Virus record (IMG/VR): IMGVR_UViG_3300044656_000252
Coordinates: 12,232 to 76,231 of that record
Source: a virus
Lineage: Duplodnaviria > Caudoviricetes
Length of the DNA stretch: 64,000 bases
Strand: one strand, 5' to 3'
Position 1 is the stretch's first letter. The number at the start of each line of letters is the position of its first letter. The position numbers and the translations under genes were made by a program. A model generated the notes under the pieces. It ran no database searches and was not told the origin of the DNA. It worked only from the letters and a program-made list of their open reading frames with translations. This document shows positions 1 through 64,000 of the stretch, piece by piece.

Positions 1-2
1 TG

Positions 3-470
3 ATGGCTGACCACCCGACGCCGGCGCACGAGCAGCGACTAACGCTGCACATCCTCGCCCACGTCCCGGAGCACCAACCCCGCGAGTCCGACCCGCACTA
101 CCACCTGTTCATGCAGGCCAAGGCTCGGCTCCATCGGCAGGGCCTGTGGAAGTGCGTCATCGGCGACGACCTGTGCGGCGGCCCGATCGAGCTGCACCAC
201 TCCCACATCGAGTTCTCCGAGGTCAACAACATGGACCCGGACAAGGTGGCCGAGGCGTTCGGGCTGCACTTCGAGTCCGACGCCGACTTCCAGGCGTGGA
301 TTGAGGGACCGGGAAACCTGGAGCCGCTGTGCGCGACGCACCACCGAACGCACCTCGGCGTGCACGTGCTGCCGGGCCCGTTCTGGGAGCCGCTGCGGTA
401 TCGGCGCGCGGGTGCGCCGCCGCCGGCCGAGTTCGTGCCGGCCAGCGAGTGGGGCAAGACCCATGGGTGA
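3..470 (+). CDS. His-rich HNH-like protein
   Basis: C..LC..PIELHH...LC.THHR pattern; ATG overlaps an upstream TGA, so the operon continues left of the window. Confidence 0.6.
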   Translation: MADHPTPAHEQRLTLHILAHVPEHQPRESDPHYHLFMQAKARLHRQGLWKCVIGDDLCGGPIELHHSHIEFSEVNNMDPDKVAEAFGLHFESDADFQAWIEGPGNLEPLCATHHRTHLGVHVLPGPFWEPLRYRRAGAPPPAEFVPASEWGKTHG

Positions 471-981
471 GGCGGGGAAGCCCCCGCTGCGGCCGGCGAC
501 CGCCGAGGACGTGGCGGCGTACCGCCAGGCGCACGGCGTCCGCTCTCGCGCGGTGTGGATACGGCCGGCTGTGTTCGGCTCGTTCGACGGTCTCGTCAGC
601 GTGCTCGGCGTCCTGTTCACCCTCGGAGGCCACCAGCAGCTCGTGTTCTGGATCGCCCTCGGCCTCGGCGCCGCCGAATGCGTCGGCATGACCGCGGGCG
701 AATGGTTGTCGGACTCCCGCAACGGGTTCGGCGCCGCCGCGGTGATCGGCGGGGCGACCATGGCAGGCTCGGTCGCGCCGGCGGTGCCGTACCTGCTGCT
801 CTCCGGGCGCCCGGCGGTACTCGCCTCCGTCGCCGTGCTCGTCCTCGTCGGGCTGGCCATCACCGCGCTCCGTGCCGCCGAGCGCGGCTGGAAGCGGGCG
901 GTGCTGGAGACCTACGGCATCCTCGCCGTCGCCATCGGCGCAGTCGTCGCCATCCAACTCCTCACCCCGGCAGGTGCCTGA
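463..981 (+). CDS. VIT1/CCC1-family membrane protein, transmembrane core only
   Basis: RPAVFGSFDGLVSVLG and GMTAGEWLS motifs; about 5 hydrophobic segments; ATG at 463 within ORF 301..981. Confidence 0.75.
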   Translation: MGEAGKPPLRPATAEDVAAYRQAHGVRSRAVWIRPAVFGSFDGLVSVLGVLFTLGGHQQLVFWIALGLGAAECVGMTAGEWLSDSRNGFGAAAVIGGATMAGSVAPAVPYLLLSGRPAVLASVAVLVLVGLAITALRAAERGWKRAVLETYGILAVAIGAVVAIQLLTPAGA

Positions 982-1196
982 TGGTCCTCGTCATGCACAT
1001 GCGCAACGGCGACGCAGTCACGTACAGCCCGAGTGACGCCCAGGCAGCTCGGCTGATCAGCGGTCTCCAGCAGTACGGCTTCAGCTACAGCAACCTCACG
1101 ATCGACGACGGCTCGGACGGCCAGCGCCTGGTCAACCTCGCCGCCGTCGACTGGATCGAGGTCAAGGGGGTGCCCAGTGCTGCGCCTACGCCGTGA
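981..1196 (+). CDS. Hypothetical protein (71 aa)
   Basis: TGATG coupling to the previous gene; C-terminal part of ORF 555..1196. Confidence 0.6.
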   Translation: MVLVMHMRNGDAVTYSPSDAQAARLISGLQQYGFSYSNLTIDDGSDGQRLVNLAAVDWIEVKGVPSAAPTP

Positions 1197-1815
1197 CCTC
1201 CTGGACGCCGTGGTCGCCCACTGTCGCGCCGAAGCACCCCTCGAAGCGTGCGGCGTGCTCGCCGGCCGCGACGGCGTGCCCGAGCGGCACATCCCGATGC
1301 GGAACGCCGAAGCCTCTCGCACTCGCTACGCCATGGACCCCGACCAGCAGCTCGCGGTGTGGCGGGAGATGGACGAGCGCGGCGAGCAGCCGGTGGTCAT
1401 CTACCACTCCCACCCAGCCACCGAGGCCAAGCCGTCGGCGCCGGACGTGCGGTTCATGGCCGAGCCACGCAGCCACTACGTCATCGTCTCGCTCCGCGGC
1501 GAGTTGCCGGAGGTTCGGTCGTGGCGCATGGCCGCTGGCGCCGGCGTGGTGTGCGCCGGCGCGGTGACCGAGGAACCGATCGACGTCATCCACAGAGGGG
1601 AGTGGAAGACCGAGTACTTCCACGTCGGCTACATGGACGGCTCCCTGTGGGTCACCGACATTGACGGCGGCCCAGACGACGGGTGGCTCATCGTCCCGCA
1701 CGGCGGCCTCGACGACCTAATAGCCGCCCTCAAATCGGCACGGAGAGTGACCGTCGACCGCCGGTTCTCGCTGTCGAGTGTCTCGGCGCACGGGGCTGAG
1801 ACCCGTACCCACTAG
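1177..1815 (+). CDS. JAB/MPN/Mov34 metallopeptidase (Mec/M67-like) with C-terminal extension
   Basis: EACGVL and YHSHP.TEAKPS..D JAMM motif. Confidence 0.88.
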   Translation: MLRLRRDLLDAVVAHCRAEAPLEACGVLAGRDGVPERHIPMRNAEASRTRYAMDPDQQLAVWREMDERGEQPVVIYHSHPATEAKPSAPDVRFMAEPRSHYVIVSLRGELPEVRSWRMAAGAGVVCAGAVTEEPIDVIHRGEWKTEYFHVGYMDGSLWVTDIDGGPDDGWLIVPHGGLDDLIAALKSARRVTVDRRFSLSSVSAHGAETRTH

Positions 1816-1839
1816 TAACAAGTGAACGGAGCGTAACGA

Positions 1840-2121
1840 GTGGCCGGCGCACTGATCGATCACTTCACCGACCTCATGCGGGCGGTCTGGCACGGACAAG
1901 CAGAGCGCCCCGAGGTCATCAAGCTCACCGCCGAGCAGCGCGAGGAACTCCGCGCCGCTGGGCCGCCGCCCGCGCCGGAACCCTACGGCCAGCCCGGCGG
2001 ATCCGGCTGGGCCGCGCTGACGGGCGTGCCGGTCGTGCTCGTCGACACCGTCGAGGAGTCCACGCCCTACGAACGCGGGTGGCTCACCGCCCACCGCGAG
2101 GAACAGGAGATCGCCCAGTGA
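1840..2121 (+). CDS. Hypothetical protein
   Basis: ORF fits operon packing; GTG start. Confidence 0.55.
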   Translation: MAGALIDHFTDLMRAVWHGQAERPEVIKLTAEQREELRAAGPPPAPEPYGQPGGSGWAALTGVPVVLVDTVEESTPYERGWLTAHREEQEIAQ

Positions 2122-2390
2122 CCAGCCCAGTCGTCCGCCTCGGCGCGGACGTCCTCTACACCCTCACCGCCGCCGACGCCGCCGCCATCGACGAGCGCTA
2201 CCCGATGCCGCCGCCGTTCGCCACGCAGACCCGCAGCGAGGTCACAGCCGGCGAGGTGCTGCCCGCCGTCGTGACCAAGATCGGCGCGACCACACAGAAC
2301 CTCAAGGTGCTGCTCGACGGTGCCGGCGCGTACTGGGCGCAGAACGTCGCCGAAGGCACCGGGCCCGGCACCTGGGCATGGCCAGCGTGA
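2118..2390 (+). CDS. Hypothetical protein
   Basis: GTGA overlap with the previous stop; GC3-rich codons. Confidence 0.6.
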   Translation: MTSPVVRLGADVLYTLTAADAAAIDERYPMPPPFATQTRSEVTAGEVLPAVVTKIGATTQNLKVLLDGAGAYWAQNVAEGTGPGTWAWPA

Positions 2391-2806
2391 CGCGCGCCAG
2401 CTACCTCAGCCCGCCCGACTTCCACCGGCTCAACTGGGCGTGCCGTCCGATCACGGAAGCGTTCGGGGAATGCCCATACCTTGTCGGGTCGGCGCTGACC
2501 CGACCGGACTTCCGGGACATCGACATCAGGCTGATCTTGGACGACGAGGTCGTGGAGCGCATGTTCTGCGCGGAGTCGTTCGGCGTCCACCAGGGCGGCG
2601 ACCCGGGCGCGGTGCGGCTTCTGCTGAACATCGCCCTGTCCGACCTCATCGCCCGCGCGGCTGGCTTGCCGTGGCCGATCGACTTCCAGATCCAGTCCAT
2701 GTCGGAGGCCAACGTCCCCGAACACGACGGTGTCCGGAACCCGATGGGCGTGCGGCGAACACCGCCCGCACCGAAGGTTGGCCAGACCGAGGGGGAGGCA
2801 GGATGA
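2378..2806 (+). CDS. Minimal nucleotidyltransferase-fold protein
   Basis: YLVGSAL...RDIDIRLI (hGS..DxD) plus later IDFQI. Confidence 0.7.
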   Translation: MASVTRASYLSPPDFHRLNWACRPITEAFGECPYLVGSALTRPDFRDIDIRLILDDEVVERMFCAESFGVHQGGDPGAVRLLLNIALSDLIARAAGLPWPIDFQIQSMSEANVPEHDGVRNPMGVRRTPPAPKVGQTEGEAG

Positions 2807-3147
2807 GCGAGCCCGAGATCGACACGCTGAAGAAGGCCATCCGCGAGGAACTCGGCTGCCTCTGGAGCGACCTCCACGACGCGCAGCAGAGCGGCATCCG
2901 CACCGACTGGTCCATCAAGTGCATCAACCTCGCCGAGCGGATCACCGACCTGACCAAGCTCGTCGGACCCACGCCATGGGACGAGGTGCCCCTGCCGGTG
3001 CTGGAGAACGGCGTCTACCAACGCGTCCTGGCCTCGATCGGCATCACCGCCGACGTCGACATGGCGAAGGTGGCCGAGGTGCGGGCCAGCATCGACGAAC
3101 GTAACCGCCGCACGCTGGCTCATGTCGAGCGGATCAGACAGCGGTGA
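2803..3147 (+). CDS. Hypothetical protein directly upstream of terL
   Basis: GGAGG RBS with ATGA overlap; helical; no small-terminase motif recognised. Confidence 0.6.
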   Translation: MSEPEIDTLKKAIREELGCLWSDLHDAQQSGIRTDWSIKCINLAERITDLTKLVGPTPWDEVPLPVLENGVYQRVLASIGITADVDMAKVAEVRASIDERNRRTLAHVERIRQR

Positions 3148-4748
3148 CTGCGGTCCAGGATCCCGAGCCGACCCTCGATCCGGCAGACCCGGCGTCGGGG
3201 GTCGGCTTCAACCTGGACGCGTACCTCGCGCAGTTCGACCCGCGGATGCTGGAGATCGCCGAGTGCCGGCGGCTCCTCACCAAGTACGACCCGCTCTTGT
3301 TCGCCTTGCTGTATCTGCCGCACCACCTGCGGGGTAAGGAGACCGGCGAGCGCATCACGTTCAGCGAGTTCCACCTGGACGTCGTCGTCGAGGCGAAGAA
3401 GTGGGCGCTCCCATCCGACAACCCGGCGGAGGACCGGGATACCTACGTCGGCCCCCGCGGCGTCGGTAAGAGCACCTGGTTCTTCCTCGTGCTGCCCCTC
3501 TGGTCCGCGGCGCATGGGCACCGCCGGTTCTGCGCCGCCTTTGCACACTCCGCCACGCAGGCCGAGTTGCACCTCCAGACGTTCAAGCGCGAGCTCGACC
3601 AGAACGCGTTGCTGGCGCTGGACTTCCCCCAGCTGTGCACGCCGGCCCGCCGGCCGCGCGGAAGCACCGAGTCCGACAACCGCGGCATGCTGATCACCAA
3701 GTCCGGGTTCGTGTTCGCCGCCCGCGGTGTCGACGGCGCCGCCCTCGGCATGAAGGTCGCCGAGCGGCGGCCAGACCTGATCGTGCTGGACGACGTCGAG
3801 CCCGACGAGTCGAACTACTCGCCATATCTCAAGGAGAAGCGGCTCTCCACACTGCTCGACGCGATCCTGCCGCTCAACGTCTATGCCCGCGTGGTCCTGG
3901 TCGGCACCGTCACCATGCCGGGCTCCATCGTGCACGACTTGGTCAAGACCGTCACCAAGCCCGGCGAGGAACACCCGCCGTGGATTGCCGACGAGCACTG
4001 GCGAGTCCACTACTACCCGGCGATCGTCCGCGACGACGAGACTGGCGTCGAGCGGAGCCTGTGGCCGGCGAAGTGGCCACTGGCCTACCTCGAATCGATC
4101 CGGCACACCCGCGCCTACAAGAAGAACTACGCCAACGACCCCATGGGTCGGGACGGTGAGTACTGGCGCGAAGAGGACTTCGTCCACGCCACCGTGCCTG
4201 CACTCACGCACCAGCTGCTGTCGATTGACCCGGCGGTCACCGACAAGGGCAAGAGCGACTTCACCGCGCTGGCCGTCGTTGCCTACTCGGCGCACCACCG
4301 GCGGGTCGTCGTCCGCTACGCCCACGCCCGGCGCGTCCAGCCCGGCGAGCCGCTCCGCAAGTGGGTGCTGGAGGTGCTGGAGGAGTTCCCGGAGACGCGC
4401 GGCGTGGTGGTCGAGACGAACCAGGGCGGCCAAGTCTGGCGGGACAGCGTCCTCAAGGGACTCCCGCTGCCGATCAAACCGGTGCACCAGGGCGAGGCCA
4501 AGGAGGTCCGGGCCGCCCGCGCCCTGAACTGGTACCAGCGCCGCCGGCCGGACGGGCTGCCGTACGTCGTACACGAGCGTCCGCTGACGCAGGCCGAGGA
4601 GCAGATGGTCGGCTTCCCCAAGGGCGCGCATGACGACCTGGTGGATGCGATTGGCACCGGCATCGACATGTTCCTCAAGCCGGGCAAGAAGTCGAAGGTC
4701 ACCGTGCTGCCGCCGGCTGGGTTCGATGCCGATGACATCGCCTCTTGA
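3144..4748 (+). CDS. terL: Terminase large subunit
   Basis: Walker A GPRGVGKS, Walker B LIVLDD, RNase H-like nuclease LSIDPA...DFTA...HDDLVDA. Confidence 0.95.
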   Translation: MTAVQDPEPTLDPADPASGVGFNLDAYLAQFDPRMLEIAECRRLLTKYDPLLFALLYLPHHLRGKETGERITFSEFHLDVVVEAKKWALPSDNPAEDRDTYVGPRGVGKSTWFFLVLPLWSAAHGHRRFCAAFAHSATQAELHLQTFKRELDQNALLALDFPQLCTPARRPRGSTESDNRGMLITKSGFVFAARGVDGAALGMKVAERRPDLIVLDDVEPDESNYSPYLKEKRLSTLLDAILPLNVYARVVLVGTVTMPGSIVHDLVKTVTKPGEEHPPWIADEHWRVHYYPAIVRDDETGVERSLWPAKWPLAYLESIRHTRAYKKNYANDPMGRDGEYWREEDFVHATVPALTHQLLSIDPAVTDKGKSDFTALAVVAYSAHHRRVVVRYAHARRVQPGEPLRKWVLEVLEEFPETRGVVVETNQGGQVWRDSVLKGLPLPIKPVHQGEAKEVRAARALNWYQRRRPDGLPYVVHERPLTQAEEQMVGFPKGAHDDLVDAIGTGIDMFLKPGKKSKVTVLPPAGFDADDIAS

Positions 4749-4867
4749 ATCGTGCGCAAACAATTCTCGACAGCATTGTTTTCACACACTGCTAATGTTG
4801 CGGTCCGTTACCGGAATAGCCGCACAGCGCGTTTACCCTGTGCATATCCGCGCACAGGAGGACGCCC

Positions 4868-6526
4868 GTGGACAAGAACCTCGCGCTCACCGATCAGGCC
4901 ACCATGGGCGTCGCGGCCACCCCTACCCTCATGTCGGATTCCGCCTACGGCGTATGGCGCCCATCATCGCCCTCGGACCTGCAGAACGCGATCGAATCCC
5001 TCACCACCTCCGCGGTGCTCTACCAGCGCGCCGAGAACTACTACGAGGGCACCGTCCCCGAGTTCTTCGCCTCGATCCGGCTCCGCCGCGCCATGGCCCG
5101 CACCGGTGTGGGGTTCCGGTTCAACTTCGCCAAGACCCCCGTGGACGCTGTCGTCGACCGCCTGGAGATCAACGCCGTCTCCGCGACCGACGAGAACAGC
5201 AACGCCCGCATCGAGGACATGTGGCGCGACAACCAGCTCGACCTCGAGGCCCCGCACATCATGCTCAAGGCGTGCGAGTACGGCGACGCCTACGTCATCG
5301 TCTGGCCCACCGCCCCGGACGGCGCCGACGACTTCGAGGGCGACGGGTCACCGCAGCTGCTCGACACCGACGCCGACGGGTTCCTCAACGTCGACATCTT
5401 CTACAACAGCCCGCACTGCTGCCGGGTCTTCTACGACCCCGAGCGCCCACTGCGGAAGCGGTACGCGGTCAAGAAATGGATCTTGAACAACACCCAGCAG
5501 GTCCGCATCGACCTGTACTACCCGGACCGCATCGAGCGGTTCATCTCCAAGGAGGGCGTCACCAACGTCGAGGCCACCGACATGCACCCGTACCGGGACA
5601 ACCCGGGTGACGAGTGGCCGCTCGTAAATCCGTTCAACGAGGTCCCCGTCTTTCACTTCCGCGCGGCCAGCCGGCCGTACGGCAAGCCGGAGCACCTGTC
5701 CGCGTTCGGCCCGCAGGACGCGATCCACAAGCTGATCCTCAGCCACATGGCTGGCGTCGACTACCAAGCCTTCCCCCAGCGGTACGCGCTCACCGCGCCG
5801 GACACCGACACCGCCGACGCCGTCAACTCCGACGAGGACGAGTTCAGCTTCGCCCTCGACACCGGCGCCACCAGCCGGCCATCCGACCCGCAGTCCCAGC
5901 TGACCAGCGACCCCGGCTCGCTCTGGTACATGCAGGGCGTCACCGAGGTCGGCCAGTTCGCCGAGGCCAACCCCGAGACGTTCATGGGCCCGCTCCAGGT
6001 CTACCTGCGGGCCATGGCCCAGCTGTGCGTCACCCCGTTCCACTACTTCGACCCCAGTGGCGACGCCCCGTCCGGCGAGTCCCTGCGCACCGCCGAGGGG
6101 CCGTTCGTCAAGAAGATCGTGAACCGCCAGCTGTCCTTCGGCGCGACCTGGCGGGAGATCTTCGAGTTCGCCCTGCGCATCACCGGCGTCCCCGACCCCA
6201 AGGTCACCGTGCACTGGAAGTCCCCGGCCAGCGTGGACGACCTCACCGGCTGGCAGACCGTCCAGGCCAAGCTCGACGCCGGTGTCCCGCCGGCGCAGGC
6301 GTTCCAGGAGGCCGGCTACACCAAGGACCAGACCGACGAGTGGTTCGGCGACAACGACGACGACCTGCCGTTCCGCGTGCACCTGCTCTCGGAGATCGCC
6401 GTCGCGTTGCAGGGCCTCTCGGCCGCGGCCTCGACCGGCATCGTCGACGAGGGCCAGGTGCAGGAGCTGATCAGCTCGATCATCGGCGAGCCCGAGCTCA
6501 TGGGTCCCGACACGGGCACAGCGTGA
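4868..6526 (+). CDS. Portal protein (SPP1 gp6-like)
   Basis: Follows terL; NYYEG, NFAKTPVDAVVDRL, YGDAY, SGESL motifs; 552 aa. Confidence 0.93.
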   Translation: MDKNLALTDQATMGVAATPTLMSDSAYGVWRPSSPSDLQNAIESLTTSAVLYQRAENYYEGTVPEFFASIRLRRAMARTGVGFRFNFAKTPVDAVVDRLEINAVSATDENSNARIEDMWRDNQLDLEAPHIMLKACEYGDAYVIVWPTAPDGADDFEGDGSPQLLDTDADGFLNVDIFYNSPHCCRVFYDPERPLRKRYAVKKWILNNTQQVRIDLYYPDRIERFISKEGVTNVEATDMHPYRDNPGDEWPLVNPFNEVPVFHFRAASRPYGKPEHLSAFGPQDAIHKLILSHMAGVDYQAFPQRYALTAPDTDTADAVNSDEDEFSFALDTGATSRPSDPQSQLTSDPGSLWYMQGVTEVGQFAEANPETFMGPLQVYLRAMAQLCVTPFHYFDPSGDAPSGESLRTAEGPFVKKIVNRQLSFGATWREIFEFALRITGVPDPKVTVHWKSPASVDDLTGWQTVQAKLDAGVPPAQAFQEAGYTKDQTDEWFGDNDDDLPFRVHLLSEIAVALQGLSAAASTGIVDEGQVQELISSIIGEPELMGPDTGTA

Positions 6527-7602
6527 CCGCCCCGCAGCCGCCGCAGACCCCGAACCAGCCGACGCTGCAGCTGGTGCTGGAGCACGCCGCCGAGGCGCTG
6601 GCCCTCGAGCGGGCGGCCCGCGGTGTCGCGGCGCCACTACGCGCCAAGCTGAAGGCGCTCACGCGCACGCTCTCCGCCTTGTGGGTGCGGAAGGTTGGCC
6701 GGGTCGACGAGCCGGCCGACCCGATCACGCTGCACGACATCGCCACCGAGACACGCAACCGCCTCGCCGACATCCGGTTCACCCCGGCCGACGAACTGAC
6801 TCGGTACGCGGAGCAGGCCATCGACCTCGGTGTGCGGCAGGCCGTGGACGAACTGCACCTCCACGCCACCGAAGGAGCCGTCGAGCACGTCCTGCCGGCG
6901 ACCGGCCGCCGCGCGGCTCGTTTCGAGTGGCCAGCGGCCGACCTCGACCAGGCCACCGTGGACGCGATCCGCGCCGTGGACGCCACCGTCGCCGGCAAGC
7001 TCGCCGACGCCGAAACCGCCGTCACGCGCATCGCCGGCAACAACTTCGCCGAGCTGGCCACCGCACTGTCGCCGGCGCAGCAGGCAGCGACCGCGACCGA
7101 GGCGACCGCAACATGGGCCACGAACAAGGCCGTCAACGACGGCGTCGCCGCGGTCGCTGACCAGCTCGACGCCGAGCGGCTGTGGGTCGCGGAGCGGGAC
7201 GCGTGCGTGCACTGCCTCGCCTACTCCGGGCACGTCGCGAGAGCTGGCCAGGGCTTCCCGGTCGGGCTGACGTTCGGCGACAAGCCGCTGGTGCCGTGGC
7301 CGGACCCGATGTTCCTGCCCGGATGCCCGCTGCACCCGCACTGCCGGTGCCGGATCACGGTGTGGCTGGGCAGCGTGCCCGGCTACACCGGCCCCGACCT
7401 GCCGGCCGCGCTTCGCCGGGAGGCCGAGCGCAGCATCCTCACCGGCTGGCGCATGGCGTCCGAGTCCCAGCCGGCCAGGCTCCGCGCCGCGTCTCGGCTG
7501 CTCGCCCGCGGCACGACCCTGCCGAAGTCCGTGCAGGCCCGTGCCCGCACCGCGGTCCGCCGCGGCCGGTTCAACGACTTCCCCCGCAAGGCCCGATCAT
7601 GA
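6523..7602 (+). CDS. MuF-like minor head morphogenesis protein
   Basis: WVAERDACVHC and PLHPHCRC motifs; lies between portal and scaffold. Confidence 0.8.
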   Translation: MTAPQPPQTPNQPTLQLVLEHAAEALALERAARGVAAPLRAKLKALTRTLSALWVRKVGRVDEPADPITLHDIATETRNRLADIRFTPADELTRYAEQAIDLGVRQAVDELHLHATEGAVEHVLPATGRRAARFEWPAADLDQATVDAIRAVDATVAGKLADAETAVTRIAGNNFAELATALSPAQQAATATEATATWATNKAVNDGVAAVADQLDAERLWVAERDACVHCLAYSGHVARAGQGFPVGLTFGDKPLVPWPDPMFLPGCPLHPHCRCRITVWLGSVPGYTGPDLPAALRREAERSILTGWRMASESQPARLRAASRLLARGTTLPKSVQARARTAVRRGRFNDFPRKARS

Positions 7603-7619
7603 TCGAAAGGAACGCCGCC

Positions 7620-8402
7620 ATGCTGCTCGACCTGCCCATCCACCCGGACACGCTCCTGCCCGCCATCGGGCTGCTCTCCGACGGCACGCCCGTCTGGCCG
7701 GCGCTCGGCGGCGCCAACGATGACGACGACGGCCCCGAGATCGACCTGGAGGGCGGCGGCTCGCAGGGCAGCGGCGGCGGCCGGGACATCCTCGACGACG
7801 AAGACGACGAAGACGAGGAGGACGAGCACGACGACGGCGCCGACAAGGCCAAGGGCGACGAGTGGAAGCCGCCCACCCGCGAGGAGTGGGAGAAGACCCA
7901 GAAGGCCCTCACCGAGGCGAACGCCGAGGCCAAGAAGCACCGGCTCCGCGTCCGCGAGCTCCGCAAGTCCACTCGCGCCGCCGAGCAGGGCGGCGGCCAG
8001 GCCGGCGACGAGGACGCCGCGGCGCGGGAGCAGGCCGCACTGGAGGCCGCCGAGCAGAAGTTCAAGCCGGTTGCCATCCGGTCGGCCGCGATCGCCGCGC
8101 TGATGAAGGCGGACTTCCGCAACCCCACCGAGCAGCGCCTGAACCGCATGATCCGGCGCCTGGACATGGACGAGCTCGACGTCGACACCGAGACCGGGAA
8201 GGTCGACGGCCTCGAGGACCAGATCGACGACCTGGTCGACGAGTTCCCCGAGCTGTTCGGCAAGGACGCCGAGCCGGAGCCGGCCAAGCCGGAGCGCCGC
8301 CGCGCGCCGCGGATCGACGCCGGGAACAAGCAGCCCGCGCCCGCGCAGTTCAAGACGACGGGGGAACGGATCGCCGCGCAGATCCACAACTCGATGCGGT
8401 AG
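7620..8402 (+). CDS. Scaffolding protein (alternative start 7599)
   Basis: Acidic tract, coiled coil EANAEAKKHRLR, PELFG motif; directly upstream of capsid. Confidence 0.85.
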   Translation: MLLDLPIHPDTLLPAIGLLSDGTPVWPALGGANDDDDGPEIDLEGGGSQGSGGGRDILDDEDDEDEEDEHDDGADKAKGDEWKPPTREEWEKTQKALTEANAEAKKHRLRVRELRKSTRAAEQGGGQAGDEDAAAREQAALEAAEQKFKPVAIRSAAIAALMKADFRNPTEQRLNRMIRRLDMDELDVDTETGKVDGLEDQIDDLVDEFPELFGKDAEPEPAKPERRRAPRIDAGNKQPAPAQFKTTGERIAAQIHNSMR

Positions 8403-8440
8403 ACGCAATTCCCTAAACCGTGTGAAAACGAATAGGGGAA

Positions 8441-8616
8441 ACGCGCCTAGAAAGCGCCCACACTATCCGTGTCGGGCGCTTTCGCGTGTATTCTCCGAGA
8501 CAGCAGGCCACCCGGATGGGACGGCCCGCTAGGACCGGCGATCGGGCAATTCAAATGCCCTGACGTGCCCGTGATGGGGCGCAGGACACCACCGCACCCA
8601 TCACTCGGAAGGGCAC
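8441..8616 (+). promoter_or_regulatory. Multi-hairpin 5' leader of the capsid gene
   Basis: GAAAGCGCCC/GGGCGCTTTC (8450-8483), GGGCA/TGCCC (8544-8560), GTGCCC-GTGATGGG/CCCATCAC-GGGCAC (8565-8616) overlapping the RBS. Confidence 0.5.
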
Positions 8617-8621
8617 GCGCC

Positions 8622-9680
8622 GTGTCTGCATCCCAGTTCGACCTCGACCTGTTCGACGAGTCCGTTCCGGCGCACGACGTCGGCGACATCCTCGGCTACC
8701 GCCGCAACGGCGAGCCGATCCGCGCCCTCGGTGGCAGCGCCCGCAACAACTTCGACGCCTGGGTCTGGGAGGAGTTCGGCTCCGACGTCATCCAGAAGGT
8801 CAAGCAGGTCTCGGCGATCGAGTCCTACGGCCAGCGGGTCCCGATGAAGACCGCCACGCGCTCGACCCCGCGGTCTGGCGGTGTCGGCATCGACATCGTG
8901 GCCAAGGGCGGGACGTACGGCGAGGACCAGTCGACCAACGACCAGGTCATCCTGAGCGTCCAGAAGTTCGGCAAGGCCGTGCGGATCGCCGAGGAGGACA
9001 TCGACGACAGCCTGGCGGACGTGGTCAACACCAAGCTGTCCGACTGGGCCACGGCTTACGCCAAGGGCCTCGACAACGCCTGCTTGGGCGTCACCGCGGC
9101 GAAGGCGACCTCTGGCTGCGCGTTCGACTCGCTGTACTACACGCTCACCCAGACCGACTCGGCGACCGGCTACCAGGCCAACACGAACCTGACCAAGACC
9201 GGTTCGGGTGGCACCACCTACGACCTGCTGTCCACCACGGTCGGCCTGGTCGAGACCGGCGACTACTGGGACGAGGAGCAGGCCCTCGTGCTCGCGCACC
9301 CGACGTTCAAGAGGAAGTTGCGCGGCATCAAGGACCTCAACGGCCGGCCGATCTTCCAGGAGTCCAGCGGCGGCTTCCCCGGTGGCGGCCAGGCGTCCAC
9401 CCCGGACATGCTGTTCGGCTACCCGGTCAAGTGGACGCTGGGTGCCCGCACCTCGGCAGCGCCGACGGCGACGCCGACCGGCAACCCGCTGCTGGTCATC
9501 TGCTCGAAGGAGTTCCTGCTGCTCGGTGTCCGCAGTGGACCCGAGTCCGTCTTCATTGACGGGAGGAATGGATTGGCCGCCTTGACCGACGAGTCGATCC
9601 TCAAGATGCGTGCTCGGCGCGCGTTCGCCGTCGGCCACGAGAACGCCTTCTCCGTGCTGGAAGACAACTCCGGCAGCTGA
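8622..9680 (+). CDS. Major capsid protein (HK97 fold)
   Basis: Position; KFGKAVRIAEE, KLRGIKDLNGRPIF, LFGYPV motifs; GTG start after GGAAGG. Confidence 0.92.
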   Translation: MSASQFDLDLFDESVPAHDVGDILGYRRNGEPIRALGGSARNNFDAWVWEEFGSDVIQKVKQVSAIESYGQRVPMKTATRSTPRSGGVGIDIVAKGGTYGEDQSTNDQVILSVQKFGKAVRIAEEDIDDSLADVVNTKLSDWATAYAKGLDNACLGVTAAKATSGCAFDSLYYTLTQTDSATGYQANTNLTKTGSGGTTYDLLSTTVGLVETGDYWDEEQALVLAHPTFKRKLRGIKDLNGRPIFQESSGGFPGGGQASTPDMLFGYPVKWTLGARTSAAPTATPTGNPLLVICSKEFLLLGVRSGPESVFIDGRNGLAALTDESILKMRARRAFAVGHENAFSVLEDNSGS

Positions 9681-9693
9681 TCCAACCCAGTCC

Positions 9694-9727
9694 GGTGGGC
9701 GTGGCTGTGGCGGCTGCCACGCCCACC
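9694..9727 (+). terminator. Hairpin after capsid gene
   Basis: GGTGGGCGTGGC...GCCACGCCCACC 12-bp stem. Confidence 0.6.
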
Positions 9728-9752
9728 ATCTGTCGCACGCAGGGAGAACGCC

Positions 9753-10244
9753 GTGGACGACGACACCCTCGCTGAGGACGTGTTCGACGACGAATCACCG
9801 GCCTACGAGCACAGCGACGAGGTGGACGAGTCGGGCCCGGAGGAACCGCAGTTGCCGGTCTCCGACGTGACAGAGCAGTTCCCCGCAGTCGACGGCACCG
9901 AAGAGGGCCTGCACACCGAAGTCGCGCAGCGCGCGGTCGACGGTGCCGACGAGGACATGTGGCACAAGGTGTTCCGCGTCGGCCGGATCGGTGTCACGGA
10001 GGACGACCCGATCCACCGACAGAACGCCGTCGCCGTCGTGCAGGAAGCGGTGCAGCGCGGCCTCCACCCGCGGGGCGACGTGTACCTCGTCGCCATCGAG
10101 GAGACCGACGAGCCGCTCAACGCCTCGGGTTCCCGCCGGATGCGGCACACCGACCTGCGGTACGCGGTGCAGGTCGTGCCGGCCTCCATCGACACCGAGC
10201 CGGGCGAAACCACCACGGCGCAGGACATCCACGCCGCCGAGTAG
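9753..10244 (+). CDS. Hypothetical head-region protein with acidic N-terminus
   Basis: GGGAGA RBS; position after capsid. Confidence 0.7.
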   Translation: MDDDTLAEDVFDDESPAYEHSDEVDESGPEEPQLPVSDVTEQFPAVDGTEEGLHTEVAQRAVDGADEDMWHKVFRVGRIGVTEDDPIHRQNAVAVVQEAVQRGLHPRGDVYLVAIEETDEPLNASGSRRMRHTDLRYAVQVVPASIDTEPGETTTAQDIHAAE

Positions 10245-10281
10245 CGGCAGCACGACCTGCGAGTCGGAGGGGAGGGACAGT

Positions 10282-11556
10282 ATGGCAGCGACCGGGTACG
10301 TCGGCGGAGACCCGACCAAGGTCTCGAAGGCCGGGGACACGATGACCGGCGCGCTCGTGCTGCCCGGCGACCCCACCGCTGCGTTGCAGGCCGCCGACAA
10401 GAACTACGTCGACAGCGTCACCTCGGCCGGCGTGGCCGACGCGACGACCACCACCAAGGGCAAGGTGCAGCTGGCCGGCGACCTGAGCGGCACGGCGGCT
10501 GCGCCGACCGTCCCTGCGCTCACCAGCAAGGTCGGTACCTCCCGCCAGATCCTCACCGGCGCCGGTCTGTCCGGCGGCGGGGACCTCACCGCCGACCGCA
10601 CCCTCTCGGCGACTGACGCCACCACGCTGGCCAAGGGCATCGTGCAGCTCGCCGGGGACCTCGGAGGCACTGCGGCGTCCCCGACTGTGCCTGGCCTCGC
10701 CAGCAAGGCGCCCACGACCCGGCTAATCACCGCCGGCACTGGCCTGTCCGGCGGCGGTGACCTGAGCGTGGACCGGACTCTGGCGGTCGTCTACGGCACC
10801 GCGAGCGGGACTGCGGCGCAGGGCAACGACAGCAGGATCACCGGCGCCGTGCAGGCATCGACGGCCACGACGAAGGGTGATCTGCTCGTCGCCACGGCGG
10901 CGGCCGCCATCGGCCGGCTCGGCGTCGGCTCGGACGGCCAGGTGCTCACCGCCGACTCCACGCAGACCACTGGGGTCAAGTGGGCTATGGCGTCCGGCGG
11001 CGGCTCGGTCGGGATGGACGAGGTGTTCCCGCTGTCCGCCTACGGACTGCTCGCGGCATCTGGCGACCCGAACGAGTTCCAGAACCAGTCCGGGGTGAGT
11101 GCCAACACGGTGTTCATGGCGCGCGTCTGGATCCCGGCCAACACCGCGATCTCCAAGCTGTGCGCCGCCGTCCGGACCGGCGGCACCTACGCGTCGAGCG
11201 CCACGCCAAACCAGCTCGCCATCTACGACGACACCGGCGTCCAGAAGGGCATCACCACCGACGACAGCACCCTGTGGACCACCGCCGGGTGGGCCGCCCG
11301 CACGATCACCACCATCGCCGCGCAGGGCACCGGCCGGTGGATGTACATCGGGTACATCGTCGGTGGCTTCACGGGCGTCTCGATGCCGTTCCCCATGGGA
11401 GCCAACGACAACAACGCGCCGTGGCTCGGTCAGACGATCAACAACTCGGGCAATCGCAGGGCGTTCTACCTGACCGCGACCTCCCTGCCCGCCTCGTTCA
11501 ACCCGACCAGCGCCGGCACGAACACTGGCTACGTCCCGCTGGTGGGTGCGGCATGA
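10282..11556 (+). CDS. Fibre-like protein with tandem repeats (possible head fibre)
   Basis: Two ~60-aa repeats DATT..KG.VQLAGDL.GTAA.PTVP...GLSGGGDL..DRTL; beta-rich C-terminal domain. Confidence 0.7.
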   Translation: MAATGYVGGDPTKVSKAGDTMTGALVLPGDPTAALQAADKNYVDSVTSAGVADATTTTKGKVQLAGDLSGTAAAPTVPALTSKVGTSRQILTGAGLSGGGDLTADRTLSATDATTLAKGIVQLAGDLGGTAASPTVPGLASKAPTTRLITAGTGLSGGGDLSVDRTLAVVYGTASGTAAQGNDSRITGAVQASTATTKGDLLVATAAAAIGRLGVGSDGQVLTADSTQTTGVKWAMASGGGSVGMDEVFPLSAYGLLAASGDPNEFQNQSGVSANTVFMARVWIPANTAISKLCAAVRTGGTYASSATPNQLAIYDDTGVQKGITTDDSTLWTTAGWAARTITTIAAQGTGRWMYIGYIVGGFTGVSMPFPMGANDNNAPWLGQTINNSGNRRAFYLTATSLPASFNPTSAGTNTGYVPLVGAA

Positions 11557-12308
11557 CCCAGGTAGCGCAGGGCCAGTCGATCACCCTCACCGCACAGTGG
11601 TACGCCTACGCCGGCGGCCCGGCCGTGGACGTGTCCGGGCTGACGATCGGCATCACCGCGCCGGACAGCACGGTCGACGTGGCCACCACCTCGATCGGCA
11701 TCGTGCACGTCACCACCGGCGTCTACCAGTACACGTGGGCGGTTCCGGCCTCCGCGGTGCTCGGCGACCACGTCGCGGTGTGGAACGCCACCTACAACAG
11801 CAACCCTGTCACGGCGTCGGAGGTCGTGACAGTGCTGGCCGCGAGCACCGGAACGTGGGCGCAGATCGGCGACGTCCTCGCACTTACCGGCATCACGGTC
11901 ACGCCGCAGGCGCTGGCGGAGGCCAACGCGATCATCGAGATGTTCGCGCGCCGCACCTATGCCCTGGCCCACGCCAACACCGGGTCGCGGGACGCCGAGT
12001 GGATGAAGCGGGCGGTCGCGTACGAGGCCGTGTGGCTCGCCGGGCAGCCGGACCTGTTCACACGGCTCGACGTCACCATGATCTCCGAGGGCCGGAAGTC
12101 CATCGGCCTCAAGGAAGAGACGCTGCTCATCGCGCCCCTCGCGCGGAAGGCACTGTCCCGCGTGTCGTGGCTGCGGACCCGCTCGGTGCACATCCGGTCG
12201 CCGTTCCAGGACGGCATGACCCCGATCTCGCCCGACCCCGATTCGGCAGGCAACGACTTCTACGAGGTGTGGTCGCCCGCGGGCTACGGATCGTGGGGGA
12301 GTGGCTGA
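11553..12308 (+). CDS. Head-tail adaptor with Ig-like N-terminal domain
   Basis: Position; beta-rich N-terminal ~95 aa (TTGVYQYTW) then helical connector-like part. Confidence 0.65.
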   Translation: MTQVAQGQSITLTAQWYAYAGGPAVDVSGLTIGITAPDSTVDVATTSIGIVHVTTGVYQYTWAVPASAVLGDHVAVWNATYNSNPVTASEVVTVLAASTGTWAQIGDVLALTGITVTPQALAEANAIIEMFARRTYALAHANTGSRDAEWMKRAVAYEAVWLAGQPDLFTRLDVTMISEGRKSIGLKEETLLIAPLARKALSRVSWLRTRSVHIRSPFQDGMTPISPDPDSAGNDFYEVWSPAGYGSWGSG

Positions 12309-12646
12309 TGTACGCCCTCGCCTCGTGCACCGCGAGCATCCTCCGCGGCACCACCACCGACCAGTTCGGCGACACCGTCGACACCGGCACGGTCATCGCC
12401 ACCGGCGTGCCGTTCCTCATCGAGGACGTCAACCAGCGCGTGTTCGACCCGGCCACGCAACAGCCGCGGATCGTCCGCGCGATCGAAGCCGTGTGCCAGT
12501 CCAACGTGGACGTCAAGCCCGGAGACCAGGTGCGGGACGACACCAACAACGTGCTCTACCTGGTCAACGACGTGACCCAGAAGTACGGCGCCGCCTGGAC
12601 ACCGGACCTCGACGTCGACCTGACCCGGATCACGCCAACCCAGTAG
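12308..12646 (+). CDS. Head closure (stopper) protein
   Basis: Position; D.FGD...DVKPGDQVRD pattern. Confidence 0.7.
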   Translation: MYALASCTASILRGTTTDQFGDTVDTGTVIATGVPFLIEDVNQRVFDPATQQPRIVRAIEAVCQSNVDVKPGDQVRDDTNNVLYLVNDVTQKYGAAWTPDLDVDLTRITPTQ

Positions 12647-12716
12647 ATGGGCGCGTGCTCCGCACAACCGCATACGAGAGACCGACCGCTGTAGAGGCGT
12701 TGGGAGGTGAGGGAAC

Positions 12717-13049
12717 GTGGCCGAGTTCCGCGTAGCGCAGGGCTGGCACGAGCACGTGGCCGAGGCCAGCACGAAGCTGCTCGACGAGAAGATCGGGCCG
12801 CAGATCCTCTCGGACATGCAGGCCGGTTGCCCTGTCGACACGGGCCGGCTGGTCGCCTCCCTGGACTACGGCCTGACCGACGACAGCACAGTGCGGATCG
12901 GGTCGAAGGACGTCGACTACTCGGTGTACGTCAACGAGGGCCACCGGATCGTCTACCGCAACCGCCAGGGCAAGAAGGTTGACACCGGCCGCGTCCAGCC
13001 GCCGCAGGACTTCATGCGCCCGGCGCTCTACCGCGAGCGGGGTGAGTGA
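12717..13049 (+). CDS. HK97 gp10-like neck protein
   Basis: CPVDTGRL.ASL, YSVYVNEG, QDFMRPAL motifs. Confidence 0.85.
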   Translation: MAEFRVAQGWHEHVAEASTKLLDEKIGPQILSDMQAGCPVDTGRLVASLDYGLTDDSTVRIGSKDVDYSVYVNEGHRIVYRNRQGKKVDTGRVQPPQDFMRPALYRERGE

Positions 13050-13513
13050 TGCGCCGCGCATGGGTTGCCCTTGTCCGCGAGTACTTCGCGATGACCGACC
13101 ACTGGCGTCACCACCCGGTGGTGCCGTCGCACGACCAGCTGAGCCTCGGCGAGCGGGCCGCGGACCGGATGCGCAACGGCATGGGCTCATGGGGCTTCGT
13201 GTTCGCGGCCATCGCGTTCCTCGCTGTGTGGATGCTGTTCAACCGCGACAGCGGCTTCGACCCGTACCCGTTCATCCTCCTCAACCTCGTGCTGTCCTGC
13301 GTGGCCGCGCTCCAGGGCGCGATCCTGCTGATCGCGGCCAAGCGCAGTGACCAGGTGTCGGCCATAGCGGCGGCGTCGGACTACCAGGTCAACCGGGACA
13401 CCAAGCAGCTCGTGGTGCAGCAGGGCCAGATCATCGCCGAGATGCGCGCCGACCACGCGGCACTCCTGGCCGAGGTGAAGGCGCTCCGTGCGCAGGTCGG
13501 CGGTGCGTCGTGA
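13049..13513 (+). CDS. DUF1003-family membrane protein
   Basis: GERAAD....MGSWGF and FDPYPFILLNLVLSCVAALQ. Confidence 0.85.
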   Translation: MRRAWVALVREYFAMTDHWRHHPVVPSHDQLSLGERAADRMRNGMGSWGFVFAAIAFLAVWMLFNRDSGFDPYPFILLNLVLSCVAALQGAILLIAAKRSDQVSAIAAASDYQVNRDTKQLVVQQGQIIAEMRADHAALLAEVKALRAQVGGAS

Positions 13514-13980
13514 CGTCCCCGGTGCTGCGCGCGAACACGGACCTGGTGGCGGTCGCCTGGCTCGGCGGCGTGACCGGGCTGACGCCGGCCATGGTCGCCA
13601 GCCAGCTGCCGTCCGACAACAGCACGTGGGCGGCCAGCGGCTTCGTGACGGTCCGCACCTCGGGCGGCCGGCCGGTGCTGGACAACGCTCTGCGGCAGCC
13701 GGTGGTCACCGTGGACACCTGGGCGTGCAAGCCCCAGTCCACCAAGCCGCCGTGGAACAAGGCGAACTACCTCGCCGAGTGCATCGTCCGCGCCTGCTAC
13801 CCGCGCACCGACGCGGAACTCCGCAACGTGCCGCGGCTCCTCACGCTGCCAGCCGGCTACCCGAACGCCCGCGTGCTGTCCGCGTACGTGGTGACCGAGC
13901 CGCGCCGGTCCTACGGCGACATCGGCCTCTACGCCAGCTTCACCTTCGACCTCGCGCTGAATTGGGTGGACCAGTCATGA
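13510..13980 (+). CDS. Tail terminator protein
   Basis: Position; VTVDTWA and C-terminal FTFDLAL pattern. Confidence 0.7.
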   Translation: MTSPVLRANTDLVAVAWLGGVTGLTPAMVASQLPSDNSTWAASGFVTVRTSGGRPVLDNALRQPVVTVDTWACKPQSTKPPWNKANYLAECIVRACYPRTDAELRNVPRLLTLPAGYPNARVLSAYVVTEPRRSYGDIGLYASFTFDLALNWVDQS

Positions 13981-14225
13981 CGACCGACCGCTTCGCCCTC
14001 TACGGCGAGAACTCCCGGCAGATGCTCACCTACAACGGGCTGATCATCACGCACCACAACCGGCGGCAGATGGAGTTCATGCACCCCGGCACGCGGGTCG
14101 TGGAGGTGCCGGCCGACATCCCCGAGTCGCAGTGCATCCCGCTGGCGATGCACCCCGACTACGCCACGGTCCAGTTCGACCTGGACGGCGACCTGAACCG
14201 GCACCAGTTCCGAGACGCGAGCTGA
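13977..14225 (+). CDS. Hypothetical protein (82 aa)
   Basis: ATGA overlap; C-terminal part of ORF 13488..14225. Confidence 0.65.
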   Translation: MTTDRFALYGENSRQMLTYNGLIITHHNRRQMEFMHPGTRVVEVPADIPESQCIPLAMHPDYATVQFDLDGDLNRHQFRDAS

Positions 14226-14234
14226 GGAGGAGCG

Positions 14235-14525
14235 ATGGCAACGGGTAAGGGCGGCGGCAAGTCGCGGGCGTCGAAGCTGCCGGCGAAGGTCAACGCCCGA
14301 CGCAACACCAAGACCGGGCGCAAGGCGATGTCCGCCAGCAACTTCGGCGTACCGGACAAGCGGAAGTACCGCATCGACGACGCGCCGCACGCCAGGGACG
14401 CCCTCGGCCGGGTCAGCAAGAACGGCACCCCGGCGGAGAAGGCCCAGGTGCGGCAGCGGGTCGCGAAGAAGTACCCGTCGATCAACGTGACCGGCCTCCC
14501 CAAGAAGTCCGGCAAGGGAAAGTAG
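14235..14525 (+). CDS. Small very basic protein, DUF6582-like
   Basis: FGVPDKRKYRIDDAPHARDALGRV; Lys/Arg rich; GAGGAG RBS. Confidence 0.65.
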   Translation: MATGKGGGKSRASKLPAKVNARRNTKTGRKAMSASNFGVPDKRKYRIDDAPHARDALGRVSKNGTPAEKAQVRQRVAKKYPSINVTGLPKKSGKGK

Positions 14526-14535
14526 GAGCAACACC

Positions 14536-15099
14536 ATGTCCGTGACCGCGAGCAACTTGACCATGGGGCCGGGCACCCTCTACACGGGCCTGTTCGGCGC
14601 GACCGAGCCCCTCGACTCCGCCGTCAACTCGGCGCCGGCCGCGTCGGCGTGGACGGACGTGGGCGGCACCGACGGTGGCGTGAAGGTGTCCGTCGACCAG
14701 AAGTTCGCGATGCTCCAGTGCGACCAGCTCGTTGACGTCGTCGGGCGCCGGCTCACGAGCCGCGAGATCACCCTGGAGACCAACCTCGCCGAGCCCACCC
14801 TGGTCAACCTGCAGCAGGCGATCAACGGTGGTACCTCGGCGACCGGGGCGAACTACTCCTCGCTGGAGCCACTGAACGTCACCAGCGCGACGCAGCCGAA
14901 CTACTTCGCGGCGATCATGGACGGTTACGCGCCCGGCAATGCGTTCCGGCGCAGGGTGATCGCCCGCCGGGTGCTGAACGTCAGCAAGGTCGAGTCCCAG
15001 TACAGCAAGGACAAGCAGACGTTCATCCCTGTCCAGTTCGGCGCGCACTACGTGTCCCCGTCGATCGCGATCGTGCACGTCGTCGACCAGACCGCCTGA
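14536..15099 (+). CDS. Major tail protein
   Basis: GPGTLY...WTDVGGTDGGV...TNLAEPTLVNL; precedes chaperones and tape measure. Confidence 0.88.
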   Translation: MSVTASNLTMGPGTLYTGLFGATEPLDSAVNSAPAASAWTDVGGTDGGVKVSVDQKFAMLQCDQLVDVVGRRLTSREITLETNLAEPTLVNLQQAINGGTSATGANYSSLEPLNVTSATQPNYFAAIMDGYAPGNAFRRRVIARRVLNVSKVESQYSKDKQTFIPVQFGAHYVSPSIAIVHVVDQTA

Positions 15100-15102
15100 T
15101 CC

Positions 15103-15135
15103 TGCGCGGCCGGGAACCGAGCGCCCGGCCGCGCA
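15103..15135 (+). terminator. Hairpin after major tail gene
   Basis: TGCGCGGCCGGG...CCCGGCCGCGCA 12-bp stem. Confidence 0.6.
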
Positions 15136-15161
15136 ACCCCCGCCACAGCAAGGAGCCCGCC

Positions 15162-15554
15162 ATGGCCAGCAACGCCCGCACCGTCAAGCGCAAGACCCCA
15201 GTGCGCGTCGTCGACAACGGCGACTTCGAGCCGCTGCACCTCACCACCAAGCGGCCGGAGGACCGGGCGCCGGAGGAGCGTGCCGTCCTGTTCACCCTGG
15301 ATGGCCGCGAGTTCACCATCCCCCGACGGTTCCCGCCCAATCTGGGCCTGCGGGTGATCCGCACCATGCGTCGGCAGGGCCTCGACGTCGCCTCCGCCGA
15401 GCTGCTCGAGGAGGTCATCGGCGAGGAAGCGTACGACGCGCTCGTCAACTACCCCGATCTCGAACCCGAGCATCTGGAGCAGCTCATGCAGATCGTGGTC
15501 AAGCAGGCCATGGGCGCGCTAGACGTCCCAAAAGGACGCTCGGCGAGCGCCTAG
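15162..15554 (+). CDS. Tail assembly chaperone (G-like)
   Basis: Position; in-frame slippery heptamer C CCA AAA at 15527-15533. Confidence 0.85.
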   Translation: MASNARTVKRKTPVRVVDNGDFEPLHLTTKRPEDRAPEERAVLFTLDGREFTIPRRFPPNLGLRVIRTMRRQGLDVASAELLEEVIGEEAYDALVNYPDLEPEHLEQLMQIVVKQAMGALDVPKGRSASA

Positions 15555-15841
15555 AAGAGATCGCCTGGATACCGGACTACCTCGATGACCTCGACGCCGA
15601 CTTCCTTGCCTGCTACGGCATCGACCTGGACGCCGCCGACATCGACGGGCCGCGGTTCTTCAACCTGGCCCGCAGGGTGTTCGCCTACGACGGGGTCATG
15701 GCCGCCCGGTACCGGCATCTACAGGACGAGGAAGAGACCTACCAGCCACCAACGCGCGAGCCACAGCAGCAGCGAGCGGGCGGCGCGGACGTGATCCCGC
15801 TCGACCAGTTCAAGGCCCAGTTCCCCGGAATCGTCGACTGA
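15527..15841 (+). CDS. -1 frameshift extension of the tail chaperone (GT-like)
   Basis: The -1 frame stays open from CCCAAAA (RTLGERLEEIAWIPDYLDDLDADFL...FPGIVD) to TGA at 15839-15841; missing from the ORF track. Confidence 0.8.
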   Translation, partial: PKRTLGERLEEIAWIPDYLDDLDADFLACYGIDLDAADIDGPRFFNLARRVFAYDGVMAARYRHLQDEEETYQPPTREPQQQRAGGADVIPLDQFKAQFPGIVD

Positions 15842-15860
15842 CGGAGGGAGGTGACAGCGA

Positions 15861-18800
15861 ATGGCCGGTGACGGCTTCAAGATCGCCGAGGCGTACGTCG
15901 AGGTCAAACTGAAGGACTCGACGGAGGACGACCTGGCCAAGATCGAGGCGAAGGTGCGCGGCGAGGCACCCGCCGAGATGAAGGTCGACGCCGACGTCGC
16001 ACCGGCCGAGGCGAAGGCCGACGAGGTGCGCACACGCATCGACGGGAAGCGCGCCACGGCGACGATCGACGCGAACATCGCTGCCGCCACCGCGCAGATC
16101 GATCAGGTCAAGGCACGGCTGGACGACCTGAAGGCCCGCAAGACCGACCCGAAGATCGACGTCGAGATCGCCGCCGCGGAGCTCAAGGCTCAGCAGATCA
16201 CGTCGAAGCTGGAGGAGCTGAACGAGGAGCGGCCGTCGCCGAAGGTGGACGCGGACATCGCGGCCGCGAACATCAACCTGGAACGCGTCCAGCTGAAGAT
16301 CCAGGAGCTCGACGCCAAGCGGGCCTCACCGAAGGTGGACGCCGACATCGCGGCCGCCGAGGCGAAGCTGGATCAGCTCAACGCGCGCGTCGACACCTTG
16401 AAGGCCAAGCGGGTCGCCATCCAGGGCGACGGCTCCGGCTTGGACGACGTCAAGACGAAGGCCGAGCAGGCATCGTCGTCGGTGGACAAGGCGGGCTTCT
16501 CGGCATCCAGCCTGTCCGGGCCGCTCGCGGGGATCGGCGGGTTCGCGGCGATGGGACTCGGCGCCATCCCGGCGCTCGCGGCTGTTGCGGCTGCGGCCAT
16601 CGCCGCGATCGGACCAGCCGCAGCCGGGGCTGGCGCGGCGCTCGCTGGGATCGGGTTCGCGTTCCACGGTGTATCGGAGGCGTTGAAGGGCTACTCGGCG
16701 GACCAGAAGGCCGCGGCATCGGCGTCGAACTCTGCGGCCTCAACCCAGCTCAGCAACGCGATCGCGATCCGCAACGCGCAGCAGGCGATCGCGGACGCCC
16801 AGAAGCAACAGGCCCGCGTGTACGAGGATGCCGCGCTGTCCATCGCACAGGCCGAGCAGCGGGTCACGGATGCGCAGCGGCAGGACCAGATCGCGACGCA
16901 GAACCTCACCGACGCGCGGAAGGCCGCCGAGCAGCAGATCGAGTCGCTCAACCAGCAGGTGAGCGACATGGCGGTGAACGAGGAGGGCGCGAGCCTCGCG
17001 GTCGAGCAGGCCCAGCAGCGGTTGAAGCAGGTCCTGGCCAACCCCCTGTCCACGGACCTGGAGAAGCGCCAGGCGGAGTACGACGTCAAGAACGCCCAGC
17101 AGCAGCTCGACGACCTGAAGCAGCGCGACGAGCAGGTCCGACAGCAGGCCGCCGACGCCAACGCCAAGGGCGTCGAGGGCGACAAGCAGGTCGTTGACGC
17201 GAAGAACTCCCTGATCTCCGCGAACGAGGGCGTGCAGAACGCGCAGGAAGCTCTGACCAAGGCTCAGGTCGACGCCTCCCGGCAGGAAGCTGACGCTGCG
17301 GAGGCAGTGGCCAAGGCGCAGCAGCAGTTGGCGGACACCGAAGCGCAGCAGGCGGCGCAGGCCGCCCAGTCCGCCGGCGCCGCCAGCCAGTTCGCGGCGG
17401 CTATGGCGAAGCTGACCCCGGCCGGCCGAGACTTCGTCAACCAGCTGCTGTCGATGAAACCGTTGGTGGACGGGCTGAAGGCCACCTCGGAGAACAGCTT
17501 CCTGCCGGGCATGACCACCATGCTCAAGGACTCCGTGGGCTTGTTCCCCATCTTCAACGCTGGCATCGCGTCCATGGGGCACGTGTTCTCGGACGCTGCG
17601 GTGCAGGCGGGGAACCTGTTCAAGACGCCGCTGTTCCAGGGCCAGTTGCAGGCGCTGTTCGCCAACGCCGTCCCGCTGTTTCAGGGGCTGCTCGGCGGCT
17701 TGGGCCAGGTGTTCACCGGGCTCGTGCAGCTCGGCTCGGTCGCCGGGCCGGTGACGTCCGGCCTGGGTGCCGGGCTGAACGCGATCGGTGGCGGCCTCAA
17801 CCAGATGATGGCCGCGCTGGCGCCGGCGATGGCCCCGCTGGGGTCGATGTTGCAGTCGCTGGGGCAGGCCATCGGCAGTCTCGGCGCGCCGCTCGGCCAG
17901 CTGGTGACGCTGATCGCGCAGGCGTTCGCGCCGGTGTTCGCCGCGCTGGTTCCGGTGATCTCCGACCTGGCCAACATGATCGTCGCCCTGCTGAAGCCGG
18001 TTCTGGCCGCGCTCGGCCCGGTGCTGACCGTGGTGGCCCAGCAGCTCGACTCCGTGCTCAAGGCGCTCGCCCCGGCGATGCCGGCGTTCGGTCAGCTGGT
18101 CGGCGCGATCCTGCAGCTGATCCCACCCATCACCGACTTCGTCGCGAAGCTACTGGTTGGGTTGCTGCCGATCCTGCCGCCGATCATCAACGTGGTGACC
18201 CAGCTGGCGCACGTCGTCGGCCAGGCACTATCGACCGCGTTCAGCGCGGTGTGGACGGCGATCTCGCCGCTGCTGCCGATCCTTGTCCAGCTGATCACTA
18301 CCGTCGCGAACGCGGTGTCCGGCGTGTTCCCCGCGCTGATGCCGATCCTGGACGCCTGGGGCCAGCTGATGCAGGGCGTGTTCCAGGCAGCGGCGCCGCT
18401 GTTCCCGGCGTTGATGCAGATCGTGCAGGCCGCGATCCCGCCGCTGCTGGACATCCTCCAGGCTCTGATGCCGATCCTGCGGCTCGTGGCTCAGCTGATC
18501 TCGGATCTGGTGCCAGTGATCCAGCCGCTGATACAGATCATCGTGGACATCCTGGTCCCGGTGATCAAGGCGCTGTTGCCCGTCGTGAAGGACGTGTTCG
18601 GGTCGATCGCCGACATCGTCAAGGACGTCATGCAGGTGATCAAGGGCGTGATCGAGGTCGTCACCGGCATCATCTCCGGCAACTGGGGCCAGGTGTGGCA
18701 GGGCATCAAGGACGTGTTCGGCGGCATCTGGAACGCGATCGTCGACATCGTCAAGGGCGCTGTGCGCGCGGTGTGGGACGCGATCTCCGGCATCTTTGAC

Positions 18801-19283
18801 ATCGGCAAGAACATCGTCGAGGGCATCTGGCACGGCATCGAGGGCATGGGCCAGTGGCTCTATGACCACGTGTGGGGCTGGATCAAGAGCGTGATCCCGG
18901 GCCCAATCAAGGACGCCCTGGGGATCTCGTCGCCGTCGCGGGTGATGGCCGAAGAGGTGGGCCAACACATCCCGACCGGCCTCGTGGTGGGTATGCAGCA
19001 GACGCAGGGTCAGGCCGTCGCCGCGTCGCGGACCATGGCGGCTGGTGTGCTCGCCGCGGCGCGGGGCGTGATGGTGTCCGGCGGCGCGCCGCTCGTGTCC
19101 GCTCAGGGCCTGGCCGGCGCGACTTCGTCGACCACGGCCGGGCAGGGCGGCATCACGATCGAGAACGTCAACGTGACCGGGATCGTCGACCTCACCGACC
19201 CGAACGCGATGACCGCCAACGCCCGAAAGATGGTCTTCGAGCTCCGCAACGCCCTGCGAGTCGTGGAGGGCCAGTACTCATGA
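15861..19283 (+). CDS. Tape measure protein
   Basis: 1140 aa; N-terminal PKVDADIAAA repeats, coiled coil, amphipathic repeats, ALGISSPSRVM motif. Confidence 0.95.
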   Translation: MAGDGFKIAEAYVEVKLKDSTEDDLAKIEAKVRGEAPAEMKVDADVAPAEAKADEVRTRIDGKRATATIDANIAAATAQIDQVKARLDDLKARKTDPKIDVEIAAAELKAQQITSKLEELNEERPSPKVDADIAAANINLERVQLKIQELDAKRASPKVDADIAAAEAKLDQLNARVDTLKAKRVAIQGDGSGLDDVKTKAEQASSSVDKAGFSASSLSGPLAGIGGFAAMGLGAIPALAAVAAAAIAAIGPAAAGAGAALAGIGFAFHGVSEALKGYSADQKAAASASNSAASTQLSNAIAIRNAQQAIADAQKQQARVYEDAALSIAQAEQRVTDAQRQDQIATQNLTDARKAAEQQIESLNQQVSDMAVNEEGASLAVEQAQQRLKQVLANPLSTDLEKRQAEYDVKNAQQQLDDLKQRDEQVRQQAADANAKGVEGDKQVVDAKNSLISANEGVQNAQEALTKAQVDASRQEADAAEAVAKAQQQLADTEAQQAAQAAQSAGAASQFAAAMAKLTPAGRDFVNQLLSMKPLVDGLKATSENSFLPGMTTMLKDSVGLFPIFNAGIASMGHVFSDAAVQAGNLFKTPLFQGQLQALFANAVPLFQGLLGGLGQVFTGLVQLGSVAGPVTSGLGAGLNAIGGGLNQMMAALAPAMAPLGSMLQSLGQAIGSLGAPLGQLVTLIAQAFAPVFAALVPVISDLANMIVALLKPVLAALGPVLTVVAQQLDSVLKALAPAMPAFGQLVGAILQLIPPITDFVAKLLVGLLPILPPIINVVTQLAHVVGQALSTAFSAVWTAISPLLPILVQLITTVANAVSGVFPALMPILDAWGQLMQGVFQAAAPLFPALMQIVQAAIPPLLDILQALMPILRLVAQLISDLVPVIQPLIQIIVDILVPVIKALLPVVKDVFGSIADIVKDVMQVIKGVIEVVTGIISGNWGQVWQGIKDVFGGIWNAIVDIVKGAVRAVWDAISGIFDIGKNIVEGIWHGIEGMGQWLYDHVWGWIKSVIPGPIKDALGISSPSRVMAEEVGQHIPTGLVVGMQQTQGQAVAASRTMAAGVLAAARGVMVSGGAPLVSAQGLAGATSSTTAGQGGITIENVNVTGIVDLTDPNAMTANARKMVFELRNALRVVEGQYS

Positions 19284-20515
19284 CCACGAACTTCGGGACC
19301 ACGCAGATCGGCCGATTGTCGTTGCGGGAGGCCATCACGACGGCCACGGACGCGGTCGACTCGACCAACGCCACCGGCCGCACCCTCGCGTTGACCGGGC
19401 AGGAGGTGAACGCCTCCACCGCGCCGTCGGCTGGCCTGTCGGTGGCGGCGCTGGCGCAGGTCGAGGACGACCTGACCGGTATGGCCGGCAGTTCGATCCA
19501 GCCGGTGACGTTCACGAACAAGCAGGACCGGAACGGCTACTACCGGCTCACCGCGGCGCAGGCCGCGTTGATGAACTGGACGGGCGAGCTCATCACGTGC
19601 GACTGGTCGGCGAACCTCATCCGGGTCGGCACGGACACCGAGGTCGACCTGGAGTCCAGGTTGACCGGTGCGACCGCCCGCAACAACAGCTTCAGCGCGA
19701 CGGGGGAGCGGTGGCACTGCCCGCCGATAGGGCACTACGCGTACTGGGCCGGACCGTCCCAGCCGTCCACAGTGACCCGAACCGGCAGCGACGGGGCAAT
19801 GACCGTCTACCGGCGACTCCAGACCGGCTACAACCCGCGGTGGGGCTGCCCGGTCGGCTCCTACCTCAACGGCCGGGTGCGGTTCATTGACCAGAACTCG
19901 CTGGAGCGGGCTGGCATCAACTACAGCGTGGCGGCGACCGGGTGGACGCTGCACAACTCCCTCGTCCGTGTTACCCCGTTGACGAGCAACGGTGTGCTCC
20001 AGGTGTCGGCGTACACCGGGGGCGGCTGGCAGACGAAGAACTGGGACATCCAGTCCGCCGCCAGTTCGCTCGGCGCGCCGACGTCGTGCACCGTGCTGCG
20101 CAACGAGGTCGAGATCGCCGTGGTGCGTCTGCTGTGGACGCAGGCACCTGGGCGGATCACCGTCGACCTCACGCTGCGCCGCGGCAGCAGGTTCGTCGAG
20201 GTGTACGTGCAGGGCGAGTTCTCGGCGACGCTGACGATCCAGTGCGTCACTGCAGAGGCCGGCACCGCCGGCACCGGCTACGTGTCCGCCACCGCGAACG
20301 ACGCTGCGGGCAACCGGTACATCATCGGCTCGGCGAAGACGTTCACCGCGTTGACCACGCAGGGCGGGATCCAGCTCGCCAGCACCGTCACCCTCGACGC
20401 GTTCATCGGCGTCGTCGCCGGCGGATCCGGCGCGGTGGCCGGCGACGTGGCGGGCGACCTCTATGCCCAGTACCTCGGCGCGCCCAGCGAGCTCGTGCAG
20501 GCGGTGCGCAGATGA
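19280..20515 (+). CDS. Distal tail / minor tail protein
   Basis: Directly after tape measure; beta-rich. Confidence 0.75.
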   Translation: MTTNFGTTQIGRLSLREAITTATDAVDSTNATGRTLALTGQEVNASTAPSAGLSVAALAQVEDDLTGMAGSSIQPVTFTNKQDRNGYYRLTAAQAALMNWTGELITCDWSANLIRVGTDTEVDLESRLTGATARNNSFSATGERWHCPPIGHYAYWAGPSQPSTVTRTGSDGAMTVYRRLQTGYNPRWGCPVGSYLNGRVRFIDQNSLERAGINYSVAATGWTLHNSLVRVTPLTSNGVLQVSAYTGGGWQTKNWDIQSAASSLGAPTSCTVLRNEVEIAVVRLLWTQAPGRITVDLTLRRGSRFVEVYVQGEFSATLTIQCVTAEAGTAGTGYVSATANDAAGNRYIIGSAKTFTALTTQGGIQLASTVTLDAFIGVVAGGSGAVAGDVAGDLYAQYLGAPSELVQAVRR

Positions 20516-23340
20516 GCATCACCGAGACCAAGGGCGCGCTGGGCAGTTGGTCGCTGAAGCTGCGGCCGGACACACCGCGCGCCGTCATCGACGCCATCCA
20601 GTACTTCGGGCACATCGTCGTCAGCACCGGACGCCCCGATCCGCGCGTTGCCGGCGACACCCTGCTCCGCTCGGGCAGGTACACGGGCGTGCTGAGGGGC
20701 AAGACGTTCGCGAGCGACGACAGCGGATACAACCTGTCCGGCAGCGGCATGGCGTACTGGTTGGGCGACGAGAACAACAACGGGCCCGTCATCACCACCG
20801 CGCTCACGTTCACCAACGCCTCGTTCACCTCCGCCGTGAACGCGATGCTGCCGGCGTCCGGTGCGGTCACCGCCGGCACGATCCACTCGGTCACCGGGGC
20901 CTACACCGGCCTGCACCAGTGGCAGACCTCCCGCAAGGCGTTGGACTACCTGTGCTCGACCATGACCAGCGACTACACCAACCCGGTTGAGTACAGGGTG
21001 AACGGCGACGCCACTTTGGACGCCGGGCTCGTCAGCGATCTGTACGTCACCAACCCGGTCGCCGCGGTGGTGCGGCGTGACATCGGCGCCGACATGGGCG
21101 TCCGGGCGCTGCCGGGGAAGGGCGTCACCACGGAGGACGTGCAGTCGTTCATCACCGAGGTGATCCTGCTCGCGCAGGGCCAGGGCACGGCGATCGCGAC
21201 CGGCGCGGCCACGATCTCCCCGGCGCTCAACCCGTACCTGGACCTGCACGGCAACCCGGTCAGCATCATCAGCGCGGTGTCGCAGTCCTCGACGGACCCG
21301 AACAACGCCAACGCCCAGGCCGCCGTCACGTTGAACACGTACAGCACGCCGCGGCAGCAGATCAAGCTGACCAGCGACCAGTTCGACATCCGCGGCGACG
21401 TCGCGCTCGGGGACTGGGTGTGGGTGCACGACCCGGACGCCGGCCTGGTCGACACCTCGGCGACGCCGAACGAGATCGTGTTCCGCGGGCAGCGGATCAA
21501 CCCGACCAAGCTGCGCGTGATGGAGATGACCTACCCGATCACCGCCGGCATGTCCGTGGCCTACCGGGACTACAACGGCAACTGGTACGACCTGACGGAC
21601 TACGTCATCTGGGAGTCCGGCTCGACGACCCTCACCGTCGGCGGGTTCGATCGGTCGTTGACGAACCCGAACGGGGAGAGCATCGGCACGCGGCCGATGC
21701 CGAACACCAGCATCCCCAACGCGCCCGCGTTCGTTCTGCCCTTCACGCAGTCCGTCTACCAGTCCACCAACAGCGGCATCACCAAGGCCCAGGTGCAGGT
21801 CGCGTGGACGAGGCCAACCAACACGGACGGTTCGGCGATCATCGACGGCGACCACTATGAGATCCAGTACCGCACCGGCGCGACACCGATCTTCCCAGCC
21901 ACGCACGCCCAGATGGCCAGTTACACCCACGCCCAGTTGCACGCCGGTACGAACGCCGAGCCGATCACCTACACGCCGGGCCCGTGGCAGACCGCATACG
22001 TGGGATTCGACGCCACCTCCTACCTGATCCAGGAGCTCACTCCTGGTGTGCCGTACGACATCCAGATCCGGGCGGTGGACAACGGAAACCCACCGAACAG
22101 CTCGGTGTGGTCGGCGACGACGACGATCCAGACGGTGGGGGACACGATCGCCCCGTCCGTACCGGCGCCCCCTTCCGTTGCCGCGTCGCGGATCGCGATC
22201 CAGGTGACCCACACGCTCGGCAAGTCGAGCGGTGGCACGTACAACCTGGAAGCCGACCTGCACCATCTCGAGGTGCACGCGCAGTACGAGCCCACGTTCA
22301 CCCCGGACAACACGACGCTGCTGGGCAAACTGATCGCCAACAACGGCATGATCATTGCTCAGATCCCCGCCGTTGGTACGTTCAATGTCGAGTCCACGGG
22401 TGCGCTCTACTTCAAGGTGCTCGCCGTGGACGAGGCGGGCAACAAGTCCAATCCGAGCACGGCAGTGCAGGCGACCGCGCTGCTCATCGACAACGCGCAC
22501 ATCTCCGACCTGACAGTGACTAAGGTGACCGCGGGCACGATCACCGCGGACTGGTTCATCGGCGCCCGCATCAAGACAGCGGATAGTGGTGCCCGGGTCG
22601 AGCTCAACTCCAGCGGATTGCAGGCCTACAACGGCAACGGCACACAGACGGTAGCGATCAACTCGGCCGACGGGTCCGCCACCCTCACCGGAACCGTGCA
22701 GTCCGGTGTCGGAACGGGAAGCCGCGTCATCCTGAACCCGGCTGGCCCGACCGGCGGCGGCGACGGCTGGCCCACCATCGACTTCTACCCGTCGAACAGC
22801 TCCAACGTCGCGTTCATCAACGCACCCGACGGCGGCAACGCCGGCACCACCATGGGCATGAACTCTGGCACGTTCACCAACGTCACGTCCGGAAACACAA
22901 ACCGGACACGCCTGATCGCGACCGACTCGATCACCATGCAGCTGATCAAGACGACCGACCAGAGCAACGACGGGGGCTTCTTCCAGGCGTGGTCGAACAT
23001 CACACGGAACGGGGTCAGCAACGCCTCAGTAGACGCCTGGTACGAGATCGACAACTCGGCGAACCACTTCCAGAAGGGCGTGTGGGCAGAGGCGCAAAAC
23101 ATCGGCGGTCTGTCAGCCACCTACTGCGAGGAAACCAGCGTGGGAGCAGGGTTCGGCAGCCTCATCCTGTCCTATGGGGCAACGTTCGCCGGCCGGATCA
23201 ACCCCGTCGCGAGCGTGATCGACAGTGGCAGCCCTAACACGTACGCGGCAATCAGCGCCTCGTCGGCGACAGGCGTCACAGTCGCATACCCCAACGCCCA
23301 CGCGGTGATCGTCAACACCTGGTGCTTCCGACTCTCCTAG
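20512..23340 (+). CDS. Tail tip hub / central fibre with FN3-like domains
   Basis: 942 aa; ELTPGVPYDIQIRAVD and FKVLAVDEAGNKS FN3 motifs; IDNAHISDLTVTKVTAGTI resembles lambda J C-terminal region. Confidence 0.8.
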   Translation: MSITETKGALGSWSLKLRPDTPRAVIDAIQYFGHIVVSTGRPDPRVAGDTLLRSGRYTGVLRGKTFASDDSGYNLSGSGMAYWLGDENNNGPVITTALTFTNASFTSAVNAMLPASGAVTAGTIHSVTGAYTGLHQWQTSRKALDYLCSTMTSDYTNPVEYRVNGDATLDAGLVSDLYVTNPVAAVVRRDIGADMGVRALPGKGVTTEDVQSFITEVILLAQGQGTAIATGAATISPALNPYLDLHGNPVSIISAVSQSSTDPNNANAQAAVTLNTYSTPRQQIKLTSDQFDIRGDVALGDWVWVHDPDAGLVDTSATPNEIVFRGQRINPTKLRVMEMTYPITAGMSVAYRDYNGNWYDLTDYVIWESGSTTLTVGGFDRSLTNPNGESIGTRPMPNTSIPNAPAFVLPFTQSVYQSTNSGITKAQVQVAWTRPTNTDGSAIIDGDHYEIQYRTGATPIFPATHAQMASYTHAQLHAGTNAEPITYTPGPWQTAYVGFDATSYLIQELTPGVPYDIQIRAVDNGNPPNSSVWSATTTIQTVGDTIAPSVPAPPSVAASRIAIQVTHTLGKSSGGTYNLEADLHHLEVHAQYEPTFTPDNTTLLGKLIANNGMIIAQIPAVGTFNVESTGALYFKVLAVDEAGNKSNPSTAVQATALLIDNAHISDLTVTKVTAGTITADWFIGARIKTADSGARVELNSSGLQAYNGNGTQTVAINSADGSATLTGTVQSGVGTGSRVILNPAGPTGGGDGWPTIDFYPSNSSNVAFINAPDGGNAGTTMGMNSGTFTNVTSGNTNRTRLIATDSITMQLIKTTDQSNDGGFFQAWSNITRNGVSNASVDAWYEIDNSANHFQKGVWAEAQNIGGLSATYCEETSVGAGFGSLILSYGATFAGRINPVASVIDSGSPNTYAAISASSATGVTVAYPNAHAVIVNTWCFRLS

Positions 23341-23354
23341 AAAGGCGGTGAACG

Positions 23355-23900
23355 ATGAAGATCGTGTTCGATAGCGTCGAACTGGTCCGGGATCGCTGGC
23401 GCGTGGCGAAAACCCTCACAGCTGACGACGGCTCATCGGAACGGCAGCTGCACGTGTTCCCAACAGACACAATGGAGTGGAGGGCCGCCGAGTACGGCAT
23501 CGACCCGTCGGACACCGCCTCCCTCTTGGATGTGGTTCTCACCGAGCCCCACCTCACGTCGGAGGACTGGGCAAACGGCAGCGCACTGCACACCGCCCCC
23601 GACATCGCCACCGCCCGCCGCGACCATCTCGCCCGCTGCGCGGCGGTGAAGCTGCGGCACCGCATGTCCACGAGGGCGAAGGGGACGCCACTGGACCGGG
23701 TGCGCGCGGAGTCGGTAATGGACCTGGAGGTGGTGGCGGTGAAGACCGCTCATGTGTCCCAGGTGCGTGAGCAGCAACTCGCGCACCGACGCCGTTTGTC
23801 GCTCGCTCCGGTGCCGCGGGCCGAGGTTCTTCGGCGACAACTGCTCGGCCCTGAGCCGATCATTTCCGCCGCGTACCCCGACGCCTCCGAGGAGTCCTGA
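23355..23900 (+). CDS. Hypothetical tail-region protein
   Basis: Position; AGAAAGG RBS. Confidence 0.6.
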   Translation: MKIVFDSVELVRDRWRVAKTLTADDGSSERQLHVFPTDTMEWRAAEYGIDPSDTASLLDVVLTEPHLTSEDWANGSALHTAPDIATARRDHLARCAAVKLRHRMSTRAKGTPLDRVRAESVMDLEVVAVKTAHVSQVREQQLAHRRRLSLAPVPRAEVLRRQLLGPEPIISAAYPDASEES

Positions 23901-24880
23901 TGTCGACGACCACGACCCGCGCAGCGCTGGTCAAGCCGGCGACGAGCGAGTTTTACGACGTCACGATCTTCAACGCGAACGCCGACAAGATCGACAACCT
24001 GGTGGGGTTCACGCCGGCCACCAGCACCACCAGGCCGTCCACACCCATCGCCGGACAGGGGGTGCTGGAGTCAGACACTGGCGCTGCGGTGGTGTCCAAC
24101 GGATCAAGCCCGGCGTCAGCGTCCTGGAGCTACCTGCACGGCACCGGTGGCCCTGCAACGCTCGGTGCGACCGGGGCACAGGCAGCGCTGCGGATCCAGA
24201 CCACCGCCACGATCTCTGGTAATCGGGTCGTCGACTTCCGCAAGTCCGGCGACACCAACGCCAGCTTCATCCAGGACTTCGACGGACGGATGCAGTGGGG
24301 CCCCGGCGGGTCAACCAATGTGGACGTCAACTTGTACCGTGCCAGCGCCGGCGTCCTGAAAACGGACAACACGATCAACGCCGTCACGGATGTCCAGGTC
24401 AACGGGAGCAGTCTGTCGCGGGGAGTCGTTGGCGGCCGGCAGATCACCGGCACCAACAACCTCGGCCCCACGATCACCACGACCGAGACCGAACCGACCA
24501 ACATGGACAGTGGATCGGTCGCGCTGAGCTCGAACCGCCGATACCGGATCACGGTCCGGTTCAAAGCGCTCGGCTCTGTCGCCAACGACATCTACTCCCT
24601 GAAGATCAGGGTCGGCGCGACGGCGGGCACAGGCGGAAACCAACTTCGGGAGAACGTGTTCACCATCCTGGCCAACGGGATCGGGTACACGGACGAGTTC
24701 TCCACAGACTACGAGACCGGCAGCAGTCCCGGATCGCTGGTGTTCACGATGACCGCGGTTCGCGTGTCTGGCAGCGGCAACATCCAGTTCCAGGGTGGTG
24801 CGGCCGGGCTCGCCAACCCTGTTGGCGTGGTCGTCAAGGACGAAGGCCCTGCCAACGTGCTCACTACCACCGCCAGCTGA
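23900..24880 (+). CDS. Minor tail / fibre protein
   Basis: NANADKID and TSTTRPSTPIAGQ motifs; beta-rich. Confidence 0.7.
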   Translation: MSTTTTRAALVKPATSEFYDVTIFNANADKIDNLVGFTPATSTTRPSTPIAGQGVLESDTGAAVVSNGSSPASASWSYLHGTGGPATLGATGAQAALRIQTTATISGNRVVDFRKSGDTNASFIQDFDGRMQWGPGGSTNVDVNLYRASAGVLKTDNTINAVTDVQVNGSSLSRGVVGGRQITGTNNLGPTITTTETEPTNMDSGSVALSSNRRYRITVRFKALGSVANDIYSLKIRVGATAGTGGNQLRENVFTILANGIGYTDEFSTDYETGSSPGSLVFTMTAVRVSGSGNIQFQGGAAGLANPVGVVVKDEGPANVLTTTAS

Positions 24881-24893
24881 CAAGGAGACGAAC

Positions 24894-25865
24894 ATGCTCG
24901 GTCTGGACTACTCGGGAGGGCGACCGTCCGGCGCGGCCATCTACGCCGCCAGCTATCGGTTCGTCGTGCGGTACCTGGAGAACGGCCTCGGTGGCGGCCG
25001 ATACAACCTAACTGCAGCCGAGTTCGCCGACCTACGCGCCAACGGCGTCGCGGTCGCGCTCGTCTGGGAGTCACAGGCCAACCGCGCAGCAGCTGGCCAT
25101 GACGCCGGCGTCGCCGATGCGCGAGCGGCGCTCGCCGCGGCCGATGCTGTCGGCGCGTCAGGCTGGCCGATCTACTTCGCGGTGGACTTCGACATCCCCG
25201 ACTATGCGCCGGCCGCCATGTCGGCGCTCGCCAAGCTCGGCCCCGTCGGGGACTACCTCGCGGGCGCCGCCAGCGTGCTCGGGCACAGTCGCACCGGCGT
25301 GTACGGCGGCTACTACGCGGTTTCCCGGGCGCTGGACGCCGGGCTGGCCAGTCTCGCCTGGCAGACAGAGGCCTGGTCCGGCGGCCAGGTCGACCCGCGC
25401 ATCCACCTCCTTCAACGCCTCGGCACCGTCGTGGTCGACGGCGTCGAGTGCGACACCAACGAGGCCCGGCAGGCCAGCTTCGGGCAGCAACCCCCGGGAG
25501 CGGTTCGCTCCCCGAACAGTGAGGACGACGACATGTGGAAGTTTCTGGTCGACGAGGGAACCGTGCAGACGGACGGTTCCTACACCCGGTGCGCCGAACT
25601 CCTGCCCACCGCCGAGCTCATCGGCACCAGCTGGGCCGACATCAGCGCCAAGCTGGCCGAGGCCAAGGCCGGCGGTGCGCCGGCAAGCGTGCGCGGCGTC
25701 GACACCGCCGTGTTCGACGACTACGAGAAGAACTCCGATGCACACAAGGCCGCCACCGCCGCCCTCGCCAAGCTGACGAGCGGCGGCGGCGGAGTGACGG
25801 CCGCGCCGACGTCGCTCGCTTTCGATCTCGCCGTGACCGGCACGGCCACCCCTAAGACCTCGTGA
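24894..25865 (+). CDS. Endolysin, DUF1906 (Rv2525c-like) glycoside hydrolase
   Basis: GLDYS, VALVWE, IYFAVDFD, TGVYGG, WQTEAWSGG motifs. Confidence 0.88.
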   Translation: MLGLDYSGGRPSGAAIYAASYRFVVRYLENGLGGGRYNLTAAEFADLRANGVAVALVWESQANRAAAGHDAGVADARAALAAADAVGASGWPIYFAVDFDIPDYAPAAMSALAKLGPVGDYLAGAASVLGHSRTGVYGGYYAVSRALDAGLASLAWQTEAWSGGQVDPRIHLLQRLGTVVVDGVECDTNEARQASFGQQPPGAVRSPNSEDDDMWKFLVDEGTVQTDGSYTRCAELLPTAELIGTSWADISAKLAEAKAGGAPASVRGVDTAVFDDYEKNSDAHKAATAALAKLTSGGGGVTAAPTSLAFDLAVTGTATPKTS

Positions 25866-25891
25866 TCACGACCACGGAAGGGAAACCCGCC

Positions 25892-26230
25892 ATGTCCAAG
25901 TACGCCAAGGCGATCGCCGCGATCGTGATGGCCGTCCTCACCGCACTCCAGACCGTCGCCACCGCGCCGTTCACCATGCAGACCGGTGCCACCATCGCCG
26001 TCGCGGCGCTGACCGCAGTCGGCGTGTACCTGGTGCCGGTGCTACCTGGCATCTACGAGTGGCCGAAGACCATCGTCGCCGTGCTCCTGGCCGGTGCGCA
26101 GGCCGCCGTGCAGGTCGCCGGCAGCAGCGCGATCACCACGCAGGGCTGGATCACCATCGTCATCGCCGCGCTCGGCGTGGTGGCGGTGCAGGTGGTGCCG
26201 AACAAGGTTACGGCACGCCCGACGCCTTGA
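25892..26230 (+). CDS. Holin-like 4-TM protein
   Basis: Follows endolysin; internally duplicated 2-TM unit. Confidence 0.75.
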   Translation: MSKYAKAIAAIVMAVLTALQTVATAPFTMQTGATIAVAALTAVGVYLVPVLPGIYEWPKTIVAVLLAGAQAAVQVAGSSAITTQGWITIVIAALGVVAVQVVPNKVTARPTP

Positions 26231-26238
26231 CCCGGACC

Positions 26239-26268
26239 GCTGCCAGCCGCCCCGACACGGCTGGCGGC
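26239..26268 (+). terminator. Hairpin after holin
   Basis: GCTGCCAGCCG...CGGCTGGCGGC. Confidence 0.45.
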
Positions 26269-26348
26269 ATCTCCACCACGGAAGGCGGAAGGCGCACCGT
26301 GATCACCAATCGGCGCGCAACAGCACGCCACGCAACAAGGGGGTGCTG

Positions 26349-26618
26349 GTGAGTGAATGGGCGAGCCTGCTCACAGGTATCGGCGGGATCCTTGCTGCCC
26401 TCGGCGGGATCGCGACCGCCCTCATCACGTGGCTCCGAACGTCCCCGCAGGAACGGGAAGACGCCGCGCGACGCGCGATCGACCAGGTCCTCGACGACGA
26501 CGTCCTCAACGCGGCCGCCGACGGGAAGATCACGCCCGAGGAGGCGGCCGACTTGATCCGCAGACGCAAGGCCGCAAAGCGTCTCACCGAGAAGCGGAAA
26601 GAGGTGGAGGAGGCATGA
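26349..26618 (+). CDS. Small single-TM lysis-region protein
   Basis: N-terminal TM helix; DGKITPEE EF-hand-like segment. Confidence 0.65.
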   Translation: MSEWASLLTGIGGILAALGGIATALITWLRTSPQEREDAARRAIDQVLDDDVLNAAADGKITPEEAADLIRRRKAAKRLTEKRKEVEEA

Positions 26619-27427
26619 CGGATGACATCAAGGCGACGGTCGTAGCCCCGGCAGCCCGCGGTGCGCTCCACCGCCGCGGGCATCGGGTGATCTGGGCCGG
26701 CGTGATCATCACCGTGCTAGGGCTCGTCCTGGTGGGCTTCGTCCTGGCCGGGTTCGATTCCAAGGTGGACGAGCTGACCACCCAGGTGCAGCAGGCCCAG
26801 TCGTCGGCGCAGGAGAACCACGTGGTGGCGCAGCAGCTGCACGACCAGGTGCAGCGGCTCGGCGGTACACCGGCGGCTGTGCCGCCAGGCCCAAGTGGGG
26901 CGCAGGGGCTCCCGGGCCGCGGTATCACAGGCACCGCCATCATCGGCGGCCACATGTTCGTCACCTACACGGACAACAAGACCGAGGACAAGGGACAGGT
27001 CGTCGGGAAGGACGGCGCACCGGGAGCGAACGGCCGGGGCATCACTGGCTCCGTTCTGTCCGGTGGCCACCTGTTCTTTTCGTACACCGACAACACGACC
27101 CAGGACATCGGGCAGGTGGTCGGGCCGCCCGGCGCGAAGGGCGACCCAGGCCGAAGCGTGCGGTCGATGGACGGGTCAACCGGTCACCTGATCGTCACCT
27201 ACGACGACAACACCACGCAGGACGTCGGCCCTCTCCCGACGGGCCCTCCCGGACCGAAGGGCGACAAGGGCGACCCCGGGCCGACGTGTCCCTCGGGCTA
27301 CGAGCAGCACGAGGCGGTCATCACCGCGAACGACGGCACCAAGTACGACGGGATCGCCTGCGTGAACCCGAGCACGGCGACCACCACCACGACACCACCG
27401 CCGTTGCTCGGCGGCGGAAAGCGCTAG
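26615..27427 (+). CDS. Membrane-anchored collagen-like protein
   Basis: TM, coiled coil, GxY runs alternating with three GH..vtYtDn.t.D.G repeats. Confidence 0.75.
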   Translation: MTDDIKATVVAPAARGALHRRGHRVIWAGVIITVLGLVLVGFVLAGFDSKVDELTTQVQQAQSSAQENHVVAQQLHDQVQRLGGTPAAVPPGPSGAQGLPGRGITGTAIIGGHMFVTYTDNKTEDKGQVVGKDGAPGANGRGITGSVLSGGHLFFSYTDNTTQDIGQVVGPPGAKGDPGRSVRSMDGSTGHLIVTYDDNTTQDVGPLPTGPPGPKGDKGDPGPTCPSGYEQHEAVITANDGTKYDGIACVNPSTATTTTTPPPLLGGGKR

Positions 27428-27436
27428 GAGCGAACG

Positions 27437-28402
27437 ATGACGGCGATGGAACCGCAGCGGGCCGGGCGACTCGGCCGGCTCCCGAACGACCCGAGCAAGC
27501 CGCGGCTCAAGCTCGCGCCGCACCTGAACACGGCGGTGCCCCCGAACCCCGCGGTGGTGGACTGGCTCTCGCGGGTCGGGTCGTGGCCGATGTACGGCAA
27601 CGACCAGTACGGCGACTGCGTGTGGGCGATGATCGGACACCTGATCGAGGCGTTCTCCACGTACGGCGGCGGCAGCACCGTCACCGTGCCGGAGCAGGCG
27701 CTGCTCGACGGCTACACGGCGGTCACCGGATTCGACCCGTCCGACCCGAGCACCGACAACGGCACCGTCATCCAGGACGCGCTGGCCTACTGGCTGAAGG
27801 TGGGCATCGCCGGGCACAAGATCCTGGCCTACGCCGAGGTCGACATCCACAACCAGTCCGAGGTGGACGCGGCGATCAACGTGTTCGGCGCCCTGTGCCT
27901 CGGGGTGAACCTGCCGAACTCCGCGATGGACCAGTTCAACGCCGGCCAGCCCTGGACGGTGGTCGCCCCGGACGGCGGTATCGACGGCGGCCACGCGGTG
28001 CCGGTCGGCTACTACAGCACGCCGGGCGAGACCGTGCGCGTGGTGACGTGGGCGCGGACGCAGGACGTGGCCGACGCGTGGTGGTCGCAGTACGTCGAGG
28101 AGGCGTGGATCGTCGTCGCGCCGGAGTGGCTGGACGCAACCGGTCACAACCCGGAGGGGATCGACCTACACGGGTTGGGTGAGGACTTCGCCGCGCTGAC
28201 CGGGAGGCCCAACCCGTTTCCCGTCCAGCCCACCCCCGGTCCTACTCCCGTCCCTGCTCCGCCGGTTGCGGACGCTGCTGACCAGGCTCTGGTCGCTGCT
28301 CTCCGGCCGTGGCTGAGCGAGCACCACGTCGGAGACAACCGGCACGCGGTGCACGCCGTGGAGACGTGGATGGCGGCGAAGGGACTGTCGCTGGCCTCGT
28401 GA
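27437..28402 (+). CDS. Papain-like (C1-type) cysteine peptidase
   Basis: NDQYGDCVWA (Cys), GGHAV (His), VVTWA. Confidence 0.78.
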   Translation: MTAMEPQRAGRLGRLPNDPSKPRLKLAPHLNTAVPPNPAVVDWLSRVGSWPMYGNDQYGDCVWAMIGHLIEAFSTYGGGSTVTVPEQALLDGYTAVTGFDPSDPSTDNGTVIQDALAYWLKVGIAGHKILAYAEVDIHNQSEVDAAINVFGALCLGVNLPNSAMDQFNAGQPWTVVAPDGGIDGGHAVPVGYYSTPGETVRVVTWARTQDVADAWWSQYVEEAWIVVAPEWLDATGHNPEGIDLHGLGEDFAALTGRPNPFPVQPTPGPTPVPAPPVADAADQALVAALRPWLSEHHVGDNRHAVHAVETWMAAKGLSLAS

Positions 28403-28591
28403 GCTGCCGACGGCTGGCTGTGGCGGGCAGTCTGGCTGCTGGCGACCGGCCCCGCGCGCTCGCCTGTGGGCATGGTGAACGCGCGGGGTCCTCCAACTGG
28501 ACAGAAAATGGACAGTCGAGCTGAACTGCTTGTTGTAACACCAAACCGTCGGCAGCGATGAGAACGGGTTGAGCACCGAAGGAGCCCCGCC

Positions 28592-28849
28592 GTGACATGG
28601 CCTACGCCGACCCAGCTGATTCGACAGCGCCGTAGACCGAGGCGCGTCTACTACGGCCGACCGTACTGGTCACGCGCCTGGTTCTGGTGGACTGGCGCGT
28701 TCATGTTCGTGCTGATGTTCTGGTTCGTCGCCTTCTCGGTGTGGCTCGTGTACGCAATGGTGTGGGCGATGGTCGAGGGTGTCCGCTGGATCGCGACACG
28801 GCCGGGCAGCAACTCGCGGGGGCGGCAGGTGGAGGGGGAGAGCCAGTGA
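28592..28849 (+). CDS. Small membrane protein
   Basis: GAAGGAG RBS; Trp-rich TM segment. Confidence 0.6.
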   Translation: MTWPTPTQLIRQRRRPRRVYYGRPYWSRAWFWWTGAFMFVLMFWFVAFSVWLVYAMVWAMVEGVRWIATRPGSNSRGRQVEGESQ

Positions 28850-29271
28850 AGAGGATCATCCCGGTGGCCGCGGTGGTGTTCGCGGTGGCGAGCACGGGCG
28901 TGGCGTTCGCGGTAGCGGCGAGCGTGCCGGCACCGCAGCAGGTGTCGCGGCCGACGCCGGCCGGGCTCGTGCCGCAGACCTACGTTACGACCACGACCGC
29001 GCCGACGACGACCACACGTCCGGCGGCGCCGAGCAGCACGACGAGCACGAGCCGCGCCGGCGCGGTGCAGCCCAACGCAGTCCCGGCCGCACCAACGGAC
29101 CCCACCACGACCACCACGCAGCTGCCGGTGGCGTGCGCGTACCCGCCGGCCGCTCCCGAGCCGCCGGACCCGCAGCATCCGTCCGCGCCGCGGCGGACGC
29201 CCGCGCCGACGCCGACGGTGACTGCCGTGTTCCCGCCGGACACGTGCCCGCCGTACGTGGCTTTCCCGTGA
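28846..29271 (+). CDS. Secreted Pro/Thr-rich protein
   Basis: Signal-peptide-like VKRIIPVAAVVFAVAS; P/T-rich body; two Cys. Confidence 0.55.
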   Translation: MKRIIPVAAVVFAVASTGVAFAVAASVPAPQQVSRPTPAGLVPQTYVTTTTAPTTTTRPAAPSSTTSTSRAGAVQPNAVPAAPTDPTTTTTQLPVACAYPPAAPEPPDPQHPSAPRRTPAPTPTVTAVFPPDTCPPYVAFP

Positions 29272-29367
29272 GGTAGCTTGATCGGGCCGGGCTCTGGAAC
29301 GCACAGTGGGCGCACTGCCATCCCGGCTCCACTTCCCTGGGCCGTTACGCCTCAGCCGAGCACAGGG

Positions 29368-29403
29368 CGAAGCCCCACCGTTCCAGCGGTGGGGCTTCGT
29401 TGT
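29368..29403. terminator. Hairpin between converging genes
   Basis: CGAAGCCCCACCG-TTCCAG-CGGTGGGGCTTCG then TTGT. Confidence 0.75.
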
Positions 29404-29411
29404 ATCTGGGG

Positions 29412-29585
29412 TCAGTTGTCGGCTGGCCGGAGGCCGTCCGCCGCTGTCAGGCCGAGCATGGCGAGCAACTCGCGGCACTCGTCGGCGTCGTCCGCTTCGG
29501 TGGCGATCCGCCGCGCCGCTGCCCGCCGTTGCTCCGCCGTCAGGTCCGGCTCGTCGCTGCCGCTGTGCCGGATGTGGGTGAGCAT
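29412..29585 (-). CDS. Small hypothetical protein
   Basis: MLTHIRH...DADECRELLAMLGL. Confidence 0.55.
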   Translation of the reverse strand: MLTHIRHSGSDEPDLTAEQRRAAARRIATEADDADECRELLAMLGLTAADGLRPADN

Positions 29586-29611
29586 CCGGCCCCGTTCGTG
29601 GCTGTCCGGGC

Positions 29612-29848
29612 TCACCGTCGCCTCCGGGGTCCTTGCCGGCCGGGCATCTGCGCCTCGATCTCGGCGGTGCGCTTCCGGAGCCAGCGCGCGGCGGATTCCC
29701 ATCCGGCGGCTTCCAGTTCGCGCGCCACGTCCTTGCGCGTCTGGATGGCGGCCTCGCTGAAGTAGCGGGCGGCGATCGCGGTGACGGCGGCCTGGAACCG
29801 GGGGTCGGAGGGGTCGACTCTGTCGTCCTCGGATGGTGACGCGCTCAT
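29612..29848 (-). CDS. Hypothetical protein (78 aa)
   Basis: AGGAGAG RBS upstream on the - strand. Confidence 0.55.
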   Translation of the reverse strand: MSASPSEDDRVDPSDPRFQAAVTAIAARYFSEAAIQTRKDVARELEAAGWESAARWLRKRTAEIEAQMPGRQGPRRRR

Positions 29849-30115
29849 GCACTCTCCTGGCGTAGCGGCGGTTGGCGGGGAGAGTACGTGTGGTTGGCGC
29901 GGTCGGGTGATTTTCGTCTCGGGCGTGTCGGCGTGCCGGGTGATCGTTTCTCACATTCGGCGGCTGCCGCTCCGGCCTATTCCGAATGCGTTCGCTTTCA
30001 CGCGGAATCATACGGTCATAATGCGGCCGCCAAGGTCAACATTGCGATCAGGTCACTGCCTTTGCATCGTGATATCACTCTTGTATCAAAGTGAAACAAG
30101 CTGCTCTACTACCCC

Positions 30116-30493
30116 ATGCCGCACGACCAGCAACACCTCGCCCGCATCGTCGACCAGCTCGCCGGAGGAGACATGGCCCCGACACAGCTCGCCGAGCTGC
30201 CCGACGACCAGCTCGCCGCCGTCGGACGGATAGCGGCGCAACGACGCGAAACCGATCAGGACGTGGTCGGACAGGTCGCCGCCGAGTTCAACCAGAACCG
30301 CGGCCGGCCGTGGCGGGAAATCGCCGCCCTGCTCGAGCAGGAATCGCACGCGACCATCTACCGCTGGGCGCGCCCGTTCCTTGCGTCCCCAGACTCAGTG
30401 TCAACGGCAGGTTCACAACCAGTGAACCCCACGGCATCTCAGCCCCATCTACTCGAACCCAAGATCGAGCACCTACCGCTGGGGAGCGACTGA
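30116..30493 (+). CDS. Putative HTH DNA-binding protein
   Basis: GRPWREIAALLEQESHATIYRW. Confidence 0.6.
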   Translation: MPHDQQHLARIVDQLAGGDMAPTQLAELPDDQLAAVGRIAAQRRETDQDVVGQVAAEFNQNRGRPWREIAALLEQESHATIYRWARPFLASPDSVSTAGSQPVNPTASQPHLLEPKIEHLPLGSD

Positions 30494-30495
30494 CC

Positions 30496-31302
30496 ATGAA
30501 AATCACTGGTGACGCCGAGCGCACCCTCGCCGTCATCTCGATCGGCGTGTGGGGTGTCGCGCTCGTCGTCATGGCCGTATCCGCCACGACGGCGGCCGAC
30601 CTGTTCCGGCTGCACAGCGCGAACTGGACGCAGGGCCTGGCGCTCGGGCTGGCCATCGACGCGGCGCTCGCGGTGGCGCTGGTCGGCGACAAGGCGCTCG
30701 CCCAGCTCGGCCTCTCGTCGCGCTGGGGCACCGCGCTGCGGTGGGCGGCGACGGTGATGTCGTTGGTGCTGAACTGCTCGGCCGCGTGGCTGGCCGGCGA
30801 CGCATTGGGCGTGACGCTGCACGCGATCCCGCCAGCACTGTTGATCGTCCTCACCGAGGCCGCGCAGTCGTACCGGACCGCGCTGGCCGAGCATCACATG
30901 AAGATCGCCGCCGAGCAGGAGCGGCTCGCCGCCGCTGCACGCCAGAAGGCGGAGCAGGAGGCACAGGCCCAGCGCGAGCAGGAGAAGCGGCAGCGGGACG
31001 AGGCTGCTGCAGCGCGCCGGCGGGAGCGCGAGGCCACTGCGGCGCCGTCGAAGCCGCTGGTGCTGGTGAAACCGACTGTCGGGCTCGACGTGCCGGAGGA
31101 CGCGTCACTGAAGGACAAGGCCCGCGCATGGTTCATGCGAGAGGCGTTCAAGACCGACCGACACTGGGAGTCCATCTCGGCCGTCGAGTGCGACCGGGCG
31201 GTCGGCGCTTCCGAGGGCATGAGCAAGAAGCACATCAAGGGCTGGCGTGCCGAAGTCGCCGCTGCCATGGGCAACTCCGGCACCGCCGCGGCCGGGAACT
31301 GA
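30496..31302 (+). CDS. DUF2637/SpdA-like membrane protein
   Basis: 4 TM helices (LAIDAA..ALV; SLVLNC..AW; HAIPPALL..LTE), coiled coil, possible C-terminal HTH. Confidence 0.75.
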   Translation: MKITGDAERTLAVISIGVWGVALVVMAVSATTAADLFRLHSANWTQGLALGLAIDAALAVALVGDKALAQLGLSSRWGTALRWAATVMSLVLNCSAAWLAGDALGVTLHAIPPALLIVLTEAAQSYRTALAEHHMKIAAEQERLAAAARQKAEQEAQAQREQEKRQRDEAAAARRREREATAAPSKPLVLVKPTVGLDVPEDASLKDKARAWFMREAFKTDRHWESISAVECDRAVGASEGMSKKHIKGWRAEVAAAMGNSGTAAAGN

Positions 31303-31313
31303 AGGGAAAGAAC

Positions 31314-31514
31314 ATGAACGTCTACCTGGTGTGCGCGATCCTCGGCGTGCTCGCCGTCGTCGCCTTCGGCCGCGGCTGGACCAAGTCCGGCTTCGCCGCG
31401 CTCGTCCTGTTCGGCGTGATGCTCGCGACCACCGCCATCGGCCCGAACCTCCAACACGGCGTGTCCACCGGCGTGGACAGCGCCATCGCCACCGTCAAGT
31501 CGTTCTTCAGCTGA
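31314..31514 (+). CDS. Small 2-TM protein (Spd-like by position)
   Basis: 66 aa, hydrophobic; GGGAAAG RBS. Confidence 0.6.
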   Translation: MNVYLVCAILGVLAVVAFGRGWTKSGFAALVLFGVMLATTAIGPNLQHGVSTGVDSAIATVKSFFS

Positions 31515-31533
31515 CCATCCGAGGAGTCCCGCC

Positions 31534-31803
31534 ATGATCACCACCACCGAGCAGGCCGTCGCGTTCTGGGCGGCCGAGGCCGCCAAGGTCGACCGACTCA
31601 TCACCGACCTCGACGACCTGATGCCCGCCACCCACAACGGCGAGACGCCGTTCACCGAGCAGACCCGCGAGGACGTCGAGGGCGCGCTGTTCCAGGCCCG
31701 CCTCGCCGCGGACACCGTGCTCGGTGCCTACACGCGCGTGCTGCACCAGGAGCGGGCGAACCCGCCGCAGCCGTCCGGCCCGTACAGCCAGCCGCGTTAC
31801 TGA
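31534..31803 (+). CDS. Hypothetical protein
   Basis: GAGGAG RBS; ORF track. Confidence 0.65.
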   Translation: MITTTEQAVAFWAAEAAKVDRLITDLDDLMPATHNGETPFTEQTREDVEGALFQARLAADTVLGAYTRVLHQERANPPQPSGPYSQPRY

Positions 31804-31827
31804 TCCGGTGAAGGAAGGAGTCCCCCG

Positions 31828-33165
31828 GTGGTTACCGTCGCGCCCGAGCAGCCGCAGCGGGAGAGGTGGATCTCTCCCCATGCGCTGCTGGGCGCTACCA
31901 GCGCGGGGAGCGCCGGCATGACGACGGCTGGGCTGATCGCGGGACCGACAGGTGTCGTGGTGGTGACGGCGGCGGGCGCGTTGACCGCTGGCGGGATCGC
32001 GGCGGTGCGCAGGTTCGCGCCGGGCGCGGCGGAGAAGCTGGGGCTGCGGAAGCCGGACAAGAAGGCCGACAAGAAGTCGGACGGCAAGTCCAAGGCGAAC
32101 GGCCCCGGCAAGGGCCTCGGGGGCAGGGGCGGTCTCGGTCGTCTCGGCCTGCTGGGTGCCGGCGGTCGCAAGAAGGGCGCCGGTGACGGTGGCGGCCGGA
32201 AGCGTGGCGGCGGCCTGCTGGGGATGGCCCGCAACATCGCCGGCAAGGGAGCCGGCCTGGCCAAGCGGGGCGCGAACGCCGCAGCGAAGAAGGGCGCTGG
32301 CCTGCTTGGCGGCAAGGACCCGACTCGCAGGAATGCCCGCGGCCGTAACGGGTCTGGGCCGGCCGGCGGGAAGCAGCGTGGTGTCGGTGGCCCGACCGGT
32401 CGTGGTCGTGGGGCCGGTAGCGGCCCGGGGCGCGGCAAAGGCCCCGGCGGCAAGAGCAACAGCGGCAAGGATCGGAGCAGCGGCCGCGGCTTGGGGGGCC
32501 GGCTCGGCCGCACCGCCGCAAGCCTTGTCGGCTGGGGCGCGCGCCGCTTGTTCGGCCTGAAGCGTCCCTCCGACACCAACTCCGCATCGACGGGGCATGG
32601 CGGAGGGAAGCCGAAGGACAGGAAGAAGCGCACCAAGGGCTCGGGGCTGCTCGGTGGCCGGGGCGCGGAGCGCATGCCGGACAGCGCGAGGCCCAAGGAC
32701 CGCAAGGGCAAGAAGGACAAGAGCCGCACGAAGAACGTTCCGCCGGGCCGCGGGCCGCGGCGGGAGGTCACAGCAGGACAGCCGGACCGGAGTGGCCGGC
32801 GCGCACATGGAGGAACGACGATGCCCGATCCGTTCGCGAGTCGCCGCGAGGCGATCTCGGGGGCCGCACCGCTGGAGATCAACAAGGCTGGTGACGTCGC
32901 CGACTACGTCAAGCACGCCCCCGACTACGCCGAAGCGCAGGCCCGCGGGTGGCTGCGTGACGCCGACACGATCGTCGAGAAGGTGAACCTGAACCCGGAC
33001 TTCACCGACGCCCTGAAGGGGTTCGCGAACACGCAGCTGGCCGCCGTCCAGGCGGTGCGTGAGTACGGGGCCGTGTTCGAGCGCAGCCACGCCGAGAAGC
33101 TGCGGCGGACGCGCGACCGGGACCCGCGTGAGGCCATGTGGGACGTCGACCGTCACCGCGACTGA
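31828..33165 (+). CDS. TraA-like protein: TM, long G/K/R-rich linker, helical C-terminal domain
   Basis: Directly upstream of traB; C-terminus FERSHAE...PREAMWDV resembles actinomycete plasmid proteins found before TraB. Confidence 0.55.
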   Translation: MVTVAPEQPQRERWISPHALLGATSAGSAGMTTAGLIAGPTGVVVVTAAGALTAGGIAAVRRFAPGAAEKLGLRKPDKKADKKSDGKSKANGPGKGLGGRGGLGRLGLLGAGGRKKGAGDGGGRKRGGGLLGMARNIAGKGAGLAKRGANAAAKKGAGLLGGKDPTRRNARGRNGSGPAGGKQRGVGGPTGRGRGAGSGPGRGKGPGGKSNSGKDRSSGRGLGGRLGRTAASLVGWGARRLFGLKRPSDTNSASTGHGGGKPKDRKKRTKGSGLLGGRGAERMPDSARPKDRKGKKDKSRTKNVPPGRGPRREVTAGQPDRSGRRAHGGTTMPDPFASRREAISGAAPLEINKAGDVADYVKHAPDYAEAQARGWLRDADTIVEKVNLNPDFTDALKGFANTQLAAVQAVREYGAVFERSHAEKLRRTRDRDPREAMWDVDRHRD

Positions 33166-33187
33166 CCGATCCGAGACGAGGACGACC

Positions 33188-35674
33188 ATGACCGCGCCAG
33201 CCACCCAGGATGCGCCGCCGACTGACGAGAAGCCGGCCAAGGCCAAGAAGCAGAAGCCCGAGGCGACCCCGCCGAAGCGCGGTCTCGGTGACGCGCTGCG
33301 CGAGTTCGAGCCGGACTTGCGCTGGTTCCTGCCGGCGGTCGCCGCCTGCCAGGCGTACACGCTGGCGGCGATTCCGGTGTGGACCGGGCTGCCGTCCTGG
33401 GTGCTCGTCGCGCCCGGCGTGGCATCGACGGCGGCGGGTGTGTGGCTGGCCCGGCACTTCTACAAGGCCGTCGAGTACGGGCACGAGCAGCGGCGCGCGG
33501 CGCAGGCCATCGCGGTCGGCGCCGGCGTGCTGATGACCGCGTGGATGGTGTTCGCCGGCAGCGGGAACCCGCTGCGGCCGGTGGCGCTTGGCGCGCTGCT
33601 GCTGGTGGCGTTGGTGTGCGGGGCAGCGTTCGGCGCCCTGCACACCCGGGCCCCGTCGGTGAAGGCCGAGGTCGAGGCCAAGCGCACCGAGGTCATCGAG
33701 GCCAACTCGGAGCGCGTGGCCGAGGTCGAGCTGGCCAAGACCCGGGACGAGTGGCAGGAGATCGCCGACCAGGCCCGACCCGGGTGCGGCATCACCGTCG
33801 TCGGCCGGGCGGACCAGCCGGGTGGCTTCTACGTCGACTTCGCTGACAACCCCACCAAGCCGATCAAGTGGGTGGGATTCTGCGACATGGTCGGCTCGAT
33901 GCTGTCGATCGCCTCGGCGCGACTGGCGCCGTCCGGGATCGTCCTGTCTGAAGGCGACCTGAGCCCGGAGCAGCCGGAGGGTATGCCGGCGCACCTGTTT
34001 CGGCTGCACGTGTTCACGTCGAACGAGTTCGCCCAGAGCCTGCCGTACCCGATGGACCGGCCGGTCGGCACGATCGTCGAGCCGCGGATCATCGGCCGCT
34101 ACAAGGACATGTCGCCGCTGGGGGTGTGCCTGTGCGGCAACCACGGCGTGATGTGCGCCGGCACCGGCGGCGGGAAGACGGTGTGCGCGAACTGCCTGAT
34201 CGCCGGGGTGCTCGAGTGTGGCGACGCCGAGGTGTGGATGGGTGGCACGTCGAAGCTGACGCCGTTGGCCTACCCGTGGCTGCTGCCGTGGCTGCTGGGT
34301 CGCACCACCCGACCGGTGATCCAGTACGTGTCGGGTGAGGACCCGCGCAGCGTCACCGAGATGCTCGCTGAGCTGTACCGGGAGGCGAAGCGCCGCAACT
34401 CGAAGCTGGGCCGCCGGTCGAAGCACGCGCCGTCGAAGGACGAGCCCGCGCTGGTGTGCTTCATCGAGGAAGCGTCCGACCTGCTGATGAACCACAGCGA
34501 GGTGCGGGTCCCCACGTTCGACGGGCACAGTTGGAACGCCTCGCAGATCTTGAACGCGATCGCGCAGATCGCCCGCGCCGCGAGCATCTCGATCTTCCTG
34601 CTGACCCAGTTCGGGATCATGGACGCGCTGGGCACCCACGGGTCGCTGATGCGCCGCAACCTGACGATCCGAATCTGCGGCCGCACCTACACCTACAGCG
34701 ATGGCCGGGACATCCTGACCGCGATCAGCGCACCTGACACGACCAAGCTGAAGGACAACACGCTGCTGGTGCAGCCCGCGATGGAGGAGCCGCGGGTGAT
34801 GGCGGCGAAGGCGTACTTCCTGGACGGGGCGGAGACGATCGGCCCGGTCGCCGAGAAGTACACAGCACGCCGCACGGAATGGGAACCGCCGCTGGCTGGT
34901 GACGCTTTCCGCGAGCGGTGGAGCGCGCTGCGGCTGCCCGAGTTGGCCGCTATCGCAGCGGATGAGGGTCTATCGTGGCCCGGAAGTGTGCACACAGGGT
35001 CACGAGCCGCGGAGGTAATTGATCAGCCGGCGCTGCCGGTCGCGGCTCCCGATAAGGGGAGCGACACCATGTCGGATGATGTGAAGGCGATGCTGAGCGA
35101 TGCGCAGGCCCAGATGGATGTGGCGATCGAGTCGGCCCGCAAATACGGCCCGCTCGGCCCGCTGATGGGCGAAGTCTTCAACAAGGTGAATGCCGAGAAC
35201 GCTCCCGAGTTCATTCCCGCCGGACAGCTCGCGTACGGCCTGGGGCGTGTCCTCAAGGACGGGGACTGGGACACGGCGGGGGACACCCTGGCCGGGGAGC
35301 TGGCGGGGAAGCCGTGGTACCTGTCCCCGACCCGTCAGGAGGGGACGTTGGGGTGGCCGCGGGACCTGATCCTGGGGACGATCCGCGCGTTCCTCGAGGG
35401 ACGCCCTGTCCCCGGCGAGGGGACGACCGAGGGGACGGACCTGTCGGCTGGGGAGACCTTGGGGGTCTTGGTGCGGGAGCTGGCCGGGGACGACCGCGAG
35501 TTCGTCACCGCGGTCGACGCCGCCGCCATGGTCGGGATGAGCGCGGCGGCGTTGCAGCGGATGCTCGAGGGCGAGCCGTTCAGGCTGCCGATGCAGCGAC
35601 CCCGCACGGTCACGGATGGTGAGCGGCCGCGTGGCTGGTTCGTGGCGGATCTGCGCCGCGCTGCTGGCATGTGA
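33188..35674 (+). CDS. traB: TraB-type FtsK/SpoIIIE conjugative DNA translocase
   Basis: 4 N-terminal TM helices; Walker A AGTGGGKT; Walker B variant VCFIEEAS; R...ISIFLLTQ; C-terminal wHTH-like segment. Confidence 0.85.
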   Translation: MTAPATQDAPPTDEKPAKAKKQKPEATPPKRGLGDALREFEPDLRWFLPAVAACQAYTLAAIPVWTGLPSWVLVAPGVASTAAGVWLARHFYKAVEYGHEQRRAAQAIAVGAGVLMTAWMVFAGSGNPLRPVALGALLLVALVCGAAFGALHTRAPSVKAEVEAKRTEVIEANSERVAEVELAKTRDEWQEIADQARPGCGITVVGRADQPGGFYVDFADNPTKPIKWVGFCDMVGSMLSIASARLAPSGIVLSEGDLSPEQPEGMPAHLFRLHVFTSNEFAQSLPYPMDRPVGTIVEPRIIGRYKDMSPLGVCLCGNHGVMCAGTGGGKTVCANCLIAGVLECGDAEVWMGGTSKLTPLAYPWLLPWLLGRTTRPVIQYVSGEDPRSVTEMLAELYREAKRRNSKLGRRSKHAPSKDEPALVCFIEEASDLLMNHSEVRVPTFDGHSWNASQILNAIAQIARAASISIFLLTQFGIMDALGTHGSLMRRNLTIRICGRTYTYSDGRDILTAISAPDTTKLKDNTLLVQPAMEEPRVMAAKAYFLDGAETIGPVAEKYTARRTEWEPPLAGDAFRERWSALRLPELAAIAADEGLSWPGSVHTGSRAAEVIDQPALPVAAPDKGSDTMSDDVKAMLSDAQAQMDVAIESARKYGPLGPLMGEVFNKVNAENAPEFIPAGQLAYGLGRVLKDGDWDTAGDTLAGELAGKPWYLSPTRQEGTLGWPRDLILGTIRAFLEGRPVPGEGTTEGTDLSAGETLGVLVRELAGDDREFVTAVDAAAMVGMSAAALQRMLEGEPFRLPMQRPRTVTDGERPRGWFVADLRRAAGM

Positions 35675-35724
35675 GTCGTGCCGCGGGTGCCCTCCGGTCG
35701 TGCTCGGCTGGAGGGCATCGCTGT

Positions 35725-35972
35725 GTGGACCACCGCGTGGACCGGGCGTGGGCCGGCGTGGTCGTCGGCGTGGACCGGGTGTGGACCACCGGTCGGTGTG
35801 GACCAGCCGGTCCATGGCCGGTGACCTGGGATGGTCCACGTTGTCAACGATGTCACGCGAGTGGTCCACGTGGACCAGCAGGACAGGTGCCGCAAATACC
35901 TGACCTGCGGAAACAGTCGCAACACCCCCTGTGTCGGGTGGTCCACGCAAACAGGCGTGGACCGTGTGGACC
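35725..35972. repeat. GTGGACC repeat array, putative clt/TraB recognition locus
   Basis: 8 forward copies (35725, 35737, 35770, 35781, 35798, 35870, 35957, 35966) and 3 reverse copies (35833, 35863, 35940) directly after traB. Confidence 0.8.
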
Positions 35973-35993
35973 ACAAGCGAGGAGCACACGCTG

Positions 35994-36749
35994 ATGATGG
36001 GCCGAACGCACGCGTTGTCCGGGTGGTGCGCGGGGCTACTGGTGGCTCCGTTGCTCGGCGCGGCCAGCCCGGCGCAGTCACTGTTAGTGGCGGCGACGGT
36101 GGCCGGCTGGAGTCTGGCGCCGGACCTGGATCACCCGGGCGCGGTGGCGACGCGGTGGGGCGGCTGGGTGACGGGCTGGTTGTCGCTGGCGCTGCGGGAG
36201 CTGTCGGCAGTGGCGTTCGAGGCGACGCGGACTCCCCGGGATCGGGACAGCGAGGGGACGCACCGGCACCTCAGCCACACCTTCGTGTTCGCCGCGGTGG
36301 TCGGCGGGGTCACCGCGCTGGGGACTGCCCTGTCCCCTTGGTGGGGAGTGCTGCTCCCCGTGACGGTGGGGACTCTGCTGGCCGGGAGGTCCCTGGGGAG
36401 GTGGGTGCTGGGGGCGGGGGCTGTCCCCGTGGTGTGGGGACTCCTGGCGGGTGGGGACGAGCTGTCCCCCGTGCGCGGCTGGATCGGCGTGGCGGTCGCT
36501 CTTGGGTGTGTGGTGCACATCTTGGGGGATGCTCTGACGCGTGCGGGTGTGCCGTTCTTGTGGCCGCTGCCTATTCGTGGCCAGCGGTGGTTCCGGATAG
36601 CCACTCCGTATGGCCTGCGCTTTCGTGCTGGTGGTGGTGCTGAGCGTCTGCTGGTCTTTCCGTTGTTCGTTGTCTTGGGTGTTGCTCTCTTTCCGGGTGT
36701 TCTGTCGGTCGCTGTCGGTGTGGTGACCGGTGCGATAGGGGCTCGTTAG
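35994..36749 (+). CDS. YdjM/YbcI-family membrane metal-dependent hydrolase
   Basis: MMGRTH, APDLDHPG, HRHLSHT, HILGDALT..GVPFLWP. Confidence 0.88.
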   Translation: MMGRTHALSGWCAGLLVAPLLGAASPAQSLLVAATVAGWSLAPDLDHPGAVATRWGGWVTGWLSLALRELSAVAFEATRTPRDRDSEGTHRHLSHTFVFAAVVGGVTALGTALSPWWGVLLPVTVGTLLAGRSLGRWVLGAGAVPVVWGLLAGGDELSPVRGWIGVAVALGCVVHILGDALTRAGVPFLWPLPIRGQRWFRIATPYGLRFRAGGGAERLLVFPLFVVLGVALFPGVLSVAVGVVTGAIGAR

Positions 36750-36804
36750 CCGCGCACCGTCAAAGCCTTTTGTTGCTCCATTCGTGTGGCGTCGGACTCA
36801 GGTC

Positions 36805-36834
36805 TTGCGCTAGGCACCCATGGGTGCCTAGAGT
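36805..36834 (+). promoter_or_regulatory. Promoter with a 22-bp perfect palindrome
   Basis: -35 TTGCGC, 18-bp spacer, -10 TAGAGT; palindrome CTAGGCACCCATGGGTGCCTAG at 36810-36831. Confidence 0.7.
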
Positions 36835-36878
36835 AGTTCGTGTCAGGCCACAGAGAACCAGCCACCAAGGAGACCGAG

Positions 36879-37229
36879 ATGAGCAAGTTCCGGGGCGACT
36901 ACCAGGACACCGACAACGGCGAGCTGGCCGACCTGATCGGCGACGAGCCGGGACAGCCCGGAATGGTGCGAGTCCGCTTCTTCGACGGCAGCGAGGACAT
37001 CATGCCGAAGGCCATGTTCGAGTGGCAGTTCGAGTACTCGCCGGTCGAGGATGACGACGACGAGTGGACCGACGAGGACGAGGCGCGTGTGCAGGCGTGG
37101 CGCGACCGGGAGGCCCGGAAGGCGGCCGAGGTCCAGGAGCGCATCCACCGCGAGTGGTTCGCCCGCTACGGCAAGCACTACCCCTGCTGCGACTGCACCT
37201 GGATGCCTGCGGAGCTGGCGGCGGCCTGA
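36879..37229 (+). CDS. Hypothetical protein
   Basis: AAGGAG RBS; downstream of the palindromic promoter. Confidence 0.65.
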   Translation: MSKFRGDYQDTDNGELADLIGDEPGQPGMVRVRFFDGSEDIMPKAMFEWQFEYSPVEDDDDEWTDEDEARVQAWRDREARKAAEVQERIHREWFARYGKHYPCCDCTWMPAELAAA

Positions 37230-37280
37230 CGGCGAGGGGCCCGGTATCGGGCCCCTTCCCTCCCAGCAGGAGAGACGATC

Positions 37281-37628
37281 ATGACCGACAAGCACGAGCC
37301 GACCGCCTTCGACGAGGTGCTGGCCTGGTTGGACACGCTGCCGCCGATCCAGCGTGCCAGGTGGCTGGGCGCGCTGCTGGACACCCGGAACGCGAGGGGG
37401 CTCACCGCTGTCCGCGTGGACGCCATCTACGAGGAGACCAGGAGGCGCACGTACGACGAGGTTGCGGCTGAGCTGGGCGTGTCGCGGTCGGCGGTGCGGA
37501 ATGCCGTGAAGGCTCACAACGAGCGGCTGACGGTGGCCGGCGAGCATGGGCTGGCGTCTTGGCCTGACGCTACTGAATCGACACAGAACATCGCGGCGCG
37601 AGGCGCCCAACGTGAGGAGCAGCAGTGA
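37281..37628 (+). CDS. HTH DNA-binding protein
   Basis: RTYDEVAAELGVSRSAVRNAV. Confidence 0.75.
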   Translation: MTDKHEPTAFDEVLAWLDTLPPIQRARWLGALLDTRNARGLTAVRVDAIYEETRRRTYDEVAAELGVSRSAVRNAVKAHNERLTVAGEHGLASWPDATESTQNIAARGAQREEQQ

Positions 37629-37831
37629 AGGTGCCGACTGACGAGGAGCTGGCCAGCGCGCGGGTGTTCGTGCAGCGGGAGGGCGTGCAGGTGCCGATCG
37701 ACGCCGACTGGTACGTGCTCACCGACGGCCGGGTGCTGGTCCGGCATCGGGCGACGGGCGGCTGGGAGCCGTCACTGTTCGACGCCGCCGCGGTCACGGC
37801 AGACGGCGGGGACTGGGTACTGAAGCCGTAG
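37625..37831 (+). CDS. Hypothetical protein
   Basis: GTGA overlap. Confidence 0.55.
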   Translation: MKVPTDEELASARVFVQREGVQVPIDADWYVLTDGRVLVRHRATGGWEPSLFDAAAVTADGGDWVLKP

Positions 37832-37882
37832 ACAACTGGTGCGCTGCGCCCCTGACCTTGCGGGTCGGGGGCGTTACCGTAT

Positions 37883-38155
37883 TCAGCGCTTGATCGCGGC
37901 CAGCGCCTGCCCTGGCGTCCAGCAGGGGTGTTCGGTGCGGCGGAACTCGACGGGCTTCAGCGGCGGCCTGACCGGCTGCGCTCGGCTGGCGGTGAGGGCG
38001 TCGGCGGCGTGCTGGTGCACGTCGCGTCCGTGAATGGTCTCGGGCAGGTGCTGGGCGTCCCAGCGGGCGCAGGCGAGCTCGTGGTCGCGCTCCTCGTCGG
38101 GTACATCGAGCTCGGCGGCGAGGCGGTGGTATTCGGCGGCGTCCATGCAGGTCAT
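37883..38155 (-). CDS. Hypothetical protein divergent from GntR gene
   Basis: ORF track. Confidence 0.5.
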   Translation of the reverse strand: MTCMDAAEYHRLAAELDVPDEERDHELACARWDAQHLPETIHGRDVHQHAADALTASRAQPVRPPLKPVEFRRTEHPCWTPGQALAAIKR

Positions 38156-38186
38156 CCTGCGCCGACGGGTGGCTGCGCATCAAGGT

Positions 38187-38224
38187 TTGAGTTACGCAAC
38201 TATCCTAGCTAACCTAGTGGAATG
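38187..38224 (+). promoter_or_regulatory. Promoter for a probably leaderless GntR transcript
   Basis: TTGAGT-17bp-TAACCT-6nt-ATG; two CTAG tetramers overlap the -10. Confidence 0.55.
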
Positions 38225-38647
38225 AGGACAATCGACCCTAACGACCCCACCCCGGCGAGCCGGCAAATCGCCGACGCCATCCGCGACGCGATCCGCACCG
38301 GCGAGATCGCCGAGGGCGAGCGCATCCCCGGCCAGGCGGCGCTCATGGCCCACTTCGGCGTCGCCAAGGGCACCGTCGACACCGCCCTCACCGCCCTCAA
38401 GACGGAGGGCCTGCTGATCGGTCGGCAAGGCGCGGGCGTGTATGTCCGGACGAGCACGAAGGACGGCACCGCCGAGGTTGAGCGATCCGCCACGGTGCTC
38501 TACGACGCCAGCCTCGGTGCCCTGACGGTGCGGCTCGATATGACTGACGACGAGCCGCCCGGCGACTTCTGGATCCGCTCGGTCAGAGTGAAGCTCGTAT
38601 ATCCGGAGGGCTCGTCCAACTGGGGCGAGCGGTACCTCTCTCGCTAG
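38222..38647 (+). CDS. GntR-family wHTH regulator (KorSA/TraR-like)
   Basis: RQIADAIRDAIRTGE..EGERIPG...LMAHFGVAKGTV..AL..LKTEGLL..RQGAGVYVR. Confidence 0.9.
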   Translation: MRTIDPNDPTPASRQIADAIRDAIRTGEIAEGERIPGQAALMAHFGVAKGTVDTALTALKTEGLLIGRQGAGVYVRTSTKDGTAEVERSATVLYDASLGALTVRLDMTDDEPPGDFWIRSVRVKLVYPEGSSNWGERYLSR

Positions 38648-38663
38648 CGCGCGTCGAATACAG

Positions 38664-38698
38664 AGCGGCCCCGCTCCGGGGGAGAGAGCGGGGCCGCT
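38664..38698. terminator. Hairpin at the convergence of the two arms
   Basis: AGCGGCCCCGCTC...GAGCGGGGCCGCT 13-bp stem. Confidence 0.75.
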
Positions 38699-38710
38699 GG
38701 CGGGGTCCTG

Positions 38711-38836
38711 TTATCGGGGTGTCGCGGTCCCGCCGATCACCCGGCCGTCGGCCGAGCGGGTGGTGGTGACGTCGTAGACCACGCCGCCGCTCGTCTGCGT
38801 GCTGGCGGTGGTGTGCGTGCCGTCGTTCTCGGCCAT
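38711..38836 (-). CDS. 41-aa small ORF
   Basis: MAENDGTHTT...GGTATPR; GAGGAG RBS; below the ORF-track cutoff. Confidence 0.5.
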   Translation of the reverse strand: MAENDGTHTTASTQTSGGVVYDVTTTRSADGRVIGGTATPR

Positions 38837-38838
38837 GG

Positions 38839-39354
38839 TCAGCACTCCTCAGTGGATGGTTGGTGCTCGGTGGCGTGGATGAGGTTGATGGCGGCGGAAA
38901 CGGTCTGCGGGAGCGTGGTGCAGACCGGGACGGCGTGGAGCTGAGCCACCCGTATGAGGTAGCGGTTGCGCTCCGGGTTCGGACAGTCCGGCGGGCAGCC
39001 CAGCACGACCTGCCGGCGGGCGGCGACGTCGTAGCCGAACTCGACGTTGGTCGTGAAGCCGGGCATCAGGCGCACGTCCCGCGGGATCCAGAACAGGACC
39101 ACGGCCGTCCGGTAACGGGCCGCCATCTCCCAGTCCGTCTGGTCCTCGTAGCGGGCCGCCCGCACGCCACCGCGGCTCTCCGGCGACAGCACCGCCAGCG
39201 GCTCGTCCCCGAGCCACGTGGCGGCGAGGGCTGCGGCTGCGTCCGGCCGCCACGACGGCACACCCGAGCCGCGTTCCGGGCTGGGGCCAGCGAGAAACAC
39301 ACTGGGCCCGTCAGGGATGGGCTCGCGGGCCATGACGAGTTGGATCTCACCCAC
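38839..39354 (-). CDS. Nucleoside 2-deoxyribosyltransferase-like protein (PF15891-type)
   Basis: SVFLAGP, SWR, QTDWE, VLFWIPR..MPGFTTNVEFG. Confidence 0.82.
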   Translation of the reverse strand: MGEIQLVMAREPIPDGPSVFLAGPSPERGSGVPSWRPDAAAALAATWLGDEPLAVLSPESRGGVRAARYEDQTDWEMAARYRTAVVLFWIPRDVRLMPGFTTNVEFGYDVAARRQVVLGCPPDCPNPERNRYLIRVAQLHAVPVCTTLPQTVSAAINLIHATEHQPSTEEC

Positions 39355-39721
39355 GGCGGGTCTCCTCCTTGGTCTGCTGGGGTGTCCACGGCAGCGGCAG
39401 CCCGTCGCCGTCGGTGCGGGTGATGACGTGCACGTGGAGATGGAACACACTCTGGGTGGCGGCCACGCCCTTGCTGGTGATGATGTTGGCGGCTTGCCGC
39501 TCGGAGACGAGTTCGGCGGCCCGGGCCATGACGGCAGCCGTCACCGCGGGGTCCTCGCCAGCGTCGGCGACGTGCACACGCGGGATGACGAGGACGTGAC
39601 TGGGGTTGACGCCGCCGCCGCGGGGCCGGATGGCGACAGCGTCGACCCACTGACGATGGAAGGTGGCGGGCGCACGGCCGGCGACGATCTCGCAGAACGC
39701 GCACACGGTGCTGGCGGTCAT
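39347..39721 (-). CDS. HIT-family nucleotide hydrolase
   Basis: CAFC, HVLVIPRVH, ATQSVFHLHVHV. Confidence 0.92.
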   Translation of the reverse strand: MTASTVCAFCEIVAGRAPATFHRQWVDAVAIRPRGGGVNPSHVLVIPRVHVADAGEDPAVTAAVMARAAELVSERQAANIITSKGVAATQSVFHLHVHVITRTDGDGLPLPWTPQQTKEETRRG

Positions 39722-39790
39722 GGGTTGCACCTCAGTGTCGGGTGTGGGCTGGTTGCTGGGGAAGGTGTTTCCCGTTTCCTAACTGGACAG

Positions 39791-40249
39791 TCAGCCGAGC
39801 GGGGCGACCATGAGCAGCCCGGCGCCGAACAGGAACAGGATGTGCGCCATCTGGTCGAGGAACGGTGCGCCGCCGTCGTCGTAGTAAGCGAGCTTGCCGG
39901 GGATGACCTTGTCGAGGGCGGCCATGGCGGCGCGGAGGGTGTACCGGCGGTCGATGACGAGGTGGCTTCCGGACGACAGCAGGTGCGCGGCGATGAAGGC
40001 GGTCAGGGTGATCGGCAGGTGCAGTGCGAGCGCGACGCCACTGGTGGTGGTGACGGTGGCGATGGTGTAGCTGGCGACGTGGCCTACGGCGGCGCGCCAG
40101 CCGGTGAGCGTGTCGCGGTGGTCCGGGTGGTCGTGTCCGGGGTGGTCGCCTTTGTGGTCGGCCTGCCACTGGGACTGGAGCAGGTAGTCGCCGAGGTGGT
40201 GGCCGACGAGCAGGGCTACGAACAGGGCGGCAAACGCGGCGGCGGTCAC
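39791..40249 (-). CDS. DUF3307-like membrane protein
   Basis: GHHLGDYLLQ, SHLVIDRR, LDQMAH. Confidence 0.78.
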   Translation of the reverse strand: MTAAAFAALFVALLVGHHLGDYLLQSQWQADHKGDHPGHDHPDHRDTLTGWRAAVGHVASYTIATVTTTSGVALALHLPITLTAFIAAHLLSSGSHLVIDRRYTLRAAMAALDKVIPGKLAYYDDGGAPFLDQMAHILFLFGAGLLMVAPLG

Positions 40250-40617
40250 CGGTCGCTCCTGTCGGAGTCGTCGAACACAATATCCTCGATTTGCCGCAGT
40301 ACCATCGTGGCGGCCAGGTCGGGGTTGGCCACGATCCACGCGGCGAGCTTCTGGGCGCGGACCAGCTTCGTCTTGTGGAACTGCGTGCCGCGCCCGGCCG
40401 GACCGAGGAACCGGCCCTCGCTGCCCTGCGAGGTGCGCTCGTCGCCTTCGTGGAGGTGCCACTCGTTGGTGCCGGACCAGCCGGCCTTGCCGAGCCACGC
40501 GGAGTGAGCGGCAAGGGTCCAGGGCTTGCCGTTGTGTTCGGTGACGTAGACGCCTTCGCCGATCTGTCGCCATTCGAGGGCGGCGGGTGGGTTCGCGGGC
40601 GTGTCGTTGGCGGTCAC
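40246..40617 (-). CDS. Hypothetical protein
   Basis: 4-bp overlap chain in the early operon. Confidence 0.55.
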   Translation of the reverse strand: MTANDTPANPPAALEWRQIGEGVYVTEHNGKPWTLAAHSAWLGKAGWSGTNEWHLHEGDERTSQGSEGRFLGPAGRGTQFHKTKLVRAQKLAAWIVANPDLAATMVLRQIEDIVFDDSDRSDR

Positions 40618-41000
40618 GGGTTCCTCCGGAGCTGGCTGCCGTCGGGCAGCGTGGGCGCGGTGCGGGTGAAGGGCGGGACGTTCGAGCAGGGCGCGTGCTC
40701 GGCGAAGAACCCGGCGGGGTTGCCGCACGCCCAGCACGGCCGAACGGTCGTCGGGTCGTGCTGGCGGGGTGGCCAGAGGCATGGCCACTCGGCGCCGGAC
40801 CAGCCGCCGTCGATCTGGCGCTCGTCGATGCGCCACAGTTCGACGCCGTCGTGCAGGTGCTCGGCGACCTCGTCATCGGTGAGCGGGTCGAGGCGCGGCG
40901 CGTCTGGCGGTACGACCGGCGGTAGGTCGGGGACGGGTGGTCTCGGTCGGGTCATGACGCCCAGCAACGCGAGCAGCGCCCGGCCGACGAACGCGATCAC
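40614..41000 (-). CDS. Hypothetical protein with N-terminal hydrophobic segment and CxxC
   Basis: ORF track; overlap chain. Confidence 0.5.
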   Translation of the reverse strand: MIAFVGRALLALLGVMTRPRPPVPDLPPVVPPDAPRLDPLTDDEVAEHLHDGVELWRIDERQIDGGWSGAEWPCLWPPRQHDPTTVRPCWACGNPAGFFAEHAPCSNVPPFTRTAPTLPDGSQLRRNP

Positions 41001-41431
41001 GACACGACCTCCACGGTCAGCCAGAGCCGGCGCTTACCCGGTCCCAGGTGGATGACCGGGCCGAGCTTGGTCATGTACTTGGCGGTGTCGTCGGGCACGA
41101 GTTCGAGGCCGACCCAGTCGCGGCGTGGCCCTCGGGCGAGGGCGTCGCAGGCGGCTTTCATGGTGGGCCACAGGTTGTCGTCGTCGCGCCGGCGGTTGTC
41201 GCCCGGCGCGTAGTGCAGCTGCACGACCAGGTGCTGCGCCTTGGGGATCTTGGCGGCACGCGCGGCGATCATGACACCCTCGCGGACGAGGCGCTTCCGC
41301 TTGGCCTCGGCCATGTGGTGCAGACGCTGGTTCGCGGTGAGCGGCGGGACGAGCTTGAGCCCGCCGCGCTCCTGGATCATGGGGACGTCGACCTCGTAGA
41401 CAGGGTTCTCCGTCTTCGGCGCGGCGGTCAC
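40997..41431 (-). CDS. rusA: RusA-like Holliday junction resolvase
   Basis: LTANQR, RRRDDDNL..TMKAACDAL, VPDD. Confidence 0.8.
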   Translation of the reverse strand: MTAAPKTENPVYEVDVPMIQERGGLKLVPPLTANQRLHHMAEAKRKRLVREGVMIAARAAKIPKAQHLVVQLHYAPGDNRRRDDDNLWPTMKAACDALARGPRRDWVGLELVPDDTAKYMTKLGPVIHLGPGKRRLWLTVEVVS

Positions 41432-41766
41432 GGGCTCACGCTCCAGAGTGCGCGGGCCTGCTCGACGGTGAGGCCGTTGACCGTGACGTGCGGGGCCTGC
41501 TCCTTGGCGAGGCGCAGCGCGGTGTCCAGGTCGAAACGGTGCTCGGCGAGCCACTCGTCGCGGCGCTCGCTGGGGATCGACTCCCAGCTCCATTCGCCGT
41601 CCGAACCGAGGCACCGGGTGCGGTTGTAGACGCCCCACTTGCCGCCGCCGCGCTCGTGGACCTCGATGTCCCACAGGGACCTGTCCGGGTGGCTCCAGTC
41701 GGGTGCGGCGGTCACGACGTAGCTGATCGCACGCACCTCGGGTTCGGGCGTCATCGTCGTGCCCAT
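41428..41766 (-). CDS. Hypothetical protein
   Basis: WSWESIPSER.DEWLAEHRFDLDTAL. Confidence 0.6.
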   Translation of the reverse strand: MGTTMTPEPEVRAISYVVTAAPDWSHPDRSLWDIEVHERGGGKWGVYNRTRCLGSDGEWSWESIPSERRDEWLAEHRFDLDTALRLAKEQAPHVTVNGLTVEQARALWSVSP

Positions 41767-41966
41767 CCCTTCTCGATGGTCAACTCCACAGTGGACATCT
41801 CCCTTAGCTCGCCATACGCGGCGACAACGGCTTCCCGGGTCTGGGGCGCGGGGATCGGGCTCTTGTCACGGCGCCGGAGCCGGCGGCGCAGCTGGCCGTC
41901 GATGGTCTCGTCGAACTCGGTGCCGCAGTCGGCGACGAACCGGCGCATCCGTCGCGGCTCAGACAT
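41751..41966 (-). CDS. Hypothetical protein
   Basis: ORF track. Confidence 0.45.
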   Translation of the reverse strand: MSEPRRMRRFVADCGTEFDETIDGQLRRRLRRRDKSPIPAPQTREAVVAAYGELREMSTVELTIEKGWARR

Positions 41967-42291
41967 CGCCGGCCTCCTGCATGAGGAGGTGCCGGTGCTC
42001 TAGCTCCAGCGCGAGGCCCTCGAACCGCTCCCGGCACTCCGGCGGCAGCCCAGCGCGGGGATCGGCGGCGAGGACCCGGAGCACGGCGGCCGACACCTTG
42101 GCGGCGACGATCTCCGACGGCCCGAACTCGGGCACCCAGTACTCCTCGGGCACAGCCGGATCGACGGCGTGGTCCTCGCGGGCGTCGAACAGCTTCCAGG
42201 CGACGACGGTCTCCGGGTCCTCACGGAAGCTCGGGTCGCTCGGCAGTGCCTGGACGGTGACATGCAGCAGGAGATCGAACAGGTCAGACAT
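41959..42291 (-). CDS. Hypothetical protein
   Basis: ORF track; overlap chain. Confidence 0.55.
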   Translation of the reverse strand: MSDLFDLLLHVTVQALPSDPSFREDPETVVAWKLFDAREDHAVDPAVPEEYWVPEFGPSEIVAAKVSAAVLRVLAADPRAGLPPECRERFEGLALELEHRHLLMQEAGDV

Positions 42292-42502
42292 GGGTCACCT
42301 CGCGCGACCGCTCGTACCAGAACACGAGTTCCTCGTCGCTGGCCTCGACAGTGACGAGGTTGTCCGACGAGGGAAGGCCGAGTTCCTTCAGCTCCTGGTC
42401 GATCGCGGCGTAGATCTTGCCGATCTCCGCCAAGTTCGTAGGCAGCCGCAAGGCGTACTCACACCGGACCGTCGTCACATGCCGAGCGGCGTACTCAGCC
42501 AC
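42284..42502 (-). CDS. Hypothetical protein
   Basis: ORF track; overlap chain. Confidence 0.55.
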   Translation of the reverse strand: MAEYAARHVTTVRCEYALRLPTNLAEIGKIYAAIDQELKELGLPSSDNLVTVEASDEELVFWYERSREVTHV

Positions 42503-43028
42503 GGGCCACCGCCTCGTCCGCGAGTGCGAACACCCGCCTGCACGCGACCGTCCGGCACCGACGCCACTCCGCCAGCTCCGTCACTGGCCGCTGGTGCTCC
42601 ATGTCCAACACCAGCCGGCTGCCGCACGGGGTACGGCCGTTGTCCATCACCGCATGCAACCGCTGCCCGATCGGCGGCCGCCGATCCTGGTACAGCCGAT
42701 CTGCGGTTGTTGCGGGCGCGGCCATCGGGATGCCGTCGACAAGCACCGGCTCGGGCTCAGGGGCCGTCTCCTCGACGATCGTGGCCTTCGCACGGGTGCG
42801 GGCGTTGCGGCGCTTCAGGGCTCGCCGCTCGTCTTCGCTCAGGCCGCCCCACACCCCGAAGTCCTGTCCGGTCTCCAGGGCGTAGGACAGGCAGGGCGAC
42901 ACCGAAGGGCAGCGGCGGCACACGGTCTTCGCTTCGGCGATCTGCAAGAGCGCGGGCCCGCTGGAACCGATCGGGAAGTGCAGCTCGGGGTCCTCGTCGC
43001 GGCAGGCCGCCCTGTGTCGCCAGTCCAT
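42495..43028 (-). CDS. whiB: WhiB-family transcription factor (WhiB1-like) with C-terminal extension
   Basis: MDWRHRAACRDEDPELHFP...CRRCP....CL..AL...DFGVWGGLSEDERRALKRR. Confidence 0.95.
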   Translation of the reverse strand: MDWRHRAACRDEDPELHFPIGSSGPALLQIAEAKTVCRRCPSVSPCLSYALETGQDFGVWGGLSEDERRALKRRNARTRAKATIVEETAPEPEPVLVDGIPMAAPATTADRLYQDRRPPIGQRLHAVMDNGRTPCGSRLVLDMEHQRPVTELAEWRRCRTVACRRVFALADEAVARG

Positions 43029-43324
43029 CACCGCTCTCCGTTCTGCTCGGCGCGCTGCGCCATCAATTGCTTGAGCTCCTCGGTGCAGGCCTGCCGGTGC
43101 TGGGCGTCGGCCTCTTGCGCCACGTCCAGCTTCGCCAGCGTGGGGAACTTGTCCGCGTTGCGGGTCGCCGAGATCAGCACCTGCCTGACCACGTCGGAGT
43201 CCTTCGGGTAGTCGTCGTTGCCGCCGAGCTGTCGCGGGTTGGCTTGGCCCCAGCGGGAGCCGTGGACGTGGGCGAGGACGATGGCCTCGCGGAGCAGTCG
43301 CGCCGTGCGCGGGCCGATCTTCAC
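43028..43324 (-). CDS. Hypothetical protein
   Basis: Overlap chain. Confidence 0.55.
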   Translation of the reverse strand: MKIGPRTARLLREAIVLAHVHGSRWGQANPRQLGGNDDYPKDSDVVRQVLISATRNADKFPTLAKLDVAQEADAQHRQACTEELKQLMAQRAEQNGER

Positions 43325-44253
43325 TCCGCGCCTCCCGTCTCGGCCGGCACGGCGGTGTCCGGGCCGGCGCTCCAGCCGCTGCGCACCAACGACTGCCAGC
43401 CCTCCGGCACCCGCGAGGCGTCCGTCCGCCACGCGGCGAGCTGTTCCCCAACGCGCTGCAGCGTCTCCAGCGCCTGGTGGTCTTCGGGGTCCAGCCAGAA
43501 CATGCCGGCGAGGTGGCGAGTGGCCGAGTAGAAGCTGGCCAGTTCCTCCCGCGCCGTGTCCCGCTCGCTGGTGAGCCGGTCGACCTCGGCGACGAGTTCG
43601 GTGATGAGTTCGGACACGCGGTTGCCGCGCCGATGGTGCACGCCCAACGCCCGCCGGTTCTCCAGATCCACCTCGCGGAAGTGGTCGCTCCAGAAACGGC
43701 TGTTCCGGCCGTTCGCGTCGGCCAGTTTCTGGAGCCGGACGACTTGGTTGATCAGGTCGTCGGTGCTCGTGCTCGCCGGCAGGCCGAGCGCCTCGGCGAC
43801 GGCCAGTTCGAGATCGCCGGCCTTCGCCGCCCTCGTCAAGAGGCGCTCGCGTTCGGTCTCCAGCAACGGCACACGCGCAGCCGCGAGTGCCTGTTCGGTG
43901 GTGGCGTACCTGGTCTCCATGTGCGCGCACACGTCGTCGTCGTGGTTGCAGTCGGTGCCGTCGCAGTCGTCCGGCTGGACGTAGTAGCGGGCTGCTTTCG
44001 CGATGTGGTTGAGCAGGTCCAGGTTGGTGATCGGCTTGTCGTCGAGCCAGGTGACGACGGTGCGGCCGTCGTGCCCGTGGATCGCGACCAGGTCGGCGAC
44101 GTTGTCGTAGACGACGGTCGACCGAAGCTCGGTCTGCCAGCGGATGACGCAGGTGCCGTCGGGCCACTGGACGCCGAGCGCGACGCGGCCGGTGCCGGAT
44201 GCGCCGGTCACGTCCTCGCGGCGATCCAAGGCGAACAGGCGCGGGGCGGTCAT
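43321..44253 (-). CDS. Multidomain protein with actinophage-type N-domain and coiled coil
   Basis: FALDRREDVTGASGTG.VA.GV.WPDG...RW....S...Y...HGH.G.T. Confidence 0.65.
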   Translation of the reverse strand: MTAPRLFALDRREDVTGASGTGRVALGVQWPDGTCVIRWQTELRSTVVYDNVADLVAIHGHDGRTVVTWLDDKPITNLDLLNHIAKAARYYVQPDDCDGTDCNHDDDVCAHMETRYATTEQALAAARVPLLETERERLLTRAAKAGDLELAVAEALGLPASTSTDDLINQVVRLQKLADANGRNSRFWSDHFREVDLENRRALGVHHRRGNRVSELITELVAEVDRLTSERDTAREELASFYSATRHLAGMFWLDPEDHQALETLQRVGEQLAAWRTDASRVPEGWQSLVRSGWSAGPDTAVPAETGGAE

Positions 44254-44528
44254 CCCTTGCACCGCGGGTCGTTCGCCACCACGAACAGCGACGCGTACGG
44301 TCTGTCCCCGTGGTACGCCACGTACACCCGGTTCGGGCCGTCGGACTTGGACGCCAGGTTGGAGAAGCCGTCGGGCATGGTGATGACCTGGGCGGCCGAG
44401 TTGTTGACCTGGCCGGTGCGCGGGGCGTCCTGGAACGGCTCGGTCATCTTGTCGAACGAGCAGCCACTGATCGTCAGCGCCGCTGCGGCGGCCACGGCGG
44501 TGAAGATGGTGATGCGCTTGCGGTTCAT
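44250..44528 (-). CDS. Lipoprotein
   Basis: Basic N-terminus, hydrophobic stretch, ISGC lipobox. Confidence 0.75.
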   Translation of the reverse strand: MNRKRITIFTAVAAAAALTISGCSFDKMTEPFQDAPRTGQVNNSAAQVITMPDGFSNLASKSDGPNRVYVAYHGDRPYASLFVVANDPRCKG

Positions 44529-44842
44529 GCTGCACACTCCTGTGCGGTCTGGATTCGGTGGTAGAGGGCGAGGGCTTGCCGGGCGGCGGCGACGTTGTCA
44601 CGGGGCGGCTCGGCGTGACGGGCGCGCCAGTGGCACCCGTCCCAGATGGCGGGGATGACGGCGGGGTGGCCCCGGTGCGGGCCGAGGACGACGGTGATCT
44701 TGTTGCCGCCTCGGACGTAGGTGAGGACCCACTGGTGGTTGGCGGGAGCGGGCCACACGTTCTGGACGAAGCCGCGGCGCAGGAGGGCGTCCCGGCAGCG
44801 GGCGAGGCTGACGTGACGTCGGCGCTTGGGGAACTCGGCCAT
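44525..44842 (-). CDS. Hypothetical protein
   Basis: Overlap chain. Confidence 0.5.
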   Translation of the reverse strand: MAEFPKRRRHVSLARCRDALLRRGFVQNVWPAPANHQWVLTYVRGGNKITVVLGPHRGHPAVIPAIWDGCHWRARHAEPPRDNVAAARQALALYHRIQTAQECAA

Positions 44843-45273
44843 CACGCCACCACATGCCCGTCGGGTCCGATGTGGAGCAGGGGGATCTCGTGCACCGGGC
44901 AGTTGCCGGCCTCGTCGCGCGGGGTGTCGCAGTCGGGCTTCGGACATGCGTAGAAGTCGCTGTCGGTGCTGATCCGGCCGTTGCCACCGGGCATGCAGGC
45001 CCCGAGGACTGCGTTGATCCGCTCGGGGATGGTGCCGGAGCTGTCGGGTGGCGTCAGGCGCAGGCCGTTGCGGCGGATCATCGACAGGGCCCCGTTGGGC
45101 TCGACGTCGGGTCCGGACAGGAACGCGTACGTCACGGCCCAGCGGTCCCCGTCTGGGATGAAGGCGAGGTCGGCCTGGTCGACACGGAACTTGCTGCCAT
45201 CCTTCGCAGTCAGGATGCGGGCACAGGCGATCTGGACGCTGATGTCGATCCTCGTGATGCCGGCGTCAGCCAT
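44842..45273 (-). CDS. Hypothetical protein with C-terminal Zn-finger-like motif
   Basis: CPKPDC...CPVH. Confidence 0.55.
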   Translation of the reverse strand: MADAGITRIDISVQIACARILTAKDGSKFRVDQADLAFIPDGDRWAVTYAFLSGPDVEPNGALSMIRRNGLRLTPPDSSGTIPERINAVLGACMPGGNGRISTDSDFYACPKPDCDTPRDEAGNCPVHEIPLLHIGPDGHVVA

Positions 45274-46348
45274 CGGTGCTCACCACCTCGACGACCGGGC
45301 CCTCGTTGACCATGGCAGTCCAGGCGCCGGTGGAAGCGACGACGATGTGACAATCCGCCGGACAGTCGTCGTAGTGCCAGCCGCTCGCGCGCCGCGTGCG
45401 GATCTTTCCGTCGGCAAACAGCGCGCGGGTGCCGATCTCGGGCTCGGGGTCGCCGGCGACCCAGCGGCGCGGCTCGGTTGGCGGCTCCGTCAGCGCGTCC
45501 ACGGCGGCGTTGAAGTCCTCACGGAGTGCGCCGAGTGCGGCGCGCAGCCGCTCCCAGTCGGCGCTGACGTCGATGAGCTTGGTCTCCAGCTCGTCCCGCT
45601 CGGCGCGCAGGCGGTCTCGCTCGTCACGCACCTTCACGTACTCCTGCCAGCCCTCCTCGCAGCGCACGATGGCGTCGTGGCGGCTGAGACCGTCCCAGCC
45701 GTCGTAGGGGACGTTCTCGTCGCCGACGAGCCGCTTGAGCCGTGTCACCTCGGCCGTCACCGCGTCGTCGGCTTCGCGCTCACGCTTCAGCGTGCCGATC
45801 AGCCGGTTGATAGCGTCGCGCAGCTCGCGGTAGTGGCTCGCGCCGACCGGCGACTTGCCGAACACCTCACGGATCGGGTTGAGCAGCTCGGCGTACGCCT
45901 CGAACTCGCGCTGCTCGTCGGCGCGGGCGGCCTCGACGAGCCGTGCCACCTCGGCGTCGGCGCGCTTCCAGTCCGCGCAGGCATTATCGCGCCACCGGCG
46001 GAACGTGTCGCGAGCGTTCCGGTTGGCCTCCAACCGCTCCGCAAGGTCGTCGCGCTGCGCCGACAGGTCGTCCAGTTGGCCGCGCAGTCGCTCGATCTCG
46101 GCGTCGCGCGGGTCACGCGCCGCGGGCGTCCCAGGGACCGCGCCGACGATCGGCCGGCTGTCCTGCCGCCACTGCTCGCCGTCCTCGTACTGGCCGCCGC
46201 CCTCGACCGGCCACCAGCGGCGGCCGTAGTCCGGGTTGTGGCCGAGTACGAACACCACGCCGTCGACGGCTCGGACGGTGCCGATCGGGTCGGGGGCGGC
46301 CGCCCCGCCGGCCGTACCCGACGAGACACCGTTCTGCTGCTCGGACAT
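45266..46348 (-). CDS. Coiled-coil protein with N-terminal GAVP domain
   Basis: Heptad-rich; overlap chain. Confidence 0.65.
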   Translation of the reverse strand: MSEQQNGVSSGTAGGAAAPDPIGTVRAVDGVVFVLGHNPDYGRRWWPVEGGGQYEDGEQWRQDSRPIVGAVPGTPAARDPRDAEIERLRGQLDDLSAQRDDLAERLEANRNARDTFRRWRDNACADWKRADAEVARLVEAARADEQREFEAYAELLNPIREVFGKSPVGASHYRELRDAINRLIGTLKREREADDAVTAEVTRLKRLVGDENVPYDGWDGLSRHDAIVRCEEGWQEYVKVRDERDRLRAERDELETKLIDVSADWERLRAALGALREDFNAAVDALTEPPTEPRRWVAGDPEPEIGTRALFADGKIRTRRASGWHYDDCPADCHIVVASTGAWTAMVNEGPVVEVVSTDG

Positions 46349-46623
46349 CACGCGGTCCTCTCCTGCGTCTTCAGCTCCATGCCGGCCGCTGGCGAGAACG
46401 GGACCGCGCCGACTACGGGCCAGTGGGCGACCTGCTCCGGCTCCTCGTAGCCGACCGACCCCATCGCGTCGGTGATCCACCAGGCCGACCGGTGCGGCGG
46501 GGACGGCCAGCAGATCGCGAGCATGCGGCCGTCCGGCGACTTGCGCACTGTTCCCATCAGGTCGGTGCGGGCGTCGCCCTGCGGGCAACCGTTGCCGCCG
46601 AACTTCGGCTTGCGCGCGGTCAC
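46348..46623 (-). CDS. Small protein sharing the GAVP domain with the next gene
   Basis: GTVRKSPDG...WW...WPVVGAVPFSPAA. Confidence 0.6.
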   Translation of the reverse strand: MTARKPKFGGNGCPQGDARTDLMGTVRKSPDGRMLAICWPSPPHRSAWWITDAMGSVGYEEPEQVAHWPVVGAVPFSPAAGMELKTQERTA

Positions 46624-47039
46624 GACGCCACCGCCGTCTTCTCGCCGTCGGCGGTCATAGCGGCCAACAGGTCGGGGCCGCTGATGCGGAGGGCGTTCTT
46701 GGTGAGCGGCTGGCCGAGCTTGCGGCCGAGCTCGTAGGCGTGGGCACTGTTGACGCTGGCCTTGCACTGGACTGTCTCGCCGCCGAGGTCGACGTCGACC
46801 GTGGCCTCGCCGCCACCGCCGACGGACAGGCTGACGTTGATGAACACGTCGAACTCGGCGGCCCACGCGCACACGGCGCGCAACTCGGCGTAGGGGTCGC
46901 CGCCGATGAGCATGAAGTTCATCCAGTTCCTGCCGCTGGCTCCGATGGACAGCCAGGATGGCGCGGGCAGGTGGTCGTACTGGGCGAGGTCGCTGGCGAT
47001 GCGCGCGGCGGCTGCGGCGATCTGGCTGTTGCTGCTCAT
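46620..47039 (-). CDS. Hypothetical protein
   Basis: ORF track. Confidence 0.6.
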   Translation of the reverse strand: MSSNSQIAAAAARIASDLAQYDHLPAPSWLSIGASGRNWMNFMLIGGDPYAELRAVCAWAAEFDVFINVSLSVGGGGEATVDVDLGGETVQCKASVNSAHAYELGRKLGQPLTKNALRISGPDLLAAMTADGEKTAVAS

Positions 47040-47284
47040 CGGTTCTGCTCCTTGGCGGCGATGACGTTGAGTGCGAGCCGCGTGTGGCGCTCGCGGGATT
47101 CGTCGGCGATGCGCACCAGCTGCTCGGCGGTGCGGGGGTGTTCGGCGTGATTGCGGGCGGCGACGAGGTCGTGAGCAACGAGCTCGTCGAGGAGCGCGGT
47201 GTTCATCGCGCGGAGGTTGTCGTTCTCGCGGCGCAGCCGGTCCAGTTCGGACACGGTGACCGGCTCCGGCAGGACGGCGGTCAC
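47036..47284 (-). CDS. Small coiled-coil protein
   Basis: Overlap chain. Confidence 0.55.
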   Translation of the reverse strand: MTAVLPEPVTVSELDRLRRENDNLRAMNTALLDELVAHDLVAARNHAEHPRTAEQLVRIADESRERHTRLALNVIAAKEQNR

Positions 47285-47652
47285 TGGACCACCGCCATCA
47301 CGTGCCCAGCGAGGCCGATCGCTTTCCGGTCGACGTAGACCTGGAAGTCCTCGCGGCGTTCCTGGGTGGCGGCGATCTGGGCGACCTTGCGCAGCCAACC
47401 CGAGAGGAACGGGGCGATGGCCGGTGCCGCCAGCGCGATCCACGCGGCGTCGGCGCGGCCCTGCTCGCTGTCCTCGGTCTCGACGCTGAAGGAGCCTTCG
47501 AGGCAGTGGACGGTCCAGCCGAAGTCGCCGATTCCGCACATCTCCCAACGACCCTGGGTGGCCCGCGAACCGAGAGCCTCGATGACGGTGGCGGCGTTGT
47601 TGAGGAGTGCGACGGCCGCGTCCCGCTCGGCCGGCCACGCCTCGGCGGTCAT
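47281..47652 (-). CDS. Ead/Ea22-like protein
   Basis: RATQGRW...ADAAWIALAAP. Confidence 0.55.
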   Translation of the reverse strand: MTAEAWPAERDAAVALLNNAATVIEALGSRATQGRWEMCGIGDFGWTVHCLEGSFSVETEDSEQGRADAAWIALAAPAIAPFLSGWLRKVAQIAATQERREDFQVYVDRKAIGLAGHVMAVVQ

Positions 47653-48161
47653 CGCGCACCGCCAGAGGCGTCGGCGGTGTCCTTGGCCAGGTCCGCCATC
47701 CACCGCAGCGTCAGGCCGTTGAGGCCGCCGTCGTCGCGCTCCTGCTCGGAGTTGACGATGGTGCCCTCGGCGTCGCGCAGCTCGACGCGGAACGTGTTCG
47801 CGTAACCGCCGCGCTCCAGCAGGTGCAGGTGCAACGTCATGCTGCGCTCGCCGAACAGCTTGTGCCCGGCCTTCACGTCCGGGAACGGGTGCACCTCGAC
47901 GATGTGCGGCTGCTCCTTGCCGTCCACGTGCAGGGTCGCCTCGACCTCGAGCGGCATTTCCTTCCAGCGGCCCTGCCCGGCGTCCCACTGCTCGCGGTTC
48001 TGCTCGGCGTACGGGCGGTCGGATCCGGGGCACTCGACGGTCATCTGCCAGGAGCCGTAGCCGTTGGTGCGGTTGTGCCGCTTGATCCGGCCGTTCGTCT
48101 TGACGCCCTTGGACTGGGTGCAGCCGGTGCAGGTGCCGTAGTTGGGGTGCTCGGTGGTCAC
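47649..48161 (-). CDS. Hypothetical protein with Zn-finger-like N-terminus
   Basis: CTGC...RH...CPGS. Confidence 0.55.
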   Translation of the reverse strand: MTTEHPNYGTCTGCTQSKGVKTNGRIKRHNRTNGYGSWQMTVECPGSDRPYAEQNREQWDAGQGRWKEMPLEVEATLHVDGKEQPHIVEVHPFPDVKAGHKLFGERSMTLHLHLLERGGYANTFRVELRDAEGTIVNSEQERDDGGLNGLTLRWMADLAKDTADASGGAR

Positions 48162-48295
48162 CTCGACGCACCCCGCTTCCGGTTCGGCCGGACCAGCGTG
48201 AGCACGGCGGCGAACAGCGTGGCCAGGAACAGCAGCGAGGTGCCGCCCTGCTGGAAGCAGCCCTGCGGGCCGTAGTCCTTGCGGTAGCTGGGCAT
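48158..48295 (-). CDS. 45-aa membrane micro-protein (DYGP.GC family, copy 1)
   Basis: MPSYRKDYGPQGC...TM...LVRPNRKR; start and stop both overlap neighbours. Confidence 0.6.
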   Translation of the reverse strand: MPSYRKDYGPQGCFQQGGTSLLFLATLFAAVLTLVRPNRKRGASR

Positions 48296-48513
48296 CAGTG
48301 TCCTCCGGTGTTGCGGAGCTGCCGGGCAAGCCAGCGCTCAACGACTTTGGTGTCTTGGATTTCGCGGGCCGTCTCCATCAGCTGATGGATTGGCCCGGTC
48401 GACTGGTGCAGCTGTTGGCGTTCGAGGAGCTGTCGATGCTTGCGGAGCTGCTCCAGTTCGGTGGCGACGTCGAGCAGCAGGCGCGGTCTCGCAGGCTCCG
48501 CCGGCGTAGTCAC
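48295..48513 (-). CDS. Hypothetical protein
   Basis: ORF track. Confidence 0.55.
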   Translation of the reverse strand: MTTPAEPARPRLLLDVATELEQLRKHRQLLERQQLHQSTGPIHQLMETAREIQDTKVVERWLARQLRNTGGH

Positions 48514-48620
48514 GGCGCGCCGAGTTCGTCTTCGTCGAACTCGGCGTCGCAGCCGGAACAGCGGTACAAGGTCGTGTCGTCGACCTGTTCCAGTTCGCCG
48601 TAGCAGTCAGGGCAGGTCAT
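48510..48620 (-). CDS. 36-aa zinc-ribbon peptide
   Basis: CPDC...CSGC. Confidence 0.6.
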   Translation of the reverse strand: MTCPDCYGELEQVDDTTLYRCSGCDAEFDEDELGAP

Positions 48621-48934
48621 CGCGCACCTGCCTGGATGTCGCGGATCTCCTGCCGCAGCCCGAGCTTCGCGGCGTCGGCCTTCGTCAGGCACAGCACCGG
48701 CTCATGCGCCAGGGTGTGCACCCAGCCCTGCTTGCCGTCCGGCTCACGGGTGAACAACCTGCGGTACTGCTTCCCGGTCTGCTCCCCGGTCAGGTCCTGC
48801 CAAGCGGTGACGCGACCCCAGATCTCGGTCTCGTAGTCCCAGGTGCACACCCACCAGCCGACGTCGACACGGCTGATGGCGCGCTTCTCGGCGGCCTCTC
48901 GCATCTGCTCCAACGGGAGCGCTGGCGCGTTCAT
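48617..48934 (-). CDS. Hypothetical protein
   Basis: Overlap chain. Confidence 0.55.
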   Translation of the reverse strand: MNAPALPLEQMREAAEKRAISRVDVGWWVCTWDYETEIWGRVTAWQDLTGEQTGKQYRRLFTREPDGKQGWVHTLAHEPVLCLTKADAAKLGLRQEIRDIQAGAR

Positions 48935-49025
48935 CGCTGGCCTCCGAGCGTTGCGCAGACGGGGCAGTCGGTGAGGTTGTGCTCGCACTCCTCGGGGGCG
49001 GCGGGACCCCAGTCGTCACGGGTGT

Positions 49026-49574
49026 TCACCGCGTCACCTCCGCGAAGGCCCGTGCGTTGTCGTCGGGGTCCAAGCAGTCGCCGAGGACATGAGGCGTGAA
49101 CTCCTCGCCGGGCACCGGGATGTCGGCCTCGGCCAACGCGTCCCGGACCGCAGAGCACGGCCAGCGCGCGGCGTCGTCTCGGTGGCACCACACGCGCCCG
49201 GTTTCGTCGACCGCGATCCGGCTGCAATCCACGCAGACACCGCCGAACCCGGCCGACCACTCGTGCTCGTCGAACACCTTCCGAAGCTGTGCCATGGCCG
49301 ACTCGTCGCAGTCCGGCTGCCACACCACCGGCGGGACCGTCAGCAGCGGCGCCGTCACGGTGACGATGTCGCGGTGTGCGGCTCGGACGGTCGATGGTGA
49401 GCGGTCCTGCCCGTAGGTGATCTGGCCGTGCGAAACGGTGACCGGGTGCTGTGCGGTGACGCGGTCGAGCTGGTTGTCGGCCATCCAGTCGGTGACGGCG
49501 GTGAGGTCGTCGTCGGTCAGCCAGTGACCGGCGTAGGCGTTCAGCCGCCACGTGATGGCGTTGAGGTCAGTCAT
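49026..49574 (-). CDS. Hypothetical protein with Cys/His C-terminus
   Basis: H...CVDC...WPC motif. Confidence 0.55.
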   Translation of the reverse strand: MTDLNAITWRLNAYAGHWLTDDDLTAVTDWMADNQLDRVTAQHPVTVSHGQITYGQDRSPSTVRAAHRDIVTVTAPLLTVPPVVWQPDCDESAMAQLRKVFDEHEWSAGFGGVCVDCSRIAVDETGRVWCHRDDAARWPCSAVRDALAEADIPVPGEEFTPHVLGDCLDPDDNARAFAEVTR

Positions 49575-49722
49575 CGTCGCCTGCCGAGTTCTGCTGGATC
49601 TGGCGGATGAAGTCGGGGAGAGCGGCCCGGATGTGGCTGCTGGCCACGTCGATCTGGTAGCCATTGCGGCCGATCAGGTCGGCGATGTCGTAGGCGAGCA
49701 TGTCCAGGTCGATGTCGGCCAT
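49567..49722 (-). CDS. 51-aa hypothetical protein
   Basis: MADIDLDMLAYDIADLIG...; not in the ORF track. Confidence 0.5.
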   Translation of the reverse strand: MADIDLDMLAYDIADLIGRNGYQIDVASSHIRAALPDFIRQIQQNSAGDDD

Positions 49723-49865
49723 CACGCACGCTCCTCGTCCTGCTCGCGCTCGCGGTTGGCCGCGTCGACGGCGTCCGCGAGGTCCTCGAACGAGGTCTCG
49801 CCGGTGCCGATGCCGGAGAACACGCGGGCAACCCGTACGCCGGCGGTCCAGTCGGGGAGGCTCAT
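49722..49865 (-). CDS. 47-aa hypothetical protein
   Basis: Overlap chain. Confidence 0.45.
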   Translation of the reverse strand: MSLPDWTAGVRVARVFSGIGTGETSFEDLADAVDAANREREQDEERA

Positions 49866-50200
49866 CGGGCCACCGCCTGCCGGCGCTCGGTGATGACGCG
49901 CTTCCACTCGGCGGTCAGGTCCTCGTAGGTGAGGGGATCGCCTTCGAACAGGTCGAATCCGTACTGCTCCGGGTAGTCGTCCTCGTCGAAGACATCTGTG
50001 GCGCGGCTGTAGTCGCCGTACAACTGCCCGAGGACGCACCTGTCGCAGGAGGCCAGGAGCAGCAAGGTGAGGTCCACCTCGGCGTCCCAGCCGGGCCGCT
50101 TCTGGTCGAGGAGGGCGACGCCAGCCGCAACGCGCTCGGCGGCCGACGCAAGGTCGACGGCGCTGGCCGTGTAGGGCGGGGTGTGGGGCTTGGGGTCCAT
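49862..50200 (-). CDS. Hypothetical protein
   Basis: GVALLD...PGW...CVLGQLYG.Y; first gene after the duplicated promoter. Confidence 0.65.
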   Translation of the reverse strand: MDPKPHTPPYTASAVDLASAAERVAAGVALLDQKRPGWDAEVDLTLLLLASCDRCVLGQLYGDYSRATDVFDEDDYPEQYGFDLFEGDPLTYEDLTAEWKRVITERRQAVAR

Positions 50201-50242
50201 CTGTGCTCCCGGTGTTGGGGTGCTGAGCTGTTCGCGACTGCC

Positions 50243-50274
50243 ACACTACTGCCACAAGCCGCCACAAACAAGCA
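50243..50274 (-). promoter_or_regulatory. Promoter/operator, copy 2
   Basis: - strand TTGTTT-17bp-TAGTGT; 24-bp identity with 58180-58203. Confidence 0.7.
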
Positions 50275-50433
50275 ATCGAGCGGAGATCTTTCCGATGGTT
50301 CACACCCCGACCACACCACGAGCCAGTGCGACCGTGGGCAAAATGCTGGCCAATCCGCCGCCCCAGACCGCCGTCAGCGCGTCAACACCCGCGCCCGCGA
50401 TAGATCAGACCGGCTACGCCGCCAGCGCGCCTC

Positions 50434-51090
50434 TCATCCCGCCGGACGCAGAGCCCGGCGCCGGTCCTCACCCTTCAGCGCCACCTGGCGGGACATTTCC
50501 CTCAACCGCGACGCCACCCGCTCGCCGAGCCCGTTGCGGAGCTCCGCGCCGCCGAGGTTGCTGGTGACGATCGTGGCCAGGTGGTGTTCGTACCGGTGGT
50601 TGATCACCCGGAACGTGATCTCCTCCGTCCACTCCGACGTCTTGGCCGCGCCGAGGTCGTCGAGCAGCAACAGCGGGATCTTCTGGTAGCGGGCCATGGC
50701 TGCCTCGGGGTTGCCACGCTCCTTCGGCCGCAGTTCGGCGTAGAGGTCGGCGGCGGTGATGGCGGCCCAGCTGACGGCGACGCCGCTGTGGGCGATCTGC
50801 CGGATCGCCCCGAACGACTCGTGTGTCTTGCCCGTGCCAACCGGCCCGAGCAGGAGCAGCGAGGGTCCTGTCGCGACGATCGGGTTGAACGCCCGTGCCG
50901 ACTTGGCCGCGCTGTGGCACAGCTCGACGGCCCAGGCGCGCACGCCGGGGTCGGTGACGGTGGCCTCGCGGTAGTGGACCGGCACGTCGGCGAGGGCCGC
51001 GTCGGCGTTGGCCTGGTTGGTCTCGACCCAGTGCGGGTCCAGGCCCGGGTAGGCGTCGATCAGGTCGAGCAGCGCGAGTTCGTGCATCAC
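50434..51090 (-). CDS. DnaC/IstB-like helicase loader ATPase
   Basis: GPVGTGKT, LLLLDDLGA, INHRYE..TIVTSN, RVASRL. Confidence 0.92.
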   Translation of the reverse strand: MMHELALLDLIDAYPGLDPHWVETNQANADAALADVPVHYREATVTDPGVRAWAVELCHSAAKSARAFNPIVATGPSLLLLGPVGTGKTHESFGAIRQIAHSGVAVSWAAITAADLYAELRPKERGNPEAAMARYQKIPLLLLDDLGAAKTSEWTEEITFRVINHRYEHHLATIVTSNLGGAELRNGLGERVASRLREMSRQVALKGEDRRRALRPAG

Positions 51091-52034
51091 AGGTCCTCGT
51101 CGTAGATGGAGTGATCGGTCGGGCTCCGGAAGGGCTGATAGCCGCCGGCGGCGGCGCGCAGCTGGGGCCGCTGGGGCTCGTCGTCCCAGCAGCCCTTGTT
51201 GAGCCAGGTGGCCGGGTGCTTGGTGTAGGTCGGGTCCTGGCCGGCCCGCTCAGCGGCGTAGCGACGCACGCCGGCGATGAGCTCGTCCGCGGTGGCCCCG
51301 TCCTTGATGGCCTTGTCCCAGGCGCGGCGGGCGTCCTTCTTCCCGACCTTCTTGGGATAGACCCTCCAGAACTCGTCGAACTGGGCGGTCGTGATCGCCA
51401 CCGGCGGCGGGGGAGAGAGATCTATTGGCAGTTCAATTGGCAGTTCACTGGCAGTTGTAGCCGGGGTGACCTGCGGTTGTAACGGTTGTGGGGCCGTGAC
51501 AAACGGCGTGCCGCGCCGTGACTCACGCACTGCCGCGCCGTGACTCACGGCCTGCGACGCCGTGACCGTCACGTCCTCGCGCGCCGTGACTGTCACGCTC
51601 TCCGAGACCGTGACATCACGGTCTGGCGCACCGTGACCGGCGGCCTCCTGAGCCCTCCGCTCGCGGTGCCGCCGCTGCCGCTCGCGGTCGGCCAGGCGCC
51701 GCCGCTCCCGGTGCTGGTCGACCACCGACGGCCCGGTGTTGACGACCTCGAGGTGCAGCCGCCACACCACGGTGCCGCCGGTGAGGCAGGCCGTCTTCGA
51801 GATCAGGCCGGCTGCCTGGATCCGGTCGAGCGCCTCGGACACGTACTTCGGCGTGAGGTAGCAGTCGTCGGCGAGTAGGTCGAGCCCGGGGCGGGCCTCG
51901 CTGCCGTCCTTCTTGGCGTAGGTGGCCAGCACGAGCAGCACGTGATGTGCAGTGGTGTCGACGCGCCCGTCGGCGCGCAGCATCGGCGGCACGTTCTTGG
52001 CCCAGTTGATCGGACTGAACGCTGTCGGTCGCAT
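51087..52034 (-). CDS. Phage replication initiator
   Basis: N-terminal wHTH; FDEFWRVYPKKVGK..A..AW; KHPATWLN..CWDDE; adjacent to the DnaC-like gene. Confidence 0.85.
   Translation of the reverse strand: MRPTAFSPINWAKNVPPMLRADGRVDTTAHHVLLVLATYAKKDGSEARPGLDLLADDCYLTPKYVSEALDRIQAAGLISKTACLTGGTVVWRLHLEVVNTGPSVVDQHRERRRLADRERQRRHRERRAQEAAGHGAPDRDVTVSESVTVTAREDVTVTASQAVSHGAAVRESRRGTPFVTAPQPLQPQVTPATTASELPIELPIDLSPPPPVAITTAQFDEFWRVYPKKVGKKDARRAWDKAIKDGATADELIAGVRRYAAERAGQDPTYTKHPATWLNKGCWDDEPQRPQLRAAAGGYQPFRSPTDHSIYDEDL
51495..51637. repeat. Iteron-like CCGTGAC repeats, putative origin
   Basis: Seven CCGTGAC copies (about 51495, 51516, 51538, 51560, 51584, 51608, 51631), five closed by TCACG. Confidence 0.75.
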
Positions 52035-52073
52035 CGTGATCGTGCCTCCGAGGGGTTCGTGGGGAGGCGGTCG

Positions 52074-52547
52074 TCAGGCCGCTGTGGACGGTGGGACGGG
52101 CAGTTCGAACGGGTCGCCCGACGCAGGTTCGGGGAACGGCGCGAACGCGACGTCCCCCTGGTCGTCGAGGAGCACCCATTCGTGGCCGGTGGTGGCGTTG
52201 TGCAGGAGCACCGGAACTTCGGCTGGCTCCTGCTCGCGCGGGACGATCCAGCCGTGGGCCTCGTACTCGGCGCGCTGGCCCTGCGTGTCGGTGAGTGCGC
52301 CGTGGCATCCTGTTGTCCCGGATCCGCAGAGGTCGATCAGGTTGGCCGCGTCTCCGTGTCCGCCTTGGGATCGGTTCTTCCGGTGGTGCATGTTGGCCGC
52401 GCGGCCGAGGCAGATGTCGGGGAGGCGGACTTCGCACCAGCCGCCGGAGCGGGCGCGGACGAGGTCGCGCGCGTTGCGCTCGGCGGTGGTAACGGTCGGC
52501 CGGTACGGCTTCATCGCGGTGCGTTGGATCGGGCCGGAGCGCTTCAT
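52074..52547 (-). CDS. HNH endonuclease
   Basis: CEV...C....HHRKNRSQGG....NL..LC....GCH. Confidence 0.85.
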   Translation of the reverse strand: MKRSGPIQRTAMKPYRPTVTTAERNARDLVRARSGGWCEVRLPDICLGRAANMHHRKNRSQGGHGDAANLIDLCGSGTTGCHGALTDTQGQRAEYEAHGWIVPREQEPAEVPVLLHNATTGHEWVLLDDQGDVAFAPFPEPASGDPFELPVPPSTAA

Positions 52548-53359
52548 GCCGCACCGCCGAACAGATCGGGCTGCGGCATTCGGTTGCTCCACAGCCACTC
52601 CGTACGTTCCTGCCGGGTGCCCCCCTGCCCTGTGGTCGTGTCGATGCTTGTGGACCACCAGCCCCCGTAAAGCTCGCCGTACAGCGGCGAGGCGTAGCCA
52701 GAGAGGACAACCGCAGCCCGGCATCTCTTGAGCACGGCTGCCAGTTCCCGATGCTCAGCCTCGCTGCGCATCTCGTGCCGGTAGCCACCCGAAACCCGCG
52801 TGCTACCGAGGTACGGCGGGTCAACGTACAGCAGCACGTTCGGCGAACGTCCGTACCGCTCGATCAGGTCGAGTGCTGGCTGGCACTCGAGCGAAACCCC
52901 GGCCAACCGCGCCACCCCAGGACCCATGCGGGCCACATAGGCCTCGAGGTAGCCGGGCATCGAGGTGACCGATCCCGCCGGGTCGACGTAGTGCCGCCAG
53001 CCGGTCGGGCGCATCTGTCCACTGCGGCCCTGTGTCAGCAGCACCCACACGCGCCGGGCGCGCTCGAGCTCGTCCGGCGCATCGTCAAGCGCGTAGGCCT
53101 CGAGGTGTTCGACCCGAGCGTGCGGTGTCAGTGCGCACGCACGGATCAGTTCGTCGGGGTGGTCGCGGAGCATCCGCCAGAACAGGACTAGGTCGCCGTC
53201 GAGGTCGTTGACGGTCTCCATCCGGGAGCGCGGCTTAGCCAGCAGCACCGCGAGGGACCCTGCGAACGGCTCGACGTAGTGCTCGTGCGCGGGTAGCAGG
53301 TTGACGATCCGGTCGGCGAGCATCGTCTTTCCGCCGAAGTAGGCGAACGGGGGCTTCAT
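52544..53359 (-). CDS. DNA adenine methyltransferase (Dam/D12 class)
   Basis: YFGGK, YVEPFAGS, VNDLD, YVDPPY. Confidence 0.93.
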   Translation of the reverse strand: MKPPFAYFGGKTMLADRIVNLLPAHEHYVEPFAGSLAVLLAKPRSRMETVNDLDGDLVLFWRMLRDHPDELIRACALTPHARVEHLEAYALDDAPDELERARRVWVLLTQGRSGQMRPTGWRHYVDPAGSVTSMPGYLEAYVARMGPGVARLAGVSLECQPALDLIERYGRSPNVLLYVDPPYLGSTRVSGGYRHEMRSEAEHRELAAVLKRCRAAVVLSGYASPLYGELYGGWWSTSIDTTTGQGGTRQERTEWLWSNRMPQPDLFGGAA

Positions 53360-53553
53360 GCTGCGTGCCTCCCTCGAACCAAGACGAGTTCGGTGAGCAA
53401 TTCGGGGTGGTCGGCGTAGCCCTGGTGTGCGGGCACGGCGGCCAGCCGGTGCCGGCCGGTGTTGGGGTCGGGCGGGAGGATGCCGAACAAGTGCCACAGC
53501 AGTTGCACGACAGCCGAGCTGAACGCTTGCAGGGCTTCGAGGATCGCGGTCAC
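53356..53553 (-). CDS. Hypothetical protein
   Basis: ORF track. Confidence 0.5.
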   Translation of the reverse strand: MTAILEALQAFSSAVVQLLWHLFGILPPDPNTGRHRLAAVPAHQGYADHPELLTELVLVRGRHAA

Positions 53554-53897
53554 GCCGCCTCCCCGGTGCGTGCGGCGGCGATGCTGCCGGCGGTGTCGGC
53601 GTCGTAGCCGTCGTTACGCAACTGCCGGTACGCCTGGGGGTTCCGCAGCCAGCGGAGGAGTTGCTGCGGGCTGCGGTCGTCCGGGACGAGGCCAGCGAGG
53701 AGCACGATGAGCGCGCGGAGCGTGGCGACTTCGGATCGGTCGGTCGGCTTGGTGTTGAGGCGGGCGTTGTGGGCGTCGGTCCGGGCTGTGGCGACCTCGT
53801 CGGCGTCTTCGGTGCGTACGGCCCAGATGAGGTTGACGGCGGCCGGGAGCATGGCATCCAGCTCGGGTTCACCGATGACAGGCGCGGGCGTGGTCAT
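53550..53897 (-). CDS. Hypothetical protein
   Basis: Overlap chain. Confidence 0.55.
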   Translation of the reverse strand: MTTPAPVIGEPELDAMLPAAVNLIWAVRTEDADEVATARTDAHNARLNTKPTDRSEVATLRALIVLLAGLVPDDRSPQQLLRWLRNPQAYRQLRNDGYDADTAGSIAAARTGEAA

Positions 53898-54160
53898 GCG
53901 GCACGCTCCGGGTACTCGTCGTACGTCAGGCCGCCCAGCAGACGGCCGGCGGCCTTCTTGCCGACGCGGTGCATCTCGGTCGGATGCGACGCGTTCGCAC
54001 GGCGTTGTGCCGGCGGTGTGGCTTGGACGCGCGGGCAGGTGGGGCACTCGGGGCAGCACGGGCCACAGTCGAGCTCGTCGCAGCAGGCCCCGGCCGGGCC
54101 GGCGTGGTGCAGGTCGCAGCAGTGGGTGACGATCCCCGTCGGGACCAGCGCGCCGGTCAT
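53894..54160 (-). CDS. Cys-rich small protein with DUF5131-like C-terminal motif
   Basis: HCCDLHH...CCDELDCGPCCPECPTC; RVGKKAAGRLL.G.TYDEYP. Confidence 0.6.
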   Translation of the reverse strand: MTGALVPTGIVTHCCDLHHAGPAGACCDELDCGPCCPECPTCPRVQATPPAQRRANASHPTEMHRVGKKAAGRLLGGLTYDEYPERAA

Positions 54161-54513
54161 CGCACACCGCCGCGCTGCTTCGGCAGTCGCAGGCCATCCA
54201 TGAGCGCCGCCACCGCCTGGTCCAGAGGCTTGTCCTCGTCGCCGTACCAGGCGTCGTTGAGGTCGGCCCACTTCTCGCGAGCGAACCGGTCAACGTCAGC
54301 GAGCGTGCATACCTCGGTCAGGTGAGGCAACTTGATGTCCTCAAACGGCGACGGGCAGGAGCAGCCGGAGTCGTGGGCCACGAAGTACTTCACCGGACCC
54401 CATGCGTCCCAGCGGAACACGACCACGGTGTTGAAGCCGTATCCGCCTACCGTGTCGTGGCTCTTGACGATGGAGAGGCCGAAGTCCTCGGGGTTGCTGT
54501 AGATGTTGCTCAC
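54157..54513 (-). CDS. Hypothetical protein
   Basis: HDSGCSCPSPFE. Confidence 0.6.
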   Translation of the reverse strand: MSNIYSNPEDFGLSIVKSHDTVGGYGFNTVVVFRWDAWGPVKYFVAHDSGCSCPSPFEDIKLPHLTEVCTLADVDRFAREKWADLNDAWYGDEDKPLDQAVAALMDGLRLPKQRGGVR

Positions 54514-55160
54514 CGCACACCGCCCTGCGGCTGGCGGCGCTGCATCGTCTTGGTGCCCTGGGGGTTGACGGACTTGAGGTACGACTCCAACTCGCCCTCG
54601 TCGGCGTCCTCGATGACGCCGCCCTCGGACCAGTTCGTGTAGTCCGCGCGGAGCTCGTCGAAGGTCCAGCCCTTGTCGGCGGCGAACTTCTTCGCCTGCT
54701 CGCGCAGCCGGGCCAGCTTCGCCGACACGCGCGGTCCAGCGTGCGGGTCACGCTCGCCGGTCGGGATGGCCAGCACCTGCAACAGGGCAGTCCGGAACGC
54801 GACCGACATGGCCTTGCTCGACGCCTTGTCCTCGGTGTCGTTGGCCTCGCCCGGCACAACGGTCGTGATGGAGTCGCCGGCCGGCCCATAGAACGTGTAG
54901 GCCACGGTGAGGGTGACGCCGCGCTTCCGCTTGCCGTCCTTGGCGGTCAGGTCGTCCGACTGGATCTCGCGCAGCTCGGGGATCGGGACGATGCCGTGGT
55001 CGCGGAGCGCCGGCCCGACGTGCTCCAGGACGGTGTCGATACCTCGGAAGTTGAACTTGTGGAAGTCGTTGAAGTCCTTCTTCGCGATGGATCGGACGTC
55101 GGCCATGACCGCGGCCAGGGCCTGGATGATGGTCGGCAGCTTCTCGTTCTGCTCGCTCAC
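54510..55160 (-). CDS. erf: ERF-family single-strand annealing protein
   Basis: FNFRGID..L..V..AL..HGI; GEANDTEDKA..KAMS.A.R. Confidence 0.85.
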   Translation of the reverse strand: MSEQNEKLPTIIQALAAVMADVRSIAKKDFNDFHKFNFRGIDTVLEHVGPALRDHGIVPIPELREIQSDDLTAKDGKRKRGVTLTVAYTFYGPAGDSITTVVPGEANDTEDKASSKAMSVAFRTALLQVLAIPTGERDPHAGPRVSAKLARLREQAKKFAADKGWTFDELRADYTNWSEGGVIEDADEGELESYLKSVNPQGTKTMQRRQPQGGVR

Positions 55161-55951
55161 GCCGCCACCGCCTGCGGCCGGGGGAGCGGCTGGCCGATCA
55201 ACTTGGCCAGCTTGTTGGACTGCACCGCGTGCCGGTACACGGCCAGCACCTCAAGGAAGATCTCGAACTGCTCCCGGCCGGCGACGATCGGGATCAGCTC
55301 GTAGTCGTCGGGCTTGATGTGCAGGATGTAGGTGTCCTCGACCGGGATCATCGGGTGCTCGACGCCGTCGGCGTCCAGGTACACCTCGGCGTACCGATAC
55401 GGCGGCAGCTGGAGCGCGTGGTTGCCGTAGATCCCGTTGCTGGTCTTCCAGTCCACCAGGACCCGGCCCAGCCCGGGGACGTCCTGAATGGAGTCGAGGG
55501 TGCCGCAGTAGCCGTAGGTGTAGGACGCGACGACGGTCTCGGACAACACGGTTGTCGGCTGCCACTCGTCGAGGTACATCAGCGCGCCGCGCACGTACGG
55601 TTCGAGGTCTGCCGGGACCTCAACGGGCTCGCCCTCTGCGAGGTAAAAGACGATGTCGTGCACGTCTCGACCGCGCTCGGCGGCGCTGTCGCGCTTCTGG
55701 TCCGGCAGCCCGGCCAGGTAGTTAACGGTGGGCTGCCGGCCGCCCTCGGCCAGCATCGCGGACACGGTGCGGAGGTTGTCGGCGACGTGCTCGGCGACGG
55801 TCCGCGCGGCCCAGCGAGGCAAGGCGTCCTTCGGCAGGGCGTTCAGCGCGGTGGTCACGCCGACGGCGCGCTGGCCGTTGATCGTGTAGTAGTGCGACTT
55901 CGGCGTGTCGACGCGGCGGACGCCGGTCGACGGCGGGGCGTTTTTTGGCAT
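55157..55951 (-). CDS. PD-(D/E)XK exonuclease-like recombination protein
   Basis: GVTTAL, RG..VH, YCGTLD, VDWKTS...LQL..Y. Confidence 0.8.
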   Translation of the reverse strand: MPKNAPPSTGVRRVDTPKSHYYTINGQRAVGVTTALNALPKDALPRWAARTVAEHVADNLRTVSAMLAEGGRQPTVNYLAGLPDQKRDSAAERGRDVHDIVFYLAEGEPVEVPADLEPYVRGALMYLDEWQPTTVLSETVVASYTYGYCGTLDSIQDVPGLGRVLVDWKTSNGIYGNHALQLPPYRYAEVYLDADGVEHPMIPVEDTYILHIKPDDYELIPIVAGREQFEIFLEVLAVYRHAVQSNKLAKLIGQPLPRPQAVAA

Positions 55952-55992
55952 GGGGGTACCCCTTCAACATTCCTTTGGCGGTAGGAAAAGGC

Positions 55993-56220
55993 TTAGAGAG
56001 TGCGGCAGTTCTCGTCGGTCGCGGCAACAACCCAGCCGCGGTCAGGGTGGTGGTAGACCATGTCGGCGTAGTGCTTAATCGGACCGTGGGCGATCTGCGC
56101 GTCCTCGGCGGTCGGGTAGGCGGTGACCTCGAAAACGCCGAGGTCGATCTGTACGGCGACGCCCCACACAATCAGGTCCCAGTCGAGCTCGTCGAAGCGC
56201 AGCGGCGCCGGGGCGGTCAT
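55993..56220 (-). CDS. Hypothetical protein
   Basis: Overlap chain. Confidence 0.5.
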   Translation of the reverse strand: MTAPAPLRFDELDWDLIVWGVAVQIDLGVFEVTAYPTAEDAQIAHGPIKHYADMVYHHPDRGWVVAATDENCRTL

Positions 56221-56954
56221 GCCGGCACCTGCTCGACGTATGGGCGGAGCGGCCAATCCCGCTCGATCACCACGGCGGCGATCTCCTCGGACGACGCGCC
56301 GTCCTCGCGCTTCTTCCGGCGCAGGTAGTCCTCGAAGCTGGCGGCCTGCGCGCGGTACGCCTCACGCTGCGCGGTCCACATGTCCCGCAACGTCTTCTCC
56401 CGCAGGCCCGGGTACCACTCGATCATCTTCAGCATGAGCAGCCCGGCTGCTTTGGCATCGGCCGCCGAGTTGTGCGCGTTGTCGAGTGTGATCTCGTAGT
56501 GCTTGCACACGTCGCCGAGCTTCCGGCTGCCCTTGCGGTAGCGGTCGACGGCCTTGTCGATCACGAACGGGTCGAGGATCGGCCCGCTGATCTCCAGTCC
56601 GCGCCCGTGGTGCCGGCGCAGCTCGCGGTCGAGCACGGTGATGTCGAACGAGGCGTTGAAGGCGACGACCGGGATGCCCTCGCGCCACGCCGACTCGATG
56701 TCGTCCAGGAGCAGCAGCACCATGTCGGCGGCGGCCATTCCGTGCTCGCGGGCGTGCTCGGTGGTGATGCCGTGCACGGCGGTCGCCTCGGCGGGGATCT
56801 CCACGCCCGGATCAGCGAGGTAGCTGCGCTGCTCCAAGGCGTTGCCCCACGGCTCGATCCGCGCGACGTCGGCGGTGACGATGCGCGCCGTCGTCGGGTC
56901 AGGCCCGGTGGTTTCGGTGTCGAAGGCCAGCAGCGGCTTCTCGGTCCAGTTCAT
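56217..56954 (-). CDS. DEDDh 3'-5' exonuclease (DnaQ-like)
   Basis: AFDTETTG, AFNASFD, DPFVID, AHNSAADA. Confidence 0.92.
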   Translation of the reverse strand: MNWTEKPLLAFDTETTGPDPTTARIVTADVARIEPWGNALEQRSYLADPGVEIPAEATAVHGITTEHAREHGMAAADMVLLLLDDIESAWREGIPVVAFNASFDITVLDRELRRHHGRGLEISGPILDPFVIDKAVDRYRKGSRKLGDVCKHYEITLDNAHNSAADAKAAGLLMLKMIEWYPGLREKTLRDMWTAQREAYRAQAASFEDYLRRKKREDGASSEEIAAVVIERDWPLRPYVEQVPA

Positions 56955-57082
56955 CGCCGACCGCCCTTCTCCCGGCGCACCAGCCCGATGAACGCGGCCA
57001 GCAGCAGCGCCATCCCGGCCATCGTCGAGGCGCAACCCGACGCGCACCCGGCGGGCCCGTAGTCGTCGCGATTGCCGCTCAT
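56951..57082 (-). CDS. 43-aa membrane micro-protein (DYGP.GC family, copy 2)
   Basis: MSGNRDDYGPAGC...TM...LVRREKGGRR. Confidence 0.6.
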   Translation of the reverse strand: MSGNRDDYGPAGCASGCASTMAGMALLLAAFIGLVRREKGGRR

Positions 57083-57480
57083 GCAGCCGCCTCCCGGTAG
57101 CCGAACAGCTCGTCGTTCAGCTCGGCGGCCGCGACCAACTCGGTGGCTTCCAGGCGGCTGACGGCTGCGTCCCACACCGCCCAGTAGGTCTCGTCCGGCA
57201 CCACACGCTTCGTCTCCGAGGAGCCGATCACGTTGCGCGGCACGAACTCCACGTCGTAACCCCGGCGTGCCCACTCGGCGCGCAGCAGCGGCTCCAGCGC
57301 TGCGATGGCCACACCAGACAGCAGCTCGCGGAAGTCGTAGACGAAGTCGTCCGGCAGGCTCGCCAGCATGGCGTCGCTGGCCTCGGGCGCGTTGTTCCAC
57401 GCGTACTCGGCGTTGTCGATGACGCACGGCCGGGCCGGCGCGGCGGTGCCCATGTCGCGGGTGATGGTCGGGGCGTTCAT
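57079..57480 (-). CDS. Hypothetical protein
   Basis: Overlap chain. Confidence 0.55.
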   Translation of the reverse strand: MNAPTITRDMGTAAPARPCVIDNAEYAWNNAPEASDAMLASLPDDFVYDFRELLSGVAIAALEPLLRAEWARRGYDVEFVPRNVIGSSETKRVVPDETYWAVWDAAVSRLEATELVAAAELNDELFGYREAAA

Positions 57481-57773
57481 GACGCCACCTGCGACACGCT
57501 CGGGTCGTCGCCCTCGGTCATGTACGCCTTCAGCGTGGGCGAGAAGATCCGCCACTCCTTGCCGGTGTACCGCGCGGGGAGCCGGCCGGTCTCGATCAGG
57601 TTCCGCACGCGCTCGGCACCGCGCCGGGCCTCCTTCGTGCCCCGCTCGGTCCCCTTCGGCATGTAGCCGAACATGATCGCGACCTGGTGCGTGTCGAAGC
57701 CGTACTGCGGCAGGTCGTCGGGGTCCGGCAGGTCGGCGGCCGGGTCGGGCAGGGTTCTGACCGTGGCGTTCAC
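57477..57773 (-). CDS. Excisionase-like DNA-binding protein
   Basis: FDTHQVA.MFG...RVRNLIETGRLPA...GKEWRI; follows cro. Confidence 0.7.
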   Translation of the reverse strand: MNATVRTLPDPAADLPDPDDLPQYGFDTHQVAIMFGYMPKGTERGTKEARRGAERVRNLIETGRLPARYTGKEWRIFSPTLKAYMTEGDDPSVSQVAS

Positions 57774-58165
57774 GCGATCAGCTCCTGGCGGTCGGTGCCC
57801 ATCTGCTCGGAGCTGAGCGCCCGCGCGATCACCGTAACGGCGTTCCGCAGGTGCGGCGGCAGCGCGTTCACGGCGGCGACGGCCTGGTGGCGCGACGCGG
57901 CCTCGTTGAACGGGTGGCCGGCCAGCCGGAGGACCTCCTGCTCGTCGAGCATGAGCGCGGAGGCCAGGGCCACGGCGACCTCGGGGGAGATCTGCAGCGG
58001 GTGGCCGTCCGCCCGACGGCCGGCCTCGATGGTGCGGACGTACGAGTAGCTGACCTTGCCGCAGGTGGCGGCGGCCAGCTCGACCTGGGTGAGGTCGAGC
58101 GCCTTGCGGGCCTCTCGGATCAGGCGGGCCAGCTCGGCGGGCTGGGGCTGGGGTGGGCTCGTCAT
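57770..58165 (-). CDS. Cro-like XRE HTH regulator
   Basis: LIREARKALDLTQVELAA...VSYSYVRTIEAG; divergent from the cI-like gene. Confidence 0.85.
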   Translation of the reverse strand: MTSPPQPQPAELARLIREARKALDLTQVELAAATCGKVSYSYVRTIEAGRRADGHPLQISPEVAVALASALMLDEQEVLRLAGHPFNEAASRHQAVAAVNALPPHLRNAVTVIARALSSEQMGTDRQELIA

Positions 58166-58171
58166 GCTGCC

Positions 58172-58229
58172 ACCGTAGCGCCACAAGCCGCCACAAACAA
58201 GCAGTCGTGCCCGTTTGGCTGTTTGTGGC
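58172..58229 (-). promoter_or_regulatory. Early promoter/operator, copy 1 (leaderless cro)
   Basis: - strand TTGTTT-17bp-TACGGT-6nt-ATG; GCCACAA repeats and an inverted GTTTGTGGC at 58221. Confidence 0.75.
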
Positions 58230-58284
58230 AGCTTTGGCACGCCCAGTAGCATCGCCGCACTGTGTTTTTGACCGTGGTTAAGGG

Positions 58285-58857
58285 ATGATGCGCAGCGTGA
58301 CCACCGGGGAGCGCGACCCTGAGCTGCTACGCCAGCTCGCCGAACGCGTGACACACGCCAGCAAGGCGGCGGGCTTCAACCAGACCCAACTCGCCGACGG
58401 CGCCAGCGTGTCACGCGGCTTCGTGCAGTACCTCATGCGCGGCGCGCGCTACGACGACAAGCCGTTCGACCCGAAGCCACAGAGCGTCCTGGCGGTCATC
58501 GACGTCATCAACGACGCCCTACACCGCTCCGGTCAGTCAGAGCACGTCATTGCCCCCGCGGACGCCCTGCGTCTCGCCGGCGTTCCCGACGGTGAACTCG
58601 ACCGCTACCTCACCAAGAACACCGGACGCCCGAACATCACCGCGTCCCGAATCGCCGAGCAGGCATCCAAGCTGACCGACCGGCAGCGCCGCGCCGTCAT
58701 CGACGTCATCGAGTCCATGCTCTGGCCGACGGCGCAGGACGAAGAGGCAGCCACCTCCGACGAGCCGGTTCACTACGTGGCCCACGAAGAACGGCCCCGG
58801 GGAGTATCGGGGCCGGTCGTCGAACATGTCGTGCACGAGGAACCCGCGCGCGAGTAG
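58285..58857 (+). CDS. CI-like XRE repressor
   Basis: GFNQTQLADGASVSRGFVQYL; divergent from cro. Confidence 0.78.
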   Translation: MMRSVTTGERDPELLRQLAERVTHASKAAGFNQTQLADGASVSRGFVQYLMRGARYDDKPFDPKPQSVLAVIDVINDALHRSGQSEHVIAPADALRLAGVPDGELDRYLTKNTGRPNITASRIAEQASKLTDRQRRAVIDVIESMLWPTAQDEEAATSDEPVHYVAHEERPRGVSGPVVEHVVHEEPARE

Positions 58858-59112
58858 TCAGCGTCGCAGACGGTCCTCGTCGACCACGTCGTCGTGATGC
58901 TGCTCGATCAGGCCGCGTTCCCGCAGATCGTCCATCGCTCCCATCGGGTGAAACCGCGCCCGCACCGCGCTCCCGTCGATGCGCTCTGCCCGGAATAGCA
59001 CGATGCAGTCGGTCACCATCATGCCGTCCTGGAGGATGCCGGCCTCCTGGGCCATCGCCCGGACCTGGTCCATGACGCGGGCTCCGCTGGTGGTCGTTCT
59101 ACGGGTGTCCAC
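58858..59112 (-). CDS. Small protein, paralog A
   Basis: DGSA...PMGA.D..ERGLI. Confidence 0.6.
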   Translation of the reverse strand: MDTRRTTTSGARVMDQVRAMAQEAGILQDGMMVTDCIVLFRAERIDGSAVRARFHPMGAMDDLRERGLIEQHHDDVVDEDRLRR

Positions 59113-59300
59113 GGGTGGCTCCTCCCTGGCGGCCGAGTGGTCGCGCTCCGTGGCCTTGTCACCGTGGGAAGTTGCGGTGGTGCGGCCGGATCTCGTTGTT
59201 GCTTCACCTATCTCCCGGCTTGTGATTCTCGTTACCTGCGTTGATCACTGAGCGTGTCACGAGTCGGTCACGCGTACGGGCTACAACCCCTCGATCGCTG

Positions 59301-59540
59301 TCAGTCACGAAGGCGATCAGCGGCGCGACTCAGTAGAGCTCGCTCTGTGGCACGATCCGGTGCCCCGAGCGGGTAGTAGACGTCCGTGCGCGGCGCGGAC
59401 CCGTCTGCGCTCTCCGTCAGCGTCACCACCACCGCTGTTCTCAACAGCCGCCCCTCCGTCAGGTCTGGCTGCACCAACGCCCGGATAGCGCTTGCCGCTT
59501 GGTCTTCCACGTCGCCGTCGGTTCGCCGGCCCCCACCCAT
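59301..59540 (-). CDS. Small protein, paralog B (alternative start 59510)
   Basis: DGSA...PLGA.D..ERALL. Confidence 0.55.
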   Translation of the reverse strand: MGGGRRTDGDVEDQAASAIRALVQPDLTEGRLLRTAVVVTLTESADGSAPRTDVYYPLGAPDRATERALLSRAADRLRD

Positions 59541-59769
59541 CGTGTGCGCCTCCTAGATCCAGTCCACCCCCAGGCGACCGCCCAGAGTGCCCCAACCAAC
59601 CAGCCACCCAATCGGTCGCGCAGGCCAACCACTGAATGAGCCCAACGAGACCACTCCTTTGCTGCATAGCAACTAACGTCCGGGCACGAAGAGTGCACCA
59701 AACGGGCCCGAACCGCTTCATTCGGTGCCCGAACGAACACCGACCGAGAAGATCAGCAGGTCGCGGCCG

Positions 59770-60321
59770 TCACCCGACCGGTGGGAGGGACTGCGTCGCC
59801 ACGTAAAAGGACAACGCCGTCACCGACGGCCCATCCGGAACCTGCCCGCTAGCCAGGAGCTTCGGCACATCGGCCAGCGGCACCCACTCAACGCGTTCCG
59901 ACTCCGCCGCGTCCGACGATCCCACCAGCTCGGCGCCGCCGGCCACGAACACCCTGTACAGGTGATCGCTGATCCCCGCCATCGGCGCGTACGTGGTCAG
60001 CAACGCCACGCGCGACACCCGGTAGCCGGTTTCCTCCAGAACCTCCCGGGCGGCGGCTTCCGCCGGATCCTCCCCGGGGTCAGACCATCCGGCCGGGATC
60101 TCCCATCCCCACAGGTCCGTGGTGAAGCGGTGCCGCCACAACAGCAGGACACGTTGCTGGTCGACAACGATGGTGCCGACGGAGGACCGCGGATACCGCA
60201 GCACGTGGTGCTCGAACCGTTGCCCGTCGGGTATCTCCACGTCGTCCAGATCGACGTTGACCCATGGTGACTCGTACACCCTCCGCGTGCCGTGCGTGAT
60301 CCACCGCGACGAGTCAGCCAC
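59770..60321 (-). CDS. Nudix hydrolase (ADP-ribose pyrophosphatase-like)
   Basis: WEIPAG..DPGEDPAEAAAREVLEETGY Nudix box; VYESPWV. Confidence 0.93.
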   Translation of the reverse strand: MADSSRWITHGTRRVYESPWVNVDLDDVEIPDGQRFEHHVLRYPRSSVGTIVVDQQRVLLLWRHRFTTDLWGWEIPAGWSDPGEDPAEAAAREVLEETGYRVSRVALLTTYAPMAGISDHLYRVFVAGGAELVGSSDAAESERVEWVPLADVPKLLASGQVPDGPSVTALSFYVATQSLPPVG

Positions 60322-61564
60322 CAGTCAGCTCCTTCACGTGTCCATCCAGCTCGGCGACCGCGCGCTCCCGGGCCCACGGAGCCAGGCGAGCGCGCACCCC
60401 GCGCGCTCGGGCGACGATCGGCCCGACCATCGCGCCGGTGGCCGACCGTAGCGCGGACATCGCGAGCCGTGCCGCCTCCTTCGGCTCGGAGTCGACTGCG
60501 AGGCATTCGGCCAGGTCCAACGTGACCAGCGCCCGACCCTTCGTGTCACCGACCGCGCGCCGCGCAAGTGCCGCACGAAGCAGGGGAGCGGCCTGCTCGG
60601 TGTCCCCGAGCGCGAGGTGCGTGGTCCCGGCTAGCCCGTCGAGGCGTGGCGCGTCGAAGAAGTCCGCGCCGCCGGGCGGCTCAGTCGAATCAGCCAACGC
60701 CACGTACGCGCGGTCAAGGGCGCGGCGGCACTCCTCGCTCCGGCCGGCGGCAGCCTCGGCCCGCGCGTGCAACGCTGCAACCCAGGCGCGGCGCCGCGCG
60801 CTGGAGTGGACGGCGGCCAGCTCCTCGGCACGGGCCAGCAGGTCAGCGGCCTCCAGGTAGTCGCCGGCGAAGAACGGTCCGATCGACCGGTTCGCCAGCA
60901 GCCACGCCGCGAGATCCGGCGCGTCGGCCTCCTCCGCTGCGAGCTCCCCGACGTCGAAGTAGCGCGCCGAGGTGCTGGCACGGCCGAGGTCGAGCCACAG
61001 GTTGCCCGACAGCCCAGCGAGCACCCCGAGCAGCACAACCGCCCGGCGCCGCTCACGCAGCGGCTGCGGCCGGGTAAGCGCCCCCTGAAGACGCTGCAGC
61101 TGCCCGGACACCTTCGGCAGCAGCGTGTCCGGCGGCGTCCACGGGTACGCCGCGGCATAGTCGTTCGTCGCACGCTCCATGTGGTCCAGCGCGGCCGGGC
61201 TGATCGCCGAGCAGGTCAGCATGTCGGTCAGCTCCCAAGGCTCCACACCGCTGGCATCTGCTGGGCGCAGGCGCTCCTGCTCCGCTGCCCGGCTTGCCGG
61301 CGCGAAGCCCAGTTCGGCGTCTGTGGCTACGTGCAGAACCGCCCGCAGCGCCGACCGGTAATGCGCAGCTGGCCACCGCACCTCGCCGCGCTCCCACTTG
61401 GCCAGGAGCCGAACGTCAAGGTCGTACCGCGCGCCGGTCGTCTCCCACAACCAGGCCGCCATCGCGTCGACGAGCTCACGGCGCGACATGGACTCGCCCG
61501 GCGCGACCCGCGACCTCACGCGTTCACGCGCGGCTTGCAGAAGGTGGTTCGGGGCGGAGCGCAT
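60314..61564 (-). CDS. XRE-like HTH plus TPR-like regulator
   Basis: MSRRELVDA...LAKWERGEVRWP; helical repeats; overlaps the Nudix start. Confidence 0.8.
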   Translation of the reverse strand: MRSAPNHLLQAARERVRSRVAPGESMSRRELVDAMAAWLWETTGARYDLDVRLLAKWERGEVRWPAAHYRSALRAVLHVATDAELGFAPASRAAEQERLRPADASGVEPWELTDMLTCSAISPAALDHMERATNDYAAAYPWTPPDTLLPKVSGQLQRLQGALTRPQPLRERRRAVVLLGVLAGLSGNLWLDLGRASTSARYFDVGELAAEEADAPDLAAWLLANRSIGPFFAGDYLEAADLLARAEELAAVHSSARRRAWVAALHARAEAAAGRSEECRRALDRAYVALADSTEPPGGADFFDAPRLDGLAGTTHLALGDTEQAAPLLRAALARRAVGDTKGRALVTLDLAECLAVDSEPKEAARLAMSALRSATGAMVGPIVARARGVRARLAPWARERAVAELDGHVKELTGG

Positions 61565-61600
61565 GCCGGCATCCTCTCCACTGAAGCGTGGTCACGCATT

Positions 61601-61638
61601 CTGACCCCGCCTGACCCTGAATGACCAAGCACCTGACC
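61601..61638 (+). repeat. Helically phased TGACC direct repeats
   Basis: TGACC at 61602, 61612, 61622, 61634. Confidence 0.6.
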
Positions 61639-61994
61639 TCGGCCGATGAGCCCACGTGCGTCAGCGTGGCCAGCATGACCGGGGAGGAACACATCATCGC
61701 AGGAATGGTCGCGCCCGATGGGCCGTCCGTCGCAGACGTACTCCAAGCCGTCGGCTACTTCGCCGCCGGCTCGCCGCTGGGGATACTCCTCGGCCGCGGC
61801 TACCTGCGCCTGACCCAGACTCCTGCCACGGCCTGCGCTCATCGTGATCGACGCGTGCTCCCGGCGGCGGTTTCCCCGGCCGCCGCCGGGTCCTACTCGC
61901 CGGCTGCCGACGCTGACACCAGCAGCCGGCGCGCGGTGGAGGCGCCCAGCCTCTCGATGGGCGCCTCCGCCGCTTCCACCGCGAGGTGCCCGCG

Positions 61995-62348
61995 GTGAGC
62001 GGCCTATCCGACGTGGAAGCTGTCCGCTTGTTCCCCGCTCTGGCCAACCTCATCGTGCTCCGCGACGCCGGCTGGTTCTTCATCCCCGTGAACACCGCCG
62101 ACGGCGCGCCGGTCGAGTATGACGGGTTCCGGCCATGGCCCGGCGGCTGGACAGACGGGATCCGGATCTGGTCCGAGACGAGCGCGCTGGGCATCCGCAC
62201 GTCACCGGACGAGCCGCCGGCGATCACATGGGAGCTCACCGGCACCCTCACCGAGGTCGCGGCTGAACTGCTCGAGCTCCCCGCGCCGGGCACTCGCACC
62301 GCCCCGCGTCTTGCTCGCGGCGTCGCCCCGCGACTGTGGACGCCCTGA
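61995..62348 (+). CDS. Hypothetical protein resembling Pseudonocardiaceae accessory proteins
   Basis: LRDAGW.F...G.R.WPGGW.D...W..TG.L.EV..ELL.LPAP...APRL. Confidence 0.65.
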   Translation: MSGLSDVEAVRLFPALANLIVLRDAGWFFIPVNTADGAPVEYDGFRPWPGGWTDGIRIWSETSALGIRTSPDEPPAITWELTGTLTEVAAELLELPAPGTRTAPRLARGVAPRLWTP

Positions 62349-62351
62349 CCC

Positions 62352-62567
62352 GTGCGAGACGAACGCCCACGCTGGACCCTCGCATGCCGTGACGACGCCG
62401 GCCGCGAGAGAGTCCACCACGTCGAGGTGACCGAGCACGGTGTGGTGCGGCTGCTGCCGCCGATGGTCGGGCCGACTCAGTGGGATCCGGAGCAGATCGA
62501 TCGGCTGGTGGTGGCGCTGATCGAGGCCCGCGGACTGGCCCAGCGCCGCCGAGCAGGCGGCGGCTAG
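62352..62567 (+). CDS. Small hypothetical protein resembling Pseudonocardiaceae accessory proteins
   Basis: WTLACRD.AGRER...PP. Confidence 0.6.
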   Translation: MRDERPRWTLACRDDAGRERVHHVEVTEHGVVRLLPPMVGPTQWDPEQIDRLVVALIEARGLAQRRRAGGG

Positions 62568-63757
62568 CTGGCGGCCACCTCTTCAGGCTTCATCAGCTGG
62601 TCGATCGCGACGCCAGCCCGACGGTTCACCTTCCGCACCGTGTAGTGCTTCTCAGCGGTGGTCACGCTGGAGTGGCGGAGCTGGTCTCGGTTGTCCTCGG
62701 CACTCAAACCGGCCGTCCGGAGCCACGTCGAGACGGTCTTGCGGCCCCACTTGGTCGAGAAGTCTGGGTGGTCGATCCGGACGCGGAGCCGCCGGACGGA
62801 GTCCATCACGCCGTTCGGGCCCCGCCACGATCCCTTGTGGTTGGGGAACACCGGGTCTTCGGGCTTCGCGTCCTGCGGCAGCCGGAACCGCAGCAGGTCG
62901 ACCAGAAACTCGGGCAGCGGCAGGACGCCCTCGGATGCGTCGGTCTTGCCGTCGTGCCTGACCAGGCCGCCGATGCCGTGCACGATGTTCCCGTTGATCC
63001 ACACACTCCGCGGCGGAAGCTCCTGGTCGCCGAACACCTCGCTGTGGACGAACACCGGCTCGTCGGACAGGTTCAGGTCGATCCACCGCACGGCCAGCGC
63101 CTCGCCGACCCGACAGCCGGTCCCGAAGAGGAACCGGAGCAGGTCAGGGAGGTAGCTCACCTTCATGTACTTGTCGGCGTCGACCGCTGCCAGGAACTCC
63201 TGGAGGTCCTTCTGGTCGAACGCCCGCTTCCGCTTCCGGTCGGTGCGCTTGATCTTCCTCAGCTCTCGGGCGGGGTTGTAGTCCATGAGCTCCTCGAGGA
63301 CGGCCCACTGGAACATCGCCTTCATCACGACCTTCGCCATGGAGCACGTGCCGTACGAGTAGTTCCGCTTCTGCATGTCGTCGATGACCTTCTGGAGCCG
63401 AGAGGTCTTGCACTCGTGCAGTCCGAGGGCGCCGACAGCGGGAACGACGTGCTTCTTCATCGCGCTCTGGTAGCGCAGGAAGGTGGTGTCCTGTTCCTGG
63501 TCTCGCACGACGCCGAGCCACTTGGTCGCCAGTTCCTCGACGGTCGAGGAGCGGCTGAGCTGGTCGTTTTTGCCGCCGAGGCTGCGCAGGTACTTCAGCA
63601 GCCGGCGCCGTGCCTCTTCCTCGTTCGCGCCCCAGCGCTCCCGCTTGGCGGTGGTGCCGTCGTCGAATCGGTAGGAGGCGTACGCGCGGACCCGGTCGCC
63701 TTCGGTGATGTAACCGATCTTGCCCCACGTGCCGATCTCGAGCCGCGGTCGCGCCAT
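62564..63757 (-). CDS. int: Tyrosine integrase
   Basis: MARPRLEIGTWGKI; GTGCRVGEALAVRW.D; GKT; R in KWGRK; LRH; KHY; GGAGG RBS. Confidence 0.93.
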   Translation of the reverse strand: MARPRLEIGTWGKIGYITEGDRVRAYASYRFDDGTTAKRERWGANEEEARRRLLKYLRSLGGKNDQLSRSSTVEELATKWLGVVRDQEQDTTFLRYQSAMKKHVVPAVGALGLHECKTSRLQKVIDDMQKRNYSYGTCSMAKVVMKAMFQWAVLEELMDYNPARELRKIKRTDRKRKRAFDQKDLQEFLAAVDADKYMKVSYLPDLLRFLFGTGCRVGEALAVRWIDLNLSDEPVFVHSEVFGDQELPPRSVWINGNIVHGIGGLVRHDGKTDASEGVLPLPEFLVDLLRFRLPQDAKPEDPVFPNHKGSWRGPNGVMDSVRRLRVRIDHPDFSTKWGRKTVSTWLRTAGLSAEDNRDQLRHSSVTTAEKHYTVRKVNRRAGVAIDQLMKPEEVAAS

Positions 63758-64000
63758 GTCCGCCTCCACCGTCCATGATCAAATGCAAGCGTGGGTTTTT
63801 TGCGGGGATCGCCGAAAGTGGGACCGCTGAAGTCGTATCCGCCCGCGCTGAGCTGGAACGATAGCAGGGTCTAGTCATGAACGTCGAGTTCTAGCCATAC
63901 CCGCAGGTCAAGACGGTTTCATGGGTTTGGGTAAGGTCGAGCAGCCATGATCCACAGTGTGGCCCCGCGTGACTCCGGATCGATCAGCAACCGGACGGCC

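Follow-up and report, generated by a model that had tools for sequence, protein, structure and literature searches.

Proteolytic head maturation is textbook knowledge for tailed phages. To our knowledge, the head-maturation enzymes described are serine proteases of the HK97, T4, and ClpP types and one host cysteine protease, Prp. JAMM peptidases of the Mec/desampylase type cut directly after a C-terminal hydrophobic-A-G-G tail, and the sulfur-carrier proteins CysO, ThiS, MoaD, and SAMP are processed by the JAMM peptidases Mec+ and HvJAMM1. In Staphylococcus phage 80alpha, host Prp cuts the leaders of the scaffold and the capsid; the scaffold leader is needed for assembly, yet its cleavage is dispensable (PMC5744158).

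Mycobacteriophage Patience provides a second precedent. Its head module includes gp19 (a JAB "protease"), gp20 (MuF-like), gp21 (scaffold-like), and gp23 (capsid). The gp19 protein matches Prok-JAB (6.8e-10) with an intact JAMM motif, and both gp21 and gp23 contain P-I-F-G-G followed by T. Peptides of gp21 begin at residue 35, after Gly, and are neither tryptic nor initiation products (PMC4324244). Likewise, the cryo-EM model of the Patience capsid begins at Thr-20, immediately after Gly-Gly (PMC11965321). Adjutor has a shared leader of a different kind, whose end lies immediately before Asn-28, where the model starts (PMC11965321). A gp19-like JAB lies in the head module in approximately 98 Mycobacterium and Gordonia phage records, and in some mycobacteriophage GenBank records the gene is named a head or capsid maturation protease. 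In the literature, no paper tying the Patience-type JAB to leader cleavage was found, nor was any virion proteomics for related Streptomyces isolates.

Shared leader of the scaffold and capsid proteins

Here, we analyzed a window of 64,000 nucleotides (positions 12,232 to 76,231 of IMG/VR record IMGVR_UViG_3300044656_000252) from a complete actinobacterial phage genome of 76,231 bp with terminal repeats. The relevant features are as follows.

1177..1815, + strand: JAB/JAMM zinc peptidase, Mec/desampylase-like, with a C-terminal extension of ~80 aa (Prok-JAB, PF14464, 2.3e-29; desampylase NF041370, 1e-22)
3144..4748, + strand: terminase large subunit, context (phrog_38, 8.3e-68)
4868..6526, + strand: portal protein, context (SPP1_portal, 8e-8; phrog_104, 4.8e-63)
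6526..7602, + strand: MuF-like minor head protein, start approximate (Phage_Mu_F, weak; phrog_241; homologues annotated MuF-like)
7620..7712, + strand: scaffold leader, residues 1-31, divergent P-V-W-P-x-L-G-G subtype; an acidic tract starts directly after it
7620..8402, + strand: scaffolding protein, 260 aa (Pfam Phage_scaffold, 1.1e-11; phrog_4708, 4.5e-15)
8622..8738, + strand: capsid leader, residues 1-38/39, canonical type ending A-L-G-G-(S) (E 2e-15 against the capsid-leader profile)
8622..9680, + strand: major capsid protein, HK97 fold, 352 aa (Pfam Phage_capsid, 6.8e-18; TIGR01554, 8.9e-21)

The sequence-only reading had placed a common leader on the scaffold and the capsid at these positions. 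Both translations agree with it, as G30-G31 of the scaffold end at base 7712 and G37-G38 of the capsid at base 8735, and profiles independently confirm the leader at the family level. The capsid gene has a GTG start at 8622. Because no in-frame start codon lies between 8622 and the junction, the capsid leader must be translated; an identical database protein (P0007) has the same start position. For the scaffold, an alternative start is present at 7599, overlapping the MuF stop (ATGA). The conserved mature part of the capsid begins at A-R-N-N-F, and the TIGR01554 match begins at capsid residue 38, corresponding to model position 106. G30 and G38 of the capsid leader were invariant among 44 leader-bearing homologues. 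By alignment, the junction of the window capsid could lie either between G-G and S or between G-G-S and A.

The pattern proposed in the sequence-only reading occurred twice in the 805 six-frame ORFs of the window (109,483 residues), at the scaffold and capsid N-termini, and residue shuffles of these ORFs gave 0 to 0.01 matches. Since the scaffold/capsid pair itself supplied the pattern, this test is circular; the independent test is that of the family-level profiles, for which 111 related loci were used. Across these loci the leader consensus was G-x-P-[IV]-x2-[IVL]-A-G-[GAS], followed by A or S, and the Patience capsid leader fits the full pattern back to the G at -10. Each leader consists of a short variable start and a core of 18 to 22 residues (h-h-G-aromatic-x3-G-x-P-[IV]-x2-[IVL]-A-G-[GAS]), which looks like a beta-hairpin. 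Junction positions were nearly invariant in both proteins (G at -10, P at -8, I/V at -7, I/V/L at -4, A at -3, G at -2, G/A/S at -1, and A/S at +1). The Gly-Gly end claimed earlier is present in both window proteins but is not strict in the family, where the constant feature is a single Gly at -2 among small residues (-3 A/G, -1 G/A/S, +1 A/S). In about one-sixth of the junctions, A or S replaces the second Gly, including that of locus L064, in which a JAB gene adjoins the capsid gene.

When a profile built from 69 capsid leaders was searched against 22,172 six-frame ORFs of the 111 loci, approximately 60 scaffold N-termini were recovered at E<0.01 (best, 3e-9), and apart from scaffolds no other protein fell below E 0.1. 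A scaffold-only profile in turn recovered capsid leaders, that of the window with an E value of 1e-3. The window scaffold leader alone fell short of significance when compared with the family profile (E 3.2) and was linked to it via L014 (E 0.003); its P-V-W-P-x-L-G-G subtype was also present in L014, L033, L043, L046, L056, and L104.

The leader is a portable module, widespread and optional among related phages. It was present on both proteins in 46 loci, on the scaffold only in 36, and on neither in 25; the distribution is nested, and in every resolved case among the related loci a capsid leader was accompanied by one on the scaffold. Some 50 short capsid homologues begin with M-A-R-N-T precisely at the leader end, leaderless scaffolds begin with M-A-D precisely at the start of the acidic tract, and close pairs with capsids 81 to 88% identical are one clean in-frame leader loss apart. 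The same leader was also found on a scaffold beside an unrelated capsid of the SU10 family, in a module without a MuF gene. Leaders within one phage are alike (mean, 8.6 versus 7.0 identities of 18; permutation p ~0.002). The pN/pS ratio was 0.73 in the leader and 0.54 in the mature part, a weakly informative comparison given that GC3 constrains synonymous sites. An internal capsid segment (N-G-R-P-I-F...G-G) is leader-like, but not significantly so.

In 5 host genomes and 401 Actinomycetota genomes, the leader profile detected no host protein with the leader, only scaffolds or capsids of phages and prophages; one weak match fell on a Pro/Gly-rich loop in a membrane protein. Searches of the leader peptides against Pfam at E values up to 10 returned nothing relevant and no ThiS/MoaD match. 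Among solved structures, neither the capsid nor the scaffold had a significant match by sequence or profile. An AlphaFold2 model of the capsid (31 sequences; mean pLDDT, 63.5) was uninformative on the leader, where pLDDT was <50.

The locus resembles both described phages. As in 80alpha, the genes follow the order portal, gp7/MuF-like, scaffold, and capsid, there is no phage prohead protease, and a short N-terminal leader is common to scaffold and capsid. In both cases the capsid can do without its leader, in 80alpha as judged by mutants and here by evolution. However, the 80alpha motif ends in F before the cut and A after it, copying ribosomal protein L27, whereas the window-type leader occurs on no host protein. 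As in Patience, MuF-like, scaffold-like, and capsid genes occur in this order, a Prok-JAB protein with an intact JAMM motif is encoded, and a leader ending in hydrophobic-x-G-G is common to the scaffold-like protein and the capsid. The capsid and scaffold families differ from those of Patience, and the window capsid has no PDB or Patience match. Post-leader starts are published for the Patience proteins only.

Protease genes in the phage, its relatives, and the hosts

The absence of an HK97-type prohead protease, noted in the sequence-only reading, holds genome-wide, with no match to Peptidase_S78, ClpP/S14, or S49 anywhere in the complete genome. Prp (Peptidase_Prp, PF04327), which is absent from the actinobacterial hosts unlike in the 80alpha system, was found in 0 of 5 host genomes, while control genomes did match. 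The MuF-like protein was considered as a hidden protease and rejected, as no JAMM or other protease motif was seen in it and it is absent from the SU10-type module that keeps the leader. Its gene is present in relatives of all three leader states and thus does not follow the leader. No gene family located within 10 kb of the capsid gene was present with the leader and absent without it. A contrast of ten whole genomes (3 both-leader, 4 scaffold-only, and 3 leaderless) also yielded no phage gene family following the leader; ten genomes are few, and a non-orthologous replacement would escape notice.

The JAB had been proposed as a possible cutter. Its JAMM motif is intact (E-x-C-G ... H-S-H-x7-S-x2-D, upstream Glu included), and it is approximately 50% identical to host Mec-type JABs, including those adjoining cysO. 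A mec-cysO pair was present in 5 of 5 host genomes, with CysO tails ending in P-A-V-A-G-G. By comparison, the window JAB is only 28 to 29% identical to Patience gp19 and Adjutor gp11 (28% and E 1e-3 for gp19) and belongs to another, host-Mec-like branch. The Patience JAB gene lies between portal and MuF and is kept in the head module, whereas the window JAB gene lies upstream of terminase, outside the head module, and JABs of its type are optional among relatives.

A JAB was found in 11 of 46 both-leader loci versus 0 of 61 others and, by record, in 8 of 14 both-leader records versus 0 of 14 others (11 scaffold-only and 3 leaderless). The six both-leader records without it include the complete genomes of G011, Lizz, and Yara and the near-complete G010, G002 and G008 being less so; among cultured phages with both leaders, Dryad has the JAB, whereas Lizz, Yara, and ShakeNBake do not; KimJongPhill and Zuko are cultured phages with neither leader. 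In 8 or 9 loci the JAB lies between the scaffold and capsid genes. This slot is an accessory island with a Tad3 anti-Thoeris gene and TROVE and BTG domains, so the JAB may be anti-defense cargo. Thus, the proposed role of the JAB is partly borne out: it occurs only with the capsid leader, retains its active-site motif, and has Patience-type counterparts within head modules, but 6 of 14 both-leader genomes lack it and it is often an accessory-island gene.

Proposed leader removal and competing explanations

We propose that the leader serves as an assembly handle that is clipped at the junction, most likely by a JAMM peptidase; the chances of this whole explanation being right seem evenly balanced. 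The leader would be a common handle for scaffold and capsid while the procapsid is built and would then be clipped at the small-Gly-small junction. This would expose A-R-N... on the capsid and the acidic tract on the scaffold, which are the N-termini that leaderless relatives make directly from Met, and no classical prohead protease would take part. Going by sequence and by analogy, the leader is probably removed during head assembly. Cleavage after Gly-Gly, as suggested in the sequence-only reading, is plausible because leaderless homologues have their Met starts at the junction, the small junction residues are conserved, and there is published evidence of processing in Patience; the leader could also stay on the protein.

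Should the leader be cleaved, the cutter is, in our judgment, somewhat more likely than not a Mec/desampylase-type JAMM zinc peptidase. The window phage would use its own JAB (1177-1815); in relatives without one, the very similar Mec enzyme of the host would have to act, which is an assumption. In favor of such an enzyme, the leader resembles sulfur-carrier proteins in its hydrophobic-A-G-G tail, directly after which those proteins are cut. However, only the tail resembles host CysO, and it is approximately 3 residues shorter; the leader comprises about 20 to 35 residues rather than a beta-grasp domain, with no ThiS match, and the functional product would be the part after the cut, not before it. 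Against a JAMM cutter stand the 6 of 14 both-leader records and every scaffold-only genome checked, in which the JAB is absent. In addition, A or S at the second Gly position is usually disliked by deubiquitinase-type enzymes.

This tolerance of A or S at -1 would also suit another host protease that accepts a small-Gly-small junction followed by a small residue, the phage JAB then being unrelated and, for example, reversing ubiquitin-like conjugation in host defense. The many leader-bearing genomes without any JAB, the failure of any phage gene family to follow the leader in the ten-genome contrast, and the anti-defense genes adjoining the JAB are consistent with this explanation. We nevertheless regard it as unlikely, since the hosts lack Prp, the JAB is found only in capsid-leader phages, Patience-type phages keep theirs within the head module, and no protein of the 5 hosts and 401 Actinomycetota genomes carries the leader, so that host-substrate mimicry of the 80alpha type does not apply. 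Slightly less doubtful, but still improbable, is a leader that stays in place as a permanent docking or folding hairpin, pairing with itself, the other leader, the portal, or a chaperone, with Gly-Gly as the hinge to the mature fold. Small residues fit a hinge as well, the two leaders of a given phage co-vary, the leader has proved optional over evolution with gene content unchanged, and in 80alpha the scaffold leader is needed although its cleavage is not (PMC5744158). However, in Patience virions the proteins that bear this motif are without their leader, A/S at +1 is kept by two unrelated proteins, and the leaderless forms reproduce the post-junction N-terminus exactly.

The sequence-only reading had also named a papain-like protease (27437-28402), and a double-glycine peptidase of the C39 type would suit the junction, with its invariant Gly at -2, G/A/S at -1, and hydrophobic residues at -4 and -7. 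Removal by either is very improbable. The genome contains no match to C39 (PF03412), and the leader differs from C39 leaders in being Gly/Pro-rich and hairpin-like rather than helical and in being attached to cytoplasmic structural proteins. Neither Pfam nor NCBIfam has a family matching the 27437-28402 protein, which also has no homologue in any related phage or leader-bearing isolate; its gene sits in the lysis region, near an Rv2525c-like glycoside-hydrolase gene, and its best annotated relative lies under features labeled cysteine protease and amidase. As a candidate, the papain-like product is not supported. Finally, the shared part is short in the window alone, where the scaffold leader is not significant, and could be put down to chance or composition with no common function. 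Reciprocal profile matches down to 3e-9, at a constant position in both proteins and in more than 100 loci, make this reading negligible.

Implications for head assembly

The view that this would be a distinct capsid maturation route is fair, with the reservation that GenBank already labels some mycobacteriophage JABs as head or capsid maturation proteases. If a JAMM metallopeptidase does remove this leader with its ubiquitin-like Gly-Gly end, virus assembly would gain a new class of enzyme, and genes annotated inconsistently as "metalloprotease" or "tail protein" in approximately 100 actinophage genomes would acquire a function. A ready-made genetic series is available in the three naturally occurring states (leader on both proteins, on the scaffold only, or on neither), and cultured phages that differ in the JAB (Dryad versus Lizz and Yara) make the question directly testable. 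More tentatively, a JAMM peptidase, of a class whose other known targets are ubiquitin-like and sulfur-carrier tails, might be the head-maturation protease of actinobacterial phages, with JAB-less phages borrowing Mec from the cysteine pathway of the host to remove the mini ubiquitin-like tail from both head proteins. If so, Mec would be the actinobacterial counterpart of Prp, and the phage JABs would be captured copies of host mec.

A leader common to scaffold and capsid protein

The phage genome is complete (76,231 bp, with direct terminal repeats), and the window is its final 64 kb. The genes considered here are listed below.

Head genes and JAB (zinc peptidase) gene of the window
1177-1815: JAB (Prok-JAB, 2.3e-29; best NCBIfam match, desampylase; JAMM motif intact)
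3144-4748: terminase
4868-6526: portal
end at 7602: MuF-like gene
7620-8402: scaffold (Pfam Phage_scaffold, 1.1e-11)
8622-9680: major capsid protein (Phage_capsid, 6.8e-18)

In the scaffold, the first 31 residues end in A-L-G-G and an acidic tract comes next; in the capsid protein, the first 38 end in A-L-G-G, and S-A-R-N-N-F comes next. Both leaders were thus found where the sequence-only reading had placed them. Translation of the capsid gene has to include the leader, as no in-frame start codon lies between 8622 and the junction of leader and mature protein; an identical-sequence database protein begins at the same position. In the AlphaFold model of the capsid protein, the leader region is poor. 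The MuF-like stop and a possible alternative start of the scaffold gene overlap (ATGA, 7599-7602), which suggests translational coupling. That start precedes the ATG at 7620 by 21 nt, and the scaffold leader is included with either.

The pattern from that earlier reading matched only these two N-termini among the 805 six-frame ORFs of the window. It had been built on the two leaders, so that relatives have to supply the independent evidence. We used 111 related loci, taken from phage isolates and IMG/VR contigs as well as from prophages of Streptomyces, Kitasatospora, Pseudonocardia, Saccharothrix, and Actinosynnema. The more than 1,300 capsid homologues formed two length classes: a long class of ~350 aa with the leader and a short class of ~314 aa starting with M-A-R-N-T precisely at the leader end. 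When 22,172 ORFs were searched with a profile built from 69 capsid leaders only, ~60 scaffold N-termini were matched at E<0.01 (best, 3e-9), always immediately upstream of the acidic tract, and no other protein fell below an E value of 0.1. The reciprocal profile, from scaffold leaders only, recovered the capsid leaders, including that of the window (E value, 1e-3). Scaffold and capsid protein therefore carry a real common leader.

Its core reads h-h-G-aromatic-x3-G-x-P-[IV]-x2-[IVL]-A-G-[GAS], followed by A or S. With positions counted back from the junction, P-8, I/V-7, and G-2 were invariant among 36 distinct scaffold leaders, and G-1 was present in 83%, with A or S in the rest. The window scaffold leader belongs to a divergent subtype, common to six other loci, and is not significant alone. 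Capsid and scaffold leaders agreed at 8.6 of 18 positions within a phage versus 7.0 between phages (permutation p ~0.002, from few independent lineages). Within the capsid protein (window 9330-9420, residues ~237-258), an internal N-G-R-P-I-F-Q-E-S-S-G-G echoes the leader core, at a level that is not statistically significant.

Distribution of the leader

The leader was present on both proteins in 46 loci, on the scaffold only in 36 (mostly Streptomyces prophages), and on neither in 25; the other 4 of the 111 loci are truncated and stand outside this tally. Every resolved locus with the leader on the capsid had one on the scaffold too. Leaderless scaffolds start with M-A-D precisely at the acidic-tract start of the leader-bearing ones, and in close phage pairs (capsids 81 to 88% identical), the leader is cleanly lost in frame from one member, and both have the gene order terminase, portal, MuF, scaffold, capsid. 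In one prophage (L191, G220:C4:105000-118000, 6444-8566), a Gly-rich scaffold with the canonical leader lies beside a leaderless SU10-family capsid (PF17236, 5e-90), a family unrelated to the window capsid; this module lacks a MuF gene. The leader is thus portable as well as optional.

The space between the scaffold and capsid genes is a hot spot for insertions, where several relatives carry 2 to 7 kb of accessory genes (L047:5422-9151, L043:6078-9105, and L011:3578-8183). Inserts beside a JAB gene encode a homologue of Tad3, the type I Thoeris inhibitor (9.5e-30), DUF6221, a TROVE (Ro60-like) domain protein, and a BTG-family protein. In the window, this position is a 220-bp noncoding gap (8403-8621) with a perfect 10-bp inverted repeat (8450-8459 and 8474-8483) and no T-run downstream. 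In the RNA, this repeat may act as a hairpin or attenuator before the capsid gene, which is highly expressed.

Candidate peptidases for leader removal

The leader is probably removed at the junction, and if so, the balance tilts modestly toward a JAMM peptidase. In this phage, the cutter would be its own JAB (1177-1815); elsewhere, it could be Mec, the host JAB enzyme. JAB was found in 8/14 both-leader genomes versus 0/14 scaffold-only or leaderless ones (whole records), and within 10 kb of the capsid gene in 11/46 both-leader loci versus 0/61 others. In 8 or 9 of those 11 loci, the JAB gene stands between those for scaffold and capsid, in some of them 150 to 350 nt upstream of the latter. All five host genomes encode a JAB ~50% identical to the phage JAB and adjoining a ThiS-family gene; this is the mec-cysO pair, and the CysO tails end in P-A-V-A-G-G. 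One host CysO-like protein beside a Mec-type JAB (L166, G029:C10, ~1486-1773) ends in A-V-A-G-G-M-R, two residues past Gly-Gly, and may need trimming by the JAB. In the IMG/VR contig L061, the capsid is 100% identical to that of the window and the JAB (3344-3694) only ~79% identical over the domain, indicating mosaicism around the JAB gene.

The sequence-only reading had proposed the phage JAB or a papain-like gene (27437-28402) as the leader peptidase. For JAB, the intact JAMM motif and its restriction to both-leader genomes fit, and its absence from 6/14 of those genomes does not. It is missing from the both-leader genomes G011, Lizz, and Yara (complete) and G010 (near-complete), where no hidden Patience-like JAB was found either. 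Some junctions are G-A instead of G-G, and the scaffold-capsid slot is an accessory island, both of which count against a JAB role. Another host protease could therefore remove the leader. The mechanism is not that of 80alpha, in which host Prp cuts, since no host protein with the leader was found and Prp was absent from the five host genomes. The papain-like candidate was rejected: its product matched no Pfam or NCBIfam family, had no homologue in related isolates, and is encoded in the lysis region, ~1.6 kb downstream of a gene for an Rv2525c-like glycoside-hydrolase-like domain protein (24795-25865, 3e-20), probably a lysis enzyme. A classical protease is absent, with no match to Peptidase_S78, ClpP, S49, or C39 in the genome, and no gene family tracked the leader, either up to 10 kb from the capsid gene or across ten whole genomes.

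Relation to Patience-type phages and 80alpha

Alternatively, the leader could stay on the proteins as a tag for docking or folding, a role discussed for 80alpha. Removal is the reading favored here, and published data on mycobacteriophage Patience bear on it. In Patience, the "protease" gp19 is a Prok-JAB (6.8e-10) and gp20 a MuF-like protein; the leaders of the scaffold-like gp21 and capsid gp23 both end in P-I-F-G-G followed by T, and the capsid leader fits the junction pattern from G-10 to G-1. As reported previously, the N-terminal-most gp21 peptides begin at residue 35, after glycine, and arise from neither trypsin nor initiation, and the capsid is processed (Pope et al. 2014, PMC4324244). 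In 2025 cryo-EM models, the Patience capsid begins at Thr-20, the first residue past Gly-Gly, and that of Adjutor at Asn-28 (PMC11965321). In Adjutor (L194, EU676000, 6419-8782), capsid gp17 and scaffold-like gp15 have a different common leader ending in L-S-G-H-D, with Asn-28 next; thus, JAB-associated leaders are not all Gly-Gly. In ~98 records of Mycobacterium and Gordonia phages, a gp19-like JAB is part of the head module; depending on the record, it is called a head or capsid maturation protease, a metalloprotease, or a tail protein. We found no literature linking a JAB to leader cuts in these phages.

The system is therefore a variant of two known ones. Like 80alpha, it has a leader common to scaffold and capsid, but with a different motif; from Patience-type head modules with their JAB "protease," it differs in the JAB branch, the position of the JAB gene, and the optional nature of the enzyme.

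Follow-up and report, generated by a model that had tools for sequence, protein, structure and literature searches.

The locus lies in an IMG/VR record of 76,231 bp, whose 127-bp terminal repeat indicates that it was assembled as a circle; the window analyzed here, a stretch of 64 kb, comprises bases 12232-76231 of that record, and positions below are those of the window. The record is the complete genome of a 76-kb temperate tailed phage whose probable host is a filamentous soil actinomycete, likely of the family Pseudonocardiaceae. On the plus strand, at 30116-38647, we resolve a block of genes that, in a GC3 frame plot, is flanked by the lysis region on one side and the convergent early genes on the other, as originally predicted, with a 1.3-kb stretch containing two possible reverse ORFs between the block and the late genes. 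No Pfam match to a rep or integrase gene falls inside the block, in agreement with the original prediction. We find the predicted tyrosine integrase gene on the minus strand at 62564-63769 (PF00589, PF22022, and PF14659), which separates Int and Tra by 27 kb, and the 76-kb phage has a full virion module. The likely replication origin also lies outside the block, where seven direct CCGTGAC iterons (51494-51637) adjoin a DnaC-like gene. The whole genome has no ParA/ParB match (PF02195 or PF13614) at E ≤ 0.01.

Genes accompanying the ATPase

The block opens with a gene for a soluble 125-aa protein of no family (30116-30493, plus strand; GC3 frame plot), with neither a Pfam nor a PHROG match. It is followed by a 268-aa membrane protein (30496-31302, plus strand; phrog_25954 at 1.8e-15), in which hydropathy indicates about four hydrophobic helices at the N-terminus. 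It also has a coiled coil rich in E/A/R, and its C-terminal part is conserved, with 48% identity to the counterpart in the IMG/VR phage genome G001. This protein is a candidate Spd-like partner of the ATPase. Its original label, DUF2637/Spd, is echoed by language-model (Atlas) leads (0.90 to a DUF2637-named cluster and 0.83 to SpdB) but fails in profile searches: PF10935 (DUF2637) has no match in the whole genome at E ≤ 1, the region 30493-31302 has no Pfam match at E ≤ 10, and the hhalign comparison with pIJ101 SpdB is not significant (probability 1.4%). Next are a 65-aa protein with two hydrophobic helices (31317-31514, plus strand; frame plot and hydropathy) and an 89-aa conserved partner of the ATPase (31534-31803, plus strand), whose homologue in G274 is 62% identical and is encoded directly upstream of the ATPase gene pair. 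The last gene before the ATPase encodes a 445-aa partner (31828-33165, plus strand) with one N-terminal hydrophobic helix, a long low-complexity middle rich in Gly/Lys/Arg, and a conserved helical C-terminal domain of ~120 aa; it has no Pfam, PHROG, or NCBIfam match, and in L005, G001, and G274, a homologue directly precedes the ATPase gene. The "TraA-like" label originally given to a gene of this region, whose sole support is an Atlas lead of 0.77, also fails in HMM tests.

Downstream of the ATPase gene, we observe a YdjM-type membrane-bound metal-dependent hydrolase of uncertain start (35931-36749, plus strand; PF04307 at 8.6e-22 and phrog_20744 at 7.5e-48); its homologue in G001 is 47% identical and lies 3 kb downstream of the ATPase gene there. 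The hydrolase gene is followed by a 129-aa acidic protein (36840-37229, plus strand; frame plot) with no Pfam, PHROG, or NCBIfam family match, a 115-aa helix-turn-helix (HTH) protein (37281-37628, plus strand; Sigma70_r4 and HTH_23 at ~2e-5, near threshold), and, from the frame plot, a 68-aa ORF (37625-37831, plus strand) and a 90-aa ORF on the opposite strand (37883-38155, minus strand; no Pfam match). The block ends with a short, 141-aa GntR-family regulator (38222-38647, plus strand; PF00392 at 6.7e-16). The predicted GntR gene is thus present, but its product consists of the winged-helix DNA-binding domain only, without an effector domain, and the nearest NCBIfam models, which are of the HutC type, match only its N-terminal 80 residues.

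Further accessory genes of the type found in AICEs occur near the integrase. A NUDIX hydrolase (59770-60321, minus strand; PF00293 at 1.1e-21) is a Pif-like candidate, and homologues of it adjoin a GntR gene in the TraB-bearing G373 and G331 and in a Streptomyces anulatus phage-plasmid. Beyond the integrase lies a HutC-type GntR with a UTRA domain, such that it and the NUDIX gene flank the integrase. The genome therefore has both GntR (putative KorSA/TraR) and NUDIX (putative Pif) genes, neither of which adjoins the ATPase gene.

Architecture and family of the ATPase

The ATPase gene (33188-35674, plus strand) encodes a predicted TraB-like dsDNA translocase, as judged by AF2, Foldseek, and hhalign. 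Its true start is most likely 33188, which gives a protein of 828 aa rather than 871. The N-terminal region contains membrane helices (residues 44-150) and an alpha/beta domain (203-276), followed by an FtsK-type motor (300-560) with the catalytic residues K330 and E428, a disordered linker (601-627), and two winged-helix-like units (675-736 and 754-827). In the AF2 model (pLDDT 90.3), the membrane anchor is formed by helices 44-66, 70-91, 99-125, and 131-196, and hydropathy peaks at 104-122 and 132-150. These helices and the Walker A (CAGTGGGKT) and Walker B (VCFIEEASD) motifs bear out the original description of a TraB-type ATPase, and K330 and E428 are conserved without exception in 68 relatives. 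The C-terminal winged HTH that had also been proposed is recovered as a topology, with both units modeled as helix-strand-helix-helix-hairpin, but not as a significant PDB match: modeled alone (pLDDT 74.7), the domain gives Foldseek top matches that are all winged-helix proteins (ScpB, MarR family) and are weak, with E-values of 0.06 or worse.

Foldseek places an FtsK motor first among matches to the full model (E 1e-13, TM 0.64), followed by the conjugation coupling protein TcpA and then EccC/EssC. To resolve the family relationship, we compared a profile of the phage clade with reference groups by hhalign. The strongest match is to NF041214-type TraB (E 1.5e-23), which extends over 369 columns and includes both the membrane part and the motor, with the Streptomyces linear-plasmid translocase at 1.4e-22 and pIJ101 Tra at 1.4e-8 to 1.5e-13 (the latter over 369 columns). 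In contrast, the matches to FtsK (6e-9, 197 columns) and to EccC of type VII secretion (3.8e-10, 191 columns) are restricted to the motor. With TraB as the query, the phage clade is again closer (6.6e-25) than FtsK (1.4e-15). From these profiles, the ATPase belongs to the TraB branch rather than clustering with FtsK or type VII secretion proteins.

Direct matches to family HMMs are weak, which counts against this reading. The best NCBIfam match of the ATPase is NF041214 TraB (21.9 bits, E 5e-5), which does not reach the cut-off of 800 bits; pIJ101 Tra itself has no NF041214 match at E ≤ 0.1, so that this model recognizes some known TraB proteins but not all. Searches with the families named in the original prediction recovered GntR but neither DUF2637 nor FtsK_SpoIIIE (PF01580), for which the ATPase scores 14.5 bits, below the cut-off of 24. 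A PF01580 scan (E ≤ 1e-5) also missed family-profile matches in two complete genomes. The FtsK gamma domain (PF09397) has no match in the ATPase. Among the relatives, the 39%-identical P0015 has PF09397 as an insert.

A repeat array conserved with the ATPase gene

Directly after the ATPase stop codon lies a GC-rich hairpin (35688-35717, plus strand; inverted repeat I8 with 13-nt arms and a 4-nt loop), and behind it is a clt-like array (35725-35972) of 11 exact GTGGACC copies, 8 forward and 3 inverted. Degenerate copies also occur, and the spacing is commonly 9-17 bp, with several at 10-11 bp. This is the repeat array of the original prediction, and it adjoins the ATPase gene as arrays do at true traB genes. 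The exact copies in 250 bp compare with 0.04 expected (Poisson P 8e-24), while outside the array the 64-kb window has only 11 further copies, as expected by chance. The array contains a perfect 16-bp palindrome, TGGTCCACGTGGACCA (about 35862-35877), and a conserved box, CTGCGGAAAC (35905-35914), which is unique in the 76-kb genome and also present within the arrays of Saccharomonospora phage PIS136, G001, and G274; a TGCGGAAA box is common to four of the arrays. A second motif, GGGGAC/GTCCCC, forms one cluster of 9 copies in the 3' end of the ATPase gene (35261-35491; P 7e-14) and another of 8 copies in the hydrolase gene (36254-36469; P 3e-12). GGGGAC is also enriched in the 3' end of the G001 ATPase gene and, in the Amycolatopsis japonica "plasmid" pAmyja1, in the 1.2-kb spacer that follows the ATPase gene.

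When sites with up to one mismatch to the local motif are counted, the arrays of the relatives have 9-14 sites with element-specific motifs. In G001, L004, and L005, they closely follow the 3' end of the gene; the array of G274 is 1.2 kb downstream, and that of PIS136 is 2.5 kb upstream of the ATPase gene. As a positive control, we examined true traB loci, whose 3' arrays are known as clt (PMC3583192): seven (L091-L094, L102, L027, and L029) have 6-11 copies of a 7-mer directly 3' of traB, and an additional locus, L096, has 4. One of the control arrays uses TGACACC, the motif of the pWTY27 clt (PMC3583192).

The mixture of forward and inverted copies with a perfect palindrome would suit a dimeric regulator too. 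The membrane ATPase could be imagined to serve in host takeover or exclusion, with a kil-type or superinfection-exclusion function such as expelling or blocking incoming DNA or disturbing host FtsK at septa, and the repeats would be operators at which the GntR, the HTH protein, or a phage repressor silences a toxic gene. In PHROGs, the FtsK/SpoIIIE-like proteins of phages are assigned to the category "moron, auxiliary metabolic gene and host takeover", traB becomes toxic when it escapes regulation, as in Kil-Kor systems (PMC4447253), the inverted copies and palindrome resemble GntR-type half sites, and GntR and HTH genes do lie downstream. We nevertheless regard this scenario as improbable, as the arrays are found 3' of the gene behind a hairpin rather than at a promoter, equal 3' arrays occur at the true traB loci, and both predicted winged-helix units are part of the ATPase itself. 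Furthermore, tblastn detects no GntR gene within the 10-kb flanks of the ATPase gene in L004 and L005, within 20 kb downstream of it in G274, or in the whole G001 genome. Because these four loci keep their arrays, the array is tied to the ATPase rather than to an operator for GntR. Their lack of GntR beside the ATPase-array pair, together with the truncation of the block GntR, also leaves the KorSA/TraR role originally assigned to this regulator unproven.

A second alternative retains the pump but limits its reach. Here, ATPase and array would act like FtsK/SpoIIIE with KOPS/SRS, moving phage DNA across the cross-walls of the infected or lysogenic mycelium or into its spore compartments, without transfer to other individuals. 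The FtsK motor fold is compatible with such a role, TraB itself acts in intramycelial spreading, and Thoma et al. proposed that phage Spd homologues spread phage DNA (PMC4447253); moreover, the integrase and virions already serve transmission between cells. However, a prophage in the integrated state is passed on together with the chromosome and does not require a dedicated pump, the motif copies cluster in a single array rather than being strand-biased along the genome as KOPS would be, and the ATPase profile is nearer to TraB than to FtsK. We therefore consider this alternative rather unlikely, though less so than a takeover function.

Phage distribution and relation to known transfer systems

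The ATPase, its partner genes, and an array recur in the complete tailed-phage genomes of G001, PIS136, and pAmyja1, and the module is conserved at 31-41% protein identity across other phage genomes. Copies in three metagenome-assembled genomes look degraded, and thus, the module is not always maintained. The block might still be a recent passenger, that is, an AICE or plasmid transfer cassette that was inserted lately and is mere cargo, contributing nothing to the life cycle of the phage; it forms a transcription unit of its own, separated from the late genes by the 1.3-kb stretch, and the surroundings of distant TraB relatives, with GntR and NUDIX genes, resemble those of plasmids or AICEs. 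This is very improbable given that the block edges have no direct repeats, att site, duplication, or tRNA, that GC content is uniform, that otherwise divergent phages share the ATPase, the YdjM gene, and the 445-aa partner at 31-47% identity, and that the pAmyja1 ATPase gene also adjoins lysis and tail genes. Because it recurs in other phages and lacks flanking repeats of its own, the module is an old phage module rather than a recent AICE insert, and the "hybrid" of the original prediction, if meant as a recent phage-AICE fusion, does not fit.

The block is probably a form of the actinomycete TraB-clt DNA-transfer system that is native to phages. In such a system, the N-terminal helices would fix the 828-aa protein in the membrane, the protein would assemble into an FtsK-like ring, and its C-terminal winged-helix units would recognize the phage's own dsDNA at the 3' array, docking at the GTGGACC copies and possibly the flanking GGGGAC clusters. 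The ATPase could then drive the circular genome of the phage through septal or mating membranes, with the small membrane proteins from 30496-33165 as likely Spd-like partners and the phage integrase and initiator standing in for AICE int/rep. Having a TraB-related pump and docking-type repeats, the phage may therefore pass DNA between hyphae without particles, and the excised or replicating genome could reach other hyphal compartments or a neighboring mycelium. The computations show the fold, family relationship, and architecture of the ATPase, the array and its conservation beside the gene, and the phage context, and from these we infer DNA binding, ring formation, transfer, and the timing of expression. 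More tentatively, large temperate phages of filamentous actinomycetes (Pseudonocardiaceae and Streptomyces) might routinely keep a Pfam-invisible clade of TraB pumps as a second, particle-free route, with a composite docking locus in which two motif classes are read by two winged-helix units beside the TGCGGAAA box; such phages would spread through a mycelium and into neighboring mycelia and perhaps mobilize the host chromosome from the integrated state.

When compared to known systems, the phage ATPase shares its motor fold and Walker motifs with FtsK/SpoIIIE and EccC/EssC, whereas homology to these is confined to about 200 motor columns, and it has no FtsK_gamma and a single ATPase domain, not three. 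An AICE combines Int, Rep, and Tra in an att-bounded element of 9-24 kb (Ghinet et al., PMC3218068), unlike this 76-kb phage, with Int and Tra far apart and a block without a Pfam rep match or flanking repeats. Among the closest known systems are pAmyja1 (NZ_CP008954.1, A. japonica DSM 44213) and PIS136 (JX006077.1), circular tailed-phage genomes of Pseudonocardiaceae of 92-95 kb with homologous ATPases (29% identity in pAmyja1, 31% over 84% of the length in PIS136) that are named "hypothetical" or "FtsK SpoIIIE" in the records, with no transfer role proposed. In pAmyja1, the ATPase gene adjoins lysozyme and tail genes and is followed by the GGGGAC-rich spacer, and the record includes a tyrosine integrase but, unlike here, ParB-like genes. 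PIS136 has a repeat array (GTGGAACC) and box (TGCGGAAAC), differing in the upstream position of the array and in a second, truncated paralogue after the ATPase gene.

The TraB/clt systems (pSVH1, pIJ101 Tra, pJV1, pWTY27 TraA, and NF041214) likewise rely on a single membrane-anchored FtsK-like motor protein of 650-850 aa (PMC3583192, PMC4447253), with N-terminal hydrophobic helices, a C-terminal winged-helix region that is predicted from modeled topology here, profile homology spanning the membrane part and the motor, and a 7-9-bp repeat array adjoining the 3' end of the gene, for which a clt function is putative here. The phage locus differs in an ATPase identity of about 20-28%, far under the NF041214 cut-off, in two winged-helix-like units rather than one, in two motif classes (GTGGACC and GGGGAC) plus the conserved TGCGGAAA box, and in its setting in a tailed-phage genome, with upstream membrane partner genes without proven Spd homology. 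The gene order departs from that of pIJ101 and pSVH1 in the upstream placement of the membrane genes and in a short GntR gene that shares the strand at a distance of 2.5 kb. Finally, pZL12 (phiZL12), pSLE1, and the pZL12-like S. anulatus phage-plasmid (NZ_CP108377.1), in which GntR, NUDIX, Tra, and KilB adjoin terminase and capsid genes, combine a virion-forming tailed-phage genome with a TraB-type transfer gene, as does this phage. pZL12 transfer requires tra and two adjacent genes, as cited in PMC3583192. While pZL12 and pSLE1 are kept as plasmids with ParA/ParB (PMC4487206), this phage has a tyrosine integrase and no ParA/ParB match, its ATPase is ~28% identical to the S. anulatus protein over 160-170 aa only, and its likely host family differs from that of the pZL12 group (Streptomyces). 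The design thus already has a precedent in the Streptomyces plasmid-phage pZL12, and the locus is of a kind that is known but under-recognized.

Family and fold of the TraB-like ATPase

The 828-aa ATPase encoded at 33188-35674 (+ strand) carries the Walker motifs quoted in the original prediction, and its matches in Pfam, PHROGs and NCBIfam are either sub-threshold or generically FtsK-like. With Pfam FtsK_SpoIIIE the score is 14.5 bits, below the cut-off of 24, and the top NCBIfam match is plasmid_TraB at 21.9 bits. Nothing relevant was found by a sequence search of the PDB, and the cluster names of ten relatives were uninformative. An exhaustive search resolves 384 cluster representatives of the family (E ≤ 0.001), 68 of which formed the alignment for AlphaFold. 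In the resulting model (pLDDT of 90.3), four N-terminal helices are followed by a small alpha/beta domain, the motor (300-560), a disordered linker and two C-terminal units with winged-helix topology. The best Foldseek match is the FtsK motor (1e-13, TM of 0.64), followed by the conjugation coupling protein TcpA and then by EccC/EssC. When the C-terminal part is modelled alone, it gives no significant structural match, with all of its top matches being winged-helix proteins.

TraB, FtsK and type VII secretion were separated by profile-profile comparison, in which the comparison sets were true TraB proteins from actinomycete genomes (NF041214, two above cut-off), FtsK and EccC of two complete relatives, and pIJ101 Tra. 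The phage clade aligns with the TraB group (NF041214 type) at an E-value of 1.5e-23 over 369 columns that span the membrane part and the motor, with a Streptomyces linear-plasmid translocase at 1.4e-22 (356 columns), and with TraB-like proteins of Mycobacteriales genomes at 6e-54 (477 columns), whereas the alignments with FtsK (6e-9, 197 columns) and EccC (3.8e-10, 191 columns) cover the motor only. Likewise, the TraB group's own profile places the phage clade (6.6e-25) closer than FtsK (1.4e-15). Because these E-values favor the TraB group, the ATPase does not cluster with FtsK or type VII secretion proteins, in agreement with what had been predicted. Identity as a type VII secretion ATPase was rejected on the basis of the single ATPase domain and the lower profile score. 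The ATPase thus belongs to the TraB branch, as one of its divergent members.

A PF01580 scan (E ≤ 1e-5) of two complete genomes lists FtsK and EccC, with the TraB-like genes being absent; genes missed in this way and found by the family profile lie at G174:C1 8549984-8551840 and G373:C1 2523899-2525674. Surveys based on PF01580 will undercount the phage-associated TraB clade.

Neighboring genes and repeat arrays

By GC3 frame plot, the + strand block (30116-38647) opens with a 125-aa gene (30116-30493), a 268-aa membrane protein with a coiled coil (30496-31302), a protein with two hydrophobic helices (31317-31514), an 89-aa gene (31534-31803) and a 445-aa partner (31828-33165), in which one hydrophobic helix precedes a middle rich in Gly, Lys and Arg and a C-terminal domain that is conserved. 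The ATPase gene, resolved by the same plot, comes next, followed by a YdjM-type membrane hydrolase (35931-36749) and then by three small genes (one encoding an HTH protein), one reverse ORF and a 141-aa GntR gene. The majority of the partner genes have no match in Pfam, PHROGs or NCBIfam. The 268-aa membrane protein had been labelled DUF2637, which we do not retain: PF10935 gives nothing at E ≤ 1, Pfam gives nothing for this protein, an hhalign comparison with pIJ101 SpdB is not significant, and the DUF2637 and SpdB clusters appear as language-model leads only. The label "TraA-like", which traces back to a single lead scoring 0.77, was likewise not confirmed. Two divergent phages, the present one and that of locus L010 (15333-16046), have a YdjM-type hydrolase alongside the ATPase module (47% identity).

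After the ATPase stop codon lie a hairpin and then an array of GTGGACC, with 11 of the 23 genome copies falling within 35725-35972 (0.04 expected, P = 8e-24). Eight copies are forward and 3 inverted, and most neighboring sites are spaced by 9-17 bp, several of them by 10-11 bp. Counting as a site any match with at most one mismatch to the local motif, we observe related arrays directly 3' of the ATPase gene in the IMG/VR tailed-phage genome G001 (ATCCTGAC, 13 sites) and in the chromosomal loci L004 (GTGGCATGT, 13 sites) and L005 (GTGGCATGT, 9 sites, at 3648-3856), 1.2 kb downstream of the gene in the chromosomal relative G274 (GTGGCAGGT, 13 sites), and 2.5 kb upstream of it in the Saccharomonospora phage PIS136 (GTGGAACC, at least 11 sites). 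The box (C)TGCGGAAA(C) occurs as a single copy in the 76-kb genome, within the array, and is common to the arrays of PIS136, G001 and G274. A second motif, GGGGAC, forms one cluster of 9 copies where the ATPase gene ends (3') and another of 8 copies inside the hydrolase gene; the ATPase gene of G001 also has a cluster at its 3' end. In the Amycolatopsis japonica "plasmid" pAmyja1, a 1.2-kb non-coding stretch after the TraB-like gene (L104 3600-4800) holds 21 GGGGAC, 42 GGGGA and ACCCGT(C/G/A)ACG repeats. When true traB loci were put through this k-mer scan as positive controls, seven of them (L091-L094, L102, L027 and L029) showed a 7-mer in 6-11 copies immediately 3' of the gene, and an eighth, L096, showed 4 copies. 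One control array uses TGACACC, which is the published clt repeat of pWTY27 (PMC3583192).

No GntR gene was found near the ATPase in the related loci (L004, L005, G274 and G001), and the array thus belongs with the ATPase. For the same reason, we rejected the array as a GntR operator; a role as replication origin was rejected because a separate iteron set adjoins the DnaC-like gene. A kil or exclusion function in which the array would be an operator is, in our judgment, quite improbable. We instead lean towards the ATPase and the array forming a TraB-clt system, where clt is the cis-acting repeat locus for TraB transfer, that acts on the phage's own DNA. The analysis establishes the fold, family, architecture, array and context, and we infer binding, ring formation, transfer and timing: the ATPase would dock onto the phage's own DNA and pump it across membranes, which would let the phage spread without particles inside a mycelium and perhaps from one mycelium to another. 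That the pump serves spread or segregation inside one mycelium only is an unlikely rival to this reading.

Recurrence and age of the module

G001 is a 90.8-kb circle in which the ATPase (38% identity) is again accompanied by the 445-aa partner, the YdjM gene (47%) and a portion of the 268-aa membrane protein; its head module differs, and it encodes a tape measure, an integrase and a DnaC-like protein of its own. The cultured phage PIS136 carries an ATPase homologue with 31% identity; after this full-length gene, we observe a second, truncated paralogue of the motor (PIS_039, L001 11597-12631), which is 34% identical to residues 285-600. The annotated plasmid pAmyja1 (NZ_CP008954.1), of which we found no mention in the literature, is a full tailed-phage genome that encodes a portal, terminase, tail tube, tape measure, lysozyme and integrase, and its ATPase gene adjoins lysis and tail genes. 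In an 89.7-kb circle of Streptomyces anulatus, which its size and gene content lead us to assign to the pZL12 type of plasmid-phage, GntR, NUDIX, Tra and KilB genes lie beside terminase and capsid genes. With this recurrence in G001, PIS136, pAmyja1 and the S. anulatus circle, sequence comparison indicates that the block is old in phage lineages. The passive cargo of a recent insertion is a very improbable explanation, as neither direct repeats at its flanks nor a tRNA were found, the composition of the block is that of the rest of the phage genome, and the module recurs in other phages. An att site or duplication belonging to the block itself, which the original prediction had named as a refutation, was not found.

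Relatives with 84% identity to the ATPase occur on 50-54-kb contigs. Scanning viral contigs with the single ATPase protein found no related loci, and a narrow alignment (A1) found G001 only; a wide alignment (A2) was too divergent for scanning. A metagenome scan gave two short fragments. Among the neighbors within reach of the 41-46%-identical chromosomal copies (L004, L005, L006 and G274), no phage or AICE hallmarks were found. L005, with 46% identity, a partner-gene homologue and an array, belongs to an unpublished genome (G003) and is treated as supporting only, and the verdict is unchanged without it. The copies at L004, L005 and L006 (genomes G002, G003 and G004; 42-46% identity) look degraded, with internal stops, a split frame or a C-terminal fragment only; they sit among transposase and TIR-STAND genes and may be decaying remnants.

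Two further observations concern more distant elements. The Microcystis phage Mwe-JY05 encodes a "hypothetical protein" (PP395638.1 25832-26998) with 32% identity to ATPase residues 221-600 (alpha/beta domain and motor), and, in terms of host range, a cyanophage was not expected to carry this clade. On a 44.6-kb contig, two identical TraB-like matches (G055:C1 9666-11675 and 28724-30733; L061 and L062) lie 19,058 bp apart, and this contig is probably a ~19-kb circular element that the assembly ran around more than once.

The phage genome and known transfer systems

The 76,231-bp IMG/VR record, of which the window covers bases 12232-76231, has a 127-bp repeat at both ends and was therefore assembled as a circle. 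Mapped by GC3 frame plot and family searches, the phage is a complete temperate siphophage. Its full virion module, on the + strand, consists of an SPP1-type portal, scaffold, HK97-type capsid, tape-measure candidate, fn3 tail protein and Rv2525c-like glycoside hydrolase; the tape-measure candidate (1140 aa) has no Pfam match and is 25-28% identical to the tape-measure genes of G001 and pAmyja1. The early genes (ERF recombinase, RNase T-type exonuclease and DnaC/IstB-like loader) are on the - strand, and the 12 kb outside the window contain GntR/UTRA regulators and a glycosylation cluster. No match to ParA or ParB was found in the phage genome. Seven direct CCGTGAC iterons (51494-51637, all + strand, 22-24 bp apart, P = 8e-14) sit within a 315-aa gene (51087-52034, -) just upstream of the loader and are probably the phage replication origin inside its initiator gene. 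The closest chromosomal relatives of the ATPase are in metagenome-assembled genomes of Pseudonocardiaceae, which, judging by these relatives, is probably the host family.

The tyrosine integrase (62564-63769, by family search) is flanked by a NUDIX hydrolase gene (59770-60321, -) on one side and by a UTRA-only gene and a HutC-type GntR (G000 1043-2312; L003) on the other. Homologues of the NUDIX gene and of the GntR adjoin TraB-like genes in other elements, and AICEs typically carry NUDIX and HutC-type GntR genes as accessories.

Should the pump do what its plasmid counterparts do, a tailed phage would be passed on in two ways, by virions and by direct transfer of DNA between hyphae. This would change the view of host range, resistance to phages, the spread of lysogens and the gene flow that phages drive in antibiotic-producing actinomycetes. 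Our analysis adds a divergent phage-associated TraB clade that is invisible to standard HMMs (including PF01580), a conserved composite cis-locus whose array signature can be used for finding such modules, and an integrative representative, probably of Pseudonocardiaceae. Cultured systems for testing are available in phage PIS136 and in A. japonica DSM 44213 with its pAmyja1.

The principle is not new: the Streptomyces plasmid-phage pZL12 is a published precedent, and its conjugal transfer is reported to require tra together with two genes next to it (PMC3583192). Others have already noted that actinophages carry Spd homologues (PMC4447253), and annotations of large lytic Streptomyces phages routinely include FtsK-like genes. 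Published clt loci consist of direct and inverted 7-9-bp repeats that adjoin tra and are bound by the TraB winged helix (PMC3583192, PMC4447253), and the phage array is described in the same terms, as short direct and inverted repeats beside a TraB-like gene. The NUDIX and GntR genes on either side of the integrase, in turn, resemble the Pif/KorSA pair of the pSAM2 type.

Follow-up and report, generated by a model that had tools for sequence, protein, structure and literature searches.

Directly downstream of the gene for an FtsK/SpoIIIE-like (TraB-like) ATPase, the actinophage genome analyzed here carries a short non-coding array of GTGGACC words, which flank a conserved core that is also found in other phages, plasmids and chromosomes. 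We read this array as a nucleoprotein-assembly module of a type widespread in actinobacteria and suspect, with somewhat less than even confidence, that its words are read by the adjacent TraB-like protein. Such modules are defined here by a core of the form (C)TGACCTGCGGAAAC(A/G), an element-specific 7-9-mer present five times or more within about 200 bp and a location in non-coding DNA, all of which are found in the array. A literature search with the exact motif and the topic yielded no description of the core, which appears to be undescribed so far and to constitute a more far-reaching result than the candidate TraB site.

The phage genome and the layout of the array

The window, i.e., the whole stretch of 64,000 nucleotides that was analyzed, comprises bases 12232-76231 of an IMG/VR virus record of 76,231 bp, which has 127-bp terminal repeats, is rated 100% complete and has a GC content of about 69%. 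Its source is a temperate tailed actinophage. Structural and lysis genes are located on the plus strand up to about 28.4 kb, and a replication/recombination block on the minus strand encodes a DnaD/O-like initiator, a DnaC-like loader, Erf, an exonuclease and a polymerase exonuclease subunit. Judged by its FtsK-like protein, the closest sequenced phage is the Saccharomonospora phage PIS 136 (JX006077). The main features of the window are as follows:

33188-35674, plus strand: FtsK/SpoIIIE-like (TraB-like) ATPase gene, 828 aa, ATG start at 33188 checked
35688-35717, plus strand: hairpin (arms of 13 nt, loop of 4 nt), directly 3′ of the stop codon of the TraB-like gene
35723-35815: left iteron block, with five exact forward GTGGACC words, GTGGGCC, GTGGTCG and the reverse variant GGTCCAT
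35829-35877: core-proximal left iterons, reverse at 35833 and 35863, forward at 35870
35900-35915, plus strand: conserved core CTGACCTGCGGAAACA, sole copy in the phage genome
35936-35974: right iteron block, reverse at 35940, forward at 35957 and 35966
35994-36749, plus strand: YdjM-like membrane hydrolase gene (PF04307, 1.1e-21; phrog_20744, 5.6e-48)
50434-51090: DnaC-like loader gene, adjoining the initiator gene
51087-52034, minus strand: DnaD/lambda-O-like initiator gene, holding tandem iterons
62564-63769: tyrosine integrase gene

Exact copies of GTGGACC or its reverse form GGTCCAC occur 11 times within 35725-35972, with plus-strand copies starting at 35725, 35737, 35770, 35781, 35798, 35870, 35957, and 35966 and minus-strand copies at 35833, 35863, and 35940. 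Both the count and the distribution over the strands (8 forward, 3 reverse) are the same as in the first-pass annotation of this DNA, and the variants GTGGGCC and ATGGACC that it had listed were found as well, at 35748 and, in the form GGTCCAT, at 35809, each with one mismatch; a further word, GTGGTCG at 35759, has two mismatches to GTGGACC. In register, the array word is the 9-mer (T/C)GGTCCAC(A/G). The words of the left block are spaced by 11-12 bp (35725, 35737, 35748, 35759, 35770, and 35781, then 35798 and 35809), a register of approximately one helical turn, and a perfect 14-bp palindrome, GGTCCACGTGGACC, is located at 35863-35876. The core itself sits in an iteron-free stretch of 62 bp, the GC content of which is 0.60 versus 0.69.

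The full genome of 76,231 bp contains 23 copies of GTGGACC, 12 of them outside the array, and the array is the top 7-mer cluster of the whole phage genome. Shuffled sequences led to an expectation of 18.3 copies per 64 kb, corresponding to 0.07 per 248 bp, and the Poisson probability of at least 11 copies in 248 bp is about 5e-21. Clusters of GTGGACC were not seen in the other loci retrieved, Rfam contained no family for the array or for ten related loci, and a BLASTN search with 12 kb around the array against phages and plasmids yielded no match.

It had been stated previously that the array lies directly after traB and holds no convincing open reading frame. Both statements are borne out, as the array begins 51 bp past the stop codon of the TraB-like gene and the gap of about 320 bp (35675-35993) has no frame-specific GC3 signal, unlike the flanking genes (GC3 of 0.79-0.90), and is therefore regarded as non-coding. 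A scan of the gap for sigma-70-like promoters and T-run terminators found neither; the hairpin at 35688-35717, likely the terminator of the TraB-like operon, has no T-run and hence is not called by a consensus terminator scan. The YdjM-like gene, the first one downstream of the array, is preceded by an AGGAG ribosome-binding site at 35980-35984 and followed by small genes, including those for an HTH protein (37281-37628) and a 141-aa GntR-family protein (38222-38647).

This arrangement brings up the question of whether the array is an operator through which a phage regulator, e.g., the GntR-family or the HTH protein, controls the ydjM operon. A terminator-like hairpin precedes the array and a co-directional operon begins behind it, the array includes a perfect palindrome, and GTGGAC fits the general operator pattern of GntR-type regulators, GT-Nx-AC. 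Genes with GntR domains are also found in PIS 136 and in one further phage with a similar array (locus L032). On the other hand, the lack of a sigma-70-like promoter in the gap speaks against an operator, as do the thirteen phased sites, which are far above what operators usually need, and the fact that the orientation of such modules relative to the flanking genes is variable across lineages, including positions between convergent genes. A GntR operator in particular is unlikely because the array word is missing at the gntR promoter, no GTGGACC-like word being present in the region upstream of this gene (38130-38260). Altogether, we regard control of the ydjM operon as a very unlikely function of the array.

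The replication origin of the phage has another candidate location. Inside the initiator gene, at 51493-51637, 6-7 tandem units of 22-24 bp, each with the structure TCACG-N11-CCGTGAC, were found, and this region most likely serves the phage as its own replication origin, of the lambda type. The array as primary origin was rejected on the grounds that the O-like initiator gene carries its own 22-24-bp iterons.

A conserved core in actinobacterial phages, plasmids and chromosomes

The arrays of the window and of PIS 136 share a 16-bp identity, TGACCTGCGGAAACAG, which in the window is located at 35900-35915 within the iteron-free gap. The conserved block extends over about 17-18 nt and has the form (C/G)T(C/T)TGACCTGCGGAAACA(C/G). 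In IMG/VR, the exact 15-mer of the core was found in more than 120 contigs among the matches listed, and about one third of these listed matches have a dense array of one 7-10-mer within 100-200 bp of the 15-mer. The word that is repeated differs by lineage, examples being GTGACTAC, CCGTCACC, AAGTGGCAC, AACTGCCCT, GGACGTATCC, CGGCACAC, and GTGAAACAG. A 7-mer repeated five or more times within 200 bp on either side was present for 27% of the cores, versus 2.4% of the control positions. Among GenBank phages, 431 records contain the core, nearly all of them actinophages (about 400), with 378 phages of Mycobacterium, 20 of Streptomyces and 20 of Gordonia in addition to phages of Arthrobacter, Corynebacterium and Rhodococcus.

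In chromosomes of Actinomycetes, the exact 15-mer yielded 99 matches in 55 of the 121 genomes sampled, and the reversed control none. Seven of the 99 matches come from five unpublished genomes (G011, G019, G034, G036, and G040), leaving 92 matches in 50 of 116 genomes when these are removed. When up to two mismatches were allowed, 7-29 copies per genome were found, versus 1-3 for the control. The core is variably oriented with respect to the flanking genes and is also found between convergent genes, observations which led to the rejection of the core as a promoter. No single gene family is enriched beside the viral modules.

In the corynephage CL31 (MW582634), three tandem cores, twelve TACCACACG words and an AT-rich tract are located directly 3′ of the primase/polymerase gene clg_33 (locus L128, 3300-3560; about 18.3-18.5 kb of the record), an arrangement that by its sequence looks like a textbook origin. 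The CL31 genome paper makes no mention of this candidate origin. In the phages TP1604 and PherryCruz, the core lies between primase and helicase genes. In the phages Oscar and Schmidt it lies, together with arm-like repeats, by a tmRNA 3′ fragment and a tyrosine integrase gene (attP), and in many mycobacteriophages it is found 50-100 bp from the right cohesive end. Among plasmids, the core adjoins a RepL-like gene in one from Streptomyces and is also present in Arthrobacter plasmids. On the Streptomyces linear plasmid pRL2 (NC_007927; locus L291, 570-830), two cores are flanked by about ten AACTGAACGT words 100-300 bp upstream of a ParA/MipZ-like gene (ParA-like operon), which makes this region a candidate centromere or origin.

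In chromosomes, the core occurs directly past tRNA genes and duplicated tRNA fragments, positions which are att sites of integrated elements. At a tRNA-Leu locus of Pseudarthrobacter (L250, L251), three copies of a unit composed of the core and the 3′ end of tRNA-Leu lie within 85 kb, one belonging to an intact tRNA-Leu gene and two to fragments, and the words nearby differ (TGTGCACA and TGTCAACAC/TGTCCACA). This pattern is suggestive of elements integrated in tandem, with the core as part of their att sites. At some loci, a long hairpin immediately follows a gene or tRNA and carries the core in its loop or across both stem and loop; such hairpin-borne cores lie past the end of a sigma-factor gene in Pseudonocardia (L187) and in terminator-like hairpins at two further loci (L241, L050).

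Since most modules of named phages and plasmids are found in replication or partition settings (CL31, TP1604, PherryCruz, the RepL-like gene, pRL2 parA), and primases, helicases, SSB and initiators are recurrent among the module neighbors, the array of the window might be a second replication origin or a partition-type centromere, read by a phage protein other than the TraB-like one or DnaA. However, no initiator, Rep or ParA/ParB gene was recognized beside it, a lambda-like origin is already present 15 kb away in the DnaD/O-like initiator gene, beside the DnaC-like loader, and the tyrosine integrase makes plasmid maintenance unnecessary. Moreover, the gap contains no AT-rich tract, its minimum GC content being 0.60. 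An origin or centromere is therefore unlikely here.

The core among DnaA boxes

A further set of chromosomal cores lies among DnaA boxes. The core was found in oriC (the dnaA-dnaN spacer) of one Streptomyces and one Isoptericola, and in at least ten genomes also in the region 200-400 bp upstream of dnaB; the core of the window is identical to the one in the dnaA-dnaN spacers of the loci L259 and L265 and in the dnaB-upstream clusters. Three Streptomyces chromosomes (L255, L260, and L282) also have a core-containing DnaA-box cluster in the rhomboid-DUF881 spacer, about 25 kb from oriC, and we assume that it may correspond to D78 of S. coelicolor.

The GTGGACC words themselves could thus be bound by host DnaA, in which case the cluster would titrate or re-route this protein in the manner of datA or D78, or would serve as a DnaA-dependent auxiliary origin. 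DnaA-box clusters outside oriC have been described as negative regulators of replication (PMC3479198). The array word (T/C)GGTCCAC(A/G) agrees with 7-8 of the 9 positions of the DnaA-box consensus, given as TTGTCCACA or as TT(G/A)TCCACA, the latter derived here from 82 boxes around chromosomal cores. Its variant TGGTCCAC is present in genuine chromosomal DnaA-box clusters. The same core accompanies the boxes in oriC, in the dnaB-upstream clusters and in the rhomboid-DUF881 cluster of Streptomyces, and the iterons of the phage initiator sit elsewhere (51493-51637).

Several observations, however, speak against DnaA binding. All 11 array copies have a G at box position 2, so that none of the 11 is canonical, whereas chromosomal clusters are heterogeneous and consist mostly of TT(G/A)TCCACA, with only about 7 of the 82 boxes reading (T/C/G)GGTCCAC. 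The iterons in most other phages are unrelated to DnaA boxes. In addition, PIS 136 uses another uniform word, GGTTCCAC, which is easier to explain by a diverging phage protein than by the conserved host DnaA. We consider binding of DnaA fairly unlikely on this basis.

The TraB-like protein and FtsK-like genes beside other modules

The 828-aa protein encoded upstream of the array contains N-terminal hydrophobic helices, a coiled coil, a Walker A motif (GTGGGKT) and a Walker B motif (IEEASD), followed by a conserved C-terminal segment whose sequence pattern resembles, by eye, a helix-turn-helix of the Xis/MerR type. Ten metagenomic relatives with 37-85% identity keep these motifs and the C-terminal segment, and GTGGGKT and IEEASD are invariant in the 11 aligned sequences. 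A comparison with PHROGs assigned the protein to phrog_31069 (FtsK/SpoIIIE-like, 2.2e-12), and its ESM Atlas neighbors belong to DUF87/FtsK_SpoIIIE clusters (0.95-0.96). It shares 30% identity with PIS_041 of phage PIS 136 and 26-30%, over the core region, with actinomycete plasmid proteins. A Pfam search gave no family at E<0.01, including for the C-terminal winged helix-turn-helix (wHTH), and sequence and profile searches against the PDB found neither an FtsK match nor a C-terminal wHTH. The AlphaFold2 model computed from the family alignment has a pLDDT of 40 and is too poor for a fold search. Profile and protein searches with the family for related loci in viral, metagenome and genome contigs found none.

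The co-directional genes that precede the TraB-like gene (30116-33165) have no Pfam or PHROG family. They encode an HTH-like protein of 125 aa, a membrane protein with four helices, a small protein with two transmembrane segments, a protein of 89 aa and a Gly/Lys-rich protein of 445 aa. Any Spd/TraA-like identity of these genes is a matter of resemblance, since Pfam searches of 30496-31302, 30116-30493, 31534-31803, and 31828-33165 returned no family and so gave no support for DUF2637 or Spd-type proteins.

In three other unrelated viral lineages, an FtsK-like gene is likewise found beside a similar array, namely at L032, at L042/L112/L127 and, within 2.5 kb, in PIS 136. The gene at L032 encodes an FtsK-like protein of 814 aa with a Pfam FtsK_gamma wHTH and ends 156 bp before the core; hhalign gave a weak match between this protein and the family of the 828-aa protein. 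At L042/L112/L127, a Pfam FtsK_SpoIIIE gene abuts the module. The array of PIS 136, with about 11 GGTTCCAC/GTGGAAC words and 2-3 cores (L001, 3160-3460 and 3700-3850; about 40.1-40.5 kb of the record), is located in an unannotated 1.3-kb gap 2.5 kb upstream of the FtsK-like gene. For most core-plus-iteron modules, an FtsK-like gene is absent within 3-5 kb, and hundreds of core-bearing elements have no such gene nearby.

Within each phage, the array word is uniform, GGTCCAC in the window versus GGTTCCAC in PIS 136, and the C-terminal regions of the FtsK-like proteins of the two phages are not alignable in a single pairwise comparison. Two further observations concern PIS 136. PIS_045, a minus-strand coding sequence next to its array, is packed with GGAACC/GGTTCC and contains 13 CGGAACC in 300 bp. 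The phage also has two tandem FtsK-like ATPase regions, L001 5923-8484 and 8597-9631 (PIS_041 and PIS_039, with 46% identity over 317 aa), and the window phage has one FtsK-like region.

Proposed mechanism and reader of the words

In the mechanism that we propose, about 13 (T/C)GGTCCAC(A/G) words, in both orientations and on both sides of a single core of 16-17 nt (CTGACCTGCGGAAACA), would form the scaffold of the module. Many copies of one DNA-binding protein would load onto the phased words, while a conserved host factor would bind or bend the core. The words would be read by the C-terminal helix-turn-helix of the upstream FtsK/TraB-like translocase, and the module would then be the loading site of this translocase on the phage DNA, a clt-like locus.

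The core would play the part that IHF sites have in oriC, datA, attP, cos and parS. IHF sites of Escherichia coli and its elements are located in oriC, datA, DARS2, attP and cos of lambda, and parS of P1. Because the spread of the core over unrelated elements resembles this distribution, we infer by analogy that the core may be bound by an architectural host factor conserved in actinobacteria, and that the element's own protein may bind the repeats. In modules with recognizable neighbors, the binder is usually encoded next door, as Rep, Int, primase or in a ParA operon. The attP of phage L5, a classical mIHF-dependent site, does not contain the core at up to three mismatches, which probably weakens mIHF as the core binder and leaves it without the standing of an obvious candidate.

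The adjacent TraB-like pump as reader of the GTGGACC words at a clt-like site is a reading to which we would give a little under an even chance. It is favored by the fact that the array abuts an FtsK-like gene with a C-terminal HTH-like segment, by the FtsK-like genes that adjoin modules in three other lineages, and by the observation that word and FtsK-like C-terminus both differ between the window and PIS 136. On the other hand, the adjacency could be a coincidence, since FtsK-like genes are absent from the 3-5 kb around most modules; the PIS 136 array lies upstream of the FtsK-like gene, at a distance of 2.5 kb, and not 3′ of it; the array word resembles a DnaA box; and neither GTGGACC clusters in the other retrieved loci nor Spd-type genes in Pfam searches were found. 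The earlier proposal that the array is a clt locus with a new recognition word is thus upheld in part. The FtsK/SpoIIIE-type ATPase, its adjacency and the similar pairs in three lineages speak for it. The layout, however, is that of a general module and not diagnostic of clt, because the core is common to origins, att sites, partition-operon leaders and cos-proximal regions, and the DnaA-box reading competes with it. The array is best described as a candidate site at which a TraB-type protein loads onto the DNA of a tailed phage.

Implications

For the role of FtsK-like genes in actinophages, published papers offer no more than guesses, namely replication or host development, and a candidate DNA target beside such a gene makes its role testable. 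If the pump reading is true, the phage genome could pass from one hyphal compartment or cell to the next without the need for virions. A host protein that binds the core, should there be one, would be a sequence-specific architectural factor so far missing from the picture of actinobacterial replication, integration and packaging; a protein that is phylum-wide would be a functional counterpart of IHF for oriC, datA-like clusters, att sites, plasmid origins or centromeres, and phage cos or ori sites. The full combination, in which the actinophage carries a working TraB-type double-stranded DNA pump with its loading site and the core is the site of a phylum-wide IHF-like architectural protein, is improbable in our estimation. 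The core, which is strongly over-represented in Actinomycetes and present in well-used mycobacteriophages and in CL31, would also be of practical use as a marker when origins, att sites and cis sites are sought in mobile elements of actinobacteria.

Comparison with known systems

In the TraB-clt paradigm, hexameric TraB assembles on 8-bp TRS repeats beside traB (PMC4170104). The window resembles the pSVH1-type system of Streptomyces in that the gene for a membrane-anchored FtsK-like ATPase is followed by a non-coding array of a 7-9-bp word, and, as is the case for clt (PMC4170104), the word is specific to each element. It differs in that the element is a tailed temperate phage with a distantly related ATPase (26-30%), that the words are present in both orientations around a conserved core, which is no part of the clt description found, and that Spd-type genes have no Pfam support and the wHTH is putative.

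DnaA-box clusters provide a second parallel. In oriC, datA and DARS2 of E. coli with IHF, and in D78 of S. coelicolor, boxes with a TCCAC core likewise flank a single asymmetric conserved site; the likening of the core of the window to an IHF site is an analogy. This core is also part of actinobacterial oriC and dnaB-upstream clusters, whereas the word of the window is uniform and non-canonical and its setting is that of a phage.

Iteron-type origins, centromeres and packaging sites that include the site of a host factor (lambda ori and cos, P1 parS and pSC101) have in common with the window that element-specific short repeats flank a site which is common to unrelated elements. Unlike these, the array of the window has no adjacent initiator, partition or terminase gene. 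The array of PIS 136 uses another word and lies upstream of the FtsK-like gene, but like the array of the window it consists of about 11 words, placed around 2-3 copies of the very same core.
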